DNA from: an uncultured delta proteobacterium | GTDB taxonomy: Bacteria > Desulfobacterota > Desulfuromonadia > Geobacterales > DSM-12255 | Direction of reading: 5' to 3' | Assembly: GCA_963787125.1 (NCBI GenBank) | Contig: CAWBBV010000002.1 | Location: 64,001-128,000 of the forward strand | Length of the DNA: 64,000 nt | Shown here: one piece after another, positions 1 through 64,000 of the stretch | Layout of the letters: each line of letters starts with the position of its first letter | Position numbering within the stretch: position 1 is the first letter of the stretch | Made by a program: the position numbers and the translations under genes | Notes under the pieces: generated by a model | The model's input: only the letters and a program-made list of their open reading frames with translations | Databases searched by the model: none | Told to the model about the DNA's origin: nothing

Positions 1-870
1 CACCAGGAAATAGACTATGCCGAGAATCAGCAGGGTTCCGGCCAGAAAAATCTGGGTATCAAGAGCGTCGTGGCGCAGGGTCGAGATGAGTATTTCCCGG
101 ATCAGGGCGACAATGATAACGCCAATGAACACCAGAATATTAAACTTGCCACCTTTGAGAGTTTTGATCTCGTTATCCATTAGTTCGATCATCATCCAGA
201 TAATCAGCAGCGTGCCGAGGGCACCGAGAATCCCTTTTTCCATATCCCCGTGAAAAATATGGCTGATGTCCCAGATAAAAAGCCCGACGACGCCCAAAGA
301 GACGCCAGCAAGAGCGAGGACCAGCACCAGATTGAGGCCGTAGGTAAACCGTTCGGTCGCATGGATCAGCTTGGATTCGAGCCGGTGGGAAAGAAAAACC
401 TTATTCAGCTCCTCTTGTTGGAAGGAAGTGCTCATGATATCCAGGTTGATATCAATGATTTTTTCGACAGCGTTGCGGAATTTACGCCGCTTGGATACGT
501 CCGGAAAGTTTTCCTGAAGGACTTCGATGAGAAAGTGGCGGATCACGTTCATGGCCGCGTTGACAAAGTGGGCATTGAGGCCGATCCGGACATGAGCCTG
601 ACCGATCCGCTGGAGGGTATGGTGGTAAAGGTTGTCATAGGTGCCGGAGAAGAGGTTGACAAACCACTCCTGATGAGTGTTCCTGAGCCGATTGCGGAGT
701 TGGTCGTCTTTGAGAAAAGCTGCTGTTTCCGGAATGCCGAGCAGATAGTCGTAGAATTCATCGGCCATCCGCTCTTTTGACGCCTCAGCCAGAGGATGCA
801 GCGACTTCAGCAACTCAGCATCCGCCTCCGTGAAAAAATAGTGGCTTTTGATTTCAGTGATAGTGACCAT
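1..870 (-). CDS. Protoglobin-domain / PsiE-family membrane protein (3' end runs off window)
   Basis: Manual translation from ATG at 870 gives MVTITEIKSHYFFTEADAELL..ADEFYDYL..THQEWF..IGQAHVRIGL (globin-sensor fold), then hydrophobic helices with IVALIREIL (PsiE-like). Absent from the ORF track because it has no stop inside the window. Confidence 0.8.
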   Translation of the reverse strand, partial: MVTITEIKSHYFFTEADAELLKSLHPLAEASKERMADEFYDYLLGIPETAAFLKDDQLRNRLRNTHQEWFVNLFSGTYDNLYHHTLQRIGQAHVRIGLNAHFVNAAMNVIRHFLIEVLQENFPDVSKRRKFRNAVEKIIDINLDIMSTSFQQEELNKVFLSHRLESKLIHATERFTYGLNLVLVLALAGVSLGVVGLFIWDISHIFHGDMEKGILGALGTLLIIWMMIELMDNEIKTLKGGKFNILVFIGVIIVALIREILISTLRHDALDTQIFLAGTLLILGIVYFLV

Positions 871-875
871 AGCAG

Positions 876-1538
876 CTAGCCTTTACCCATCTGCAGCAAA
901 CATTCGTCACCGCTCACCGAATCAAGCCGGTTCAGCCGCTCGCTGTCGCGCAGTTCAAAATAGTCGCCAGGTGTATTGATATTGATGAAGGAGACAAAGG
1001 CCGGGTCGAAAAAAGCCACCTGCTCCTGGTTCATCCGGCTGACATTGGTCCGGTCGAAAAACGAGACAATCCGCCGTTGCCCGCTTAAAAGCGTAGCCTC
1101 AATAGCAGCCAGGCACCCCTTGCCATAAACGGCATGGAGCGGTTCAAGCCCACCGGGACTCTCGGGAATCAGAACACCGCCGGCATCGGCGCGACTGGCA
1201 AGATGACGAATCAGATCATCCACCAGATACGGCATGTCACAGGCAACAGCAAAGATAGCAGGACTATTGCTGTGATAAAGCCCGGAATGAATCCCGGCCA
1301 GTACCCCCATCCCTGCGTGCAGGTCAGGCACCTTGCGACAGGGGAGAAATTCGTACTGCTCCGGGTTGTTGGTGACCATGATGACTTCGGCAAAAATCTC
1401 TGCCAGTTGACGATGGATCGCTTCGACGAAACGCCCCCCCCGATACGGCAGCAGCGCCTTGTTGCTCCCCATGCGGGTCGACTTCCCCCCTGCCAGGATA
1501 ACCCCGGTAACTCCGGTAATGCGCATATCAGACTCCAT
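876..1538 (-). CDS. mobA: Molybdenum cofactor guanylyltransferase
   Basis: GVILAGGKSTRMGSNKALL, VACDMPY, LEPLHAVY and NINTP motifs; lies in the fdh operon. Confidence 0.93.
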   Translation of the reverse strand: MESDMRITGVTGVILAGGKSTRMGSNKALLPYRGGRFVEAIHRQLAEIFAEVIMVTNNPEQYEFLPCRKVPDLHAGMGVLAGIHSGLYHSNSPAIFAVACDMPYLVDDLIRHLASRADAGGVLIPESPGGLEPLHAVYGKGCLAAIEATLLSGQRRIVSFFDRTNVSRMNQEQVAFFDPAFVSFININTPGDYFELRDSERLNRLDSVSGDECLLQMGKG

Positions 1539-1549
1539 AAATAATAACG

Positions 1550-2185
1550 CTAACGTGTAATGGTTTTCTGCCCCGGTTTCCAGTTGAGCGGGCAGAGACC
1601 GGCACTCTGAAGCCCTTCCAGCACTCTCAGCACCTCTTCAACACTGCGGCCGACAGAAAGATTATGGACCACCTGATACTGGACGACCCCTTCCGGATCT
1701 ACGATAAAAAGACCACGCAAGGCAACCCCTTCCTTGTTGTCCAGAACACCGTAACGTTGGGCCATCTCTTTTTTAATGTCAGAAAACAGCGGATATTTCA
1801 GATCGCCCAAATCACCCCGTTTGAGCCAGGCCAGATGGGCAAATTTGCCGTCCACCGAGCCACCAAGGACGGCAGCATTCAATTTGGTGAACCGTTCCAG
1901 CTCCTTGTTAAAGCCGGTAATTTCAGTCGGACAGATAAAAGAAAAATCAGCCGGATAAAAAAACAGCACCAGCCATTTGCCCCGGTAATCATCCAGACTG
2001 ACTGTTTTGACCGTCGCTCCGTCAATAGCCTCTACCTTGAAAGGTGGGGCGGGTTCCCCCACTTTGGCAAAGGACCTGGCGGATGCGGGGGCAGTGTCAT
2101 CGGCCCGGCTGGTGTCAATACAGCCGAATATGAGCACCACCAGGAACCATGTTAAAGTAAATGGCAGTTTACTGTACCCTTTCAT
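1550..2185 (-). CDS. 2-Cys peroxiredoxin (AhpC/TSA) with N-terminal export-like peptide
   Basis: FFYPADFSFICPTEI peroxidatic motif, GRSVEEVLR and LCPLNW resolving Cys. Start chosen at MKGYSK. Confidence 0.88.
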   Translation of the reverse strand: MKGYSKLPFTLTWFLVVLIFGCIDTSRADDTAPASARSFAKVGEPAPPFKVEAIDGATVKTVSLDDYRGKWLVLFFYPADFSFICPTEITGFNKELERFTKLNAAVLGGSVDGKFAHLAWLKRGDLGDLKYPLFSDIKKEMAQRYGVLDNKEGVALRGLFIVDPEGVVQYQVVHNLSVGRSVEEVLRVLEGLQSAGLCPLNWKPGQKTITR

Positions 2186-2210
2186 AGTCTGCACCCCTTC
2201 ATTTGAAACG

Positions 2211-2600
2211 CTATTTAGTGCTACCGGCGCGTACTTTTGCCACCGCGATTTCAAACTGTTCAGCCGTAAAACCTTTCAGGATCTCCTGATCCTTGCCGAT
2301 AATAACTACCGGCACCCCATAGGTTTTGTATTTCTGCACCAGCTCCTCCATGGCCGCCGGTTCCAGCTCCACATCCCTGTTGATGAACGGGATGTTTCTG
2401 GAAGTCAGGTATTCTTTCAGCTCGCGGCAATGGGGACACCAGGAGACCGTATAGATGACAATCCTGGGATAGGTTGATTTTTTGGGTGCTGCCGGGTTGA
2501 GTATGGTCTGAGCATGTGGAGCGGCGGCAGCCCGGTAAGGTGCGACGAAAACGACCACCAGAGCAGACACGATAAGCAGTGCTAGTTTTACCAGGTACAT
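2211..2600 (-). CDS. Glutaredoxin-family protein with signal peptide
   Basis: YTVSWCPHC redox motif, GVPVVIIG cis-Pro motif, hydrophobic N-terminus ending AAAA. Confidence 0.85.
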   Translation of the reverse strand: MYLVKLALLIVSALVVVFVAPYRAAAAPHAQTILNPAAPKKSTYPRIVIYTVSWCPHCRELKEYLTSRNIPFINRDVELEPAAMEELVQKYKTYGVPVVIIGKDQEILKGFTAEQFEIAVAKVRAGSTK

Positions 2601-2623
2601 AAAGCAAACTCCTTGCGCCGACG

Positions 2624-3466
2624 TTACTTTCCCCGTTCAAAACCCTCACGCGAGGCAAGCAGATCGAGATGAATGGTCAGCAGATCCTCTATTTCAAGCG
2701 GCACATCGCTTCCCCCTTTGCGGGAATCACGGGTCTTGATATAGCGACTGCACCCCTTGCAGCTGTCCACGCGGATAGCCCCCCCTTCGGCAGTAAAGTA
2801 GGAGAGTTTTTCCACATCTTCGGTAGCGCAGTACGGGCACTTGAGCCGTTTGAACTGCCAACGGGTGTTACAGGTGGCACAACAGAGGTGACGTCGCCCC
2901 TCTTCACCGACCAGTTCGGCCATCCCGGCCCGCGAACCGCAAAAAGGACAGTTCCCACCCTCCCAGTTGTCATAGCTGCCTGCTGCGATGCTGGCGGCCG
3001 CCAGCTCAAGAGCCGTGCGGAGCGGAATTTCAAACAGATACTCGATCAAGGGGGGCGGGACATCGGCAGTAGCGGCAGCCTCGTCCAGCGCCGGCCTTCG
3101 GCGCTCCAGAATAGCCGCAAACAGCGCCCCTGGATCAAGCAAACCACCCTCCAATGACGCACCGATACGGGCCAGCTCCGGCTGCCCCTCCCGACCGGCG
3201 GCGGTCAGCACCTGGATAATCCCGGCCATAAATGCAACGGTCTGCTCCCGGTCAACAGCCAGATTCAGGGCTGAGACAAGGGGAAAACCATTACTGATTT
3301 TTACGGCAGGAGCGACTTCATCGAACTTGATCGTGATCCCTGTTTTATCTTCACGGCCGGAGATATATTCATACAGCCCGGCAAAGAGCGGGACAATCTC
3401 GGCATATTCCGGAGAATTTGCGGCAGCAGCCCGCAGAGCGGTCAGTTTGTCGGCAGTACTGGTCAT
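2624..3466 (-). CDS. fdhE: Formate dehydrogenase accessory protein FdhE
   Basis: CPFCGS, CATCNTRW, CPYC and CKGCSRYIK Cys pairs; downstream of fdnGHI. Confidence 0.92.
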   Translation of the reverse strand: MTSTADKLTALRAAAANSPEYAEIVPLFAGLYEYISGREDKTGITIKFDEVAPAVKISNGFPLVSALNLAVDREQTVAFMAGIIQVLTAAGREGQPELARIGASLEGGLLDPGALFAAILERRRPALDEAAATADVPPPLIEYLFEIPLRTALELAAASIAAGSYDNWEGGNCPFCGSRAGMAELVGEEGRRHLCCATCNTRWQFKRLKCPYCATEDVEKLSYFTAEGGAIRVDSCKGCSRYIKTRDSRKGGSDVPLEIEDLLTIHLDLLASREGFERGK

Positions 3467-3527
3467 TTTTTTCTCCGTTATAAGGGGATTAGGCTATAAG
3501 GCTGAAGAGCAAAAGAAAACATCAAGG

Positions 3528-3638
3528 GCAATAGAACACGGATCAAATCTGATTGAACGGATTCCCACGGATTAAACAAGAAATAAGGTTTTAGATCTGC
3601 GTAAATCCGTTAAATCCGCGTCATCCGTGTTCTATTGC
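3528..3638. repeat. Palindromic intergenic element (REP/MITE-like)
   Basis: Perfect 16-bp terminal inverted repeat GCAATAGAACACGGAT / ATCCGTGTTCTATTGC with internal ACGGAT/ATCCG units. Confidence 0.7.
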
Positions 3639-3666
3639 AGTTGAAGTTCTAAAGTTAAATACTCCC

Positions 3667-4278
3667 TTACTCTCCGGAAACTTCCTTATACCATTTCGGA
3701 TGATGCTTTTTGGCCCAGCGTTTGCCCACATCACCATAAAGCATCGCCTCGATGGTGCCCGGATTGCCGATGGTCGCCAGATAAACATGCACAACGACAA
3801 ACATGATCGAGCCGACAAACATCAGCCCATGAAGCATCAGCGACAGCTGGACAATCCAGCGGGGAAAGCTGGTCGGCATCCAGATGAAGACGCCGGTAAC
3901 GCCGAGAATCAGGGTCGCCAAGCCGATGAAGATGGCAAAGATCTTCTGCCCCGGATTGTATTTGCCGATATTGAAGTGAGACTCGCTGCGTGAGAGGTAA
4001 CCACCTTGTGTCTTGAACCACTCCTTGTCGTCTTCGTCAAAAGTTGAAATGTCCTTCTTGTGATTTAGGTACATGTAGATGGAGGAGAAGAAAAACAGCA
4101 CCCCGGCAACTTTATGCACCAGGATAGCGTTGACCCCACCGCCGAACAGATTAAAATAACCGTTGAAGAGCCGCGAATAGAGCCCAAGCCCGGACAGCAG
4201 CAGGGTAAAGAAGCTGACAGTAACTATCCAGTGAAGAACACGCTCGCTGGTTTTGAATCTTTCGATGCTGTTACTCAT
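3667..4278 (-). CDS. fdnI: Formate dehydrogenase gamma (cytochrome b) subunit
   Basis: ERVLHW, KYNPGQK, HVYLA and WAKKHHPKWY motifs; four TM helices. Confidence 0.92.
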   Translation of the reverse strand: MSNSIERFKTSERVLHWIVTVSFFTLLLSGLGLYSRLFNGYFNLFGGGVNAILVHKVAGVLFFFSSIYMYLNHKKDISTFDEDDKEWFKTQGGYLSRSESHFNIGKYNPGQKIFAIFIGLATLILGVTGVFIWMPTSFPRWIVQLSLMLHGLMFVGSIMFVVVHVYLATIGNPGTIEAMLYGDVGKRWAKKHHPKWYKEVSGE

Positions 4279-5062
4279 GGTCGCCCCCCTTGCCATCTTC
4301 CTCATGCTCAATCTTTTTAGGCCCGATCGTCACGTAATGCAGCAGCATTGCCCCGATACTCCCCCAGAAACCGAGGATGCCGAGCGGCTTAATCACATCC
4401 TTCCAAAGGAAAATAGAGAACGGGATGCTGGGGCTGGCAGGAAGACCGTACTGCTCCGGCGGACCTTCCAGTGCGTAGACCACCCCCAGACCATTGAGGT
4501 CATCGACGCCGTAAAGAGTTTTTTTAGCGGCGGTTGCCTTGGCAATCAGATCACTCCGCTTGCCATACTTGAGGGTCTCTGTCGGACAGGCCTTGGCGCA
4601 GGCCGGGATCATGCCGCCACCGATCCGGTCCAGACAAAGGTGGCATTTGCTGACCTTGTCATCGCTGTCGTAGCGCGGAATATTGAACGGACAGGCAGAG
4701 ACGCAGTACTTGCAGGAGATACACTTCTCCTTATTGTAAGCAACAATGCCGTCTTTGGTTCGATAAAGCGCCCCCGGCGAAGGGCAGACTTTCATACAAC
4801 CTGCCTCTCCGCAGTGCATGCAGCGCTCATTGAAAAAAAGCCAGGAGACCTCCCCCGAATTCTCTTTTTCAATAAATTTTATGCGGTTGTAAAGGGCCGG
4901 TGTCAGGTCACGGGGGTTTTCGAAGGTCCCCTTGTTGGCGGTTTTGTCGGCATCGAGTTTATTCCACTGCTTGCAGGCAACCTGACAGGAGCGGCAACCG
5001 ATGCAACGAGAGGTATCGACGAGAAAACCCTTACGGGCAGCTTGGTTGATGTTATCGGCCAT
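4271..5062 (-). CDS. fdnH: Formate dehydrogenase beta (Fe-S) subunit
   Basis: CIGCRSCQVAC, CMHC..C..VCP, CISCKYCVSACP and KCHLC..R..PACAKACP ferredoxin motifs; C-terminal TM anchor. Confidence 0.93.
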   Translation of the reverse strand: MADNINQAARKGFLVDTSRCIGCRSCQVACKQWNKLDADKTANKGTFENPRDLTPALYNRIKFIEKENSGEVSWLFFNERCMHCGEAGCMKVCPSPGALYRTKDGIVAYNKEKCISCKYCVSACPFNIPRYDSDDKVSKCHLCLDRIGGGMIPACAKACPTETLKYGKRSDLIAKATAAKKTLYGVDDLNGLGVVYALEGPPEQYGLPASPSIPFSIFLWKDVIKPLGILGFWGSIGAMLLHYVTIGPKKIEHEEDGKGGDHE

Positions 5063-5065
5063 GAC

Positions 5066-8000
5066 TTACCCCTTTCTCGCGATCCCGACCATGAATGCCT
5101 TGGTTTCGGGAATCATCGTGTTGGCATCACCCGCAGTCGGGGTCAGCAGATTAGCGGAGTCGCCCACACCGGGGGTGTGCCAGCCAAAGCACCAGGGAAG
5201 ACCGATTTGATGGACAATCCGGTCGCCGATTTTGAACGGTTTTATCCGCGGAGTGACCATGGCAACGGCATCGATCTTGCCGCGGGCCGAGGAGACCTCA
5301 ATTATATCACCATTATTGATATTTTTCTCCTTGGCCAGTTCGACACTGAGCTCGCAGAACTGCCGCGGCTGCAACTCCAAAAGCCAAGGGGTGTTACGGG
5401 TCATGACCCCGGTCTGCCAGTGTTCTGTGACCCGGTAGGTGGTGGCCACAAGCGGAAAGCGCACATCACAGGAAGCAAGCACATCTTCTTTGATGTTGGC
5501 ATCGCTGAACACTTTGCTGGCCGGATTGGTCATCTGCTTGGAGAAGAAGTTTTCCGGCACTGGACACTCCACCGGCTCGTAATGCTCGGGGAAAGGTCCG
5601 TCTTTCAGGCCCGGGCCAAAAATGGCGGCAACGCCGTCAGCCCGCATGATGAAAGGTTTTCTCCCTTCTTTTTCGTCCGCCATCGGCGGCCAGGGGCCAT
5701 CCGGTACATCACCGACCCAGGCCCCCAGGGCTCCGGTCGGCAGGACAGCAGTCGGATTCCAGTAGACGACTGCTTTTTTAAGATTGTACGGCTTACCGGT
5801 CGGATCGCAGGAAGCGCGGTTGTAAATGATGCGGCGGTTGACCGGCCAGCACCAGGTCCACTCCGGGAACATCCCCAGGCCGGTCGGGTCCTTTTTGACC
5901 CGGCGGGCCATCATATTCCCCTTTTCGTTATAGCTCTGACTATAAATCCACGAACCGCAGGAGGTGGTGCCATCGGCCTGCAGCTGGGCAAAGCCGCCGG
6001 TCAGTTCACCTTTCTTGCCAAGCATCTTTTTCGGTGCCCAGGCTGGCGGTGGCGGCGGCGCTTTTTCGCCCGGTTTGAGCGGTTTCGGCTTCTCCTCCAC
6101 ATCTTCGAGGAAATAACCGTTGATCTCTTTGGCGACCGCATGGGTGTCAATGCTCTTGATGGTGCCGTCAGCCCTTTTGAAGCCGTAGTTCCAGGTAAGA
6201 TTCGTCAGCTGTTCCGGCAGTGCGCCCCCCTCCTTGGCGTAAAGCGCTTTAACTTTCTGGAACAGTTCATGAATAATTTCCGCGTCCGGCTTGCTCTGCC
6301 CCAGCGGCTTGACTGCGGCAGTGCGCCACTGGGCCCAGCGACCGGAGTTGGTGACGGATCCCTCTTTTTCAAAAGAGGCTGCGGCCGGGAGAAAGAACAC
6401 TTCGGTTTTTATCTTGGCGGAATCCACCCCCGGTCCTTTCCAGAAGGAAGCGGTTTCGTTGTCAAACAGGTTGGTTGTCACCATCCAGTCCAGTTTGGCA
6501 AGTGCCCCTCGCACCTTGTTGGAGTTGGAACCGGAACAGGCCGGATTCTGGCCCCAGGCAAAAAAGCCCTTGAACTTCCCTTTGATCATATTGTCAAAGA
6601 TCATCAGCCACGAACCGTTCATCCCCGGATCAAGCTTGGGCAGCCAGGCGTAACCGAAATCGTTCTCCTTGGTGGCTTTTGCCCCGTAAATAGCCTTCAG
6701 ATAGCTGATCAGGTACTTGTTGCGATTTCCCCACCAGTTGGCGCTCTGGGGATCTTTTGACTTGGGAGTATGCTTCTCAATGTAGGCCGCCGTATCCTTC
6801 AGCTCGGCCGACGGTACCGGCATGTAACCGGGGAGGATATGGAACAAAAGGCCGTGATCAGTGGATCCCTGAACATTGGATTCGCCGCGCAGGGCGTTGA
6901 TACCACCGCCAGCTATCCCCATATTGCCGAGGAGCAGCTGGATAATACACATGGCCCGGATGTTCTGGGTCCCGACCGTGTGCTGAGTCCACCCCATGGC
7001 ATACAGTTCGGTGCCGGCCTTGTCCGGTTTACCGGTTGATGCGTACAGTTTGTAAACCTCCAGCAGTTTTTCCTTCGGTGTGCCGGTAGTTTTTGAAACC
7101 AGTTCCGGGGTGTAACGGCTGTAATGCTTTTTCAGCAGTTGAAAGACACAATTTGGATCCTTCAGGGTCGGATCTTTCATGACGCTGTCATCGGCGTTTT
7201 TCTGAAAGGACCAGGATTTGACGTCATAACTCCGTTTTTTGGGATCGTAGCCGGAAAAGAGCCCGGCCAGTTCCCCCGGCAGCTTGAAATCGCCACTGAC
7301 CAGATAGGCCGAGTTGGTGTAGTCGCGCACGTACTGCTCGAAATGGAGATTGTTCTGGAGGATGTAGTTAATCATGCCGCCAAGAAAGGCTATGTCCGTG
7401 CCTGAACGCAATGGTGCGTACAGGTCGGCCTTGGCGGCGCTGCGAGTAAAACGGGGATCGACACAGATTACTTTTGCCCCGGCATCTTTGGCTTTCAGAA
7501 TCCAGCGAAAGGAAACCGGGTGGTTTTCAGCGGGGTTCGCCCCCATGATGAGGATTACATCGGAATTCTTGAAATCTATCCAGTGGTTCGTCATTGCACC
7601 GCGTCCGAACGACTCTGCCAGAGCCGCAACTGTTGCGCTGTGTCAAATGCGGGCCTGATGTTCAATATACACCAGGCCTAACCCCCTTAAGAATTTCTGG
7701 TACAGATAACACTCTTCATTATCCAGGGCGGCGCTACCGACCGAGGCCATCCCCATGGTGCGGTTGACCACAGCTTCGATCTCCTTCTCGACCTCAACAG
7801 TGCCGACCTTTTCCTTGATCTTGATCTTGCTGGTAGCCAGAAACGTGGTATCACGGGCCGTCTTGACCTTTTTGGCAATCTCGTCCAGCGCCCAGTCCCA
7901 GGTAACCTCCTGCCAGTCGCTGGCACCGGCGGGACGGTACATCGGCTTCGTAACACGGGCCTTGTTGTCGCGCAGTTGGTAGACGGAGGAGCCTTTCGGG

Positions 8001-8245
8001 CAGAGCGAACCCTCGTTGATCGGATGGTCCGGGTCGCCCTCGACGTTGATGATATTGCCACCCTGGGTGTGGACGATCATGCCGCAGCCGACCGAGCAGT
8101 AAGGGCAGATGGTGGTGCTCTCCTTGGCGTGCTGGATGGCAAGGCCTTCCGCCTTGGCCTCCAGCGGGGCAAGACTGAGGCCGAAGGTGGATACCGCTAT
8201 CCCCGCTCCTGAAAACTTCAAAAAATCTCTTCTTGATACTCCCAT
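5066..8245 (-). CDS. fdnG: Formate dehydrogenase alpha subunit, selenoprotein (in-frame UGA at 7643-7645)
   Basis: ORFs 7643..8251 and 5066..7594 join in frame through TGA: EHQARI-U-HSATVAALAESFGRGAMTNHW. Tat signal SRRDFLK and CPYCSVGC Fe-S motif. Confidence 0.96.
7609..7627 (-). promoter_or_regulatory. SECIS hairpin of fdnG
   Basis: Minus-strand GCGGCTCT-GGC-AGAGTCGT stem-loop starting 15 nt 3' of the UGA. Confidence 0.75.
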
Positions 8246-8679
8246 AGGCATTCCTCCAGGGTGTTTTTATGTGTTACAACGGATGGCGCAGCGCTAAAAT
8301 GATGGTGTCGCTTTACAAATAAACCAATGTGTCATATCTATACAGGAGTGGCCTGGCAGGCAAGCCCAACTAATATCTGGCCAATTCATTGATATTCAAG
8401 ATAAAAGCGTTCGGCAGCAGAATACATAGAAACGCTTAACCCAGATAACTTACAATATGTATGCCGCTGTCAAAGTATAATAGAACAAATGTTTAATCAG
8501 CATAACCGGGCGAAATCCCTGGTTTTTTCATTAACAAAAAGCCGCTGGCCGTCTTGTAAGACCGGTTTTGGGTAGATATTTCCGACAATGTATCTTTTTG
8601 ATACATTCTGAGACAGAAGCGGCGGCCACCGCTGGCCGCTTGCGGTAGGCAGTTCGAAACGGTAATTGCTGGAGAAACT

Positions 8680-10065
8680 ATGCGCGAAAAAAAAATCATC
8701 ATCTGCGACGACGAAAAGGAGATTCTCCGGTACCTGAAAAAAATCCTCACGTCGCTGGGATTTAGTGTCGACACCTACAGCGACAGCAAAACCATGCTCG
8801 ATCGACTGGAAGCAGACAGCCTCTACACTCCGGACTTTCTGGTCCAGGATATCTGCATGCCCGGCATTGATGGCATCAAGGTCCTGAAGAAAGTGCGCCT
8901 GCTGCGCCCCGACTTGCCGGTGGTAATCATGACAGCTTTTGGCACCATCGACTCTGCCGTGGAAGCGATCAAGCACGGCGCCTACGATTACATTACCAAG
9001 CCGTTTCCCAAGGAAAAGCTGATCGACGTACTGGAAAAGGCGTTGGAAAGAGAGTCGTTGCTGCAGGAAAACCAGATCCTCAAGGAGGAGTTGACCCGCA
9101 AAACCTTCCCCACAGAGATTGTCTTTGTCAGCAGCAAATTCCGCGAACTTTACGAAATGACGCTCCAGGTTGCGGCCAGTGAAGCCAACATCCTGATACA
9201 GGGGGAGTCGGGAACAGGTAAGGAGCTCATCGCCCGGGCGATTCACTTCAACAGCGCTCGCCGGGAACAGCGCTACCTGACCATTAACTGTGCCGCTCTT
9301 ACCGACTCACTGTTGGAGAGTCAGCTGTTCGGCCACATCAAAGGGGCTTTTACCGGTGCCACGTCAACCCAGAAAGGACTCCTGGAAGCGGCTGACGGCG
9401 GCACCCTCTTTCTTGACGAAATCGGCGACATGACTCTCACTCTCCAGGCAAAAATACTGCGCGTCATTCAGGAGCGGGAATTTACCCCCGTCGGTTCCAC
9501 TGCCCCCAGACGCACCGATATCAGGATTGTCGCTGCAACCAACAAGGATCTTGAGCGGGAAGTTGCGGAGGGGCGCTTCAGGGAAGACCTTTACTACCGG
9601 CTTAACGTGATCACCCTCCAGCCGCCCCCCTTAAGGGAGCGTATCGAAGACCTTGAGCCGCTGGTGAAACATTTTCTCGAAAAATATTCGTGGCGGATGA
9701 AAAAGCAGGTTGACTCCATCTCCGGAGATGCCCTGAAACTCCTGGCCTCCTATCACTGGCCCGGTAATATCCGGGAACTGGAAAACATCATCGAACGGGG
9801 GATTATTCTCGCCAAAGGGCACCGGCTGACTGCCGACCTCCTGCCGATCCTTAAAGGGACCGGCTTGACTCAGTCCATGGGTAACGACGCAAAAGATTCC
9901 CTGGCAAGTGCGGAACGCAACCACATCGTCTGGGTTCTGAAGAAAAACTCTTACCACAAGAGCCGGACTGCTGAAATCCTCGGCATAACCCGTAAAACCC
10001 TGGATCGTAAAATTGCCGAATACGGCGTCATCACCCCCAGAAACAGTCAGGAGGCGGAGTCATAA
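8680..10065 (+). CDS. Sigma54-dependent response regulator (NtrC family)
   Basis: Receiver domain, [33 protein letters not shown] and Fis-type HTH. Confidence 0.95.
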
Positions 10066-12060
10066 ATGTCTGCGCCCCGCCTCTCCATCAGGCTGAAACT
10101 CACCGTCGGCTCACTCCTGCCCCTGTTTGTCGCCATCCTCTTCTGTTCCCTGACCGGCATCTACATCATCAACTCCCGGATCAATGTCATGGCCCAGGAC
10201 AAAGTCCGCACCGACCTCAATGCGGCCAGGGAGGTCTATGGCAACGAAATCAGCCATATCCGCGACGTGGTCCGGTTCTCGGCAAACATACCTTCAGCCG
10301 TAAAGGCCGTTGCCTCCGGCGACCGCAAAGGGCTAGGGGCGTTGCTTGCGCCTCTTTTGCGCAGTGAACAGCTGGATATCCTGACGGTTGTGGATCTTAG
10401 CGGACGGGTCATCTACCGGGCCGGCAATCCGGGAGTCTTCGGCGACTACCTGCCTGAAGACCCGCTAGTGCGCCAGTCCCTGGGAGGCGGCATTACGGCC
10501 GGGAGTCTGATTTTATCTCCTGGCAGGCTTGCTCTGGAGGGCGTTGGTCTGGCGGACCGGGCATTCATCGCGGTTATCCACACTGAGCGCGCCAAACCGG
10601 AACCAAAAGTTAGTGAGCGCTCCGGCATGAGCATGGTTGCTTCCGCACCGATGCTGAACGACCAGGGGGAGATTGTCGGCGCCCTGTATGGCGGGGTGCT
10701 GCTGAACGGCAATAACGCCGTAGTCGACAAGATCAAGCGGATTGTTTTTGAAGGAGTCCAGTTTCAAGGCAAGGATGTGGGGACGGCGACCATCTTTCTT
10801 GACGATGTCAGAATCACAACCAACGTCCAAACAGTTGACGCTAAACGGGCTATCGGAACCAGAATGTCTGCCGAGGTTTACAGCCGGGTGATCCAGAAGC
10901 GGGAAAAGTGGGTTGATCGGGCCTTTGTTGTCAATGATTGGTATTTCTCTGCCTACGAACCGATCCTGGATCTGAAAGGAAGCGTAATCGGCTCTCTTTA
11001 CGTCGGCATGAGAGAAGAGCCGAATACGGCCCTCAAAAAAAAGATCAACTTTCTCTTTGCCGGGGTGCTGCTGGCCGGCTCCCTTTTCGGACTGGTTGTA
11101 TCCGGAGTTATCGGCAGCCGGCTGTCGCGGCCTATCAGGGAGCTGAAAAAGGCAGTACAGCGGTTTTCAGTCGGGGAGCGAGAGTTGCAAATCGAAGTCA
11201 CAAGCGGCGACGAGATCGGCGAATTGGCCCTGGAATTCAAGAACATGACCGTTGCACTCATGCAGCGCGAGACTGCCATCAACGAGCTGAACCGGGATCT
11301 GGAACAAAAAGTACATGAGCGGACTGCCGAGCTTGAGGAGAAAAACCTCCTCCTCATGAAGACCCAGTCCGAGCTGGTAAGAGCTGAGAAACTGGCGGCG
11401 GTGGGAGAACTGGCCGCCGGGGTCGCCCACGAAATCAACAACCCCATGGCTATTATTCGCGGCAATGCTGAAGTGTTACTGATGGAGTTGCCGCCGGATC
11501 ACCCCAGCCGCGAGGAAGCAGAGATCATAGCCCGGCAGGTAGGGAGGGTCAAGAGGATCGTCGCCAATCTCCTCTCCTTTGCCCGCAAGCAGCCGAGAAG
11601 TATCAACCAGGTGCTGATCGTCCCACTTCTGGAAGAGATTGTGGAGCAGCTGAAACATCATGTTTCGCTGGCGAATATCCGGATAAACTGGGAATTGCCG
11701 CTTGATGAAATCGCTCTTGACGGGGATGAGGAACAGCTGCGGCAGGTGTTCACCAACCTGGTCATAAATGCAGTCCAATCGATGGAGAACGGTGGAACCA
11801 TTACTATCCGGGCTCTTTTAGACGATGAAAAGGATTGTTGCTGCATAGAGATTGAAGACCGGGGCAACGGCATTCCCCCGGAACAGCTCAAGGATATTTT
11901 CACTCCGTTCTTCACCACCAAAACGAGCGGCACAGGCCTAGGGCTGTCAGTCTCCTACGGCATCATAAGGGAGCATGGCGGGATGATTGCGGCCAGAAGC
12001 GAGGCGGGTTCAGGCGCCATTTTCATCGTTACCCTGCCATTGGCCCGGCAAACCTGTTGA
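10066..12060 (+). CDS. Cache/HAMP sensor histidine kinase
   Basis: Two TM helices around a periplasmic domain, HAMP region, H-box AHEINNP, and N/G boxes (NAVQ, DRGNGI, FFTTK, GTGLGL). Confidence 0.93.
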   Translation: MSAPRLSIRLKLTVGSLLPLFVAILFCSLTGIYIINSRINVMAQDKVRTDLNAAREVYGNEISHIRDVVRFSANIPSAVKAVASGDRKGLGALLAPLLRSEQLDILTVVDLSGRVIYRAGNPGVFGDYLPEDPLVRQSLGGGITAGSLILSPGRLALEGVGLADRAFIAVIHTERAKPEPKVSERSGMSMVASAPMLNDQGEIVGALYGGVLLNGNNAVVDKIKRIVFEGVQFQGKDVGTATIFLDDVRITTNVQTVDAKRAIGTRMSAEVYSRVIQKREKWVDRAFVVNDWYFSAYEPILDLKGSVIGSLYVGMREEPNTALKKKINFLFAGVLLAGSLFGLVVSGVIGSRLSRPIRELKKAVQRFSVGERELQIEVTSGDEIGELALEFKNMTVALMQRETAINELNRDLEQKVHERTAELEEKNLLLMKTQSELVRAEKLAAVGELAAGVAHEINNPMAIIRGNAEVLLMELPPDHPSREEAEIIARQVGRVKRIVANLLSFARKQPRSINQVLIVPLLEEIVEQLKHHVSLANIRINWELPLDEIALDGDEEQLRQVFTNLVINAVQSMENGGTITIRALLDDEKDCCCIEIEDRGNGIPPEQLKDIFTPFFTTKTSGTGLGLSVSYGIIREHGGMIAARSEAGSGAIFIVTLPLARQTC

Positions 12061-12186
12061 CAGGAGATCGTCCGGGCTGCCACCCTGCAAATGTCCTGTT
12101 CGCAGCCGATGGCAACAGCTGGCCATTTCCGGCTTGTAATGTCAGGGCAAAATGAGTATAAGGTCTGAAATATCGGCTTAATCAAT

Positions 12187-12284
12187 GGAAGCACTTCGGT
12201 CTCTGGTGGGCCGCCCGGTCTTCAAAACCGGTGGGGGGGATGAGAAATCTCCCCGGTGGGTTCGATTCCCATGTGCTTCCGCCA
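12187..12284 (+). tRNA. selC: tRNA-Sec (anticodon UCA)
   Basis: GGAAGCAC/GTGCTTCC 8-bp acceptor stem, CT-TCA-AA anticodon loop, long variable arm, GTTCGATTC T-loop, 3' GCCA. Confidence 0.95.
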
Positions 12285-12347
12285 ATATTTGAGCCCTTGC
12301 AAACAGAGGCTTTTTTAAACACGCAGGCAGCAAAGGAAGACAAATAA

Positions 12348-12755
12348 ATGCCTGAAGACATTCGCTGGAAACAACGCTTTGACAACTACAGCCGCGCACT
12401 TCATCAATTGACCCTTGCAGTGCAACTGATGCACCAACGGCCGCTATCAAATCTTGAACTGCAGGGATTGATTCAGGGGTTTGAGTTTACCCATGAACTT
12501 GCCTGGAATGTCCTGAAAGATTATCTGGAGTTTGAGGGGATTCAAGGATTGATAGGCTCAAGAAGCACGGTGCGTGAGGCATTCAAGAGGGGTCTGGTTA
12601 TGGATGGCGAAGCCTGGATGGATATGATTGAAAAACGAAACCTCTCCAGTCATACCTATAACCAGGACGTTGCTGAAACTCTGGTGGCAGCTATCGACGA
12701 AAGTTATTATCCTGCATTCATGGCACTCCAGGAGCGTTTTGAGAAAGAGATTTAG
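12348..12755 (+). CDS. HEPN / nucleotidyltransferase substrate-binding protein (HI0074 family), putative toxin
   Basis: GLIQGFEFTHELAW and RNLSSH (Rx4H) motifs. Confidence 0.85.
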   Translation: MPEDIRWKQRFDNYSRALHQLTLAVQLMHQRPLSNLELQGLIQGFEFTHELAWNVLKDYLEFEGIQGLIGSRSTVREAFKRGLVMDGEAWMDMIEKRNLSSHTYNQDVAETLVAAIDESYYPAFMALQERFEKEI

Positions 12756-12757
12756 TC

Positions 12758-13072
12758 ATGCCTGAATTCGGTCTTCCTGATAAAACCATAACTACCATTC
12801 GGAAGATATTTGTTGAGTTCCCCGCGGTGGAAAAAGCTATCCTGTACGGTTCGCGTGCTAAAGGGAATTATAAGCATGGTTCTGACATTGACCTGACCCT
12901 TGTTGGGGATATGCTTGACAGCAACACTCTGGGCAAGGTTGCAGACAGGCTCGATGAATCGTCGATTCCCTATCAGGTTGATCTCTCGATTTTCGAACAA
13001 CTCAGGCACGCCGGACTGCGGGAACATATCGAAAGGGTCGGAGTGGTGTTTTATGAGCGGCAAGGCACTTAG
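12758..13072 (+). CDS. Minimal nucleotidyltransferase (MNT), putative antitoxin
   Basis: LYGSRAKG..SDIDL motif; directly follows the HEPN gene. Confidence 0.88.
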   Translation: MPEFGLPDKTITTIRKIFVEFPAVEKAILYGSRAKGNYKHGSDIDLTLVGDMLDSNTLGKVADRLDESSIPYQVDLSIFEQLRHAGLREHIERVGVVFYERQGT

Positions 13073-13104
13073 TTCTCTGGTGGGCTAGATTCCCATGTGC
13101 GCCA
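13063..13104 (+). pseudogene. Internally deleted remnant copy of tRNA-Sec
   Basis: 13063-13085 matches selC 12189-12211 at 20/23 positions; 13088-13100 is identical to selC 12264-12276 and is followed by GCCA. Confidence 0.7.
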
Positions 13105-13119
13105 TTCACGCAAATCCTG

Positions 13120-15504
13120 CTACACCCCAACCTGCTGCTGATACAGATATTTCTGAAACCCCGCAAACACCCTGCCGATTTCAGCAGCTTTCCCAAGATC
13201 GGCCTCGGCATCTCTCAACGAGTCATGATATTTGAGTTTGAGCAGCGGCGATAGTTTCGCCATGTCCAGCTCATCCACGCCTACCTCCACATAATGGGCC
13301 AGCACGAAGTCAAGAAAGGTCTGCTGTTTGCTGGTGAAGTGCTGGGTGATGAGCGTTCGTGCCTTTGCTGCCCGCTCTTCACGGGTGAGGGTTGGCAGGG
13401 CATAGGCGACATGGGCCAGCACGTCGAAGAGGTCGCTCTTCTCCGCATCAACGATCTTCTGCATTTCGCCAAGTTGCTCTTTGCCGAAACCCTTCTCTCC
13501 AAGCCCCGCCAGCAGCTTCCGGCGGGTATCAGGCCGACTCCATAAGGTACGCAGTTCGTCTTCGTTCTTGAAGAACTCGGGGAGCTTGCCGAACAGCATT
13601 TCCATGAACTGCTGGGCTGTTACCGGTATGCCACCAGGATGCCAGTAGCTGGACACGATCGTATGCTTAATGTTGCGTTCCTTACCATCGGCAAGCTGCA
13701 CCTTGACCTTGACCCGCCGGATACATTCACACGGCAATTGGCCGCAAAACGTGCAGGGTTCCGGCTCCGGCCTCTCACAGACACACGGACGCTGGCCGCA
13801 GGCCTTGCAGAGCGGCTTGACACATTCGCAAGGGAAACCGCCGCATATCTCGCATGCCTCCGGCTCAAGCGGTTCGCCATCCCATTCCGGGTCGCGGAAA
13901 TGTTCGTGCGCCTTCACAAAGTCGTAGATCGTGAAGTAGTCCTTGCCATCGAAGAGCCGGGTGCCGCGGCCGATGATCTGCTTGAACTCGATGATTTGCC
14001 TGATCGGGCGCATCAGCACGATGTTGCGGATATTACGGGCATCGACACCGGTTGACAGCTTTTGCGAGGTGGTGAGAATGGTCGGAATGGTCTTCTCGTT
14101 GTCCTGAAAGTCGCGCAGGAACTGATTGCCGATCTCCCCTTCGTCGGCAGTGACCCGCACACAATAATTCGGTTCCGTGCTGCTTTTCATCCGGTTGATT
14201 AAATCACGCACTACCAAGGCATGAGCCTGATTCGCACAGAACACCAGCGTCTTTTCCCGCTGATCAATCTGGTTCATGAAGATTTCAACGCGCTTCTTCT
14301 CCCGCTCGTAAATGACGATTTTCCGGTTAAAGTCCGCCTCTTCGTAAACCCTGCCCGCCTCTATCTCCCCCTCGACGACCATATCATCAGGGGTGTAGAC
14401 GTATTCATCCAGCGTGGTGGTGATCTGTTTGATCTTGAATGGGGTAAGAAAACCGTCGTTGATTCCTTCTTTCAGTGAGTAGACATAGACCGGTTCGCCG
14501 AAATAGTCGTAGGTATCCACGTTGTCGTCACGCTTGGGGGTGGCTGTCAAGCCAAGCTGCACGGCGGGTTTGAAGTATTCCATGATCTCGCGCCAACTGC
14601 TCTCATCATTGGCTCCGCCGCGGTGGCATTCGTCGATGATAATACAATCGAAGAAGTCTTTCGGGTAGTCACCGAAATAAGGGGTCTCGCCCAGGCCGCT
14701 CATAAAGGTCTGAAAGATGGTGAAAAAGACGCTGCCGTTGGTCGGCACTCTCCCCTTCTTGCGGATGGAGTCGGGATCGATGCGCACCAGCGCGTCTTCC
14801 TTGAAGGCGGCGAAGGAGGAAAAATCGTTGTAGGCCTGATCGGCCAGATTAACCCGGTCGGCCAGGAAGAGGATACGCGGCAGCCGTGACGTTTCACGGC
14901 TCAGACTCCAGCGGGACTGGAACAGTTTCCAGGCGATCTGGAAGGCGATTGAGGTCTTGCCGGTGCCGGTAGCCAGGGTCAGGAGGATGCGGTCGTTTCC
15001 CTCGGCAATCCGCTCCAGCACCCGCTCCATGGCGATCTGCTGATAAAAGCGGATCTGCCAGCTGCCGCTCTTGTCGGCAACCGGCACAGCGGCGAAGCGG
15101 TCGCGCCAGCCGTTCGCGGCGCTAAAGGTCAGGTCCCAGAGTTCGGCAGGGGTGGGATAGCGGGCAACATCCCCTTCTATCCCGGTTGCCATGTCGATGC
15201 CGTAAATCTTCTGGCCGTTGGTGGCGTAGGTGTAGCGCACGGCCAGCTTCCCGGCGTAGATCTTCGCCTGGGCCGCCCCTTCGGTGTAGGGCCGGCCCCA
15301 TGCCTTGGCCTCGATCACCGCCAGCTTGTGGTTGCGGTAGATCAGCACGTAATCGGCCACCTGCGGCTCGCCGCGCACCCCCTTGCCCAGGATGCGGCCG
15401 GGGGTGATTACCTCCCGGCGGATGCGGCTCCCTTCAACCACTCCCCAGCCGGCAGCTTTCAGGGCGGGGTCGATATGTTCGGCTCTGGTTTCGGCTTCGT
15501 TCAT
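13120..15504 (-). CDS. hsdR: Type I restriction endonuclease R subunit (EcoAI/EcoEI-like)
   Basis: ADY..IEAK nuclease motif, ATGTGKT, IDECHRG, GLTATP, QIIGRGTR. Confidence 0.93.
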   Translation of the reverse strand: MNEAETRAEHIDPALKAAGWGVVEGSRIRREVITPGRILGKGVRGEPQVADYVLIYRNHKLAVIEAKAWGRPYTEGAAQAKIYAGKLAVRYTYATNGQKIYGIDMATGIEGDVARYPTPAELWDLTFSAANGWRDRFAAVPVADKSGSWQIRFYQQIAMERVLERIAEGNDRILLTLATGTGKTSIAFQIAWKLFQSRWSLSRETSRLPRILFLADRVNLADQAYNDFSSFAAFKEDALVRIDPDSIRKKGRVPTNGSVFFTIFQTFMSGLGETPYFGDYPKDFFDCIIIDECHRGGANDESSWREIMEYFKPAVQLGLTATPKRDDNVDTYDYFGEPVYVYSLKEGINDGFLTPFKIKQITTTLDEYVYTPDDMVVEGEIEAGRVYEEADFNRKIVIYEREKKRVEIFMNQIDQREKTLVFCANQAHALVVRDLINRMKSSTEPNYCVRVTADEGEIGNQFLRDFQDNEKTIPTILTTSQKLSTGVDARNIRNIVLMRPIRQIIEFKQIIGRGTRLFDGKDYFTIYDFVKAHEHFRDPEWDGEPLEPEACEICGGFPCECVKPLCKACGQRPCVCERPEPEPCTFCGQLPCECIRRVKVKVQLADGKERNIKHTIVSSYWHPGGIPVTAQQFMEMLFGKLPEFFKNEDELRTLWSRPDTRRKLLAGLGEKGFGKEQLGEMQKIVDAEKSDLFDVLAHVAYALPTLTREERAAKARTLITQHFTSKQQTFLDFVLAHYVEVGVDELDMAKLSPLLKLKYHDSLRDAEADLGKAAEIGRVFAGFQKYLYQQQVGV

Positions 15505-15514
15505 GGGCGGCTTC

Positions 15515-16645
15515 CTAGAGTTGACCGGTGAAGGCTTGGTCGAGGAGTGATTTTTTCAGGGCGTCGAGGGCGGCAAGTTTCTGCTGGTAGATGGATTCGA
15601 GGTCATCTGTTTGTTCTCGAAGAGAATCCATCGTCGTAACAATCCTCTCCTGACTTGCAAGGCTCGGTAGTGCAATCTCCATGTCCTTGATCATTCCAAG
15701 TTTTAGAAACTTCGTCCCTGCACCAACTGACTGTTCTTTGAATTTCTTTAGGCTCTTCAACATCTGGAAATACAAAAATCGATATAACACACGCTTTTGT
15801 TCATTCACCGTGATCACATAAGTGCGCTGGTAAGCATTAAATTTCCCTTTGTAGTGCTTCACATTGAAGTCACCTACTGCATTGTTGCCTGCCAAGAGAA
15901 TCGCTTCAAAGTCAAAAGCAAAATTATCGATAGCGTAAATTTCTCTTGAGCAAGTGAAAAAGGGATACTGTCCATCTTCAACTGCCGCATTAGCATCTAA
16001 TTTACCCGTGGTTATCTTAACCAAATCTCCAAGCGGAACCTTATCCGCATCTATGTTGTTCAGGTGGCTTTCAAAGATAGCACGGGCACTCCTGAGGTTC
16101 TTTTCGGCGTTGGCTTTGGCGGTGGTGATACCGTCAAATGCTTTGTCGAGGATGGTGACAATGCGCTGCTGTTCGGTTGGCGTGGGGAAATGAACTTGAA
16201 GCTCTTTTAGCTTTGCCTTGTTCAGCGTCATTCCCTTCAGCTTCACATCGTTTTCAGCAGCCTTTTTCCAATCAAAAAAGTGTAGGAAGTAGAAAAGGAA
16301 TTCCTTTGAAAGCTCTTTCTCATTGAAAATGGTGAGTGCCACAATCGCCTCATTCGTGAACAGGTCGCGACCTGCAAAAGCTAATCGTCCAAGCGTGAGC
16401 TTGAAACTCGCAAGCAGTGTACCTTTGCGAACGTTCTTAGAAATGGCTGCGCCTTTGTCCGAGAGGTATTCTTTACTATCAACGACAACATTGTCCTCGG
16501 CATTTAGAAGGTCAGCGATTGATAACCAGACGTTGTCAGTTTCACGCTTCTCATCCCAAAACGCCTTATGTGCTCTCGCTGGTGTTTTACCCAGTTCGAT
16601 CTTGCACAAATCTCCAAGCTTCTTTTTCTGCCACCCTACCTTCAT
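15515..16645 (-). CDS. hsdS: Type I R-M specificity subunit
   Basis: Two TRDs joined by PTPTEQQRIV and PSLASQERIV coiled coils; ends LLDQAFTGQL. Confidence 0.92.
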   Translation of the reverse strand: MKVGWQKKKLGDLCKIELGKTPARAHKAFWDEKRETDNVWLSIADLLNAEDNVVVDSKEYLSDKGAAISKNVRKGTLLASFKLTLGRLAFAGRDLFTNEAIVALTIFNEKELSKEFLFYFLHFFDWKKAAENDVKLKGMTLNKAKLKELQVHFPTPTEQQRIVTILDKAFDGITTAKANAEKNLRSARAIFESHLNNIDADKVPLGDLVKITTGKLDANAAVEDGQYPFFTCSREIYAIDNFAFDFEAILLAGNNAVGDFNVKHYKGKFNAYQRTYVITVNEQKRVLYRFLYFQMLKSLKKFKEQSVGAGTKFLKLGMIKDMEIALPSLASQERIVTTMDSLREQTDDLESIYQQKLAALDALKKSLLDQAFTGQL

Positions 16646-18099
16646 AGCAACGCCCTGATATTCGCCAGCACTGCCGCACTCTCGGCATCCAGCGCCGCAA
16701 TCTCATCCATGATCACCTGCGGGCTGCGATGGACAATCTCTTCACCGCCATCGGGGTTCTTCACCGAAAGATCATACCCTTCGGCTCCGCTCAGGGCGCT
16801 GATATCCACGCTCCAGCTCTTGGGCGAATCGGCAAAGGTACGCTGCAGTTGGATGAACTCCTGCAGATCGTCATCATTGAGCGGGTTGGTCTTCCCCATG
16901 TTGCGGCCAACGTCGAGCGAGTAGTACCAGACTGTGCGGGTCTTGGTTCCCTTCTCGAAGAACAGCACTACGGTCTTCACTCCCGCCCCCTGGAAGGTGC
17001 CGCCGGGACAGTCGAGCACCGTGTGCAGGTTGCAGCTTTCCAGCAGCAGCTTGCGCAGACTCACTGAGGCGTTGTCGGTATTGGAGAGAAAGGTGTTCTT
17101 GATGACCACTCCTGCCTTGCCGCCTGCTCTAAGCATCTTGATGAAGTGCTGCAGGAAGAGGAAGGCGGTTTCGCCAGTGCGGATCGGGAAGTTCTGCTGC
17201 ACCTCCTTGCGCTCTTTGCCGCCGAAGGGAGGGTTGGCCAGGATCACGTCGTAGCGGTCTTTCTCCTGAATGCCGGCAAGGTTCTCGGCCAGGGTGTTGG
17301 TGTGGATGATGTTGGGCGCTTCGATGCCATGGAGGATCATGTTCATGATGGCGATGACATAGGCGAGCGACTTCTTTTCCTTGCCGTAGAAGGTGGACTC
17401 CTGCAACAGCTTCATGTCGTCGGTGGTGAGGCCGGGCCGGGCCTTGAGGTAGTCGAAAGCTTCGCACAAAAAGCCTGCCGAACCGACCGCGCCGTCATAG
17501 ATCCGTTTGCCAACCTCCGGATTCACCACCTGCACAATGGCGCGGATCAGGGGGCGCGGGGTGTAATACTCGCCGCCGTTCCTGCCGGCGTTCCCCATGT
17601 TCTTGATCTTGGCTTCGTAGAGGTGGGACAGCTCGTGCTTCTCGGTCTGGGAGCGGAAGCGCAGCTCGTCGATATGGTCGATGATGTCGCGGAGGATATA
17701 GCCGCTGTGGATCTTGTTCTTGATCTCGCCGAATATCTGGCCGATCTTGTATTCGATGGTATTCGGCCCGCTGGCCTTCTGCTTGAAGCCGTGCAGGTAG
17801 GGGAACAGCTTAGCGTCAACGAAGCTCCGCAGGTCGTCGCCAGCCAGAGCCTTGCTGTGGTCGAGCTTGCCGTCGGCGGTCTTGGGTGCTGCCCAGCTTT
17901 CCCAGCGGTATTGTTCATCAAGGATGAAGGAGTACGCCTTTCCCTCCAGTTCCGCCTCCATGGCCTTGTCTTGCTCCAGCCCGTCCAGATATTTCAGAAA
18001 CAGCAGCCAGGAAGTCTGCTCTGCATAGTCCAGTTCACTGGCACAACCAGCTTCTTTCCGGAGTGCGTCGTCGATATTCTTGAAGGCCTGTTCAAACAT
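16642..18099 (-). CDS. hsdM: Type I R-M N6-adenine methyltransferase
   Basis: GEYYTPR, DGAVGSAGFL and ANPPFGG motifs. Confidence 0.94.
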   Translation of the reverse strand: MFEQAFKNIDDALRKEAGCASELDYAEQTSWLLFLKYLDGLEQDKAMEAELEGKAYSFILDEQYRWESWAAPKTADGKLDHSKALAGDDLRSFVDAKLFPYLHGFKQKASGPNTIEYKIGQIFGEIKNKIHSGYILRDIIDHIDELRFRSQTEKHELSHLYEAKIKNMGNAGRNGGEYYTPRPLIRAIVQVVNPEVGKRIYDGAVGSAGFLCEAFDYLKARPGLTTDDMKLLQESTFYGKEKKSLAYVIAIMNMILHGIEAPNIIHTNTLAENLAGIQEKDRYDVILANPPFGGKERKEVQQNFPIRTGETAFLFLQHFIKMLRAGGKAGVVIKNTFLSNTDNASVSLRKLLLESCNLHTVLDCPGGTFQGAGVKTVVLFFEKGTKTRTVWYYSLDVGRNMGKTNPLNDDDLQEFIQLQRTFADSPKSWSVDISALSGAEGYDLSVKNPDGGEEIVHRSPQVIMDEIAALDAESAAVLANIRALL

Positions 18100-18220
18100 G
18101 GTGCTCCTCTGAAACGCAGTAAGTCGCCAGAGAGTACAACATATTTTGCTATATAAACAACACTAATTGATAGCTGTTCATTACGTGTTTGCTGCAAAGA
18201 CGGTTTGTTATAGTGGCGAC

Positions 18221-18580
18221 ATGTCACAGAAAATCATCAAAACCGGAGAAATTGGGGTGGCTATCAGGAAGCGCCGCAAGGAGCTGGGCTGGTCGCAGGA
18301 ACAGTTGGCCGAAAAGGCGGGAGTTACCTTTCAGCAGATGCAGCGCTATGAGAACGGCAGCACCATGCTGAACGTGGAAAATGTCCAGCGGATCGCCGAC
18401 ATTCTTGGACTGCCGGTTACCGACTTCTTTGTAGCGGGTAGGTCTGTCACCGTAGCGGAACCGGTCGAATCCTATTTCGCTGCCGACGAAAAGGCACTAC
18501 TGCGGCATTATCGATCCATTACCGTAATTGCCGACCGGAGACTGGCTGCAAATGTAGTCAAGCGGTTGGCTAAGAAGTAA
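18221..18580 (+). CDS. XRE-family HTH regulator, divergent from hsdM
   Basis: RRKELGWSQEQLAEKAGVTFQQMQRYENG HTH. Confidence 0.85.
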   Translation: MSQKIIKTGEIGVAIRKRRKELGWSQEQLAEKAGVTFQQMQRYENGSTMLNVENVQRIADILGLPVTDFFVAGRSVTVAEPVESYFAADEKALLRHYRSITVIADRRLAANVVKRLAKK

Positions 18581-18735
18581 TCGGCAACTGTAGCGCCCTG
18601 TTAAAAGCTCGCCTGAATAATAAAGGCCCCATGCTCTGAAGCTTGGGGCCTTTATGCGTTATAGTGGGCCATACGGGAAGGGCGAATCAGAAGTGGTAAT
18701 TTTTAGTTTGCTCTTTATGCCATTTCTGGCATTAT

Positions 18736-19110
18736 ATGACTATGCATAAAAAGCTGAAGTTAAAGCCAGTTGAGTGGGTTGGCAGCGCCTTGAAGGATAT
18801 GCGAGCAATGCCGGAAGATGTTCAGGACGTCTTCGGTTTTGCCCTCTTTATGGCGCAAAGTGGCGGCAAACATCCGGACGCCAAGCCGATGAAGGGGTTT
18901 ACCGGCGCTGGAGTTCTGGAGGTTGTGGAAGATTACAACAGCGATACGTATCGGGCTGTTTATACCGTGCGCTTTGCAGATGCTGTTTATGTCCTTCATG
19001 TTTTCCAGAAGAAATCAAAAAAAGGTATCGCAACGCCGAAAGAAGAGATCGACAAGATCAAGACGCGTTTGAGGATGGCGGAAGAGTTGCACAGCGTTAA
19101 AGGGAGGTAG
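18736..19110 (+). CDS. RelE/ParE-family (Gp49-like) toxin
   Basis: YRAVYTVRF..VYVLHVFQKKS motif; upstream palindrome ATGCCA-TTTC-TGGCAT at 18717-18732. Confidence 0.85.
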   Translation: MTMHKKLKLKPVEWVGSALKDMRAMPEDVQDVFGFALFMAQSGGKHPDAKPMKGFTGAGVLEVVEDYNSDTYRAVYTVRFADAVYVLHVFQKKSKKGIATPKEEIDKIKTRLRMAEELHSVKGR

Positions 19111-19445
19111 TGGCGATGGAAGAAGAGATTGAAGTATATCACGGCAGCGGCAATGTCTTTGCCGATATGGGGTTGCCGGATGCAGAAGAACGATTGGCAA
19201 AAGCGAATCTTTCCATGCAGATTCAAGATATTATCAAGAAGCAAAAGCTGACCCAGGCAAAGGCTGCTGAACTTCTGGGGATAGATCAGCCAAAGGTGTC
19301 AGCTTTAATGCGTGGTAAGCTGTCCGGCTTTTCAATGGAGAGACTTTTTCACTTTCTCAATATTCTGGGGCGTGATATTCAGATTATCGTCAAGCCGAAA
19401 TCACGGTCAAAATTGCAGGGTGGATTGAAAGTTTTGGCTGTTTAA
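19110..19445 (+). CDS. XRE/HigA-type antitoxin
   Basis: SGNVFADMG..LTQAKAAELLGIDQPKVSAL..FSMERL; coupled to the toxin gene. Confidence 0.85.
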   Translation: MAMEEEIEVYHGSGNVFADMGLPDAEERLAKANLSMQIQDIIKKQKLTQAKAAELLGIDQPKVSALMRGKLSGFSMERLFHFLNILGRDIQIIVKPKSRSKLQGGLKVLAV

Positions 19446-19522
19446 TCTAAACATTTTCTATTTCCATGGACCCGTTAAATCCTCTTTCAAACAAGGCTTA
19501 GAGCCAAAAAGTTCCAGATCCC

Positions 19523-21439
19523 ATGAAAAATCTCATTCTCGGCACTGCCGGCCACATAGATCACGGCAAGACGTCACTCGTCAAGACACTGACCGGCGTC
19601 GACACCGATCGTCTCCCCGAGGAGAAATCCCGCGGCATTACCATCGAGCTCGGCTTTGCTGACCTGGAACTCCCCGGCGGGATTCATTTCGGGATTGTCG
19701 ATGTGCCGGGGCACGAGCGCTTTCTGCGCACCATGGTTTCCGGTGTCGTGGGGATGGACCTGGTGATGCTGGTGATTGCCGCCGATGAAGGGGTGATGCC
19801 CCAGACCCGTGAGCATCTTGATGTCTGCCAGTTGCTCGGCTTGAAAAAAGGGCTGGTGGTGCTGACCAAGAGCGACCTGGTGGAGCCTGACTGGCTGGAG
19901 CTGGTCGTGGAGGAGGTGCGGGAGTTTCTGACAGGAAGTTTTTTGGAAGGGGCTGCTGTCATCCCGGTCTCCTCCCGCAGCGGCGTCGGCTTTGACCAGT
20001 TGAAAGTCGAACTGGGGCGAATAGCTCTGGGGCTGGAGCAGAAGCGGAGCGAAGGCCATTTTCGCCTGCCGGTGGACCGGGTGTTTACCCTACCCGGCTT
20101 CGGGACGGTGGTAACCGGCACGCTTTTATCCGGCAAGGTCGCGGTGGGGGACGAGGCGGAGATTCTCCCGGCAGCCCTCCCCTGCAGGATTCGCGGCATC
20201 CAGACCCATGGCGCCAGGATGGAAGCGGGAGAAGCGGGCTCAAGACTGGCTCTGAATCTCCAGGGGGTTGACCATTACCAGGTGAAGCGCGGCGATGTGG
20301 TTGTCCCCAAGGGGATCTACCGGACGACGCGGCGGGTAGATGTTCAGCTGGAACATCTGCCATCAGCAGCGCACAACCTGAAACATCGCACTACCCTGCG
20401 GCTCCACGCGGCGACCTACGAGGTTTCAGCCCAGGTAATTCTTTTTGACAGGGAGTTCCTGGAACCGGGCGAAAGCGCCTTTGCCCAGCTGCGATTATCC
20501 CGACCGGTCCTGCTCCTTAATGGCGACCCGTTCGTGCTCCGCTCGTCATCACCCTCGGCTACCGTTGCCGGCGGCACGGTGCTTGACCCCTCCCCCCCCG
20601 GTCGCCGCCGCCGCTCCCTGGAGGCAGTGGCACTGCTGGAATACCTGGCGAGCGGCGCTGATCCTGAGGCTATCGCCGGAATGATTACGGAGAGCCTGCT
20701 CTCGGGGATAACCCATACCGATATCGCTGCCAGAAGCGGGATTCCGGCCAGACGTCTCGAAGCAGCCCTGGCGCAGCTGCTGGCGAGCGGCGCAGTAGTC
20801 CAGGTAGTGCGTGAACCAAAAAGATATCTCAGCCGCCAGGCATTCGCCTCCCTTTGCAGCCTGCTGTTAGCCGAGATGAACAGCTATTTTGCCAGTAATC
20901 CGCTTAAAGAGGGGATCGGCAAAGAGGAGTTAAAGACCAGGCTGCCGGCAAGAAGTGACCAGCGTTTTTTCACCCCCTGCCTTGCCGCCCTGGAAAAGGA
21001 TGGGAAAGTCATGGCCGAGCGTGAGCAGGTGAAACTGGTCGGACGCAAGGCAGGAGCGGAGACTGCCCAGGCGGATATCCACCGACTGATCGAGCTTGAG
21101 TTGGAAATGGGGGGGAGCGAGCCACCGTTTCTCAAGGATATCTGCAGCACGCTCCGAATAACGGAAAAACTGGTGGTTGAACACTTGAGCCTGCTGGTGA
21201 GAGAAGGGCTGGCTGTAAAGGTGAAGAGTGACGTCTTCTACCGCCCGGAGCCGCTTGCCCGTATTGAGGAAAAACTGATCGCTCATCTGCGGGAAAAGGG
21301 TGAAGTCACCCCGACCGAATTCCGGGAGATGACCGGCCTGTCACGCAAGTTCATGATTCCGCTCCTGGAGTATTTCGATGCGCAGAAGTTGACCTTAAGA
21401 GTCGGGGACAGGCGGCTGTTGCGGAAGAAACTAGGCTGA
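19523..21439 (+). CDS. selB: Selenocysteine-specific elongation factor
   Basis: [28 protein letters not shown], and C-terminal winged helix [13 protein letters not shown]. Confidence 0.96.
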
Positions 21440-21504
21440 GTCAAGCATTGAACTCTTCATCGAAGAGGGTGAAGATGCAGCGATTCAATTTCTGGAGGGA
21501 TAAC

Positions 21505-22323
21505 ATGAGCGCGATCAGACTTTTCGAATCAAAGAAAATCCGTTCAGCATGGGATGCACTTGAAGAGAAGTGGTATTTTTCAATTGTAGATGTTGTCGGG
21601 GCGCTGACAGATAGCCCGGACCCCAAGGATTACTGGTATCGGATCAAGAAACGCGAGAAGGTTTCGGGACTTGAGTTATCGACAATTTGTCGACAACTGA
21701 AACTGGAGTCCGCCGATGGCAAAAAATACCTGACCGACTGCGCCAATACCGAAGGGCTGTTGCGTATCATCCAGGCGATTCCTTCACCAAAAGCCGAACC
21801 GTTCAAACTCTGGCTGGCAAAGGTCGGTTATCAGCGGCTGGAAGAGATCGAAAACCCCGAACTGGCCATGGGGCGGATGCAGGAGCTGTACGAAAAGAAA
21901 GGGTATCCCAAGGAGTGGATTGACAAGCGATTACGAGGGATTGCCGTTCGCCAGGACCTGACTGACGAGTGGAAAAACCGCGGCGCGGGTAACAATCTGG
22001 CATACGCCATTCTGACCAACGAGATCATGCAGGGTGCTTTTGATCTGAAGGTTGATGACTATAAAGCGGTCAAGGGGCTGAAGCGGGAAAACTTGCGTGA
22101 TCACATGACCGACATGGAACTGATCCTGACAATGCTGGCAGAAGCGACCACCACCAAGTTGCACCGTGACCGGGATTCGCAAGGTTTTGAACCATTGCAG
22201 AAGGATGCAAAGGACGGCGGCGCAGTTGCCGGCAGAACTCGCAAGGACATCGAGGCTCAGACGGGAAAACCGGTGATAACCAGTGACAACTTCAAGAAGT
22301 TGACCTCAAGCAGGCTCACATGA
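21505..22323 (+). CDS. Bro-N domain (antirepressor-like) protein
   Basis: WYFSIVDVV, IPSPKAEPFKLWLA and NLRDHMT motifs; GGAGG RBS before 21505. Confidence 0.8.
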   Translation: MSAIRLFESKKIRSAWDALEEKWYFSIVDVVGALTDSPDPKDYWYRIKKREKVSGLELSTICRQLKLESADGKKYLTDCANTEGLLRIIQAIPSPKAEPFKLWLAKVGYQRLEEIENPELAMGRMQELYEKKGYPKEWIDKRLRGIAVRQDLTDEWKNRGAGNNLAYAILTNEIMQGAFDLKVDDYKAVKGLKRENLRDHMTDMELILTMLAEATTTKLHRDRDSQGFEPLQKDAKDGGAVAGRTRKDIEAQTGKPVITSDNFKKLTSSRLT

Positions 22324-22697
22324 AAACAGCGGCAACTATTGCAATTTTCTGCGCCGGAGGCGGTCTGACCCGCTACTATCTGTCCGGCTGGGTTTACAGC
22401 CTGCTGGGGCGGGCATTCCCCTACGGTACCTTTGTCGTCAACATCATTGGTGCCTATTTCATCGGCCTGATCATGGAGCTCGGCCTGCGCAGCACCGCCA
22501 TTTCCGACACCCTGCGACTCGGCCTGACAGTCGGCTTCATGGGGGGGTTGACAACTTTTTCCACCTTCAGTTATGAAACGTTCGCGCTTCTGGAGGATGG
22601 TCAGTTGCTGCCGGCATTTGTCAACATCCTCGCCAGTGTCCTGGTCTGTCTGATATTCACCTGGCTCGGGATTATCACGATTCGTTCAATGTCATAG
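22320..22697 (+). CDS. crcB: Fluoride channel CrcB/FluC
   Basis: RY, FPYGTFVVN and GFMGGLTTFSTFS motifs. Confidence 0.93.
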   Translation: MKTAATIAIFCAGGGLTRYYLSGWVYSLLGRAFPYGTFVVNIIGAYFIGLIMELGLRSTAISDTLRLGLTVGFMGGLTTFSTFSYETFALLEDGQLLPAFVNILASVLVCLIFTWLGIITIRSMS

Positions 22698-22708
22698 GAG
22701 GGAGCTTC

Positions 22709-23038
22709 ATGCCGAAACTTGTTGGCGAAAACCTTTTAATGAGGATCTATCTGGCCGAAAGCGACCGCTACGAACACAGGCCGCTGTATGAGGCGTTGGT
22801 GGAGATGCTGCGCACTGCCGGGTTTGCCGGTGCTACGGTGCTCAGGGGTGTGGGCGGTTTCGGCAGCCACCGGGTCTATCATTCGCAAAAGCTGCTCGAT
22901 CTTTCCGCCGACCTGCCGCTGATCATTGAGGCGGTGGAAAGCCAGGAGATGATCAATGCTATCATGCCACGCCTGGACGAGATGATGACCGGTGGCACGG
23001 TCACGCTGGAAAAGGTTAGCGTGATCCGCTACAGTTAG
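22709..23038 (+). CDS. DUF190 (PII-like) protein
   Basis: AGATVLRGVGGFG and LSADLPLIIE motifs; usual crcB partner. Confidence 0.85.
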   Translation: MPKLVGENLLMRIYLAESDRYEHRPLYEALVEMLRTAGFAGATVLRGVGGFGSHRVYHSQKLLDLSADLPLIIEAVESQEMINAIMPRLDEMMTGGTVTLEKVSVIRYS

Positions 23039-23041
23039 CCT

Positions 23042-23165
23042 TTCCAATTCCAGATCAAGAGTGATATCTAGGCGGTGAGGATTGAGGCGACGAAAGCGTA
23101 CAGACAGTACCTTTTAGGAGCCGAAGACGAGCCAACGAAGATAGCGCCTTGATGTGGAATTGGAA
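23042..23165. repeat. Palindromic intergenic element (MITE/REP-like)
   Basis: 18-bp terminal inverted repeat TTCCAATTCCAGATCAAG / CTTGATGTGGAATTGGAA with 1 mismatch. Confidence 0.7.
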
Positions 23166-23173
23166 TCACCTTC

Positions 23174-23467
23174 TCACGAACAGCAGTTGCCCCCGGCTAT
23201 CTTGCCTAGCTTATGTTCCTGCAGCCACTCATTAATCATGCCGCTGGCGCAGCCGACCCCTGAATCAACCTTGATTGCCTTGACCGGACAGTTGAGCGCA
23301 CAGGCGCCACACTCCATGCAGGCATCACGATCAAGCAGCCGCGCCCTGTTATCCCGAAGGGCAAAAACCTGGTGAGGACAGACCTCCAGGCAACGACCGC
23401 AGCCGACGCAGGCCGGTTGGTCAAGTTCAAGAGTAGCTACGTTCTGCAGATATCTGAAGCCTTGCAT
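23174..23467 (-). CDS. hgcB: Mercury methylation ferredoxin HgcB
   Basis: Two CxxCxxCxxxCP motifs including CMECGAC, SGVGCA, and C-terminal CC; directly after hgcA. Confidence 0.95.
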   Translation of the reverse strand: MQGFRYLQNVATLELDQPACVGCGRCLEVCPHQVFALRDNRARLLDRDACMECGACALNCPVKAIKVDSGVGCASGMINEWLQEHKLGKIAGGNCCS

Positions 23468-23477
23468 AACTCCCCCT

Positions 23478-24665
23478 TCAAATAAATTTCCCTGCCAGCA
23501 GCAGCATGATTCCCAGAATAATCGCTCCTGCCATAATCGGCAGGCTGAGGCGCATCTCCTTTTTTACCCCGGAACGGGATGTATAGGGGGTGCAGCCGGT
23601 GAAGTTGAGAGTGTAAAAAGCGCTGACCGCAGGTAAGGCAATAAAAGCGGCGACGGTGATAATGCTGCTCCAGTCAATACTGCTGACAATAGAACGGCAG
23701 GCAGCAACCCAGAGGATGCCAACCAGCCACCCCTTGACAGCAAAACTTGACCCCGGCAGCCATGGCAGAAGCAGCGGCCCGAGGATAATTCCGCTCAGCA
23801 CGGCCCCGGCGTATACCAGCATAGCAACAATTCCGGCATTCATTCCACCGGCCAGAGCAAAGAAGAGCAGGATGATCCCTCCGGCAACAAGCAGAGATTT
23901 CATCGCCAGAACGAGCTCCACCGGCAGAAGAACCAACCGCTCGTAAAAAGTGAAGGTCAGATGCTGCATCTCCGGCGTGCTAACCATGCCGTTATCGAGA
24001 TAAGCTGGGATATCAGCCGCCTGCACCGCCCCAAAGCTGACCGTAAAGCCGGAGCGTTTGGCCACCTGGTGCGCCGCTACCCCCGGGGCACCGAGAAGCG
24101 GCAGAATAAGGCGCCTGTGGGTGACAACCTGAGACAGACCGGTTGCCGCAATGCGGCGGACCAGTTCACCGGTGCCAAAAGTCCCTTTGCCGGCAGCACA
24201 CCAGACGTTGATGCCGTAGGTTTCAAGCACCAGCAGCCAGACGTTCCGCCCCGCAAGGGAGCGGCGCACAGCGTCGTAGCTCATCTTGTAGTTGGCCGTC
24301 ACCAGCACCGGAGCGTCCGGCATCGGGGTGCCGACCGCATAGAGCCCCGGCGGGACCATGTAGGTCATCCGGCCAAGACCCCAGCGCGCCTTCCAGGCTC
24401 CCAGCCGGTCACTCCAATCATAAGCTGAAGAAATCCTGGCAACACGGCCGGCCGGTGTCTCCAGCCAGCTCATGAAACCCGGTACTTGCTCGGTTATCTC
24501 TCCACCGCCGGCGGAGGTAGGGGGGCCTCAGCAGGGAGGTTTATCACTGCCGTTGCCAGCCTCAATTGAACAGACTGCAGCAGGCAAAACGCTCGTGGCC
24601 GCTGTGGCTTTTCTACTGTTTTTGATCTTGAAGGCAACGCCGGGCTCTTTATTTACTTGCAACAT
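23478..24665 (-). CDS. hgcA: Mercury methylation corrinoid protein HgcA, with probable Sec-containing N-terminal extension (UGA at 24528-24530)
   Basis: Cap-helix NVWCAAGKG, VTANYKMS, C-terminal TM domain with NFTGCTPYTS. The frame extends upstream of the ORF-track start (24473) through one TGA to ATG 24665. Gene identity is secure; the extended start is an inference. Confidence 0.9.
24500..24516 (-). promoter_or_regulatory. Putative SECIS hairpin of hgcA
   Basis: Minus-strand CTCCGCC-GGC-GGTGGAG stem-loop starting 11 nt after the in-frame TGA. Confidence 0.65.
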
Positions 24666-25123
24666 GCAATCGTTCCCCCCTGAGATATCGTTTCCTGTCG
24701 CTCCTGGATAAGGACGCCATTGAGCAACTCCAGAGACCTGACCACGGTATCGCGCTCAAACGGGCTCAGCTGTCCGAAAATCCTCACAAGCCGCGCTGAC
24801 ATGTAGGTGTCAATCTTGCCGACGGTTTCCAGACCGGCAGCTGTGAGGCCCAGCAGCGTCACCCGGCGGTCATCCTGTGACACCCGCCTGGAGACAAGCC
24901 CCTTAATCTCCAGCGTTTTGACCTGGCGACTGAAGGTGGTGATATCCATACCCAACTCTTCGGCAACCTGCTGCATTGACGGGCTCCCCGTCCGGCGGAT
25001 CTCCATGAGAATATGGCTCTGGACCATGGAAATCTGTTCGCCGCAGCAGTCGTCGCAGCAGGCCGCGTTCAATAATCCGAAGCGGCGGGTAAAAATCTGC
25101 AGCTGTTCCCTGACTGTTTTCAT
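24653..25123 (-). CDS. MarR-family regulator with CCxxCC and C-terminal CC
   Basis: wHTH signature (QSHILMEI, VAEELGMD, LEIKGLV, DRRVTLLGLT); overlaps the extended hgcA start. Confidence 0.88.
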   Translation of the reverse strand: MKTVREQLQIFTRRFGLLNAACCDDCCGEQISMVQSHILMEIRRTGSPSMQQVAEELGMDITTFSRQVKTLEIKGLVSRRVSQDDRRVTLLGLTAAGLETVGKIDTYMSARLVRIFGQLSPFERDTVVRSLELLNGVLIQERQETISQGGTIACCK

Positions 25124-25155
25124 TGAAGGCACTCCTGCAGATAAAACTAGCTTTA

Positions 25156-25176
25156 TTATTTGCAAAATGCAACTAA
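25156..25176. promoter_or_regulatory. Putative MarR operator
   Basis: Inverted repeat TTATTTGCA-AAA-TGCAACTAA (8/9 match) just upstream of the marR-hgcAB start. Confidence 0.55.
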
Positions 25177-25277
25177 AATTTGTCGGGTTTATTACAAATC
25201 AGTATAGTGGAAATGGTGCGAGAGAGAGAAAATGAGGAATGGTATACTGGCTGAAGCAATAGATCTGATCTGGGCGG

Positions 25278-26534
25278 TCAGCTGCAGACCTGATTCCTTC
25301 CTTTGCTTTTAGCCCTGTAAAGCGCCTTGTCAGCAGCCTTCATGATTTCAGCGGCCCCGCCCTGGCCTTCCCCTGACTCCGCCACGCCAATACTTATGGT
25401 CACGGAAACCTCTGTGGAGCTGCTCTTGCTGCCGCGTTTGCCTTCGCCCTGCTTTGGGTCTTTGGGCCGGTCATCACTGCGGATTGAGAGGCGATATGCT
25501 TCGATACTCTTTCTGACCCCTTCCAGATGCGGAATCACCTCAGCAGCCTTTTTACCGGGGAAAAGCACCGTAAACTCTTCACCGCCATAACGGTACGCCT
25601 TCCCCCCGCCGCTGACTGAGTCGATCCTCTTTGCCACCATCTTCAAAACCTGATCACCCACATCATGACCATAGGTGTCATTGAACCGTTTGAAATGATC
25701 CACATCCAGCATGGCAACCGCGTAGCGCCTGCCAAGACCGTGAAGACTTTCATTCAACGCCCGCCGCGACGGAATGCCGGTCAGATCATCCCTGAACGCC
25801 ATATTATAGGAGTCCTGGAGGATGCTGAGAGTGATGATGATCCCGGCAGCAGTGCAGAAAAGCGCCGGCAGGTCCGGAGAAGTTATCTTTGCCAGACTGA
25901 TGACAATTGCCAGGAGCGCCCCGAGCAGGCCGCTTTCAATGGGAGCCTGACGCTTTATTGCCAGAAAAACGATAAATGACATGGAGACCAGCGCCAGTGC
26001 TAGCAGCGGTTGCGGCAGGAGCAGAGTGTCGAAAAGCGGCTGGGAGGAAAATTGGCGGGTCAAGAGCGGCTGGACATCTTCAAAGTGATGCCTGAAAAGG
26101 AGCCAGACAATCGCCGCCTGCATAACAATAAAACCGAAGCGGAGTCTTCCGGCTATGGAGAAGACCCCCCTCTCACGCATCAGCGCCAGAAGAGCAAAGT
26201 TCAAGGGCAAAAGCAGTGCAAGGCCAAGATACACACCTTGTTGAACATAACCGCTGACGCCTGTTTCCAGGTAAGAACGGTAGAAATAGTAGAAAATGCT
26301 GATCAGGAAAAGTGCTGTGAACGGACGACCACGATGGAAATGAACCGACAGAAACATCCCGGCAACGGCAGCAAGATAAGGTGAGATCAGGAGCAGCTCT
26401 TTGTGGGCCGGAGCGAGAGTCGCAATTTTGGGTAAAAGGAAAACTGCGGCAGCAAGTAGTGCCAATGGTACCAGGAAAATAAGAGTTTTTTTGGCTGTGG
26501 CTGTACTCACTAAGCTTTTGCGCCTCTCAATCAC
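25278..26534 (-). CDS. Membrane-bound diguanylate cyclase
   Basis: Multiple TM helices, DVDHFKRFNDTYGHDVGD, RYGGEEF, ADKALY. Confidence 0.92.
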   Translation of the reverse strand: MIERRKSLVSTATAKKTLIFLVPLALLAAAVFLLPKIATLAPAHKELLLISPYLAAVAGMFLSVHFHRGRPFTALFLISIFYYFYRSYLETGVSGYVQQGVYLGLALLLPLNFALLALMRERGVFSIAGRLRFGFIVMQAAIVWLLFRHHFEDVQPLLTRQFSSQPLFDTLLLPQPLLALALVSMSFIVFLAIKRQAPIESGLLGALLAIVISLAKITSPDLPALFCTAAGIIITLSILQDSYNMAFRDDLTGIPSRRALNESLHGLGRRYAVAMLDVDHFKRFNDTYGHDVGDQVLKMVAKRIDSVSGGGKAYRYGGEEFTVLFPGKKAAEVIPHLEGVRKSIEAYRLSIRSDDRPKDPKQGEGKRGSKSSSTEVSVTISIGVAESGEGQGGAAEIMKAADKALYRAKSKGRNQVCS

Positions 26535-27151
26535 CGCACGGACAGTGCCAGCTTTAGCCCCATTGCTGCAAATACCCCGGCAGTGAGCCGGTCAAAATAT
26601 TTCGAAACATGCGGCTTTGCTAACAGCTGCCTGCCGATGCTGCCGGAAAACCAGCCGATCAGCGAAAAGATGACAATCGCCTGAGTCATGAAAACCGTGC
26701 CGAGCAGAATCATCTGCAGGGGAACATTACCGGCGGCAGGGTATACGAACTGGGGCAAAAACGCCAGAAAGAAGAGCGCCACCTTGGGGTTGAGGACGTT
26801 CATGATAAAGCCGCGCCGAAAGAGTGCTGCCGCCGGGAGGCTCTCATCGGCAGCAAGCTTCAGCACAGCTGAGCTTCGTAGCGTTTTCCAGGCAAGGTAA
26901 AGCAGATAACCGGCGCCGGCGAACTTGACCAGATTGAACGCCAGCGCCGATGAGTAGAAGATGGCGGAGATGCCGAATGCTGCAGCTGTTGTGTGGATGC
27001 TGACGCCGCTGCACATGCCGAGAGCAGTGACAATGGCCGCTTTGCGACCACGGGTGATCCCCTGGGTGATAACGAAAATATTATCAGGTCCTGGCGAGAC
27101 GGTAAGCGCCATGGAAGCGCAGAGAAAACCGAAAAAAGTGTATAAGGTCAT
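26531..27151 (-). CDS. LysE/RhtB-family exporter
   Basis: SPGPD, GAGYLLYLAW and NVLNPKVALFFLAFLPQF motifs. Confidence 0.92.
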   Translation of the reverse strand: MTLYTFFGFLCASMALTVSPGPDNIFVITQGITRGRKAAIVTALGMCSGVSIHTTAAAFGISAIFYSSALAFNLVKFAGAGYLLYLAWKTLRSSAVLKLAADESLPAAALFRRGFIMNVLNPKVALFFLAFLPQFVYPAAGNVPLQMILLGTVFMTQAIVIFSLIGWFSGSIGRQLLAKPHVSKYFDRLTAGVFAAMGLKLALSVR

Positions 27152-27223
27152 GATTGCACCCGTATGTTGACATTAGAGACGTAGTCGCTGCCCGGTTCTA
27201 ACTTAGTTTTTCAGTAGCAACAA

Positions 27224-27248
27224 AAAAACCCCGTTTTGGCGGGGTTTT
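27224..27248 (-). terminator. Intrinsic terminator after hup
   Basis: AAAACCCCG / CGGGGTTTT hairpin with a T-run on the minus strand. Confidence 0.7.
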
Positions 27249-27275
27249 CTTGAATCATGCTGGGTCAGGACAGGG

Positions 27276-27560
27276 TTACTTCTTCTTGGCAGCGACAGCA
27301 TCCTTGAGAGCCTTGCCAGGACGGAACTTGGGAACCTTGGCAGCAGCAATCTTGATCTCTTTGCCGGTCTGAGGATTACGACCGGTACGAGCCTTGCGGG
27401 TCGAGACTTCAAAGCTGCCGAAGCCGACCAGAGTTACCCGGTCATCTTTTTTGAGCGCGTCGGTAACTGCTGTAATGAAGCCGCTTACAGCCTTCTCTGC
27501 TGAAGCTTTGGTAAGAGCTGCCGATTTGGCTACTGCATCAATAAGTTCTGCCTTGGTCAT
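27276..27560 (-). CDS. hup: Histone-like DNA-binding protein HU
   Basis: [27 protein letters not shown]. Confidence 0.96.
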
Positions 27561-27677
27561 TTTAGCCCTCCTGCTGAAAAGTTAAATTTTGGGTAACTAT
27601 AAACTCATTTTTAGGCTTTGCAAGATAATATTTCACCAATACAGAAAAATTTAGCGCTGTGAACCCGCTCTTTAAGC

Positions 27678-30089
27678 CTATTCGCCATAACTCGTCGGCT
27701 CAGTGCCGCTAATAAAGCACTCTTGCAGGCTCCCTTCGCTCCCGTCCCGCGCCAGTCGGCCTGTTCTGGGGTTTATAGTGGCAAAAGTCAGATTGGCCGG
27801 CGCTAAGAAATTCTGAGCCGGCAGCCCCGCAACTGCCCGCTGCATAAACTCTACCCAGATGGGCGCCGCTGCCTGTCCACCAGAACCACCAGCACCCAGG
27901 GAACGCTCCTGATCGAAACCGACCCAGACACCTGCCACAAGCTGCGGAATGAAGCCGACAAACCAGGCATCTTTCATGTCGTTGGTTGTCCCGGTCTTCC
28001 CCGCAACCGGCCTGCCAAGAGCCTTTGCCCGCTGGCCAGTACCGCTGTTGACAACGCTCTGCATTAGATTGGTAATAATGTAGGAAACTTCCGGTGAAAC
28101 TACCTGCACCGGTGGCGGGAGCGTTGAGATACTGGCCGGTTTCGTCTCTGGCACTATGACTTGTGGCGCCTGACTGCTACCGGCATCGTCGCCGCTACCG
28201 GCCAGAGTGACTTTGACCGCCGAAGTATTGTTGCTGAAGGTTACCGGCGTCGGCGTGGGGGTCTCTTCCAGCACCTTGCCGTCCCGGTCGGTAACCTTGG
28301 TAATGAAATACGGTGTGACGCGGTAGCCGCCGGCAGCATAGACACCATAGGCAGCGGTCAACTCCTGGGGGGTAACGCTGGAGGCGCCGAGAGCAAGGGT
28401 CAGATTCGGCTCAAGGGTGGAAGTTATCCCCAGCTTCTTGGCAAACTCAATCGCTGTGCCGACGCCGATGGTCTCCAGAATCTTGATGCTGACGATATTG
28501 ATGGAGTTGGTCAGTGCGTCGCGCATGGTGACATTGCCGCGGTAGATATTGTCGTAGTTTTTCGGTTTCCAGGCCTTATCGCCGCCGCTATTATATTCAA
28601 CGGGCGAATCGTCGATGATGGAGGCGGCAGTCATCCCTTTCTCCAGGGCAGCGCCGTAGATGATCGGCTTGAAAGCCGAGCCGGGGTTTCGTTTCGCCTG
28701 CGTCGCCCGGTTAAATTGACTTTTCTTGAAATCATAGCCGCCGACCATCGCCTTGACGCCACCGGTGCGGGGATCCATGGCATAGATAGCCGCCTGAGCT
28801 TCCGGGGTCTGATCGAGGGCAAAGACCGCCCCCTTTTTATGCTCGTCGGGAGTGATGACCTGAACTTCGATTACACTGCCGAGAGAGAGCCCCTTGACCT
28901 TTTCCGGCAGCTTGCCGTAACTGTTCTGCAGGGTCAGCTTGCCTGCCCATGCCATCTGCTTCTTCGGCAGGATACCGACTCGCTCACCGACACTGACCGT
29001 CACCTCCCCCTTGACAGGGTCAACAGCGGTGACGACCCCCTGATGACTGCTCCCCTGCTTCAGAGAGGCAAGGTCGATGCCGTCTTCAAGTTTTTTACAG
29101 AACGCCTCGACTTCCGCCTCTTTGAGGAACTTCAGCGGCCCCCGGAAACCCTGACGCTTGTCAACAGCCTTGAGGCCGTTGACGACCGCATCGTAGGCCC
29201 CTTTCTGCATCTCGGCATTCATGGTCGTGTAAATATTCAGCCCTTCCTTGTAGAGCCGCTCTTCGCCATACTTCTCTTCCAGCTGCAGGCGGATCTGCTC
29301 GAGGAAATAGGCAGACTGGTCGTTGTTCACTTTTTTCAGCGAACGGATGACGATGGGGGTGGTTTTAGCATGGTCAGCCTCGGCCTGGGTAATGTAACCG
29401 TCCTTGACCATCCGCTCCAGAACATACCCCTGGCGCTCCTTGGCCTTCTCCATGTTTTTTATGGGCGAATAGGTGTTGGGCGCTTTCGGCAGACCGGCCA
29501 TCATAGCCATCTCGGCAAGATTCAGCTGTTCGACGTTCTTGGCAAAATAGGTTTCAGCGGCAAGCTGCACTCCGTAGGCACCGGCCCCCATGTAGATCTG
29601 GTTCAGGTAGATGTAGAGGATTTCATCCTTGGAGAGTTTTTTCTCCATTCGTGTTGCCAGGATCGCCTCTTTAAGTTTGCGGGAAAACTTCTTCTCAGGG
29701 GTCAGGAGCATCGACTTGGCGACCTGCTGGGTGATTGTCGAAGCACCCTCTTTTTTGCGCAGATGGATGACATTTTTGACCATGGCTCTGGCAATACCGA
29801 GATAATCAAGCCCTTTATGCTGGTAAAAATTGGAGTCCTCTGCGGCGACAAAAGCCTGAATAAGCCGACGCGGGATCTTGTTGACTTCAATGACCTTCCG
29901 TCGCTCAAGGTAGAATTCACCGACGAGACTGCCGTCGTCACCGAAAACCTGGGATACGATCGGCGGCTTGTAGTCTGCCAATCGGTCCACCTTTGGCAGT
30001 GAAACCATCAGAAAACCGAAGTAAACAGCAAAAGCTACCAGCAGCAGGACTGCCACTCCGGCTAGAACGAAAAGGATCCTGCGGCGCAT
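27678..30089 (-). CDS. mrcA: Penicillin-binding protein 1A
   Basis: EDSNFYQH and GASTITQQ transglycosylase motifs; SAFK, SIN and KTG transpeptidase motifs. Confidence 0.93.
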   Translation of the reverse strand: MRRRILFVLAGVAVLLLVAFAVYFGFLMVSLPKVDRLADYKPPIVSQVFGDDGSLVGEFYLERRKVIEVNKIPRRLIQAFVAAEDSNFYQHKGLDYLGIARAMVKNVIHLRKKEGASTITQQVAKSMLLTPEKKFSRKLKEAILATRMEKKLSKDEILYIYLNQIYMGAGAYGVQLAAETYFAKNVEQLNLAEMAMMAGLPKAPNTYSPIKNMEKAKERQGYVLERMVKDGYITQAEADHAKTTPIVIRSLKKVNNDQSAYFLEQIRLQLEEKYGEERLYKEGLNIYTTMNAEMQKGAYDAVVNGLKAVDKRQGFRGPLKFLKEAEVEAFCKKLEDGIDLASLKQGSSHQGVVTAVDPVKGEVTVSVGERVGILPKKQMAWAGKLTLQNSYGKLPEKVKGLSLGSVIEVQVITPDEHKKGAVFALDQTPEAQAAIYAMDPRTGGVKAMVGGYDFKKSQFNRATQAKRNPGSAFKPIIYGAALEKGMTAASIIDDSPVEYNSGGDKAWKPKNYDNIYRGNVTMRDALTNSINIVSIKILETIGVGTAIEFAKKLGITSTLEPNLTLALGASSVTPQELTAAYGVYAAGGYRVTPYFITKVTDRDGKVLEETPTPTPVTFSNNTSAVKVTLAGSGDDAGSSQAPQVIVPETKPASISTLPPPVQVVSPEVSYIITNLMQSVVNSGTGQRAKALGRPVAGKTGTTNDMKDAWFVGFIPQLVAGVWVGFDQERSLGAGGSGGQAAAPIWVEFMQRAVAGLPAQNFLAPANLTFATINPRTGRLARDGSEGSLQECFISGTEPTSYGE

Positions 30090-30266
30090 ATTGCCTTCAT
30101 GACGATCGGGAAGACGCCTGTCCACCGACTCTTTACCTTGATAAAGCTGCATTTGTTAGCCCCTTCGGAAAATGTCGCCTATTATGTCAGATTGCCGTTT
30201 GAATACAAGCGTAAACAGGGCAGGAATTAGTTGTTTGTGCTCCGTTGTAATGGTAGATATAGCTAT

Positions 30267-31649
30267 ATGAAAACCCTCACTTTCCGCGCTTTTATTGAGC
30301 TCCTCCCAGCCTGCGGAGAACTTCACACAGTTACGGCCACGGTAGATCCGCTGTTGGAGATTGCTGCGATCACGACAAAAGCCTGTCAAACCCGGCAGAA
30401 CAAGGCGTTGCTTTTCGAAGCTGTCAAAGGTTGCGATTTCAGGGTTTTGACCAACGGCTTTGGCTCTGAGCGCAGGATCTGCCTGGCGCTGGGAGTTGCA
30501 AGGCTTGCAGAGCTGACCGACTGGTTTGACAGACGCCTTGAAAACCTTGCGGGGACAGACAGCGCCGCAAAGCTGCAGGCATTAACGACATCTCCGGCCT
30601 GGCGCGCCGCTGCGCCAGAACTCTGCGAGCCCCCGTCTTATCTGCGTGCAGCGGCGCTTGATCTAGGCTCACTGCCGCTTATCAAGAATCAGCCGCTTGA
30701 TGGTCAGCCGGATCATGACGGCAAATTCATGACTCTGCCGCTGGTTATCACCGCAAATCATGACTTGAAAGAAATAAACTGCGGCATGTACCGGGCGGCG
30801 CTCATCGCCCCCGACACGCTTGCCATAAAGTGGAGCAGCACCAGCGGCGCCGCTCTGCACGCCGCTTCATGGGCATTGCACAGCAGGCGGATGCCGATGG
30901 TAATCGCCCTTGGCTGCTCGGCAGCAGTTACACTGGCAGCAACGCTGCCCCTCCCGGCCGAAATGGACGAACTCACTTTTGCCGGACTCCTTCAGGGAGA
31001 GCCGCTCAGGACCTTCCGCTGCGCCAACGGACTCAGCGCCCCTTCAGATGCCGAAATCATCATCGAGGGTTATCTGGAGGATGACCCCGTCCCTTGCGGA
31101 GCATTCGCCAATCACACCGGTTTTTATTCCCCGTCCGAACCGGCTGCGGCCATGAAAGTCACCTCATTGAAAATCCGGGAAAAGATGATCTTTCCGGCGG
31201 CTGTTGTCGGCAAACCGCCGACAGAAAGCTGCTGGCTTGCCCGCGCCGGCGGCTTTCTGCTCCTTTCCCTGTTGAAGCTTGACGTTCCGCAGGTTACCTC
31301 CCTGCATCAGCCTTTTGCCGGAATTTTCCACGGCGCGGTCTTCATCTCCGTAAAAAACAGCGCCGGCAATGGCCTTGAACTCATAACCGCCATCCGCAGA
31401 ACCCCCTGGTTTGCCGGCTCCAGACTGCTTGTCATCGTGACAGAAAAGCAGGATCCGGCCGATGAGGCCGGCGTTCTCTGGCGGATCATGAACTGTGTCA
31501 ATTGGGAAGAAGATATGCTAATTACAGATGGCAAACTCTCCATCAACGCCACCGGGAACGCGGCTGAAACCAGAGCTGTCGTCGAACCCGCTGCTGCTGT
31601 CACTGAAATGGTGGAGCGTCGCTGGAAGGAGTACGGTTTTGATGAATGA
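30267..31649 (+). CDS. UbiD-family decarboxylase-like protein (divergent)
   Basis: LEIAAIT, NCGMYR, AEIIIEG, HTGFY and VVGKPP UbiD-like motifs; precedes a ubiA-like gene. Confidence 0.8.
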   Translation: MKTLTFRAFIELLPACGELHTVTATVDPLLEIAAITTKACQTRQNKALLFEAVKGCDFRVLTNGFGSERRICLALGVARLAELTDWFDRRLENLAGTDSAAKLQALTTSPAWRAAAPELCEPPSYLRAAALDLGSLPLIKNQPLDGQPDHDGKFMTLPLVITANHDLKEINCGMYRAALIAPDTLAIKWSSTSGAALHAASWALHSRRMPMVIALGCSAAVTLAATLPLPAEMDELTFAGLLQGEPLRTFRCANGLSAPSDAEIIIEGYLEDDPVPCGAFANHTGFYSPSEPAAAMKVTSLKIREKMIFPAAVVGKPPTESCWLARAGGFLLLSLLKLDVPQVTSLHQPFAGIFHGAVFISVKNSAGNGLELITAIRRTPWFAGSRLLVIVTEKQDPADEAGVLWRIMNCVNWEEDMLITDGKLSINATGNAAETRAVVEPAAAVTEMVERRWKEYGFDE

Positions 31650-32520
31650 AGCGACCAAGAGCGGCGTTTTTGCGCGGCTGGCAATTTTTCTGGAGATGAT
31701 CAAATTCTCCCATACCCTTTTTGCGCTCCCCTTCGCCCTGACCGGCGCGATTCTGGCCGCCCGTGGGCTCCCGTCGGCCGGGCAGATTTTCTGGATACTG
31801 GTGGCCATGGTCGGCGCCCGCACTGCTGCCATGGGACTTAACCGGCTGATAGATGCCGACATTGACGCGAAAAATCCCCGCACCGCCACCAGGGCAATTC
31901 CCGCCGGACTCTTAAGCAAGGGGAGCGTTGCGCTCTTCATTGTGATTTCGATTCTGCTGCTGCTTTACGCCGCTTACCGCCTCAATCCCCTCTGCCTGAA
32001 ACTGGCGCCGGTGGCTATCTTCTTTCTGGTGCTCTACTCCTACTGCAAGCGCTTCACCGCCCTTGCCCATATCGTCCTCGGCATCTGTCTTGCCGGCGCG
32101 CCAATAGGGGCCTGGCTGGCGATCTGCGGCGAAATCAGCCTCCCTCCCGTCCTCCTTGGCGCAGCCGTGCTTTTCTGGGTGGCCGGTTTCGATATCCTTT
32201 ATGCCTTACAGGATCTGGAGTTTGATCGCCAGGCAGGGCTGCACTCAATCCCGGTCATCCTCGGCGTGACCGGCTCCCTCTGGCTCGCCCGGCTCTTTTC
32301 GCTGCTGATGGTGCTCCTCTTGATCTGGCTCTGCGTGGCCATGCAGCTGGGGATCGCCTTCATCTGCGGCATCGCATCGGTATCGCTGCTCCTTTTTTAC
32401 GAGCACTGGCTCTTAAGAAACGGCGATCTGGCAAAGCTTGATCTCGCCTTTTTCACCATGAACGGCTATGTCAGCATCATCATTTTTGTGACAACAGTGG
32501 TTGAAATCTTTTTCTCTTGA
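31642..32520 (+). CDS. UbiA-family polyprenyltransferase (MqnP-like)
   Basis: IKFSHTLFALPFA, NRLIDADIDAKNPRT, YSYCKRFT and DILYALQD motifs. Confidence 0.9.
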   Translation: MNEATKSGVFARLAIFLEMIKFSHTLFALPFALTGAILAARGLPSAGQIFWILVAMVGARTAAMGLNRLIDADIDAKNPRTATRAIPAGLLSKGSVALFIVISILLLLYAAYRLNPLCLKLAPVAIFFLVLYSYCKRFTALAHIVLGICLAGAPIGAWLAICGEISLPPVLLGAAVLFWVAGFDILYALQDLEFDRQAGLHSIPVILGVTGSLWLARLFSLLMVLLLIWLCVAMQLGIAFICGIASVSLLLFYEHWLLRNGDLAKLDLAFFTMNGYVSIIIFVTTVVEIFFS

Positions 32521-32567
32521 ATTGGAACAGATACCGCATAATACATCAATATTGATGTTGAGGGTTT

Positions 32568-32918
32568 ATGAATTTCATAGTAGAGTTATACGAGACAGCA
32601 AGCGGGAATTGTCCTGTCAGGGATTTTCTGGACGCACTGAAAACAAGAGATCCCGACGATTTTGCCGCCGTTCTTGCCGGCTTGGCAAAGCTGCGTGATC
32701 GGCAGTATCACCGCGAACCGCTCTCCAAGTCACTTGGAGACGGCCTGTTTGAGCTGCGCCACGTCGGCAAGCTGAACACTCGGGTTTTGTGGTTTTTTGT
32801 GAAAGGGCAGCGCATCATTGCCGTACACGGCATCCGCAATAAAGGGCAGGCAATTCCGCGGCAGGATCTGGCTACAGCAGCCGAAAGAATGGCCGATTGG
32901 CTGCAAAGGATGAAGTGA
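32568..32918 (+). CDS. RelE/ParE-family toxin
   Basis: LGDGLFELR..RVLWFF motif; perfect upstream palindrome ACATCAATATTGATGT at 32543-32558. Confidence 0.82.
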   Translation: MNFIVELYETASGNCPVRDFLDALKTRDPDDFAAVLAGLAKLRDRQYHREPLSKSLGDGLFELRHVGKLNTRVLWFFVKGQRIIAVHGIRNKGQAIPRQDLATAAERMADWLQRMK

Positions 32919-33256
32919 TGGAAAAGACTAATTTTGACAATTATCTTGATCAGCAGCTGCAAGATTCCGAATTTGCCACTCGCTTTGCAGCGGCTGGTGA
33001 GGCGTGGGATGTGGCGCTGCAGATAACAGAGTTGCGGCGCAAGTCCGGGCTCTCCCAAAAAGAGCTGGCCAAACTGCTGCACACATCACAACAACAGATC
33101 AGCCGACTGGAGTCGCCGGGGTACGAAGGGCACTCTCTGAGCATGCTCCGCCGGGTTGCCCATACTCTGCATGCGCGGGTGCGCGTGGTGTTCGAGCCGG
33201 AGGATGCGGTGGGGTTGCGGGTGGCGGAGAGTAAAGGGGAGTATAAGGGTGTGTGA
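32918..33256 (+). CDS. XRE HTH antitoxin
   Basis: GLSQKELAKLLHTSQQQISRLE; TGATG overlap with the toxin stop. Confidence 0.82.
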   Translation: MEKTNFDNYLDQQLQDSEFATRFAAAGEAWDVALQITELRRKSGLSQKELAKLLHTSQQQISRLESPGYEGHSLSMLRRVAHTLHARVRVVFEPEDAVGLRVAESKGEYKGV

Positions 33257-33609
33257 TTGCCGTTTGAGCTGATTACAAAACCGGGAAGTGTCCCTATTTT
33301 TCACGAATCCGATGTTCCGGCCGGGTCAGTCATGAGATCAGCTGCAAATAGCTGTTTCGCCCCGTGCAGAGCGGCTCTACAGGTTATCGAGATAAATAAG
33401 GCAGTTACAAGGTTTTAGCGGTAATAATAGTCACTGCGACTGGTGAATGGAGACCGCAGCGGGGTCAACCCCTGACACGAGACAAAAGTGAAAATCGTAA
33501 ATAAGCGTGAGGTGCGGAACAAAAAAGATTCCGGGTTACACGAGAATGAGTTAACGAGCACAGAGGAGAAAGGTCTTAGAAGCGGGTCTATAATATTGCT
33601 TTCGGAGAC

Positions 33610-33921
33610 TCATGCTGCGAGCAGTTCTTTCAAAACATCCGGTTTTTTTATGGCAATAGTGATAAGCGACTTTGCCGCGCCCGACGGCGCACGACGCCCC
33701 TGCTCCCACTCTTGGAGAGTGCGGAGCGACACACCGAGCAATTTAGCAAACTCGCTCTGGGAGAAACCTATCCTGAGACGGGACGCTACCAGAGGAGAAA
33801 CTTCTATGGTAGACACTCTCCCGACCCTGCCAGCTTTGAGGTCCCGCACGGCTTGGAGCAGTTCCTCGCCGATGTTGCGCTTTGCATCACGTTCGAGCAA
33901 TTCTTTTTCATCGAGTGGCAT
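33610..33921 (-). CDS. HigA-like HTH antitoxin
   Basis: SQSEFAKLLGVSLRTLQEWEQGRRAPSG. Confidence 0.85.
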   Translation of the reverse strand: MPLDEKELLERDAKRNIGEELLQAVRDLKAGRVGRVSTIEVSPLVASRLRIGFSQSEFAKLLGVSLRTLQEWEQGRRAPSGAAKSLITIAIKKPDVLKELLAA

Positions 33922-34228
33922 GTTCCATCTCCTCTTTAAGGGCTTTGAGAATATGACCGGGAATACTGTCAACGGCACTCTTGGCATAAATCAGAAGTAA
34001 CCAGATTTGCCCGGCCTCTGTTCGGGCAAAATAGAGAACCCTGACACCGCCGCTTTTGCCGGTTCCCCGACGGTTCCAGCGCACCTTGCGAACCCCGCCA
34101 GAGCCGCGTACCACGTCGCCCATATCAGAATTGGCGGCAAGATATTCCTGAAAGACTCCGTATTCGGTATCTGTCAGGTAATCATGTACCTGTTTCGTAA
34201 ACAGTGGCGATTCGACAAAAGTGACCAT
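33908..34228 (-). CDS. HigB/RelE-like toxin
   Basis: GSGGVRKVRW..GKSGGVRVLYF..LLIYAK; upstream palindrome TTATACG-N7-CGTATAA at 34236-34256. Confidence 0.85.
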   Translation of the reverse strand: MVTFVESPLFTKQVHDYLTDTEYGVFQEYLAANSDMGDVVRGSGGVRKVRWNRRGTGKSGGVRVLYFARTEAGQIWLLLIYAKSAVDSIPGHILKALKEEMEHATR

Positions 34229-34622
34229 GAACCGATTATACGGCAATGACGTATAAAGTCAACCGGCGAATTTGATTGAGAGAGATGATATTTTGAACCG
34301 CGTGAACCTTTATAACGCCCTTCACATATTCACATTTAAGGAAAAGTGATGTCCCAAAAAGCCCCATAGAAGTAAACCGCGCGAAAAAAGCCTGGCGGGC
34401 GGGTCATGGGGGAACACCGTTATCGCGTCACGATATCGCGGTGAAGACTGTCTGGAACTGGCTTTGAAAACACCTGACCAGACCCCGCAATCCCTTGGGT
34501 GAATGCGCCTATGCTGGCATCAGGCAATAGCGATAAAAAACCGGACAACGGAATATTTCTTGTAAATCCACGATTAAATAATTAAATTGCAAGGGATGAG
34601 ATCCTCTCAGCCTGGGGGCAAC

Positions 34623-34830
34623 ATGATTCCCCGTTTTATTTCAGCAACAATTCAGCGCCTTGCTGCAGGTTTTCCGGTTGTTGTTCTTACCGCCCCCCGC
34701 ACTCACTCCGCATTTTGCCAACTTCGGTAAACGTCTGGTCAAAACCCCGAAGCTCTATTTTCAAGACTCGGGGCTGGCGGCATTTCTTCTGGGAATCCAG
34801 ACACCGGCGCAGCTTTCTATTGCCTCACTC
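34623..34830 (+). pseudogene. Remnant of AAA+ ATPase / DUF4143 gene
   Basis: MIPRFI..FPVVVLTAPR breaks off at the Walker A start, then jumps frame to KRLVKTPKLYFQDSGL. Confidence 0.6.
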
Positions 34831-34859
34831 AAGAAGCGACTGCGCAGCGCTCAGGCAGA

Positions 34860-35182
34860 GCTGTTTGACAGCTTCCCCCCTTTACTACTGGGGCGATATT
34901 GACACTCACGGCTTTGCCATCCTTGATCAGCTCCGCAGCTCCTTCGACCACGTAGAGTCATTACTGATGGATCGCCGCACCCTGCTTGCCTTCGAAGCGC
35001 TCTGGGGGGTGGAAGAGCAGCAGACCCTCCGCGCTCTCCCCCGGCTTAACCGGGAGGAGAGCGCTCTTTACGACGATTTGCGGGATAATCGTCTCCGCCA
35101 GAACCTGCGGCTTGAGCAGGAGAGGATTGGCTTTAGCTGGGTAGAGAGTGCTATTCAGAACTTAGGAGCCGTAAATGAGTAA
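34860..35182 (+). pseudogene. C-terminal fragment of Wadjet JetD (DUF2220 Toprim-like)
   Basis: YWGDIDTHGFAILDQLR..LMD..RLEQERI; no N-terminal domain or plausible start. Confidence 0.7.
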
Positions 35183-35346
35183 CATGGTCAAAATTGCGCT
35201 CAGATTTAGGTCAGATTTGGCTGAACTGATTGAGGCAAACCGCAGGCGTAGCTTGGGCTACGTCGAGGATTTGACGATTGAGGTTCGGCTAAAGATGACC
35301 TGAAGATGAGATGCAAGATGCTCATGTTATTTGTTTCAGCTCCTTA
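35162..35346. repeat. Long palindromic MITE/REP-like element
   Basis: Imperfect terminal IRs (TAGGAGCCGTAAATGAGTAACATG / CATGTTATTTGTTTCAGCTCCTTA), internal complementary arms, central GCGTAGC-TTGG-GCTACGT. Confidence 0.6.
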
Positions 35347-35544
35347 CGCATCAACGCCACGGGATGAGTGCCAGGCAACTTCATGAGAGTAACTGTTGCT
35401 GCGTCGGGGGAATTTAAGCAAGCAATGCAATGATAACAGCGTAGTAACTTAACTTCGGATGTCCGAAGTTTTTATTGTTCTAATTGTAGAAGATGGTAAG
35501 TTAGTCAAGCAGCAAATTTTACCCCCGCGAAGGGATTGTGGCCG

Positions 35545-36717
35545 ATGAAAAACCCAGCGAAAGATGACCGTCTGAAAACCAATTCGCATTCGCTGCACTC
35601 CTTTGTGGAGTTGACCGGAGCGATACAGCGAGTCCATGAGGAGTTGGCGGCACAGGCCAGCCGTGCAGTCAACGTCAGCCTGACCCTGCGTAACTGGCTG
35701 ATTGGTTACCATATCGAAGAATATGAGCGTATCGGAAAAGATCGCGCTGAATATGGCGAACGGCTGATGGACGCGCTGGCAGCCGAACTGACAGCTTTGG
35801 GTGTTTCCCGCTGCGATCGACGAGAGTTGTACCGTTACCGGCAGTTCTATCTTACCTACCCGCAAATTGTGGAGGCGCTGACTCCACAATTGGACCAATA
35901 CCTTGGTGGACTGAGCCAAGTGGCTGAATTGGCTGAGAAGTTCAAGCGTGTCCGAATTGTGGAGTCAGTGACTCCCAAATGTCAAATAGACGGTAAAGCA
36001 CTGGCAACAAAACTCTCCTTTACGCATATTGCTGAGCTTATCAATATCGACGACAACACCAAGCGGGCTTTCTACGAAATCGAGTGCCTGCGCGGTAATT
36101 GGTCAGTCCGCGAGCTGAAACGGCAGATCGGCAGTCTCTATTATGAACGTTCTGGTTTGTCCCTGAACAAGGAGAAACTCTCCGAATTGGCAAATCAGTC
36201 CGCGGAACGGGCAGAGTCTCGCCTGGCAATTCGTGATCCCTATATCTTTGAATTTCTCGGACTCCGCCCCAAGGAGGTCATGGGGGAGTCTCACCTCGAA
36301 GATCAACTGATCGACAAGTTAGAAGAGTTCCTGCTGGAAATGGGCCACGGCTTCTGTTTCGAGGCCCGGCAAAAGCGCATTCTCATTGGCGACGAACACT
36401 TTTTTATCGACCTGGTTTTCTACCACCGCCTTCTCAAGTGCCATGTACTGGTAGAGCTGAAGCTGCAAAAATTCAGTCAGGAAAATATCGGCCAGCTCAA
36501 CACCTACGTAAGCTGGTATCGCAAAAATATGATGACCGAGGGGGACAACCCGCCTATCGGTATCCTGCTCTGCACCGACAAGAATCACGCCCTCGCCGAA
36601 TATGCCTTGGCGGGGCTTGACAACAACCTCTTCGTCTCCAAATACCTGCTGGAGCTGCCCAGGAAAGAGGAGATGCAGCGGTTTATCGATGCGCAGATTC
36701 GGCAGGTGCGGCCATGA
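35545..36717 (+). CDS. YhcG/DUF1016 PD-(D/E)xK nuclease-like protein
   Basis: WSVRELKRQI, RDPYIFEFLG, IDLVFYHR..VELK and NPPIGILLC motifs. Confidence 0.9.
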   Translation: MKNPAKDDRLKTNSHSLHSFVELTGAIQRVHEELAAQASRAVNVSLTLRNWLIGYHIEEYERIGKDRAEYGERLMDALAAELTALGVSRCDRRELYRYRQFYLTYPQIVEALTPQLDQYLGGLSQVAELAEKFKRVRIVESVTPKCQIDGKALATKLSFTHIAELINIDDNTKRAFYEIECLRGNWSVRELKRQIGSLYYERSGLSLNKEKLSELANQSAERAESRLAIRDPYIFEFLGLRPKEVMGESHLEDQLIDKLEEFLLEMGHGFCFEARQKRILIGDEHFFIDLVFYHRLLKCHVLVELKLQKFSQENIGQLNTYVSWYRKNMMTEGDNPPIGILLCTDKNHALAEYALAGLDNNLFVSKYLLELPRKEEMQRFIDAQIRQVRP

Positions 36718-36775
36718 AAGGTACGTCCAGGCTTAATTTCGTGCCTTTCTGTAACATTGGCTTCAGGAGGTCTAA

Positions 36776-37378
36776 ATGAAACGTCACATCGCCGTCGCCA
36801 TAACCGGCGCCTCAGGCGCAATTTACGGCATCAGGTTGATTGAAGAGCTCCTTAAAGCCGGCAGCCGCGTCAGCCTTTTAATAAGTAAAAGCGGGCTGAT
36901 TGTCCTGAAGGAGGAGTGTGGGCTTGACTGGTCGGGCGACGAAAATGCCATGAACGGCACTATTCGCGCTTATTTCAAGGTTGCAGCCGACTCTCTTGTC
37001 TACTATGGCGACAACAATTTCTTCTCTCCCCTGGCGAGCGGCTCGGCCGCTCCGGCGGCGATGATTGTCGCCCCCTGCTCTATGGGGAGCCTGGCACGGA
37101 TCGCCGCCGGTCTTTCCGGCAATCTTCTGGAGCGGGCCGCCGATGTGATGCTCAAAGAGGGGAAGCCGCTGCTGCTCCTGCCGCGGGAAACGCCCTTTTC
37201 CGCCATCCATCTGGAAAACATGCTCAAGCTGGCCCGTCTCGGCGTGCGGATCATCCCGGCCATGCCCGGATTCTACGGCCATCCGCGGACTATTGACGAT
37301 ATTGTTGATTTTGTTGTCGGGAAAATGCTGGATCAGCTTGGGATTGAGGGAAATCTTTTCAAACGGTGGAGGGAGTAA
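36776..37378 (+). CDS. ubiX: Flavin prenyltransferase UbiX
   Basis: ITGASGAIYG, ASGS, PCSMGSL, RAADV, PRETP and PGFY motifs. Confidence 0.93.
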   Translation: MKRHIAVAITGASGAIYGIRLIEELLKAGSRVSLLISKSGLIVLKEECGLDWSGDENAMNGTIRAYFKVAADSLVYYGDNNFFSPLASGSAAPAAMIVAPCSMGSLARIAAGLSGNLLERAADVMLKEGKPLLLLPRETPFSAIHLENMLKLARLGVRIIPAMPGFYGHPRTIDDIVDFVVGKMLDQLGIEGNLFKRWRE

Positions 37379-37449
37379 ACAACCGCGCGACTTGATCCTT
37401 CCCCCCGGCGACCTTGCGTCCAGCAACTCCTTGCACTATAATCCCTGCC

Positions 37450-39237
37450 ATGAAACTTCTCCTGACAACCCTGCACTCCCGCTATATTCACTCATCACTG
37501 GCACTCCCCTGCATAGCCGCTGCATGTGCCGCCATCCCCGGGTTGGATACTGTTATCCGGGAGCATACTGTCAATGAGCGCCCCGAAAAGGTCCTCGTCG
37601 TCCTGGCGCGTGAAGATGCCGACATCATCGCCTTTTCCTGTTACATCTGGAATATCGAGCAGACTCTCAAGCTGGCAGCTGAACTGAAACTTCTGCATCC
37701 CCATAGCTATATAATTCTCGGCGGTCCGGAAGTTTCTTACGGCAGCCTTGAGCTCATGGCCGCCAACCCGCAGATTGACGCCATTGTCCATGGCGAAGGC
37801 GAGGAGGCTGTCCGCTCGCTTATGGAGCTTCTGACCGAATCTTCCGGACGGGCCATTTCTGACGAGAGCCTTGCTGCCATCGGCAGCATCTCTTTTCGTA
37901 GCGGCGAGGAAATCATCGCCGCAGCTGAAAACGCTGCCATGAAGGAGCTTGACAAGCTCCCATCCCCCTTTGCCGCCGGTCTTGTCGATACGTCAAAACC
38001 TCTCGTCTACGTGGAAACTTCAAGAGGTTGTCCTTTTTCCTGCGCCTTCTGCCTCTCTTCGGTAGAAAAGGGTGTTCGTTCCTTCTCAACGGCGCGCATC
38101 GAAAGCGATCTGCTCCTCCTGATGCAGCAGAGGGTAGATACCATCAAACTGGTCGACCGCACTTTTAACTATGACCCTGTCAGAGCCGAACAGATCTGGA
38201 AATTCATTCTGGCAAACAACCGGACCAGCCGTTTTCACTTTGAGATAGCAGCAGACCTGCTGACTGAAGCAAACATCACGCTCCTGAAATCAGTCCCTGC
38301 CCGGACGTTCCGCTTTGAAATCGGCGTGCAGTCAACAACAGCAGCGGCTCTTGCCCGGGTGGAGAGAAAATTTGACCAGAAAAAGCTGTTTGCAAATATC
38401 AGCCGCTTAATAGCAGAGACAGCCGTCACTATCCATCTTGATCTTGTTGCCGGGCTTCCGGGCGAGGATTTTACGGGGTTTACCGAATCTCTCGACCTGC
38501 TGCTGGCGTTAAAACCCCATCACATCCAGGCAGAGCTTCTCAAGATGCTCAAAGGGACTGCCATAAGGAAGAGTGCCAAAGAGAACGGTTACAGCTTTTC
38601 GCCATTCCCGCCTTACCGGATCCTCAAAAGTAATGCACTTTCCTTCGAGGATATCTGCCGGATAGAAGAGTGTGCAGAGGCCCTTGAAGTGATTTACAAC
38701 AGTGGCCGTTTTGCCGTCACCCTTGAGATGCTCTCAAGGCATCATTCACTAACCGCGCTTTTCACTGCCGGGAGAATTGCTCAGGAGATTGCGGCTCTGG
38801 GGGGGAAACATCTTGCCGGCTCATTCGGGGCGGTTCTGGGACTGGCTGAAAAACTCTTCCCTGAACTCATTGAAACGATCAAGGAGACCCTTTGCTTTGA
38901 CTACTGCATGGCGGGGCATCCGGGGAGTTCTCTTCCTGCATTTTTTCAAAAAGAGAGCGGCGGCTCATTGCCGCCGCTACCCTTTCCTGAAATAGCCGCC
39001 AGACTTTCTCTGCCCGGCGGAAGCAGATTCAGAACCTTTACAGCCAATTTCGGGCGGGATTACAGTGACAGCGGCCGAAGTGAAGGCAGCACGGACATAA
39101 CCTTTGTCTACTGCCATCTGGAGGAAAGACAGCAGGTCCTGCTTCTTGCTGAAGCTGCTGCCCAAAACGATAACAGCTTGAGCTATTTAAGTTTATACTT
39201 GCCGTCTTCACCAAACTCAACCGAACCGTTAAAGTAG
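37450..39237 (+). CDS. B12-binding-domain radical SAM protein
   Basis: FSCYIWN, LGGPEVS, ETSRGCPFSCAFC (CxxxCxxC), DRTFN, EIGVQS. Confidence 0.9.
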   Translation: MKLLLTTLHSRYIHSSLALPCIAAACAAIPGLDTVIREHTVNERPEKVLVVLAREDADIIAFSCYIWNIEQTLKLAAELKLLHPHSYIILGGPEVSYGSLELMAANPQIDAIVHGEGEEAVRSLMELLTESSGRAISDESLAAIGSISFRSGEEIIAAAENAAMKELDKLPSPFAAGLVDTSKPLVYVETSRGCPFSCAFCLSSVEKGVRSFSTARIESDLLLLMQQRVDTIKLVDRTFNYDPVRAEQIWKFILANNRTSRFHFEIAADLLTEANITLLKSVPARTFRFEIGVQSTTAAALARVERKFDQKKLFANISRLIAETAVTIHLDLVAGLPGEDFTGFTESLDLLLALKPHHIQAELLKMLKGTAIRKSAKENGYSFSPFPPYRILKSNALSFEDICRIEECAEALEVIYNSGRFAVTLEMLSRHHSLTALFTAGRIAQEIAALGGKHLAGSFGAVLGLAEKLFPELIETIKETLCFDYCMAGHPGSSLPAFFQKESGGSLPPLPFPEIAARLSLPGGSRFRTFTANFGRDYSDSGRSEGSTDITFVYCHLEERQQVLLLAEAAAQNDNSLSYLSLYLPSSPNSTEPLK

Positions 39238-40457
39238 TTAACGCGATATTTTTTTGCCTTGAGGAAATCGTACGCCATTTCGGCCCGGACCGCATCAGCG
39301 GCAAAAACCACCTGAATCTTCTCCCTGTTCAGTTCGCCGTACCTTTTCGCCAGCTCCGCCAGAGGGATACTCCTGGCATTGCGGAGCCCGCCTTTTTTTT
39401 GCTCTGCAGCAGTTCTGACATCGACAATTTCAACCATTACCGTGGAAAGTATCGCCATCTCGAAGTCCTCGGGTTTAAGCCGCCCGCCATGACTTGCTGC
39501 GGCCGAAGTGCTCTGTACTTCGGCAGGGCCAGGTTCCAGCACTTCGGCGTTTTTTACCCACGCGACTGCGCCACCGGGATAGATGGTGACATTTTTGTAC
39601 CCCCACCCTTTGATGGTCTCGGCCGCAGTGACAGAGTCTTTATCAGCGGCACCGTATATGACTATCGGCGCGAGCCGCTCCAGGGGAAAGTACCCGAAAT
39701 AATCTTTTAGCTGCGCTGCAGGGTAGTTCACGGCCCCCTCTATATGACCCTGTGCCACCTGCTCTTCCTGGCGGATATCGATGACGACAGGTTTTGTTTT
39801 GCGGATAAATGCCGTCGATGCAGCAAGCACTCTGCCGGACTCAAGCCAGCCCGCCGTGCCGTCGGTGAAGATTGCACTATCAGTGTAACCGATTCTAGTG
39901 GAGATCTCCGCAGCTTTACCGGCGGACGCCCCCCCCTGCCCTTGATCATAGAAAATAAGTTTTGCCGCTTTATTTTCTGGCAGCAGGCTGTAAGTCTTTT
40001 TTTCAAGTCTTGAGAGAGGCAGCGTCTGGGCTCCGGGGATGTGACCTGCGTCATAATGCTCTGTCGGTCTGGTATCCAGCAAATAAACGGGATGGCTGCC
40101 AGCTGTACCAGCCAAATTCTCCAGCAGCTGCTCAAGAGTTATGACCTTCATCCCGGCAGGTACCGGCGTTTTATGCCTTGAAACTGACCCGGCAACAAAA
40201 ATTTCACCAATTCGCCTGAAATCGACGCTAAGTGCCTCTCCAGGCTTCAGATCCGCAGAGTTGCTTATGCCGTTCCAGGCAGTTTTGTTGTCCCAGGCAA
40301 TAAAAATTACCTCGCCCTGATCACTCGCAAACGTAAACAGCTTTGACTCTCCTGCTATCGCCTTGATTTTCCCATTAACTACCTCAGCGCCAGCAATCCC
40401 GTTAAGCGCTAGCACAAGCGCGACTACCGCGATGATCCTTACAAGTAAACCGTTCAT
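39183..40457 (-). CDS. Exported protein with three rhodanese-like domains
   Basis: Signal peptide; LLDTRP..YDAGHIPGA, VIDIR..GHIEGA and IVDVR repeats. Confidence 0.82.
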   Translation of the reverse strand: MNGLLVRIIAVVALVLALNGIAGAEVVNGKIKAIAGESKLFTFASDQGEVIFIAWDNKTAWNGISNSADLKPGEALSVDFRRIGEIFVAGSVSRHKTPVPAGMKVITLEQLLENLAGTAGSHPVYLLDTRPTEHYDAGHIPGAQTLPLSRLEKKTYSLLPENKAAKLIFYDQGQGGASAGKAAEISTRIGYTDSAIFTDGTAGWLESGRVLAASTAFIRKTKPVVIDIRQEEQVAQGHIEGAVNYPAAQLKDYFGYFPLERLAPIVIYGAADKDSVTAAETIKGWGYKNVTIYPGGAVAWVKNAEVLEPGPAEVQSTSAAASHGGRLKPEDFEMAILSTVMVEIVDVRTAAEQKKGGLRNARSIPLAELAKRYGELNREKIQVVFAADAVRAEMAYDFLKAKKYRVNYFNGSVEFGEDGKYKLK

Positions 40458-40650
40458 ACTTGCCCTCCTTTGCAGATTGTGAACTATAGCACAGGGGGAG
40501 CCAAAAACAATCGACTTTGGGTCTGAAGCTGCGCCGGATGGCATTCTTCCGGGGGAGACAGACTATTCAAGACGCTGAAATTCTCTGATGACACCGTAGC
40601 TATTATGTGCTATATATCACGACTCTAACGATTATTTTCGCTGGGTTTTG

Positions 40651-40773
40651 CGGGCAGAGATGATAGCTGGGTCCTGCGCAACGGCAGGTTATGAATCCCG
40701 TCAGATCCGGAAGGAAGCAGCGGCAGTAACTGAAACGTGTGCCGCAGGGGAGCCCAGCTATCAACTCTGCCCG
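40651..40773 (+). ncRNA. ffs: Signal recognition particle RNA (4.5S)
   Basis: Conserved GTCAGATCCGGAAGGAAGCAGC domain-IV loop within a long closing stem (CGGGCAGAG..GATAGCTGGG / CCCAGCTATC..CTCTGCCCG); upstream of dnaX. Exact ends uncertain. Confidence 0.92.
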
Positions 40774-40832
40774 TAATTTATTCAAACCTCCCCGCTACGA
40801 CTCTCCGCCACGAAAATAAAGGAAATTTATTA

Positions 40833-42500
40833 GTGTCGTACCTAGTTCTTGCCCGCAAATGGCGCCCACAGACCTTTCATGACCTTACCGGTCAGGAACA
40901 CGTAACCCTTACCCTGAAAAATGCCATTGAATCAGGACGGGTTGCCCATGCGTTCCTTTTTACCGGTGCCCGGGGAGTCGGCAAAACAAGTTCAGCAAGA
41001 ATTCTTGCCAAGACCCTGAACTGCGAAAGAGGTCCGACAACCGAGCCGTGCAACGACTGTCCTGCCTGCAAGGAGATCACCGAAGGCAATAGTGTTGACG
41101 TCATGGAGATTGACGGCGCCTCCAACAACGGTGTCGACGAAATTCGTGAACTGCGTGACAACGTCAAGTACCTGCCGTCCAACAGCCGCTATAAAATTTT
41201 TATCATTGATGAAGTGCACATGCTCTCCAACAGCGCCTTTAATGCACTCCTGAAAACGCTGGAAGAGCCCCCTCCTCACATAAAATTCATCTTCGCCACA
41301 ACCGAACCGCACAAGGTTCCTGTTACAATTCTCTCCAGGTGCCAGCGGTTTGACTTTAAACGAATCCCTTTGATCATGATAACTGCCCGTCTCCGCTTCA
41401 TACTCGATCAGGAGAAGATTGTCATGAGTGATGCCGCCGTGACAATGGTCGCCCGTAAAGGTGACGGCAGCATGAGAGACGCTCTCTCGGCTCTCGATCA
41501 GGTACTTGCCTTCTGCGGCGACACAGTTGAAGACACGGATGTGATCGCACTCCTTGGGGTTGTTGACAGAGTCATGCTCATTACTGCCATGAACTCGGTC
41601 TTTGAACGCAATGCCGGAGTCCTTGTCGACATAATCCGCACTGTAGCCGATTCCGGCTATAACATGCGCCATTTCTGTCATGAATTCATCGATCTGATGC
41701 GCACACTGCTCCTGCTCAAAGCCGCACCTTCAACAGCAGATCTGCTCGACCTTTCTGACAGAGAGCTTGCTGAGAGCAGAGAATTGGCAGCAAGATCTGA
41801 TCTGCTGACGATTCAACGCTGCCTCGCGATCCTGCTCAAAACTGATGCCGACCTGGCGCACTCCTCTCACGCCAGACTCCTGATGGAGATGGCAATGATA
41901 AGAATGGCAACACTGGCACCGACAGTCCCTGTTGATCAGCTGCTCGAAAGGCTTAAGGCTCTGGAAGCGGCGCCTGCCAGGCCGCTGCTTGCATCAGAAT
42001 CAGCTCCACCTGTATATGCCCGTACAGTCCAGCCTGCCCCCGCTCCCAGGCAGTCACCCGTTACCGTGATATCACCACCAGCTACTCCGCCACCAGCAGC
42101 CGTTTCAGGAAACCCTGACTGGCAGGGGTTTGTTTCTTTTGTAAAAGCGAAAAAACCGATGCTCGCGACCAAGCTGGAAACAGGGAGCCCCATTCAGGCA
42201 AGCGGTGACTCTCTCCAGATAGGCTACCACCGAGGGTCCCTGGAGCTTAGCCTCCTGCAGGGACAGGACTACTTGCAACAACTGGCTGAGCTCTCTGCCG
42301 ACTACTACGGCCGACCGGTTGATATCAAGATTATCCCGCTGGCAGCGAACAGTTCTGACATCCCGATGTCCATCGCTGAAAAAAAAACTCTTGACCTCAA
42401 CATGAAAGAAAAGACCTTGAAAGATGCTACCGACAGTCATCCTCTGGTTAAAGCAGCCCTGGAAGTTTTCGGGGGAGAAGTTATCGCCTATAAAAGTTGA
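40833..42500 (+). CDS. dnaX: DNA polymerase III subunit gamma/tau
   Basis: YLVLARKWRPQ, GARGVGKTS, IDEVHML and SRCQRF motifs; GTG start. Confidence 0.95.
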   Translation: MSYLVLARKWRPQTFHDLTGQEHVTLTLKNAIESGRVAHAFLFTGARGVGKTSSARILAKTLNCERGPTTEPCNDCPACKEITEGNSVDVMEIDGASNNGVDEIRELRDNVKYLPSNSRYKIFIIDEVHMLSNSAFNALLKTLEEPPPHIKFIFATTEPHKVPVTILSRCQRFDFKRIPLIMITARLRFILDQEKIVMSDAAVTMVARKGDGSMRDALSALDQVLAFCGDTVEDTDVIALLGVVDRVMLITAMNSVFERNAGVLVDIIRTVADSGYNMRHFCHEFIDLMRTLLLLKAAPSTADLLDLSDRELAESRELAARSDLLTIQRCLAILLKTDADLAHSSHARLLMEMAMIRMATLAPTVPVDQLLERLKALEAAPARPLLASESAPPVYARTVQPAPAPRQSPVTVISPPATPPPAAVSGNPDWQGFVSFVKAKKPMLATKLETGSPIQASGDSLQIGYHRGSLELSLLQGQDYLQQLAELSADYYGRPVDIKIIPLAANSSDIPMSIAEKKTLDLNMKEKTLKDATDSHPLVKAALEVFGGEVIAYKS

Positions 42501-42569
42501 CTATTTCAGAACACTGTTATTTTTTAACAAAATATTAAGCACGACTAAACGCAAGCGAGGAGATAAAGC

Positions 42570-42884
42570 ATGTCAAAAGGATTGGCCGGTATCATGAAGC
42601 AAGCTCAGATGATGCAGCAGAGAATGGCAAAGCTGCAGGAAGAAGCATCAAACCGCACGGTCACCGCCACAGCCGGTGGCGGCGTTGTTACTGCCACAGT
42701 AACGGGCAAGAACCAGCTTGTTTCATTGACAATCAAGAAAGAGGCGGTGGATCCGGAGGACGTGGAGATGCTCCAGGATCTGGTCCTGGCAGCTATAAAT
42801 GAAGCGCTCGCCAGGGTTCAATCAGAGATGTCGCAGGAGATGAGCAAGGTGACCGGTGGCATCAACATCCCTGGGCTGTTCTGA
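42570..42884 (+). CDS. ybaB: YbaB/EbfC nucleoid-associated protein
   Basis: MKQAQMMQ..AGGG..DVEMLQDL; dnaX-ybaB-recR synteny. Confidence 0.93.
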   Translation: MSKGLAGIMKQAQMMQQRMAKLQEEASNRTVTATAGGGVVTATVTGKNQLVSLTIKKEAVDPEDVEMLQDLVLAAINEALARVQSEMSQEMSKVTGGINIPGLF

Positions 42885-43072
42885 TCCGGCACTGAGCACA
42901 GCATTTTATTTTTATTAAAATGGCCGGTTGAACATCTGTTCCACCGGCTGTTTTTACAAGAAGCACACATTTAAATTATTATTAAATATCTTGCAGTTAG
43001 ACTAAATTTAATGAAGATAAAAATTTATAGTTTAACTATAATTCAAAAAATGTTTTATATTTATGGGAAAAT

Positions 43073-43666
43073 ATGCTACAAAATTCGCACTCTTTGACAA
43101 GACTTGTAGGCGAGCTGAAAAAACTACCCGGCATCGGTGAGAAAAGTGCCTGCAGGCTCGCCTTTCACCTCCTTCGATCACCGGTGAACATAGTTGCTCT
43201 TGCTGACGCCCTGAATGAGGTCAGCATCAGGGTGCAATTCTGTTCGATCTGTTTTTCAATCACTGAAGATGACCCTTGCGTCATCTGTAGCGGCAACAGA
43301 GACGAATCAATAATCTGCGTCGTGGAAGAACCTCAGGATCTGTTGGCAATAGAGAGAAGCGGAGCATTCCGGGGGAAGTACCATGTGCTTCACGGTGTGC
43401 TTTCACCACTGTCCGGGGTAACCCCTGCCGATCTGAAGGTCGCTGAACTCCTTGAGAGACTTAAAGGGGACCACGTCAAGGAAGTCGTCATTGCAACCAA
43501 CTTCTCGGTAGAAGGGGAAGCAACCGCCATATATCTTACCGTGCTGTTAAGAAAACTGGGCTTAAAAGTCACCAGACTTGCCCACGGAATACCGATAGGA
43601 CGAGATCTGGAATACATAGACTCTGCAACAATGCAGCGAGCCCTCCAGGGTCGCAGCGAAATATGA
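43073..43666 (+). CDS. recR: Recombination mediator RecR
   Basis: LPGIGEKSA, C4 zinc finger, YHVLHG, EGEATA. Confidence 0.95.
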   Translation: MLQNSHSLTRLVGELKKLPGIGEKSACRLAFHLLRSPVNIVALADALNEVSIRVQFCSICFSITEDDPCVICSGNRDESIICVVEEPQDLLAIERSGAFRGKYHVLHGVLSPLSGVTPADLKVAELLERLKGDHVKEVVIATNFSVEGEATAIYLTVLLRKLGLKVTRLAHGIPIGRDLEYIDSATMQRALQGRSEI

Positions 43667-43707
43667 GTGTCAGCAAGCAACATCTATAAAAGGAAAGAGG
43701 AGGCAGT

Positions 43708-46700
43708 ATGAGCAGAAAAATGGTAACCATCGACGGCAACACCGCCGCCGCCCACGTAGCCCACGCCACCAACGAAGTCATCGCTATCTACCCGATCACC
43801 CCATCGTCGGTCATGGGCGAGATCTCAGACGCCAAGAGCGCCGCCGGCGAGAAGAACATCTGGGGCACAATCCCGCTGGTGGCCGAACTGCAGTCCGAAG
43901 GTGGAGCTGCCGGAACCGTCCACGGCGCCCTGCAGTCAGGCGCACTGACCACCACCTTCACTGCCAGTCAGGGTCTTTTGCTGATGATCCCCAACATGTA
44001 CAAAATTGCCGGTGAGTTAACCTCCACTGTCTTTCACGTTTCTGCCCGCGCTATCTCTGCAGCCGCGCTGAATATATTCGGCGACCATTCCGACGTCATG
44101 TCCTGCCGCTCCACCGGTTGGGCCATGCTTTGCTCCAACAACGTCCAGGAAGTCATGGACTTCGCTCTCATCTCCCAGGCAGCCACCCTGAAGAGCCGCA
44201 TCCCGTTTCTGCACTTCTTTGACGGTTTCCGCACCTCCCACGAAGTCCAGAAAGTCGAAGAGCTGACCTTTGACGACATGCGTCATATGATGAACGACGA
44301 CCTCATCAACGCCCATCGCCTCCGCGGCCTCTCCCCGGACCGCCCGGTCATGCGCGGCACTGCCCAGAACCCGGATGTCTACTTCCAGGGCCGCGAAACC
44401 GTCAACCAGTACTATCCACCCACTATCGACATCGTCCAGGAAGAGATGGACAAATTCGGCAAGCTCACCGGTCGCAACTACAAACTGGTAGAGTATGCCG
44501 GCGCCGCCGATGCCGACCGGATCGTCGTTGTCATGGGCTCCGCGGCTGACACCGTCCAGGAGACCGTAGCAACCTTAAACGCTCAGGGAGAGAAAGTCGG
44601 CGTCGTAAAAATCCATCTTTACCGCCCCTTCCCGCTGGACGCCTTTGTTAAAGCTCTGCCGGCAACCGTCAAAAGCATCGCCGTACTCGACCGCACCAAA
44701 GAGCCCGGCTCCCTCGGCGAGCCTCTCTACCTGGATGTGCGCACCGCCATCGGCGAAGCCATGGCTGACGGCAAATTCAGCTTCAACGGCTACCCGGTCA
44801 TCGTCGGCGGCCGCTACGGTCTCGGTTCCAAGGAATTCACCCCGGCCATGGCTAAAGCTGTTCTCGACAACCTTAAAGCAGCCAAACCGAAAAACCACTT
44901 CGTCGTCGGCGTCAACGAAGACGTAACCGGCTGCAGCCTCGACTACAACCCGGCCTTCCGCACCGCCATGGGCGGCACCTACGAAGCCATGTTCTTCGGC
45001 CTCGGCTCGGACGGCACCGTCGGCGCCAACAAAAACACCATCAAAATTATCGGCGAAACCACCGACAACAACGCCCAGGCCTACTTCGTCTACGACTCCA
45101 AGAAAGCCGGCACCATCACCATCTCGCACCTGCGCTTCGGGAAAACGGCCATCAACGCCCCTTACCTGATCGACAACGCCGACTTCATCGCCTGTCACAA
45201 CTTCTCGTTTCTTGAGAAATACGACATGGTCAGCAAAGCCAAAGAAGGGGGCACCTTCCTCCTCTGCTCCCCTTTCGCCCACACAGAAGTCTGGGACCTT
45301 ATGCCGGTCGAAGTGCAGCAGCAGATCATTGCCAAAAAGCTCAAATTCTACGTCATCAACGCCATCAAGCTTGGCGAAGAACTCGGCCTCGGCGCCCGTA
45401 TCAACGTCATCATGCAGACCGCCTTCTTCAAAATCTCCAACATCATCCCACTGGAGTTGGCAATTGACGAAATCAAAGGCGCCATCAAAAAAAGCTATGG
45501 CAAATCAGGCGACAAAGTCGTTGCCATGAACAATGCCGCCGTCGACGAAGCGCTCAAGAACATCCACGAAGTTATTGTCCCGGCCACGGCCACCAGCAAA
45601 CTTAAAATGCCGCCGGCTGTTGCCCCATCCGCACCGCAGTTTGTTCAGGATGTCACCGGCAGAATCATCGCCGGCTTCGGCGACGACCTGCCAGTATCTA
45701 AAATGCCTGCTGACGGCACCTTCCCGACAGCTACTTCCCAGTACGAGAAGCGCAACATCGCCGTTGATATTCCGGTCTGGGACGAGAACCTCTGCATCCA
45801 GTGCGCTATCTGCTCATTTGTCTGCCCCCATGCCACCATCCGGATGAAAGCTTACGACGGCGCACTCCTGGCCAATGCACCGGCAACCTTCAAATCAACC
45901 GACTGCAAACTCCCCGAATTCAAAGGGATGAAATACACCATCCAGGTAGCCCCCGAAGACTGCACCGGCTGCGGCGCTTGCGTCCACAACTGTCCGGCCA
46001 AGAGTAAGGAAGATCCAAACCACAAAGCGATCAACATGAAGTTCCAGGCGCCACTGCGGGCCGCTGAAGCTGCCAACTTCGACTTCTTCCTCTCCCTCCC
46101 CGACGTGGATCCGGCTAAAGTCAAACTGGACACCCTCCGCGGCAGCCAGTTGGTCCGGCCGATCTTCGAATTCTCCGGCGCCTGTGCCGGCTGCGGCGAG
46201 ACCCCGTACCTGAAACTCCTCTCCCAGCTGTTCGGCGACCGGGCAATGATCGCCAACGCCACCGGCTGCACCTCCATCTACGGCGGCAACCTCCCCACCA
46301 CCCCGTGGGCAAAGAGAGCTGACGGCCGCGGACCGGCCTGGTCCAACTCCCTCTTCGAGGATAACGCCGAGTTTGGTTTCGGTATGCGTCTGGCAGTGGA
46401 CAAGTTTACCGAGTCTGCCCGTGAACTGGTGGCAGAACTTGCCAACTGCAGCTGCAAATCGTGTCAGCCGGTTCTGCCGCTGATGCAGGAAATCCTTGCT
46501 TCCAAGCAACTCGATCAGGCTGAGATCGAAAAACAGCGGGAAAGAGTGGCAACCCTGAAAACGGCCCTGACAGGCTGCACAGAGAAAGCGGCTGTACAAC
46601 TGCTGCCACTGGCCGAATATCTGGTCAAGAGATCGGTCTGGTGTGTTGGTGGCGACGGCTGGGCTTATGACATCGGTTACGGCGGTCTTGACCACGTCAT

Positions 46701-47292
46701 TGCCAGTGGCAAAAACGTCAACCTGCTGGTTCTGGACACCGAAGTCTACTCCAACACCGGCGGTCAGGCTTCCAAAGCGACCCCGACCGGCGCCGTGGCC
46801 CAGTTCGCCGCTGGCGGCAAGGCAATGGCCAAGAAAGATCTGGGGATGATGGCCATGGCTTACGGTAATGTCTACGTTGCCAACGTCTCACTGGCTAATC
46901 CGGCTCAAGTTGTCAAAGCGTTCATTGAAGCAGAAGCCTATGATGGCCCATCGCTTATCGTCGCCTACTCTCATTGCATTGCTCATGGCATCGACATGAC
47001 CAAGGGTGTTGACGAGAACAAAAAAGCTGTATCCTGCGGTTACTGGCCACTGTACCGCTACAATCCGGCACTGACCCAGGAAGGGAAGAATCCGCTGCAA
47101 CTTGACAGCAAATCCCCCACCACCAGCTTCGAGGATTACGCCTACGGCGAGAATCGTTACAAAGTGCTGCAGAAATCCAACCCTGAAGCAGCAGCTATCC
47201 TGATGAAAAAGGCAACCGCCTGGACTGCCAGCCGCTTCGAGTATTATGAGAAGCTGGCGGCTCTCAGTTTCGCCGGTTCCGACAAGAAGTAA
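43708..47292 (+). CDS. nifJ: Pyruvate:ferredoxin (flavodoxin) oxidoreductase
   Basis: YPITPS, QSEGGAAG, two 4Fe-4S motifs, GACAGCGE, GGDGWAYDIG. Confidence 0.96.
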   Translation: MSRKMVTIDGNTAAAHVAHATNEVIAIYPITPSSVMGEISDAKSAAGEKNIWGTIPLVAELQSEGGAAGTVHGALQSGALTTTFTASQGLLLMIPNMYKIAGELTSTVFHVSARAISAAALNIFGDHSDVMSCRSTGWAMLCSNNVQEVMDFALISQAATLKSRIPFLHFFDGFRTSHEVQKVEELTFDDMRHMMNDDLINAHRLRGLSPDRPVMRGTAQNPDVYFQGRETVNQYYPPTIDIVQEEMDKFGKLTGRNYKLVEYAGAADADRIVVVMGSAADTVQETVATLNAQGEKVGVVKIHLYRPFPLDAFVKALPATVKSIAVLDRTKEPGSLGEPLYLDVRTAIGEAMADGKFSFNGYPVIVGGRYGLGSKEFTPAMAKAVLDNLKAAKPKNHFVVGVNEDVTGCSLDYNPAFRTAMGGTYEAMFFGLGSDGTVGANKNTIKIIGETTDNNAQAYFVYDSKKAGTITISHLRFGKTAINAPYLIDNADFIACHNFSFLEKYDMVSKAKEGGTFLLCSPFAHTEVWDLMPVEVQQQIIAKKLKFYVINAIKLGEELGLGARINVIMQTAFFKISNIIPLELAIDEIKGAIKKSYGKSGDKVVAMNNAAVDEALKNIHEVIVPATATSKLKMPPAVAPSAPQFVQDVTGRIIAGFGDDLPVSKMPADGTFPTATSQYEKRNIAVDIPVWDENLCIQCAICSFVCPHATIRMKAYDGALLANAPATFKSTDCKLPEFKGMKYTIQVAPEDCTGCGACVHNCPAKSKEDPNHKAINMKFQAPLRAAEAANFDFFLSLPDVDPAKVKLDTLRGSQLVRPIFEFSGACAGCGETPYLKLLSQLFGDRAMIANATGCTSIYGGNLPTTPWAKRADGRGPAWSNSLFEDNAEFGFGMRLAVDKFTESARELVAELANCSCKSCQPVLPLMQEILASKQLDQAEIEKQRERVATLKTALTGCTEKAAVQLLPLAEYLVKRSVWCVGGDGWAYDIGYGGLDHVIASGKNVNLLVLDTEVYSNTGGQASKATPTGAVAQFAAGGKAMAKKDLGMMAMAYGNVYVANVSLANPAQVVKAFIEAEAYDGPSLIVAYSHCIAHGIDMTKGVDENKKAVSCGYWPLYRYNPALTQEGKNPLQLDSKSPTTSFEDYAYGENRYKVLQKSNPEAAAILMKKATAWTASRFEYYEKLAALSFAGSDKK

Positions 47293-47315
47293 CAGTTTCA
47301 GCTGTAACAGCTAAT

Positions 47316-47348
47316 AAAGCCTCTGGATTAATTTCCAGGGGCTTTTTT
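47316..47348 (+). terminator. Intrinsic terminator after PFOR
   Basis: AAAGCCTCTGGA / TCCAGGGGCTTT hairpin followed by a T-run. Confidence 0.7.
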
Positions 47349-47425
47349 AGTCACTTGAAAGGTTATGAAATTTCTGTTATACAAGCAGTTTATAACTGTA
47401 TTAAGATCTACGTAAGGAGTGACAC

Positions 47426-47917
47426 ATGGCGAGTCCTCAATTAGTGATGTACGATGAGGAGTTCCGGCAGATAAATATCGTCATGGATAAGCTGCTCCGT
47501 GAAGCGAATGCGAAGGTTATCTTCCTCGTGGACAAAAATGGTCAGCTGATCTCAGGAGTAGGCGAAGTCGAGCGTTTCGACACGACCTCTCTGGCATCAC
47601 TTACTGCCGGCAATATTGCTGCAACCGGTGGGCTGGCAAAGTTAATCGGTGAGAAGGAATTCTCCATCCTTTTTCATGAAGGCGAAAAGGATAATCTCCA
47701 CATTTCCATTGTCGGTGGTCGAGTGATTCTGGTTGTGCTTTTCGATAGTCGTTCATCTTTGGGGCTGGTCAGACTCAGGGTGAAAAAGGCATCCGATGAA
47801 TTAACGGTCATATTTGACGGACTCATGCGAAAAGCTGAAGAGAAAGAGAGATCCGGGACTACTGATTTCCCGTTTGCCGAGATTACCGATGACGACATCG
47901 ACAACCTCTTCAGTTAA
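47426..47917 (+). CDS. mglB: Roadblock/LC7 GTPase-activating protein MglB
   Basis: LVDKNGQLI, SLASLTAGNIAATGGLA and SSLGLVRLRVKK motifs. Confidence 0.92.
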   Translation: MASPQLVMYDEEFRQINIVMDKLLREANAKVIFLVDKNGQLISGVGEVERFDTTSLASLTAGNIAATGGLAKLIGEKEFSILFHEGEKDNLHISIVGGRVILVVLFDSRSSLGLVRLRVKKASDELTVIFDGLMRKAEEKERSGTTDFPFAEITDDDIDNLFS

Positions 47918-47935
47918 TTCTTACGGAGTCAACCT

Positions 47936-48523
47936 ATGTCGTTCATAAATTACGCTTCCAGAGAAATCAACTGCAAGATCGTCTATTACGGTCCTGGGCT
48001 TTGCGGCAAAACCACAAATCTGCAGTATGTTTACCAGAAAACCGCGGCAGATGCCAAAGGCAAGATGATCTCCCTTGCGACTGAAACCGAGCGGACACTA
48101 TTTTTTGACTTTTTGCCACTTTCACTCGGTGAGATCAGAGGTTTTAAAACTCGTTTTCACCTCTATACTGTTCCTGGTCAGGTTTTTTATGATGCGTCGA
48201 GAAAACTGATTCTTAAAGGGGTTGACGGTGTGGTCTTCGTCGCCGACTCTCAGGAAGAGCGTTATGACGCGAATATAGAGTCACTGGACAACCTCCGCTT
48301 CAATCTTGACGAACAGGGATACGATCTGGACAAACTCCCGTTCATCATCCAGTACAACAAACGTGACCTCCCGAACGTTATGCCGGTGGATGAGCTCAGA
48401 AAAGATCTGAACCCTACCGGAGTTCCTGACTTTGAAGCCTGCGCAGCAACCGGAGAAGGTGTATTTGAGACGCTCAAGGCTGTTGCCAAGATGATTCTCT
48501 TTGACCTTAAAAAAGGGACGTAA
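47936..48523 (+). CDS. mglA: Small GTPase MglA
   Basis: [35 protein letters not shown]. Confidence 0.95.
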
Positions 48524-48551
48524 GGCGAAACAGCTTCACATACAGAACGGT

Positions 48552-48585
48552 AAAGGGGTTGCGACTGACAGTCGCAACCCCTTTT
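48552..48585. terminator. Bidirectional terminator
   Basis: AAAGGGGTTGCGACTG / CAGTCGCAACCCCTTT hairpin between convergent genes. Confidence 0.8.
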
Positions 48586-48590
48586 CATTG

Positions 48591-49496
48591 TTAAACGTCA
48601 GGATGCGCCTGAATCGGACCGCTGCGTTCCCGCAGCTGATGGATCAGAAGTGGCAGCAGCACCGCAGCGAATATTAACAGGCAGCCCCACCATTCGGTCG
48701 GGCTGAGCCGTTCCCCCAGTATGATATATCCGCCGAGCATACTCCAGACAGGATCAAGGGTATATACCAGACCAGCATGAGTCGGCGTGGTATGCCTTTG
48801 CCAGATGTTTTGCAGAGTGAAACAGATCACAGTCGGAAAAATCGCACAATAAGCAAGTGACCCGGCGGAGAGCGCACCGATTTTGAATGGCGGCGACGGA
48901 AAAACAAGCGTCAAGATCCAACCGACTGTAGCAACTACAGTAAATTGGACGAGAGACACCAGATAGACATCTTCACTGCGGAGGACTTTCGTCACCGTAA
49001 TAATGTGAATGGCTATAAAAAACGCACAGAGTGTCGAGAGCAGATCCCCGCGACTGAAACCTGTAGTCCCACCGCTGGCAAGTTGCCAGATACCGGCCAG
49101 AGCCAGGAGAATGCCGAGCAGGCTCCACTTGTCCAGACGATCCCGCCAGAAAATGAAGCAAAGAATGGGGATGATAAGGACAAAGAGATTATTGAGAAAC
49201 CCGGCACGGGTAGCTGATGTTCCGGCCAGTCCAATGACGAATGAAACATTGGTGGCGGCAAGAGCCAAGCCTACTGCACTTCCACGGGCAATGACAAGCC
49301 GGTTGAGCTGCCTTACCCGGGGCAAGCAGAAGCAGAGCATAATAAGCGTGGCAAGAGAAAAGCGGAGGGCAAGGAAGGTTACCGGCGGAATCTCCCGGAA
49401 CGCTAGTTTATTGAAGACGAAACTACCCCCCCAGAAAAATGTGGTCAGGATCAGATAAAAGTGAACTTTCAACTGGGAGGGAGGAGTAAGAGTCAT
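48591..49496 (-). CDS. DMT/EamA-family transporter
   Basis: About 10 TM helices; WGGSF, LRF, LDPVWS and ILGERL motifs. Confidence 0.88.
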   Translation of the reverse strand: MTLTPPSQLKVHFYLILTTFFWGGSFVFNKLAFREIPPVTFLALRFSLATLIMLCFCLPRVRQLNRLVIARGSAVGLALAATNVSFVIGLAGTSATRAGFLNNLFVLIIPILCFIFWRDRLDKWSLLGILLALAGIWQLASGGTTGFSRGDLLSTLCAFFIAIHIITVTKVLRSEDVYLVSLVQFTVVATVGWILTLVFPSPPFKIGALSAGSLAYCAIFPTVICFTLQNIWQRHTTPTHAGLVYTLDPVWSMLGGYIILGERLSPTEWWGCLLIFAAVLLPLLIHQLRERSGPIQAHPDV

Positions 49497-49515
49497 TCTT
49501 CTCTTTTAGCGCAGG

Positions 49516-50181
49516 CTAGAGCACCGGCTCTTTAGCCTTTGATTTTAAATCCTTGATGGTGGCAGCATAATCAGAGCTGCCAAAGACCGCGCTGCCCGCG
49601 ACAAAAACATCGGCGCCGGCATGGGCAATCCGCCCGATATTCTCGATTTTCACTCCGCCGTCGACCTCTAGCTCAGTCTCAAGCCCGCGCTTATCCAGCA
49701 TCGCCCGCAAAGACTTTATTTTAGGGAGACACTCCTCGATGAATGATTGTCCGCCAAACCCGGGATTAACCGTCATCAGCAGCACCAGATCAAGATCGGC
49801 AAGCACATAATCAAGACAATTAAGCGGAGTGGCAGGATTAAGAGAAACGCCTGCCCTCTTCCCAAGACTTTTAATCAGTTGGATGCTTCTATGCAGATGC
49901 GTCGAAGCTTCGGCATGAACGACGATTATATCGGCGCCGGCAGCAGCAAAATCCTGGATATACCTGTCTGGATTTTCAATCATCAAATGAACATCAAGGG
50001 GGAGCGAGGTGATCTTCCTGACTGCAGCTACTACAAGCGGACCGATGGTGATATTTGGCACAAAGTGCCCATCCATCACATCAATATGGACATAATCTGC
50101 ACCCGCGGCCTCGATTGCCCTTATCTCGTCACCGAGACGGCAGAAATCAGCAGAAAGTATGGAAGGGGCTATTTTCTTCAT
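49516..50181 (-). CDS. rpe: Ribulose-phosphate 3-epimerase
   Basis: IAPSILSADF, HIDVMDGHFVPN, MTVNPGFGGQ, VDGG. Confidence 0.96.
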   Translation of the reverse strand: MKKIAPSILSADFCRLGDEIRAIEAAGADYVHIDVMDGHFVPNITIGPLVVAAVRKITSLPLDVHLMIENPDRYIQDFAAAGADIIVVHAEASTHLHRSIQLIKSLGKRAGVSLNPATPLNCLDYVLADLDLVLLMTVNPGFGGQSFIEECLPKIKSLRAMLDKRGLETELEVDGGVKIENIGRIAHAGADVFVAGSAVFGSSDYAATIKDLKSKAKEPVL

Positions 50182-50197
50182 CGTCTTACTCCTCAAT

Positions 50198-51544
50198 TTA
50201 TTTACAGTTCCTGAGTCTGGCCGCAAAAAAACCGTCCATGCCGTCCCTGTGAGGCCAGCTGCGGAAAAAACCCTGGTCACTCTGCATTGTCTGCATTTGT
50301 GGCAGCACACTACTGACCGGTTCTATCACAAATTCAGGGTGGCTGGTGAGAAAATAGTCCACTACCTGCTCATTCTCCTCAAGGGAGGTGGAACAGGTTG
50401 AATATACCATGATTCCTCCAGGCTTCAGCCTGTCAGCAGCGTTACAGAGGATGGCAAGCTGGGTAATCGCCAGTCTGGCCGGATCATCCGGCTGCTTCCA
50501 CCACTTCCCTTCAGGGTTTCGGTGGATTACCCCCAACCCTGAACAGGGCGCATCAACAAGGATACGGTCAAAAAGCCTGGCTTGAAGTTTCTCAAGCGGC
50601 TTGGTCGCATCCAGAAGAGTCGGCGTGATACTCCTGATTCCGAGACGGGTTTCAGACTCCCTGATGCTGGCAAGCTTACGCGGGTTCCTGTCACAGGCAA
50701 CCAGGGTGCAGTTATCGCCGGTCAACTCTGCCAGATAGGTTGCCTTGCCGCCAGGAGCAGCGCAGAGATCAAGAATGACATCACCCGGCTTTGGAGAGAG
50801 CAGCAGTGCCGCCAACTGGGAAGCCTCATCCTGAACAGCAAACAGCCCGTCATTGAACGATTTTAGGCTCTGGAGTGAAACCGAAGAGGTAATGATAAGC
50901 GCGTCCGGCGCACAGCCGGCAGGCACGGCTGTTACCCCTTCTGCCTGCAAACAGCCTATCAGCGCCGCCCGGTCGGTTTTCAACCGGTTCACTCGAATGG
51001 TAAAAGGTGGCGCCGTAGACATTACTGCAGCCAGCGACGCTGCCGCGACAAAACCGAGCTGTTCAAGCCACTGCCCTACTATCCAGCTGGGGTGGGAATG
51101 CCTTGCGGCAAGCGCGGCAACCGGGTCCTTATCCGGATCAGGGTAACTGACAGTGTTACGACCTCTATCGGCACTCCTGAGCACGGCATTGATGAACCCT
51201 GAAGCTCTTGGAGCGTACTGTTTTGCCAGGTTTACCGTCTCGTTTACCGCCGCGGAAACCGGAATCCGGTCGAGAAAAAACATTTGATACAGTCCCAGCC
51301 GTAAAAGCAGCACAACAATCCGCTCCAATCTGGACGGAGGGCTTTTTGAAAACTGGCCGATGATATGATCAAGTGTCCCCTGACGCCTGAGAACTCCATA
51401 AACAAGCTCGGTATAAAGACCCCGATCAGGTCCGGTCAAGCCACCTTCTTTAAGTTCCTGATCAATAAGTATATCGGCGTAAGAGCGCTCCTTTTCAATA
51501 CGGAGAAGCGTCAGAAAAGCAGCATTGCGTGGAGAAGAGGTCAT
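50198..51544 (-). CDS. rsmB: 16S rRNA m5C967 methyltransferase
   Basis: NusB-like N-terminus, VQDEASQ, DLCAAPGGK, DAPCSG, YSTCS. Confidence 0.94.
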   Translation of the reverse strand: MTSSPRNAAFLTLLRIEKERSYADILIDQELKEGGLTGPDRGLYTELVYGVLRRQGTLDHIIGQFSKSPPSRLERIVVLLLRLGLYQMFFLDRIPVSAAVNETVNLAKQYAPRASGFINAVLRSADRGRNTVSYPDPDKDPVAALAARHSHPSWIVGQWLEQLGFVAAASLAAVMSTAPPFTIRVNRLKTDRAALIGCLQAEGVTAVPAGCAPDALIITSSVSLQSLKSFNDGLFAVQDEASQLAALLLSPKPGDVILDLCAAPGGKATYLAELTGDNCTLVACDRNPRKLASIRESETRLGIRSITPTLLDATKPLEKLQARLFDRILVDAPCSGLGVIHRNPEGKWWKQPDDPARLAITQLAILCNAADRLKPGGIMVYSTCSTSLEENEQVVDYFLTSHPEFVIEPVSSVLPQMQTMQSDQGFFRSWPHRDGMDGFFAARLRNCK

Positions 51545-51779
51545 TTTGTCACCTTGTGATTTTATACCGGCTGTTTCTTTGTACCACGGAATGAGCTAAA
51601 ATATAACTGTTTGCGGCAACGCATGAATATAACCTTTATAGTAAAATTGTGCAGCATTCAGCCGAAGATTTGTTATAAGTGAAGAGTATTTCAGTTTTTC
51701 AGGGTTTGACAATTGCTTGTTAGCCACAAAAACGCTGCTCTCACTACCTAATAATTTGTTATGCCGGGGGATAAATCGA

Positions 51780-53054
51780 GTGCCTGTAACTGTTTTTGAT
51801 GCCATCAGAGGCAATGTAAGCTCGTTCCTCGGGGGAGCAGAGGTTGACCTAAGCCCAGCAACGACCTATTCCGCTTCGAGTGAAGCCGGCATTCGTGAAG
51901 TTGTCTCGCTTGAAAGTCATGATTATATTTTTACCGCAGAACGCTCTTCGCTTGCCTTTACCATTGCCGAAAAAGCTTTTTGTCATGAGCTCCTGACCGC
52001 TTTCGCCGGACTTTACAGCGGCTTTAATCTGGAAGGATATGCCGCACATTTCCGGACAGCTCTGCTTGCTTCCATTATGGACATCACTGTTGCCCGGTCT
52101 CTGCGCGGGGATCACAATAAAGGGTTCTGGCCGATTCAGCAACTGATTCAACTCTTGAAAGATCTCTCGTATCAGCGTTATGAAGGGAAGCCCGCCACAA
52201 CCGGTTTCATAGTCCATAGAACCACGATGGCTAATCTCCGGATTGCCCTGAAAGGTCGCGGTCATGTAATCGTTCCCCTTTCGCCCCCGCAGACAGTATC
52301 GCCAACTTTTTTCAATAATCCTCTCACGTACCGACTGGTTGACGGCACAAACCAGTTTTTCCTCGTCAACATTCAAATGCAGGTCATGGGTGCTGTCGGT
52401 ATAGGTGACCATATAGGACAGAATAATGTTGAGCGCTTAACGCAACGGGAACTCTTCTCCATAGTCAGCAGAAGTGGCAAAGGCGCATTCGCAATTGCGG
52501 TCAACGAAGCATCGGAGATCGAAGTATTAACCACCCCGGCAAAGATTCTGGTGCGACGAAAAGGTGGCTGGCGCATCTTCGATCCGGATATTTTTCGCGC
52601 TTTTTTAGGCGGCAGTCTGGACATATCAACAGCAGATGACCTGCTCTGGACAGCGTATGCCCTCTCCAAAAGCCGGCACGGAACAGTTATTCTCATCTAT
52701 GGCGACATTGCCAGGAGGCTTTCAACCTTAAAGAAAGGTTCCGTAGGTGGTGATGATCCCGTCTGTCGAACCCTCATAGACAGAGCAAAGGGGAGCAAAC
52801 TGGCTGACCTCAAGAAAAGCGGCACACTCTTCAGGATTCTATCCTCCGACGGACTGACCGTTTTTAACCGCAACGGCAGGCTTCTTGAGACCGGTTTCAT
52901 CATTGACACATCCCATGTCCGGGAAATTGTCACTGGTGGCGGGCGTACAACCGCTGCCAGTGCGGCGTCATTTTTCGGCAAGGTGATCAAGGTTTCCCAG
53001 GATGGTCACATCGAATTGTATGAGGAAGGGCGGATGATCTACCGCTTTGGCTAA
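51780..53054 (+). CDS. Hypothetical protein with divergent DisA_N/DAC-like C-terminal domain
   Basis: Long ORF; C-terminal HGTVILI, SDGLTVF, GGGRTTAA and KVSQDG resemble DAC-fold motifs. Start uncertain. Confidence 0.55.
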   Translation: MPVTVFDAIRGNVSSFLGGAEVDLSPATTYSASSEAGIREVVSLESHDYIFTAERSSLAFTIAEKAFCHELLTAFAGLYSGFNLEGYAAHFRTALLASIMDITVARSLRGDHNKGFWPIQQLIQLLKDLSYQRYEGKPATTGFIVHRTTMANLRIALKGRGHVIVPLSPPQTVSPTFFNNPLTYRLVDGTNQFFLVNIQMQVMGAVGIGDHIGQNNVERLTQRELFSIVSRSGKGAFAIAVNEASEIEVLTTPAKILVRRKGGWRIFDPDIFRAFLGGSLDISTADDLLWTAYALSKSRHGTVILIYGDIARRLSTLKKGSVGGDDPVCRTLIDRAKGSKLADLKKSGTLFRILSSDGLTVFNRNGRLLETGFIIDTSHVREIVTGGGRTTAASAASFFGKVIKVSQDGHIELYEEGRMIYRFG

Positions 53055-53120
53055 AACAAGCTATAATTAAACCTTGCAATCATTACGTCAGCCGTCTGAT
53101 TCACCGCCAGAGGAGATCTC

Positions 53121-53663
53121 ATGGAAAATTGCGCAAGCAGCAACACGGAAAAAAGGGGCGCCCCACGGGTGCAGAAACTCTTCATGACCAGCTACCTGCC
53201 GAAGGACGACGGACCATCACGTACCCCTGTTTCGCTTGGTCGCACCGTCGATATCAGCCCGTTTGGCGTCGGGATGGAGATTTATAAGGAATTATCGGTG
53301 GGAACCGCCATGGAAATGGTTATAGACCTTGAAGCACCGCCGGTTTTAGCTTTGGGTAAAATCGTCCGGGTGGATCTCATGGATAACGGCAACTACCTGA
53401 TCGGCATCAAATTCGATGCTGAGCAGGAGCTTTTGCAGGCAAGAATAGCATTGGCCGAGATATCAGCTCTCCACCAGCAACGGGATGAACTGGAAAAAGT
53501 CCTGAGGGCACTGGTGAATACCGGCTGGCCATGGGGTGAAGATGGCGAACCCAACGAAATTTCGCGCAGTTGCAAAGATGGCTTTACCACCGCTATGCTC
53601 ACGGCCAAGGAGCTTCTCGACCGACTGCAACAAAGCACTACCACCCAGACATTCACATTATGA
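53121..53663 (+). CDS. PilZ-domain protein
   Basis: EKRGAPR (RxxxR), DISPFG (DxSxxG), GIKF. Confidence 0.78.
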   Translation: MENCASSNTEKRGAPRVQKLFMTSYLPKDDGPSRTPVSLGRTVDISPFGVGMEIYKELSVGTAMEMVIDLEAPPVLALGKIVRVDLMDNGNYLIGIKFDAEQELLQARIALAEISALHQQRDELEKVLRALVNTGWPWGEDGEPNEISRSCKDGFTTAMLTAKELLDRLQQSTTTQTFTL

Positions 53664-54883
53664 TAAATTCTCTCTCACTCGGCTACCGTCGCTACGCACT
53701 CGGACTGTTTCTAACAATCAACATGCTGAACTACATCGATCGCCAGGTTCTTTATGCGGTTTTTCCGCTCATCAAAGAATCCCTGCAGATCTCTGATACT
53801 TCGCTGGGGCTTTTGGGTAGCGCCTTCATGGTAGTCTACATGTGTGCCGCCCCCATATTCGGCTGGCTTGGCGATAAGGGGGGCAGAGTGCGCCTCGCGG
53901 CCAGCGGTCTGGGAATATGGAGCCTGGCAACAGTACTTGCTGGCATGGCCTCCGGCTATAATCAGCTTCTTGGAGCCCGTTCACTTGTTGGAGTCGGCGA
54001 AGCGAGTTTCGGCACAGTTGCACCCGGGATGATCTCTGACTATTTTCCGCAGGAAAAAAGGGGCAGGGTCCTCTCCTGGTTCTACCTGGCTATCCCTTTA
54101 GGCAGCGCGCTCGGTTATCTGCTTGGCGGAGTCATCGGTGCCCGTTTCGGTTGGCAGACGGCGTTCCTTATGGTCGGAGCACCGGGACTTCTATTGGTAC
54201 TGCCGCTGGCATTCCTCAAAACGGTTGAGTTTAAAAAAGAGGTGAGATCGGGCGGCAGCAGTTATACGACCCTGTTTAAAAATCGCTCCTTTATGCTTAA
54301 CACCCTGGCGATGACGGCTATGACCTTTGCAATGGGCGGGATGGCCCAGTGGCTGCCGACATTTCTTAACCGAATTCACGGCTTGAGCGTAGAACGCGCC
54401 AACCTGCTATTCGGCGGACTGACGGTTGTTGCCGGGATTATCGGCACACTGGTCGGCGGCTGGCTCGGAGATTATTACCAAAAAAAGCGGCCCGACGGTT
54501 ATCTGCTGGTTTCAGGCTGGGGTTTCATCTTCGGGATACCGGCACTGATTCTGGCGCTGACAGCCACCAATCTCACCCTCACTCTTGCCGGGATATTTCT
54601 GGCAGAGTTCTGCCTCTTTCTGAACACCGGCCCCTTGAATACCGTGATTGTCAATGTAACCCGACACGACATGCGGGCAATGGCCTTTGCCGCAAATATT
54701 TTTGTTATTCATGCCTTGGGAGATGCTATCTCTCCGGCATTCATAGGTTTTCTCTCTGACCATTTTGGACTGGGCAAAGCACTGCTTTCAACAGTCGCAG
54801 CCATACTGATTGCGGCGCTGTTCTGTTTTCTCTGTGGAAAAAATATCGCCAAAGATCTCATCATTGACGACCCTGCCAGATAA
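53660..54883 (+). CDS. MFS transporter (spinster-like)
   Basis: NYIDRQ, GVGEASF, ISDYFP and HALGDAISP motifs; about 12 TMs. Confidence 0.9.
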   Translation: MINSLSLGYRRYALGLFLTINMLNYIDRQVLYAVFPLIKESLQISDTSLGLLGSAFMVVYMCAAPIFGWLGDKGGRVRLAASGLGIWSLATVLAGMASGYNQLLGARSLVGVGEASFGTVAPGMISDYFPQEKRGRVLSWFYLAIPLGSALGYLLGGVIGARFGWQTAFLMVGAPGLLLVLPLAFLKTVEFKKEVRSGGSSYTTLFKNRSFMLNTLAMTAMTFAMGGMAQWLPTFLNRIHGLSVERANLLFGGLTVVAGIIGTLVGGWLGDYYQKKRPDGYLLVSGWGFIFGIPALILALTATNLTLTLAGIFLAEFCLFLNTGPLNTVIVNVTRHDMRAMAFAANIFVIHALGDAISPAFIGFLSDHFGLGKALLSTVAAILIAALFCFLCGKNIAKDLIIDDPAR

Positions 54884-54929
54884 ATTTCTTTACAAGACAT
54901 ATATAATTGCAGTATATTTCCTTTTTCCT

Positions 54930-55020
54930 GGAGAGATGTCCGAGCGGTTGAAGGAGCACGCCTGGAAAGCGTGTGTACGTTAATAGCGTACCGAGGGTTC
55001 GAATCCCTCTCTCTCCGCCA
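54930..55020 (+). tRNA. tRNA-Ser (GGA)
   Basis: GGAGAGA/TCTCTCC acceptor stem, CACGC-CTGGAAA-GCGTG anticodon arm, long variable arm, GTTCGAATC, 3' GCCA. Confidence 0.96.
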
Positions 55021-55129
55021 TTTAGCAATCTGGCGAAGTCCGATACAGTCCGAAAGCCTCTGATAAATCAGGGGCTTTTGCTGTTTTTGCGTCCAGGCAC
55101 ATCCAGCCCCGTCTTTTGACATCCGGTGT

Positions 55130-55185
55130 TTTTTATGGTACTTTTTTATCCATAATACCATAAAAATTTTCGGATACCATAAAAA
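55130..55185. repeat. Putative integrase arm-binding sites
   Basis: ATACCATAAAAA twice (55155, 55174) plus inverted TTTTTATGGTA (55130), between the tRNA and the integrase start. Confidence 0.55.
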
Positions 55186-55196
55186 CGAGGTGACTT

Positions 55197-56459
55197 ATGC
55201 CGAAACGAGTAGTTCCGCTGACTGACGTGCAGGTAAAGAACGCAAAACCCAGAGACAAAGACTACAAGCTGGCTGATGGGTATGGCCTGGTGCTTCTCGT
55301 AAAGAAGACAGGCGGGAAGCTTTGGCACTTCAACTATACCTTCGACGGCAAGCAACTGCTGCTCTCCCTTGGCACCTACCCTGAAATCTCTCTCGCAGAA
55401 GCCCGCCAGCGCCGTGAGGATGCTCGAAAACTGCTTGCCCACGGAATAAGCCCGGGCGATGTCCGCAAAGCCGAAAAACAATCACAGACCCAGCAAACGG
55501 AAACTTTCGAGGCAATTGCCCTGGAGTGGTACAACCGCCAGGTGCCGGTCTGGGCAGCAACCCACGCCGCTACGGTCATCAGCCGCCTAAAGCGCGACGT
55601 ATTTCCTCATGTGGGAGCACGAGCAATTTCAGAACTCAAAGCGACCGACATGCTGCAGGTATTTCGTAAGATCGAAGCGCGTGAAAAGATTGAAACGGCC
55701 CACCGGGTCAAATCTATCTGCGGGCAGGTTTTGCGGTATGCCGTCGCTACCGGACGGGCTGAGCGCGATTGCACTGCAGACTTGAGAGGCACGCTGACAC
55801 CGGTCATCCCCAAACACCACGCAGCCCTCACCGATCCCAAAGAAGTTGGCCCTTTTTTGCGGGCCATTGATGATTACGATGGCTCGTTCACAGTCAAGTG
55901 CGCCATGCGACTGTCTGCGCTTGTTTTTCTTCGACCCGGTGAATTACGCTTGGCAGAATGGACCGAGTTCGACCTGGACGCAGGTGAATGGAACGTACCT
56001 ATCGAGCGAATGAAGCTCAAGAAGCGTCTGAAAGAATCGCGCAAAGGTGAAAAGCATCTTGTTCCGCTGGCACAGCAGGCAGTTGAAATTCTGAAGACGC
56101 TGAAACCGGTAACTGGTGGAGGGAAATATCTCTTTCCGAGCATGACCACCAACCTGAAGCCGATCAGCGACAATACGATCAATCAGGCCATTCGGCGCAT
56201 GGGCTATGACAAGGACGAAATGACCGCCCACGGCTTCAGAGCCATGGCCAGAACAATCCTAGAGGAAGTCTTGCACATTCAACCTGAGATTATCGAACAC
56301 CAACTGGCCCATGTCGTCAGAGATTCGCTCGGCCGCGCCTACAATCGAACGACTCATCTGGCGGCACGGAAAAAGATGATGCAGACGTGGGCTGACTATC
56401 TCGATAATTTGAAAACTGGTGCAATAGTCATACAACTATCTGACCGGGCGGCCAAATAA
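55197..56459 (+). CDS. P4-family tyrosine integrase
   Basis: Arm-binding N-terminus (YKLADGYGL, LGTYPEISLAEAR); catalytic R (LRPGE), HGFR, HQLAH and AYNR. Confidence 0.95.
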   Translation: MPKRVVPLTDVQVKNAKPRDKDYKLADGYGLVLLVKKTGGKLWHFNYTFDGKQLLLSLGTYPEISLAEARQRREDARKLLAHGISPGDVRKAEKQSQTQQTETFEAIALEWYNRQVPVWAATHAATVISRLKRDVFPHVGARAISELKATDMLQVFRKIEAREKIETAHRVKSICGQVLRYAVATGRAERDCTADLRGTLTPVIPKHHAALTDPKEVGPFLRAIDDYDGSFTVKCAMRLSALVFLRPGELRLAEWTEFDLDAGEWNVPIERMKLKKRLKESRKGEKHLVPLAQQAVEILKTLKPVTGGGKYLFPSMTTNLKPISDNTINQAIRRMGYDKDEMTAHGFRAMARTILEEVLHIQPEIIEHQLAHVVRDSLGRAYNRTTHLAARKKMMQTWADYLDNLKTGAIVIQLSDRAAK

Positions 56460-56585
56460 TGACTTCACGATGTTGATGACATATTGTCAGTATGTTGCAG
56501 CAGGTTTCTGCATGTAACATACTGATATATAAAGACAAATTATCTATTTTGTTCTTGACGTTGCCGTCTGAAATAGTATTATACC

Positions 56586-57277
56586 GTCTCACATAGGTTG
56601 ATTCCGCTCGACATGGCGGGGTCAAAGGCCACCACATGAGACTTGGCGACATTTGTCGCCTACATTCAGTCCTGATTGCTCTGCCCAGCGTTCAGGACGG
56701 TGACAACTACAAAACTTTGGCCGATGCTTCGGGCATATGAGCATCAGGTCAAACTAACCGGCGAATCAACATTGCCCAGTTGAACCGGGGGAACAGAGTA
56801 TCGTAACTGAATGCGGGCACCGCAAGGGCATTCAGTCACTCCTCCAAGCCACCATGCCAATGGCCGAGGATATGACGCGATAGTCACCTGTCTACATGGA
56901 GGCAGGCAAAACGCCGTCCGCCTTATAGTGACTTACCGGCGGGCACTTAGTCTCTCAGGGTACGGCCTTCGCGTTGCATTTGTTTCTGCAGGTATCTAAT
57001 GGTACGTCTTGCAGTCATCGTTGCAGCGAGAAGGAGTAGTTTATCCTGATTGAGACAAAAATCTCTTCATAACGTTTTTGTGGATAGGCCATCACCTGCA
57101 AAGGTAATGGCCTTTATGCTGAAACGTCACCATCGGCGGCACGTATCATCCTGCCGCACACGCCTTAGACCCTAGCAATATTTCCTTAACTGCCTCGCCC
57201 TGTCGAACACCAGTCAGGCGTCGGTCTGCCAACCGAACGTCCGGCGCAGGATCTCCAATCAATAAACACGGAGGCAG
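56586..57277 (+). ncRNA. Candidate large structured RNA / hairpin array
   Basis: No credible ORF; more than 12 consecutive stem-loops with G-U pairs on the + strand, preceded by a TTGACG-N17-like promoter. Confidence 0.45.
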
Positions 57278-57282
57278 AACAT

Positions 57283-57546
57283 ATGGGAATCATCACCCCC
57301 ACCTTGCCGGAAACCGGCTTTGTCCGGCTACCCAACATCATCGGCGACGCCAAGGCCGATCCACCCATTCCCCCGATCATACCGGTATCGAAGAGCACCT
57401 GGTGGGCCGAGGTGAAATCCGGACGCTACCCTCAATCGGTAAAATTAGGCCCCCGAATTACAGCCTGGCGTGTAGAAAGTATCCGGGAACTCATCCGAGA
57501 AAGCCCGATGTTCCGAAACGGCCAGACAATGGTCAACATTGAATGA
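57283..57546 (+). CDS. AlpA-family regulator / excisionase
   Basis: GFVRLPNII..VSKSTWWAEVKSGRYPQSVKLGPRITAWR. Confidence 0.88.
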   Translation: MGIITPTLPETGFVRLPNIIGDAKADPPIPPIIPVSKSTWWAEVKSGRYPQSVKLGPRITAWRVESIRELIRESPMFRNGQTMVNIE

Positions 57547-57558
57547 CAAGGAGCACCG

Positions 57559-58536
57559 ATGGACTGGATAAAAGTCATGTGCAACATCCTTGATCACCGC
57601 AAAATCAAAATGATCCGTAAGGGACCGGAAGGGAACACCCTCGTCTTACTCTGGCTGCTCATGCTGGCTGAAGCGGGTAAATGCAACCGGGGCGGCTACC
57701 TCATGGTATCCGACAGCCTGCCGTACACGGCAGAAACCCTCAGCATGGTCACTGACATCCCCCTTCCCACAGTCCAGCTTGGACTGGCAACCCTGGCCGC
57801 ACTCGACATGATCGATCGGCAGGACGGCGCCATCTTCATCAAGAACTGGGGCAAGTACCAGAGTGAAGACAAGCTGGAAGCAAAACGGGAACAGGATCGA
57901 AAGCGGCAACAAAGGCATCGGCAGAATGAGCGGGAGAAAATACTCGCACTGCCGGCACCGTCTCAGCTGTCACGTGACAGTCACGCTACCATGTCACGTG
58001 ACGTCACGCAGCAGAACAGAGAAGACAAGAAGAGAGAAGAAAAGACAATAACAGAAAAGATCCGGTTGTTGTTGTCCGGAACTCCTCTGGCAAAGATCAA
58101 AGACAAGGAACTGGATGTACTGGTGAATCGGCATGGTCATGAGCGGTTGCAATTGGCAGTCGATATAGCCGCCGAAACCTGGCGGCGGTGCCGGGAGGAC
58201 AAGCAGAACCCCGGCGGCTACCTCCATTCACTATGTGCAGCCCTGGTTGTGCCCGACTGGTATCTGCCCCATGCAGAGCGAATAGCGCTGGCTGAGTCCT
58301 CACAACGGCACAAGTCAGGGTTTGAAGCAGAACAAGCCGAGCTGAAGGCCCGGGAGGAAGTGCAGGTCGCGGCAATGAATACATTATGGGAATCATTGTC
58401 GGAGGAAAAACGGGAGGAATACTGCTCAGCAGCACGAGAAGGTCTGCCGACAGGCATAGCGCCATCCATCGCAATAACAGCAATGGCCAAGTTGCGTGCA
58501 TGGGAGACAGAGACATTGAACGTCTTAGTTGCATAA
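57559..58536 (+). CDS. Phage replisome organiser N-terminal domain protein
   Basis: MDWIK..DHRKIK..LWLLMLAEAG..PYTAETLS..IKNWGKYQ. Confidence 0.85.
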   Translation: MDWIKVMCNILDHRKIKMIRKGPEGNTLVLLWLLMLAEAGKCNRGGYLMVSDSLPYTAETLSMVTDIPLPTVQLGLATLAALDMIDRQDGAIFIKNWGKYQSEDKLEAKREQDRKRQQRHRQNEREKILALPAPSQLSRDSHATMSRDVTQQNREDKKREEKTITEKIRLLLSGTPLAKIKDKELDVLVNRHGHERLQLAVDIAAETWRRCREDKQNPGGYLHSLCAALVVPDWYLPHAERIALAESSQRHKSGFEAEQAELKAREEVQVAAMNTLWESLSEEKREEYCSAAREGLPTGIAPSIAITAMAKLRAWETETLNVLVA

Positions 58537-58617
58537 AAATGGCAGGACCGAACAGGGTATAGCCAATAACCGTCAATATTAAAATAAATCGGGGCAATAA
58601 CTGGAAGAAGGGATCAG

Positions 58618-59819
58618 ATGCTAAGTGAATTTTGTGTAATAATGAGTTTCATCGCAATAGTCGTCTTCATTTATGTAGTTTTCTTTTGGCAGGAAGAGCG
58701 CATTGAGCCAGTTAACCGTAAAGAGGATGAAAGAGAAGTCTTGTCATTGGCCCAGATCAGCAGTAATTGGCAAGATAGTGTAGAAACAGTTCCCACGAAA
58801 CCAGAGCCAGTGATAGCCGATTGGCGGATCCCACCGGTATTTGATAACCAGGAGATCGTGGATTTCTATAGCCGGACTATCGACAACAACTATTCGATCA
58901 AACGTCCGGAGTGGGCGGTTATCTGTCGAATACTGGAACTTCTTGACAAGTTCGGAGGTTGTCCATCGGTCGTTTGCGATTTTTGACCGGAATTCAGGAG
59001 TTCAAAGGCCTGCGGAATGGTACTGAGATACTCAGGGCCGTAAAGAACCATCACTTTCATGTTCAGAAGCACACGCTTGACGCGAGACTTAAGGAAGCCG
59101 ACCAGGAAGTACGCCAAATGGAACTGGCTCGACAATTCTCCGCCGCTGTAGCTGCTGATCGCGTCGCCAAACAGGAGGAATTGTTGACAAAGCATGACCT
59201 GTCCGAAGCTCCGGTTACAGCAAATCGTGACCCGAATCTTTCGCACTTCGGGGCATACTGCTACAGCAAGCCGCTGCTTGTGGACATCTCTGGGTGGTTT
59301 AAATCTGAGAAAATAATCGACGTCATAAATGAAAACGTCAACCAGGTTATCGGTGGGTGGTGGAATGCCGTGTCAACGCCGGACGGTTATGTGTTTTGCA
59401 GCGCCATGGGTCTATACAAACTGCTCCACCGGGCATTCCCCCGGCAACCGGCCCTGCTTGCGGTCCATGCCAATGTCATAGCACGACAAGACATTCTGTT
59501 TTCTGTGGTCATGACCTTGGCACGCGAACACAACGCTATTGCCACCGAACTGCTGGGGAATAGGGAATTCTTGTGCCCGATGAGCATTACCTCCAGTAAT
59601 GGCAAAGCTAAACGTGAATCTTATATGCTTGTTCCTCTCAAGGCGAAGGCTCTGGGACTTTCCTGCGCACAACTCGAAGCGGAAAAATCGCAGACAATAC
59701 TGCGAATGGTAAAGGCCATTGTCCCGTTGCAACAGGAACCTAGGGAGAAGAAATCGGAACAATCGCATGTCGAAAACAGACTAGAACAGGCTCCGAATGT
59801 CCTGTCCGAACAGTGGTAG
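58618..59819 (+). pseudogene. Split hypothetical gene, possible HD-domain protein remnant
   Basis: Two overlapping ORFs (58618..58986, 58959..59819); the second begins with an HD-domain-tail-like AVKNHH..LKEAD and lacks a good start. Confidence 0.35.
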
Positions 59820-59883
59820 AATTTCTCTATATTACTTTTACAAAGTAAAAGTGATCTATTACTGAAAATTGCAGGAGAACACC

Positions 59884-60513
59884 ATGCCGTCGAAAGCCGC
59901 AGTCATCGCCTACCGCTACCATGTCCTTTCAGGACATCCGGCCTTGTTCGAGCAAGTCGAGAGCCGACTCTGTACATCACACCAGAAGGGATTCTCCGTC
60001 GTGGAAATCACCCGGATCATCGGTTCGCGCAAGGCCGATTACCCCCACGCCGTTCTGGTGAAACGGGGAGTGATTATGCCGGGGAAACGGGGTCGGCCGG
60101 CCAAAGGTTCCGTACCCGCAAGCATCAACCTGTACCTGCGCAAACGCTCCCTCTCCTTTGCTAAATGGTGTGCCGGTTGGGGGTTCGACCTCGTCGAGGC
60201 CGCCGGCGCCATCACGACGGTCAGCGACGGTGAGGTGCTGGAGGCAGTGCGTCGTGACTTTCCAGGGTGCTACCGCAAGATCAAGGGGCTTGAAAAGCAC
60301 GCGTCTTACGTCCGACCGCCGGACTGCCCGTCTCCACAGCTTGAGGCTAACATCGCCTGGGATGAGCGGGAATTCTGCTATCGTGCTGAGAAGATGGAGG
60401 ATCGCCAGGTACGCGGGTACGGTTTCAGCATGGAAGCAGCCTTGAAAAATCTCAAGGTGAGCCACAATTATCGGTTGATGCTGATACGACTGGCTGCGGG
60501 ATGCGAGGTATGA
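59884..60513 (+). CDS. Hypothetical basic protein, possibly DNA-binding
   Basis: AGGAG RBS, 209-codon ORF, AT-hook-like KRGRP. Confidence 0.6.
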   Translation: MPSKAAVIAYRYHVLSGHPALFEQVESRLCTSHQKGFSVVEITRIIGSRKADYPHAVLVKRGVIMPGKRGRPAKGSVPASINLYLRKRSLSFAKWCAGWGFDLVEAAGAITTVSDGEVLEAVRRDFPGCYRKIKGLEKHASYVRPPDCPSPQLEANIAWDEREFCYRAEKMEDRQVRGYGFSMEAALKNLKVSHNYRLMLIRLAAGCEV

Positions 60514-60714
60514 GATTTTGACAGCCATGCTAGAAATCAAAAAGATTCTAAGCACAGCTCCATTTTAGGTTACTATTATGGTGCCGTAATCGGATTGTTT
60601 CCGGCAAGTCCCAATAACTCGTCCAATTAATCATCCATTTCAGGGCTGTTTATGGCATCTACCTCGTATAGCAGGCTTGAGTATGGGGGCACTGCAACAT
60701 TTTATGGAGAGAAT

Positions 60715-61506
60715 ATGTTAGTCCGCCCATTTTCCGATCTTCATGCCGAATTCTGGCCGGCCAACAAGATTGATCGTATCCTCGGCATGGTGATCCCGCC
60801 TCTTCCGACTGACATGGAAACCGTTGCCCTGGTTGCCGGCGACATCGGCCTTGCTCACCGTCAGGAAACCTGGCTCAAGATCATCAGCCTTCTTGCCAAG
60901 CGGTTCATGGCAGTCATCTATGTGGAGGGGAATCACTTTTTCTATCACAACGACTTCTTTGGACGTATCCCGGAGCTGAAAGCCAAGCTGTCGTTTCCCA
61001 AGAACGTTCACTTTCTTGAAAATGAATCGGTTGAGATCAACAGTGTCCTGTTTGTCGGGGCAACCCTCTGGACGGATTTCCTGGACAAGGATTTCTTCAA
61101 GATGCAGTATGCCCGGAAGAACATGAACGACTTTGTCGTAATCAGAAAGGCTGACGGGATGCGGCTCATGCCGGAGGAGACGGTTGATCTGTTTCAGGAA
61201 TCGAAACGCTATATCTTTGAGGCACTGGCAACAGCCGGCGAAAAGAAGACTGTCGTGGTAACACACCATGGCGTATCACCCCTGTCTATTCATGAGCGGT
61301 TCCGGGGAGACAGCCTCAACTGTGCCTTCATGACCGACATTTCCAATGAGATCATCGATCATGGCCCGGATCTCTGGATTCATGGCCATACCCACAACTC
61401 GTTCGACTACGCTCTCGGCAAAACTCGGGTGGTCGTGAATCCTTACGGTTACAAGGATGTGGAGGTCAATCCGCAGTACGACCACAAACTCGTCATTGAA
61501 TTCTGA
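60715..61506 (+). CDS. Calcineurin-like metallophosphoesterase
   Basis: SDLH, AGDI, GNH, THH, HGHTH and NPYGY motifs. Confidence 0.9.
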   Translation: MLVRPFSDLHAEFWPANKIDRILGMVIPPLPTDMETVALVAGDIGLAHRQETWLKIISLLAKRFMAVIYVEGNHFFYHNDFFGRIPELKAKLSFPKNVHFLENESVEINSVLFVGATLWTDFLDKDFFKMQYARKNMNDFVVIRKADGMRLMPEETVDLFQESKRYIFEALATAGEKKTVVVTHHGVSPLSIHERFRGDSLNCAFMTDISNEIIDHGPDLWIHGHTHNSFDYALGKTRVVVNPYGYKDVEVNPQYDHKLVIEF

Positions 61507-61602
61507 CGCAAAGGACCCGTCCTGCAGAAAACCGGGTTCTGTTGCCAAAAAGTCACCATGCAATTGCATTCACGACAGTTCGCGACAATTAACGACATGT
61601 TG

Positions 61603-62892
61603 CTAACGGCTTAAATTTCTTTCCTCCGGCGATTTCCATGATGCAAGCCATTTCAAAGCATCCGTAGTGTCGACCATCTTGCGTGCCAGCATCAGCCGAT
61701 CCATTACAGTTTCTCTCTGGTCATCCTCCATGTCGGCAGTTCGACGCTCAACGTCGGCAAAGAATTCCTCGATCCTTTTTGCCTTCGCCCAAGCATTTAT
61801 GATCTCGGACAACTCATCCCGGCTGTCCTTGATCGATTTGAGGCGCCGGCGTTCAGCCTCTTCCAGGGCCTGCCTGCGCCTCTCCTCTTCCCGTCGCTGC
61901 CGTTCGATCTCGGCTTGGCGCTCACCTTCCTCAAAACGCTTGACGATGTTTGCTGCTTCGGCTTCAAGCTCTTTTACCAGGTCTGCAAGCTTTCGCGGGA
62001 AGTTGCCGGTTTTCGACTCGCGCCACTGCCGCACCCATGTGACTCTCTGATAGGGAGAGTACACCTGCACGCACAACCGCCTGCTCGGCAGGTCAGACAT
62101 GCTTCGCCAGGAATATGATTCATAACGTCTCGGTTTCTTGGCCGGAAGTTCCGATACCCGGGTGTACTTGCCATCCTGATACTCCACTTCGACATTCTCG
62201 CTCATCTCGAATATGGTCACGCCAAAAGCCACGGTGCCGATGAAGATAACGGTCGGCCGTGAAGTGCTCCAGAGATCCGAGTAATAATGTTCATTGCGAC
62301 GTCCACAATTTTCTCGTTCATCTACCTCATGGCGATGCAGGTTCTGTCCATACGGTGCCAGGATGACGGAATGACCACGTCTTTCAAAGGACAGATACAG
62401 GGTGTTTGCCACGTCGATCGCCCGCTCCAGGCTTTCCTTTGAGACAATAATGTCAGCTATCAGGTATTTCCTTGGCTTGAGGAAACCGTTGCGGTTCTCG
62501 CCTGCTCCGGTCATGAGTTCTTTGAAACCTTCAAGCAGCGGGTGCTGTTGCGGAAGTGATCGCCGCCGGCTTATTTTACCACTGCTGTCTTGCGGCACCT
62601 GCGGTGGAGGCAGTTGAGCAACTCTTGCATAACCGTCACGCGCCCATTCCAACTCATCACCCGGATTGGCAACTGGCAATGGCGGCTTCTTGGGGCGTTT
62701 GCCGGTCGCATACATTGCCCAGTAGCCCCTTTGTGGCCGAGGGACTTTCAATCGTGTGCAGATGCGGGCAAGGAAACTAGACGATACATTGTACTTCAGG
62801 GCAACCTTCGTCATTGGCTCGGCCCAGACTTCTTCATACAACAGCTCACGGCTGACGGGATCTTTTTTCTTTGAAGATGTCATTTCTTCCAC
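61603..62892 (-). CDS. Hypothetical protein with HTH-like N-terminus and coiled-coil C-terminus
   Basis: 429-aa ORF; SRELLYEEVWAEPMTKVA..VPRPQRGYWA N-terminus; E/R-rich coil. Confidence 0.7.
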   Translation of the reverse strand: MEEMTSSKKKDPVSRELLYEEVWAEPMTKVALKYNVSSSFLARICTRLKVPRPQRGYWAMYATGKRPKKPPLPVANPGDELEWARDGYARVAQLPPPQVPQDSSGKISRRRSLPQQHPLLEGFKELMTGAGENRNGFLKPRKYLIADIIVSKESLERAIDVANTLYLSFERRGHSVILAPYGQNLHRHEVDERENCGRRNEHYYSDLWSTSRPTVIFIGTVAFGVTIFEMSENVEVEYQDGKYTRVSELPAKKPRRYESYSWRSMSDLPSRRLCVQVYSPYQRVTWVRQWRESKTGNFPRKLADLVKELEAEAANIVKRFEEGERQAEIERQRREEERRRQALEEAERRRLKSIKDSRDELSEIINAWAKAKRIEEFFADVERRTADMEDDQRETVMDRLMLARKMVDTTDALKWLASWKSPEERNLSR

Positions 62893-62968
62893 AATTTGAC
62901 GAAGTGCCTAAAAAATAAGTTATTCATCGGGCTATCCAGGACAAAGTGTTGCTCACACTGATATACGA

Positions 62969-63733
62969 TCAACCACCAACGCCATAAATTGAGCGCAGAT
63001 CCCTGAGAACCTCGCTAAGACTCCTGCTTCTTAACCCCAAGTTTTTCAAATCCACACTCTGATCACTCTCTATTTCATCAAAAAAATGCCGCAGATCTTC
63101 CTTAATGGAGGCTGGCAGACCAATTGATTGCCCTGGGTCGACGATCTGATACAGCCTGAACACGTCATTCTTATGTTTCTTTACGTCCTTATCATCAATC
63201 GCATCGCCGGCTTCACGCCTTTTCTTCAGGTCTAGCCAGGCTCGTGCCTTCAGTGGAATCAGGTAGGCCGGCCCAAGTACGGGTAAACCGTCTGTCTCCT
63301 GTTTCCCGGCATGGATAAATGCATAGTAGTCCTTATCCAGCAGGATGGCTGAGAGACTGGATACCTCTTCATCCATCGGAATTGGGGTCAGATGGCTGTC
63401 GTCACCGATGGTCAAAGCGTCCGGCACGCGCGAAAATAATTCCAGCATCACTGGAAAGGAATCGTCTTCAGGGGTTTTGAACCGATAAAACTGTTTCTGG
63501 CCTGTGCTTTTCTCTTGAATCTTGTATTTGCCGTTGCCAATAAACTGCCAAAAAGCCGTCACGAAATCACCATCCAGCGCTTCCACGCACAGGACGATGT
63601 CGAGATCCTTGGTTGCCCGAAACTCCAATCCAACATCTTCCATTACAAGGGAGCAGGCCGTTCCACCAATCAGCACATACCTATCTGCAAATGGCGCAAA
63701 ATGTGCTTTGAACCGTTCAATGCCTCTCACCAT
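62969..63733 (-). CDS. Nucleotidyltransferase-fold protein (AbiEii / type IV toxin-like)
   Basis: VLIGGTAC..RATKDLD, LKARA and KHKNDV motifs. Confidence 0.7.
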   Translation of the reverse strand: MVRGIERFKAHFAPFADRYVLIGGTACSLVMEDVGLEFRATKDLDIVLCVEALDGDFVTAFWQFIGNGKYKIQEKSTGQKQFYRFKTPEDDSFPVMLELFSRVPDALTIGDDSHLTPIPMDEEVSSLSAILLDKDYYAFIHAGKQETDGLPVLGPAYLIPLKARAWLDLKKRREAGDAIDDKDVKKHKNDVFRLYQIVDPGQSIGLPASIKEDLRHFFDEIESDQSVDLKNLGLRSRSLSEVLRDLRSIYGVGG

Positions 63734-64000
63734 ACGACTTGCTCCATCATCTTTTCGAGAGCGGACTGCACCCGCTCATCAACGTTATCCTGCAAGCTCA
63801 GGTAAAGAGAGAAGCGATCAACCACGTCATCTTCTCCCTTAAATAGGAGCGGCGAATAATTCCATATTTCAACTTCATGCGACTGCGGTTCCGCAGCTGG
63901 CAGCTCCACGATAGCGTTAATAAGCTTCATCGATTTCCAATCGTCCAGACCCACCGCATATACCGGGATGGAAGGAGACGCAAGCAAGGTAAAGTGCGCC
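63727..64000 (-). CDS. C-terminus of partner protein (AbiEi/antitoxin-like), 5' end outside window
   Basis: VDRFSLYLSL..DERVQSAL; overlaps the start of the nucleotidyltransferase gene. Confidence 0.55.
   Translation of the reverse strand, partial: AHFTLLASPSIPVYAVGLDDWKSMKLINAIVELPAAEPQSHEVEIWNYSPLLFKGEDDVVDRFSLYLSLQDNVDERVQSALEKMMEQVVW

Follow-up and report, generated by a model that had tools for sequence, protein, structure and literature searches.

We analyzed a 64,000-nucleotide stretch of DNA from an uncultured delta proteobacterium (hereafter the window), and focused on a gene pair on its minus strand whose first member is called under translation table 11 as a plain open reading frame at 23478-24473, ending at the stop TGA 23480-23478. 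In an NCBIfam profile search, this frame matches NF040863 (HgcA_corrinoid) with 446 bits against a cut-off of 275, over profile positions 1-324 of 325, and a Pfam CdhD match falls on it as well; a profile search of the organism's own genome returns this as the single NF040863 locus. The translation carries the cap-helix motif GINVWCAAGK—an instance of the family pattern N(V/I)WCA(A/G)GK with its cobalt-ligating Cys—in columns that are invariant across our alignment of HgcA homologues, and an AlphaFold2 model shows five long helices (residues 240-273, 275-302, 308-326, 334-357 and 364-394) making up the C-terminal membrane domain. The second member of the pair is the hgcB ferredoxin gene (23174-23467, minus strand; NF040864, 134 bits vs. 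a cut-off of 99), which starts 11 nt past the hgcA stop and whose product has Cys rather than Sec at residue 73 and ends in ...NCCS. Together, these results strongly support the identification of the gene as hgcA. The pair is flanked on one side by a plus-strand region (22320-23038) with a CrcB fluoride exporter gene (22320-22697) and an adjoining 109-residue open reading frame without an NCBIfam match, and on the other side by a gene for a membrane GGDEF diguanylate cyclase (25278-26534, minus strand).

Upstream of the called start at 24473, the hgcA frame continues. Read from ATG 24665-24663, it is open all the way to the stop TGA 23480-23478 with a single internal TGA at 24530-24528, so that with TGA translated as Sec (U) the full-length hgcA spans 23478-24665 on the minus strand, with 395 codons plus the stop and Sec at codon 46. 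The resulting N-terminal extension of 64 codons (24474-24665, minus strand), which is missed if the UGA is taken as a stop, contains Cys32, Cys45 and Sec46, and the predicted Sec (UGA at 24528-24530, minus strand) lies in the motif PCUGP, with the peptide across it reading ...SDKPPC-U-GPPTSAGGGEITEQVPGFMSW.... An earlier note on this DNA had claimed that the frame stays open for 64 more codons with one TGA, and our translation returns exactly the peptide given there. The same note had pointed to a Shine-Dalgarno-like sequence before ATG 24665 and none before ATG 24473, and this too is what we find: AGGGGGGA lies at 24674-24681 on the minus strand (24681-24674 in reading direction), 9 nt before ATG 24665 when counted from its last G, and no purine-rich Shine-Dalgarno sequence precedes ATG 24473 in the sequence read.

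Between the previous in-frame stop and the UGA, the only in-frame start codons are ATG 24665, TTG 24662 and one TTG located 19 codons before the Sec. Most relatives start at an MKI[KR]E[IV]R sequence about 34 codons before the Sec; in the window and a subclade of relatives the usual Met is a Phe (FKIK), and a start of the form M[LS]Q[VL] lies 11-12 codons further upstream. Since FKIKxxRK is conserved as protein, 24665 or 24662 is the likely start. ATG 24665 overlaps the last codons of an upstream MarR gene (stop 24655-24653), an arrangement that suggests translational coupling, and because this overlap involves the conserved ...ACCK end of the upstream product, the MLQV residues of HgcA are partly dictated by the MarR gene. 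Consensus-match scans, which carry little weight, gave neither a promoter-like site on the minus strand between the MarR gene and hgcA nor a terminator-like site on that strand upstream of the UGA; the lone minus-strand terminator-like match in such a scan (23851-23833) lies within the hgcA coding region.

The upstream gene itself (24653-25165, minus strand) encodes a MarR-family regulator (Pfam MarR, E = 7e-13) whose true start is likely Met15 at 25123, and whose product carries a CCDDCC motif as well as the C-terminal ACCK. MarR homologues are located upstream of hgcA in 53 of the 110 loci compared below (the best 30 of one sample and the best 80 of 248 in another), and they conserve both an N-terminal CC[DE]xCC and a C-terminal [IV]ACC[KN]; a regulator of this kind could serve to sense thiophilic metals. 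In Geobacter daltonii, a MarR gene has been noted to precede hgcA (PMC10349881), and we found no mention of its Cys motifs in the parts of that article available to us.

Taken by itself, the open upstream frame was rejected as evidence, as it falls within chance expectation: based on local base composition, the probability of 45 open codons is approximately 0.21, and of the window's 30 stop-to-stop frames longer than 300 codons, 5 abut a TGA upstream of which 45 or more further codons stay open and include an ATG. Folding of the single sequence was likewise rejected as evidence for a SECIS element. The minimum free energy fold does contain the hairpin after the UGA that the earlier note had described, a SECIS-like structure at 24500-24516 on the minus strand with a 7-bp stem (24516-24510 paired with 24506-24500) and a GGC triloop (24509-24507), which begins about 12-14 nt after the UGA with 11 unpaired bases between. 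Judged from the one sequence, its stability does not exceed that of shuffled sequences, with a z-score of -0.26 for 45 nt (82 of 200 shuffles fold as well) and -0.03 for 71 nt. Because neither the open frame alone nor the single-sequence fold goes beyond chance, the case rests on the comparison of homologues.

For this comparison, we searched NF040863 in the organism's own genome and 60 relatives, which gave a match in 49 of the 61 genomes (over the cut-off in 48), and read through the best 30 loci, own locus included. Counting exactly 107 codons back from the N[VI]WCAAGK cap helix leads to TGA in 27 of these and to TGC in 3, in the context P-C-[U/C]-G-P. A second sample, drawn from named genomes, consisted of the best 80 of 248 stretches encoding a relative, and included metagenome-assembled genomes labelled Syntrophus, Nitrospirae and Desulfobacterium in addition to Geobacteraceae. 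Here 65 loci have CU (63 as PCUGP, one as SCUGP and one as TCUGP), 14 have CC (13 as PCCGP and one with a one-residue shift), and one locus is cut by a contig end. Merging and de-duplicating both samples reduced 107 of the 110 loci to 94 distinct segments, in which the codon 107 before the NVWCAAGK cap helix is TGA in 77 and TGC or TGT in 16, with one segment in a shifted register. As a control of the method, one of our loci (L017) matches letter for letter the extension printed for a founding HgcA in the preprint of Haft & Gwadz (bioRxiv 10.1101/2022.07.06.499078; J Bacteriol 2023;205:e00259-22).

The aligned homologues also bear the mark of protein-level constraint on both sides of the codon. 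Averaged over columns, identity at the first, second and third codon positions is 0.67, 0.68 and 0.51 upstream of the UGA and 0.90, 0.87 and 0.58 downstream of it, variation in the Pro-Pro-Cys codons is almost confined to third positions, and the elements [MF]KIKxIRK, DKPPC and VPGF are kept across the UGA. A further Cys lies 8-20 residues upstream of the Sec in 64 of 78 Sec forms. An in-frame UGA with conserved residues on both sides and Cys homologues aligned at the same position is the pattern expected of a selenoprotein gene, and the alignment strongly supports the view that the UGA sits in a conserved coding context where it alternates with Cys. Conservation of C-(U/C)-G upstream in homologues was the check that the earlier note had proposed for its own claim, and the 77 TGA and 16 TGC or TGT codons among the 94 distinct segments bear it out.

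The hairpin, too, gains its meaning from the homologues. Across the 27 TGA relatives of the first sample, 95.2% of cells are paired in the 7-pair helix, compared with 39-79% when the partner strand is slid by 1-3 columns, and RNAalifold recovers the same 7-pair helix. Compensatory changes occur in two of the seven pairs (C-G to U-A and U-A to C-G), a thin covariation among genomes that are kin. A clearer signal comes from the contrast between codon types: among the 77 TGA genes, all 7 pairs can form in 60, 6 pairs in 16 and 5 pairs in one, and the loop is GGN in 73, whereas the 16 Cys genes retain 2-6 pairs and none has all 7. It is this TGA-vs.-Cys comparison alone that is informative for the SECIS element, here a stem-loop with a G-containing apical loop shortly past the UGA, and it strongly supports the conclusion that the SECIS-like hairpin tracks TGA. 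A scan of the window at Rfam gathering thresholds reported no SECIS family, even at the UGA of the fdhA gene discussed below, and is therefore uninformative.

The Cys-type genes themselves (L009, L012, L024, L038, L049, L059, L061, L086, L095-L097, L099-L101, L104 and L109) share with the window HgcA the position of the codon, in a PCCGP motif at the same distance to the cap helix (16 of the 94 segments), and differ from it in having a Cys codon, a degraded hairpin and extra upstream Cys residues. Where Sec forms have a single upstream Cys, Cys-type genes have CC or several CC and the SECIS stem has decayed, with an extra upstream CC dipeptide present in 15 of 17 Cys forms vs. 0 of 78 Sec forms. 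Several Cys-type loci occur amid close Sec-type relatives, which suggests repeated switches from Sec to Cys. We also considered whether a Cys-type HgcA marks genomes free of Sec machinery, and rejected this idea, as selB scores over the cut-off in all three confirmed Cys-type relatives checked (G017, G019 and G032); the presence of Cys forms in genomes that bear selB implies that Sec is not obligatory. Two further relatives with long open hgcA frames (G025 and G026, their codon at the UGA position not inspected) are without selB over the cut-off.

The organism encodes what is needed to decode the UGA. In agreement with the earlier note, which had placed selB and selC within about 12 kb, both lie in the window within approximately 12.3 kb of the hgcA UGA: selB at 19523-21439 on the plus strand (TIGR00475, 365 bits vs. 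a cut-off of 242), and selC, the tRNA-Sec gene with anticodon TCA, at 12187-12284 on the plus strand (Rfam RF01852, 78.8 bits; also called by ARAGORN). Other parts of the genome carry selA (589 bits) and selD (G000:C7:238403-239323; 360 bits), the latter with one in-frame TGA, so that selenophosphate synthetase SelD is probably itself a selenoprotein. All of selA, selB, selC and selD are thus encoded, and selB is also found over the cut-off in each of the five TGA-type relatives checked.

The window holds a second selenoprotein gene that was split by the ORF caller, fdhA, in whose family Sec is the catalytic Mo ligand. Its N-terminal piece of 202 codons lies in the region 7598-8251 on the minus strand (TIGR01553 match at 7643-8251, profile positions 2-194) and ends at TGA 7645-7643. 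Like hgcA, fdhA contains a UGA in frame, with a stem downstream of it that is capped by the same GGC triloop, and would be decoded by the same selB and selC; unlike hgcA, with its 7-bp stem 14 nt after the UGA, it has an 8-bp stem 18 nt after the UGA. The likeness of the two hairpins fits a single SelB recognising both. Between the tRNA-Sec gene and selB, we additionally observed inserted-looking genes (12348-18099), namely an HI0074-family nucleotidyltransferase substrate-binding subunit (12348-12755) and a type I restriction-modification system consisting of an EcoAI-type HsdR (13120-15504), a specificity subunit (15515-16645) and a methylase (16642-18099), which may represent an island beside the tRNA-Sec gene.

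Based on these comparisons, we put the probability at roughly 85% that the product of this hgcA is a 395-residue selenoprotein whose hidden N-terminal Cys-Sec extension begins at ATG 24665. This was the central claim of the earlier note, and it now draws on approximately 94 distinct homologues, a SECIS-like hairpin and a complete Sec machinery. In the mechanism that we propose, translation would start at ATG 24665 or the adjoining TTG 24662, overlapping the stop of the MarR-type regulator gene, and SelB with Sec-tRNA(Sec) would read UGA 24530-24528 as Sec, directed by the 7-bp GGC-loop SECIS hairpin downstream, steps that strong comparative evidence supports. The predicted product would carry a Cys45-Sec46 pair in PCUGP and a third conserved Cys about 14 residues upstream.

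To place these residues in the protein, we examined the AlphaFold2 model, built from a 51-sequence alignment with a mean pLDDT of 79.6. The arm is modelled as disordered, with pLDDT below 50 at residues 1-39 and 45-50; order starts at the invariant VPGF and a beta-hairpin spanning residues 64-78, and from residue 61 onward pLDDT is about 94-95. In this model, which has low confidence for the arm, all three residues would sit on a flexible N-terminal arm, approximately 15 residues before the corrinoid-binding domain's first ordered beta-strand. A distance from the arm to the cap-helix Cys was rejected as unusable, given the pLDDT below 50 in the arm.

What such an arm would do is a separate matter, and here our proposal stands at even odds: its most likely role would be that of a soft-ligand arm taking up Hg(II), or CH3Hg+ as the product, and delivering it to the methyl-corrinoid site or accepting it from there, probably in concert with the C-terminal Cys-Cys of HgcB. 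The further Cys located 8-20 residues upstream would help Cys45-Sec46 to capture Hg(II) or CH3Hg+, and the extra CC dipeptides in the Cys forms support such ligand packing. The earlier note had likewise suggested that the vicinal Cys-Sec captures Hg(II) or methylmercury and ties methylation to selenium supply, a plausible role that none of the papers found reports. Two points speak against an essential catalytic role: Cys forms occur in genomes with selB (3 of 3 checked), and the CU arm would be inessential for catalysis if the extension was left out of the ND132 HgcAB construct discussed below. Flexible arms with Cys pairs are familiar from the mer system—the NmerA domain and C-terminal Cys pair of MerA, as well as MerP and MerT—where mobile paired soft ligands hand Hg(II) to a buried active site. 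The likeness to the HgcA arm is one of concept; the mer arms use thiols only and serve reduction or transport and not methylation.

We also weighed the possibility that Sec is inserted and that the Cys-Sec pair is a redox couple (selenenylsulfide/selenol-thiol) and not a Hg ligand, in which case it may aid the reductive activation of the corrinoid or shield low-potential centres. Sec-Cys pairs serve redox chemistry in many bacterial selenoproteins, and the corrinoid domain behind the arm needs reduction to Co(I), both of which count in favor of this account. It nevertheless appears unlikely to us, as the extra CC in 15 of 17 Cys forms and in none of the Sec forms looks more like ligand packing, and because adjacent CU is rare and, according to the Haft & Gwadz preprint in the portion available to us, otherwise occurs in metal-handling contexts. 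The examples given there (10.1101/2022.07.06.499078) are SaoL (MerB-like), SaoB and SaoC of the SAO system and some MerT-family proteins, which like HgcA have an adjacent Cys-Sec for which binding of mercury-like metals is proposed, and which differ from it in having unrelated folds and gene contexts.

Much less probable still is the reading in which the UGA is an ordinary stop that closes the 45-codon upstream frame, with HgcA translated independently from ATG 24473. The table 11 call yields exactly such a layout, upstream-open frames before a TGA are common in the window (the 5 of 30 given above), and the NF040863 profile begins at residue 75 of the long form and so scores the short form equally well. 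In addition, HgcAB of ND132, carrying an N-terminal His tag and made in E. coli, methylated Hg in lysates according to the text available of PMC11588087. Against these points, an ATG at the position of 24473 is present in only 4 of 78 distinct Sec-type genes, and in 70 of the 78 the 30 codons that follow the UGA contain no ATG; nor is there a Shine-Dalgarno sequence before 24473 in the window itself. Moreover, PCUGP is conserved as one motif, 16 of the 94 homologues read straight through it with Cys codons, and the hairpin persists solely in genes with a TGA at this codon. Finally, that the UGA is an assembly error, a pseudogene mark or a site of non-Sec readthrough has a negligible probability, as nothing specific favors it beyond the general possibility of an erroneous lone TGA in one draft genome, and it is effectively refuted by TGA at the same codon in 77 distinct sequences from many assemblies, with the present genome 99.96% complete and equipped with a full Sec system.

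The Cys-Sec extension of HgcA is already known, having been described in 2022-2023, and the window is one more clear example that adds supporting detail. The earlier note had mentioned that a similar CU extension was proposed for some HgcA proteins, and this is correct: in the preprint text available to us, Haft & Gwadz described the extension for the family, with 20 of 20 HgcA genes extended through one UGA and an invariant PCUGP, noted Cys-rich non-Sec forms of HgcA and remarked on their Cys packing, and stated that reference data had been added to NCBI's PGAP annotation pipeline (10.1101/2022.07.06.499078). A 2026 review (PMC13188914) lists HgcA in its accessible part with NF040863 and the motif CU, and the accessible part of a 2024 PNAS paper says that homologues "may be selenoproteins" and nothing more. 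Among the papers found on hgcA in connection with selenoproteins, none gives experimental proof of selenium in an HgcA.

Set against the form described in the preprint text, the window HgcA is alike in its N-terminal extension through one UGA, its PCUGP and the Sec machinery in its genome, and its 395 residues fall inside the reported range of 363-400. It has 45 residues before the Sec vs. 13 in the minimal extension of GSU1440, and its start overlaps the stop of the MarR gene; nothing essential differs. In the preprint's main text, the word "hairpin" occurs 0 times and SECIS is absent from the HgcA section, so that the TGA-vs.-Cys contrast in the hairpin, the start of the FKIK subclade, the MarR overlap, the extra CC and the counts reported here may be small additions to that main text.

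Returning to the selenoprotein reading, the lack of a conserved internal start past the UGA implies that production of HgcA should depend on selenium supply and on the Sec machinery. We tentatively propose, as a possibility that we hold to be rather less than even, that in this Geobacteraceae clade translation of HgcA is gated by selenium and coupled to a Cys-rich MarR regulator that may sense Hg(II) or another thiophilic metal, which would make methylmercury formation jointly dependent on both. If gating of this kind is real, selenium shortage or loss of SelB would leave only a 45-residue peptide and no methylase. Neither selenium gating nor the link to a MarR sensor was found stated in the literature examined.

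Among the forms of mercury, methylmercury is the one that builds up in food webs, and to our knowledge no enzyme system other than HgcAB produces it. Should the native enzyme carry its Cys-Sec pair on a mobile arm, three consequences would follow, all of them already raised in the preprint text of Haft & Gwadz (10.1101/2022.07.06.499078): studies of proteins cloned from the older, short gene models may have worked with a truncated enzyme, metagenomic hgcA calls would be systematically too short, and selenium availability could control mercury methylation in sediments and rice paddies.

Follow-up and report, generated by a model that had tools for sequence, protein, structure and literature searches.

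Gene content and layout of the locus

The window (the whole stretch of 64,000 nt that was analysed) carries a tRNA-Ser(GGA) gene at 54930-55020, which adjoins a gene on the + strand (55197-56459) for a P4-type tyrosine integrase, with arm-binding, central and catalytic domains all found. A gap of 823 nt separates the integrase stop from the start of an alpA-like gene, and a replisome-organiser gene (57559-58536, PF09681 match of 4.9e-47) lies just downstream of the latter. The order int-alpA-rep at a tRNA or tmRNA gene, by which PICI/P4-like satellites are recognised, is present in the window beside tRNA-Ser; it is also the layout described for Gram-negative PICIs (PMC13612085 and PMC6092414). 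The main features between the integrase gene and the replication gene are as follows:

56555-56582, + strand: sigma-70-like promoter (TTGACG 56555-60, 16-nt spacer, TATTAT 56577-82; 10 of 12 matches)
57086-57120, + strand: intrinsic terminator (GGCCAUCACC, loop, GGUAAUGGCC, then UUUAUGCU)
57121-57282, + strand: distal leader of about 160-165 nt between terminator and alpA
57283-57546, + strand: alpA-like gene, 87 aa (PF05930 at 20.9 bits, just below the cut-off of 21)

To the right of the replisome-organiser gene are ORFs without assignment, a metallophosphoesterase (phrog_1649, 2.7e-53) and a weak AbiEii-like nucleotidyltransferase ORF (21.1 bits, below cut-off), the cargo coordinates being 60652-61506 and 62969-63733 (-); these two are possible defence genes. 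No second copy of the tRNA-Ser 3′ end was found in the window or the rest of the contig and the right end of the island was not located, nor were helper phage, packaging or capsid genes identified within the window. An inverted repeat follows at once after the integrase stop (56470-56537, CAGTATGTT..AACATACTG around GCAG..CTGC) and could either terminate the integrase transcript or bind a protein; the Rfam matches on this repeat were noise only. Also a conserved ACATACTGATAT-like box is seen about 25 nt upstream of the -35 element. It may be noted that the window has a tRNA-Sec gene as well (12187-12284), and that one relative island (L042) is inserted beside a tRNA-Sec.

Relatives and their distribution

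When 41 genomes, 40 relatives and that of the window, were searched at the DNA level, three gave matches: that of the window, G007 from its genus and G039 from its order. G007 keeps window positions 56474-56684 and 57045-57282 at 80-83% identity without the 360 nt in between, and in G039 the spacer is 310 nt long and carries the same promoter, first hairpins and terminator. Among pattern-matched stretches, 573 of 600 encode AlpA relatives, and the AlpA alignment gave 79 genome loci. On matching by blastn and nhmmer, a long form was found in L007, L010, L011, L013, L031 and L040, and short forms, which keep the promoter, the 5′ hairpins and the terminator only, in L019, L055, L062, L063, L005, L042 and L018. 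A 23-nt motif of the middle domain occurs at 24 metagenome loci, in 15 of which a co-oriented alpA homologue follows 413-798 nt downstream. L089 and L104 are also family members, truncated by contig ends, and the remaining seven, which lack both alpA and a model match, were set aside as chance or unassigned. Family members make up about nine lineages below 88% identity, all of them upstream of alpA homologues, and the islands of the relatives are placed at tRNA, tRNA-Sec and tmRNA genes.

In 10 of 18 representatives a small conserved ORF (about 100 aa, MA... start, DFEEWF motif) lies between the RNA and alpA:

L010, 2082-2396: small conserved ORF
L007, 2091-2405: small conserved ORF
L031, L011, L013, L098, L040, L105, L096 and L090: small conserved ORF at the matching places

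No Pfam or PHROG family was found for this ORF, and any likeness to ribbon-helix-helix proteins is presumed by us. The window and L101 pass straight from the leader to alpA without it. L019 (contig 89 of G007) has two alpA homologues, at 2513-2710 and 4765-4971, of which the second has a short leader and adjoins a truncated helicase-like ORF; this suggests tandem or decayed islands.

Three patterns run on viral contigs gave 0, 1 and 48 loci with no family member among them. The single locus (L084) has no model match, and the 48 show no R1 match (the covariance model given below), alpA or integrase and are apparently ordinary, probably coding, sequence. Phage and plasmid collections gave no match on distant blastn. 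In a phylum sample of 150 other genomes, R1 gave two weak matches (E 0.002-0.003), which were treated as false because neither has alpA, integrase or nhmmer similarity.

Promoter, terminator and distal leader

The -35 CTTGAC and a TAnnnT -10 align in all 18 representatives. The original prediction had placed a promoter here with TTGACG and TAGTAT; the former is retained, and TATTAT at 56577-82 is the better -10. From the promoter geometry, transcription would start near 56589, and a start at this place would cut into the outer GTCTCA stem that had been included in the prediction. The same terminator stem sequence followed by a T run is present in 10 of 14 leaders scanned (window, L101, L010, L040, L019, L055, L062, L063, L005 and L042). 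The window copy is found by the looser scan only, because it has one mismatch and a weak T run, which a strict scan misses. In groups C and D a terminator clearly homologous to that of the window was not found.

The distal leader carries the hairpins GCGGCA/UGCCGC and UCGGU/ACCGA (57222-37) and is conserved in G007, L010 and L040. Within it, AUCUCC (57251-56) is complementary to the alpA Shine-Dalgarno GGAGG (57270-74); this helix has 77% paired cells, with covariation no better than shuffles. Taken in order, a promoter, a structured 5′ region and an intrinsic terminator, the arrangement by which an attenuator is recognised, are all found before the first ORF.

Helices of the folded domain

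The stems named in the original prediction are all present in the sequence, at the following positions on the + strand:

56598-56607 / 56616-56625: TTGATTCCGC / GCGGGGTCAA, inside GTCTCA (56586-91) / TGAGAC (56637-42)
56645-60: GGCGAC/GTCGCC
56669-98: GTCCTGA/TCAGGAC
56716-53: TTTGGCCGATGCT/AGCATCAGGTCAAA
56806-36: ACTGAATGC/GCATTCAGT
56887-906: CCTGTCT/AGGCAGG
56916-44: GTCCGCC/GGCGGGC
56950-57056: rod
57086-113: AGGCCATCACC/GGTAATGGCCT
57136-57: GCGGCA/TGCCGC

The stems GTCTCA/TGAGAC and GGCGAC/GTCGCC are present in only part of the RNA family. The folding energy of 56586-57277 is better than that of shuffles on both strands (z -6.77 on the + strand and -4.24 on the - strand, 20 shuffles each), and the segment 56589-57120 has z -6.81 with 100 shuffles; control pieces of equal length from the integrase gene and the replication gene gave z -0.69 and -2.32, respectively. 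The first ~530 nt hold at least 10 helices, one pseudoknot (P9/P10) and two candidate loop-loop contacts:

56598-56625, + strand: P1 hairpin, GAUUCCGC / GCGGGGUC, the most conserved element, kept in short forms
56624-56635, + strand: box after P1, AAAGGCCACCAC, resembling the terminator 5′ arm and complementary to the 3′ arm
56645-56660, + strand: P2 hairpin, GGCGAC/GTCGCC, lineage-specific
56669-56698, + strand: P3 and P3a hairpin with conserved loop CUGCCC (56681-86)
56716-56753, + strand: P4 hairpin with a bulged A and loop GGGCA (56731-35)
56758-56788, + strand: P5 hairpin, UCAAC/GUUGA inside CCGG/CCGG
56806-56836, + strand: P6 hairpin, ACUGAAUGC/GCAUUCAGU
56841-56869, + strand: P7 hairpin, loop CCAUGC (56852-57) complementary to the P8 loop
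56882-56944, + strand: pseudoknotted core of P8, P9 and P10
within the core, + strand: P8, CCUGUCU/AGGCAGG with loop ACAUGG
56882-87 / 56928-33, + strand: P9, AGUCAC/GUGACU
56916-22 / 56938-44, + strand: P10, GUCCGCC/GGCGGGC
56950-57056, + strand: P11, rod-like long hairpin of 25 pairs, 92% paired

In P1, 98% of cells are paired over 7 pairs, two of which changed on both sides, with many G-U. P2 is seen in the window, in G039 (as GGCAAC/GUUGCC) and in L040 and is absent in groups C, D and Z. The pairs changed on both sides number 9 of 11 in P3/P3a, 7 of 9 in P4 and 5 of 7 in P5. For P6, covariation was judged by eye, MAFFT misaligning its 3′ strand; the counterparts so read are AUCAGUUGC/GCACUGAU in L010 and GAACC-CGUUG/CAACG-GGUUC in group D. 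P7 is weak (4 pairs, 79% paired) and becomes a 9-bp stem in groups C and D. P9 and P10 interleave and therefore form a pseudoknot. In P10, 4 of 5 pairs change on both sides, and sequences read directly from other lineages give GCCUG/CGGGC, UACCC/GGGUA, GCGUCCG/CGGACGC, GUCUA/UAGAC and GGCAA/UUGCC for P10 and GGUCA/UGACC and GUUAC/GUAAC for P9. The rod P11 has 8 pairs changed on both sides among 7 window-type sequences. A long-range pairing of the P6 loop with the terminator tail proposed by RNAalifold was dropped as spurious.

The P3 and P4 loops are complementary (CUGCCC with GGGCAG) and almost invariant, which makes a kissing contact between them a candidate; the P7 and P8 loops (CCAUGC with GCAUGG) are likewise complementary and nearly invariant. 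Because these loops do not vary, both loop-loop pairings are taken as candidates and not as findings.

In 6 of 10 sequences (window, L010, L019, L062, L063 and L005, not L101, L040, L055 and L042), several of them close kin, no segment of the leader pairs better with the terminator 3′ arm than the box after P1 does. This pairing hints at a candidate antiterminator strand. Three similar boxes complementary to the terminator 3′ arm are seen in the window, AGCCACCAUG at 56848-56857, GGCCACCAC at 56627-56635 and GGCCAUCACC at 57087-57096, and in L101 the copy in the P7 loop is the best partner of that arm.

Covariation, strand and coding potential

In a MAFFT alignment of 18 sequences, P1, P3, P3a and P5 together with the loop-loop pairing have 95% of cells paired, and 14 of 28 pairs changed on both sides; shuffling gave 7.4 ± 1.7 and did not reach 14 in any of 500 trials, and slid controls gave 3-6. 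A covariance model (R1) of P1, P3/P3a, P4 and P5 was made from 11 distant-group sequences, the window and its near kin being left out. On searching 100 sources with R1, the window is matched at full length (56594-56787, 35.5 bits, E 1.2e-8), and matches were also made to L101, L031, L011, L007 and L087 and, weakly, to L019, L040 and L018; the other ~80 alpA or control loci among these sources, seven pattern-only controls included, gave no match. The filters of this search removed L010, a sequence 97% identical to L087. The R1-derived alignment of 20 sequences has 90.9% of cells paired and 23 of 34 pairs changed on both sides; the shuffles gave 13.0 ± 2.1, with none of 500 reaching the observed count, and the slid controls 4-12. 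For the remaining part (56796-57125, covering P7, P8, P9, P10, the rod and the terminator), seven window-type sequences from four lineages have changes on both sides at 15 of 52 pairs, where shuffles gave 6.9 ± 1.8 (none of 500 as high) and slid controls 1-6. A second model (R2) of the P8-P10 core, made from group C/D sequences only, was too narrow and gave false positives, and its alignment was not used; on the window it made a local match only (56883-56906, E 0.045).

Compensatory changes thus support helices along the whole length, one pseudoknot included, and the RNA structure is well supported. The idea of a long structured RNA on the + strand, from which the analysis had started, agrees with the covariation, the G-U excess and the conserved promoter and terminator. 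We take the + strand as the RNA because G-U cells far outnumber A-C cells, 93:18 and 39:15, in line with the many G-U positions noted on this strand in the original prediction, with the caveat that the structures were chosen on the + strand.

The same counts bear on a structure at the DNA level, in which hairpins of single-stranded DNA would serve an island replication origin, a packaging site or a recombination site. The folding of the - strand beyond its shuffles (z -4.24) and the replisome-organiser gene just downstream fit such a role. Against it are the strand asymmetry (on the other strand, pairing would fall from 91% to 78%), the frame of conserved promoter and terminator around the region, and a pseudoknot and loop contacts that are typical of RNA. 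The single-stranded DNA structure which had been offered as an alternative is therefore highly improbable. Nothing was found that shows a processed array of small RNAs, which had been the other suggestion.

That the region is the remnant of a protein gene, or hairpins lined up by chance, can be given practically negligible weight. Small ORFs do exist, one of 62 aa on the + strand (56811-56999) and a 23-codon frame seen by eye on the - strand near 57018-56947, but translated similarity among homologues is spread over all six frames with frame switches between relatives, the leader indels among relatives are not multiples of three, and none of the 7 window ORFs has a Pfam match at E up to 1. No ORF is conserved among homologues, which bears out the earlier statement that none is convincing. 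Chance hairpins are excluded by the covariation and the z-scores.

Possible transcripts in public libraries

A metatranscriptome contig (X19) is identical to 56635-56785, and in a second metatranscriptome study (X20) contigs of relatives cover most of 56564-57424. Some of the contigs from RNA libraries span the terminator, where it may be noted that DNA carry-over is possible and that contigs show presence only. No sequencing run holds at least half of the sampled words of the stretch. Transcription of the leader is only weakly indicated, by contigs from two metatranscriptome libraries.

Comparison with known RNAs and satellites

The leader had been said to belong to no known family, and searches against Rfam 15 (4227 families) came back empty for it, in the window at E up to 10 and in 12 relatives at E up to 1. 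In searches of the literature on alpA with structured RNA, on satellites with noncoding RNA and on riboswitches, no description of the leader RNA turned up. The region is a conserved, uncatalogued large structured RNA of about 530-690 bases.

Large structured bacterial RNAs such as GOLLD, ROOL, HEARO, OLE and raiA are in Rfam and are often found in phages and mobile elements. The leader RNA shares with them a length of several hundred nt, many covarying helices, pseudoknots and a place in mobile DNA; it differs in having a fixed place as the 5′ leader of one operon, and the covariance models of the known large noncoding RNA classes in Rfam 15 made no match in it.

The int-alpA motif (RF02996), which has no known function, is likewise placed between an integrase gene and alpA in integrated elements. 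That motif, 71 nt in length, adjoins the integrase stop and consists of a three-way junction with a U run behind it, whereas the leader RNA has its own promoter, starts about 130 nt after the integrase stop, is 7-10 times longer and has no helices in common with it. RF02996 (threshold 35.8 bits) gave no match in window positions 54800-57700 (E up to 10) or in 12 relatives (E up to 1). The search itself works, because the motif was matched at 51-61 bits in L037 (1642-1721), L034 (1600-1664) and L079 (1249-1317). True int-alpA RNAs are thus seen in beta/gamma-proteobacterial islands of the same AlpA family, and in L034 no integrase separates the motif from the tRNA upstream of it.

Another likeness is to P4 CI and P1/P7 C4 (Rfam C4, clan CL00128), which are also untranslated leaders of satellite or phage early operons with short complementary boxes. 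In P4 immunity, an RNA processed from the leader causes premature termination, according to PMC4825925. The leader RNA is far larger and pseudoknotted and has no sequence or structure match to these RNAs: the C4 clan models gave nothing within 56460-57282, and the sole clan match (c4-a1b1, 13.4 bits, E 6.2, at 55043-55079) is noise. The original prediction had invoked CI/C4, and this comparison holds as an analogy of position only, because no C4-family match was found.

The likeness to CI bears on whether the RNA is a stand-alone stable RNA gene of ~530 nt, running from promoter to terminator and acting in trans, for which the place before alpA would be secondary. Such an RNA could serve satellite immunity or interference like P4 CI or P1 C4, or act as a scaffold or decoy for helper-phage or host proteins. 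In favour of it, the region has a promoter of its own, a terminator is placed 165 nt ahead of alpA, and the pseudoknot and near-invariant complementary loops (CUGCCC/GGGCAG and CCAUGC/GCAUGG) are beyond what an attenuator needs. Also, the three GGCCAC-like boxes complementary to one arm recall the logic of seqA/seqB/seqC in P4 (PMC4825925). As opposed to this, a search at E up to 10 gave no C4-family match, the RNA always lies directly upstream of the same operon and in its orientation, and the distal leader is conserved too. A trans-acting RNA gene is the chief alternative to a leader and is possible, if unlikely.

In the third comparison, the AlpA of P. aeruginosa lets RNA polymerase pass a downstream intrinsic terminator (PMC7969949 and PMC9371919), and a protein of the AlpA family, a promoter and an intrinsic terminator downstream are common to that system (PMC9371919) and the island. 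The two differ in that P. aeruginosa AlpA acts on other operons and the available text describes no large structured RNA there, whereas in the island the terminator lies upstream of alpA itself and no AlpA-binding element was identified. For Gram-negative PICIs, whose int, alpA and replication gene order beside a tRNA resembles that of the island (PMC13612085), PMC6092414 describes an AlpA that turns on its own expression and requires a helper phage, whose inducer is stated there to be unknown.

Proposed role of the leader

We favour the reading that the region is probably a cis-acting leader, that is an attenuator, of the alpA-replication operon in a PICI/P4-like satellite island at tRNA-Ser. 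This reading is drawn from the order of features in the sequence and from the literature on autoactivation by PICI AlpA, on read-through by Pseudomonas AlpA and on termination by the P4 leader RNA. That the leader gates alpA is likely but unproven, and the terminated product may also act as a stable RNA.

In such an attenuator, transcription would begin at the conserved sigma-70-like promoter at 56555-82, the domain of ~530 nt would fold, and the terminator at 57086-57120 would come next. Most transcripts would stop there, by which the master activator AlpA would be kept off. Read-through into alpA would need a signal. AlpA might supply it by travelling with RNA polymerase, as it does in Pseudomonas; alternatively, the leader could refold so that the terminator 3′ arm pairs with the box after P1, or a factor from the helper phage could bind the folded domain. 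The distal ~160 nt may in addition hide the alpA ribosome-binding site.

The middle domain of 350-450 nt is an add-on to a simpler attenuator, as short natural forms without it show. Also, simple attenuation needs no conserved tertiary structure of 500 nt and the short forms lack one, so that the big domain may do something else. One such function is that of a sensor RNA, the pseudoknotted middle domain being a very large riboswitch-like or protein-binding module; a helper-phage protein, an RNA or an infection-specific metabolite would be detected, the leader would refold and read-through into alpA would follow. We consider this sensor function doubtful. If true, it would be the missing inducer receptor of AlpA-type satellites.

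Few bacterial RNAs of several hundred nt with conserved tertiary structure are known, and each one found has opened a line of work. The position of this one is fixed and telling: on one side is the promoter, on the other alpA, the activator by which PICI-type satellites enter their life cycle. A deletion series is already at hand in the short and long forms that occur naturally, and if the RNA gates alpA, the activation of alpA by the helper phage becomes a testable question.
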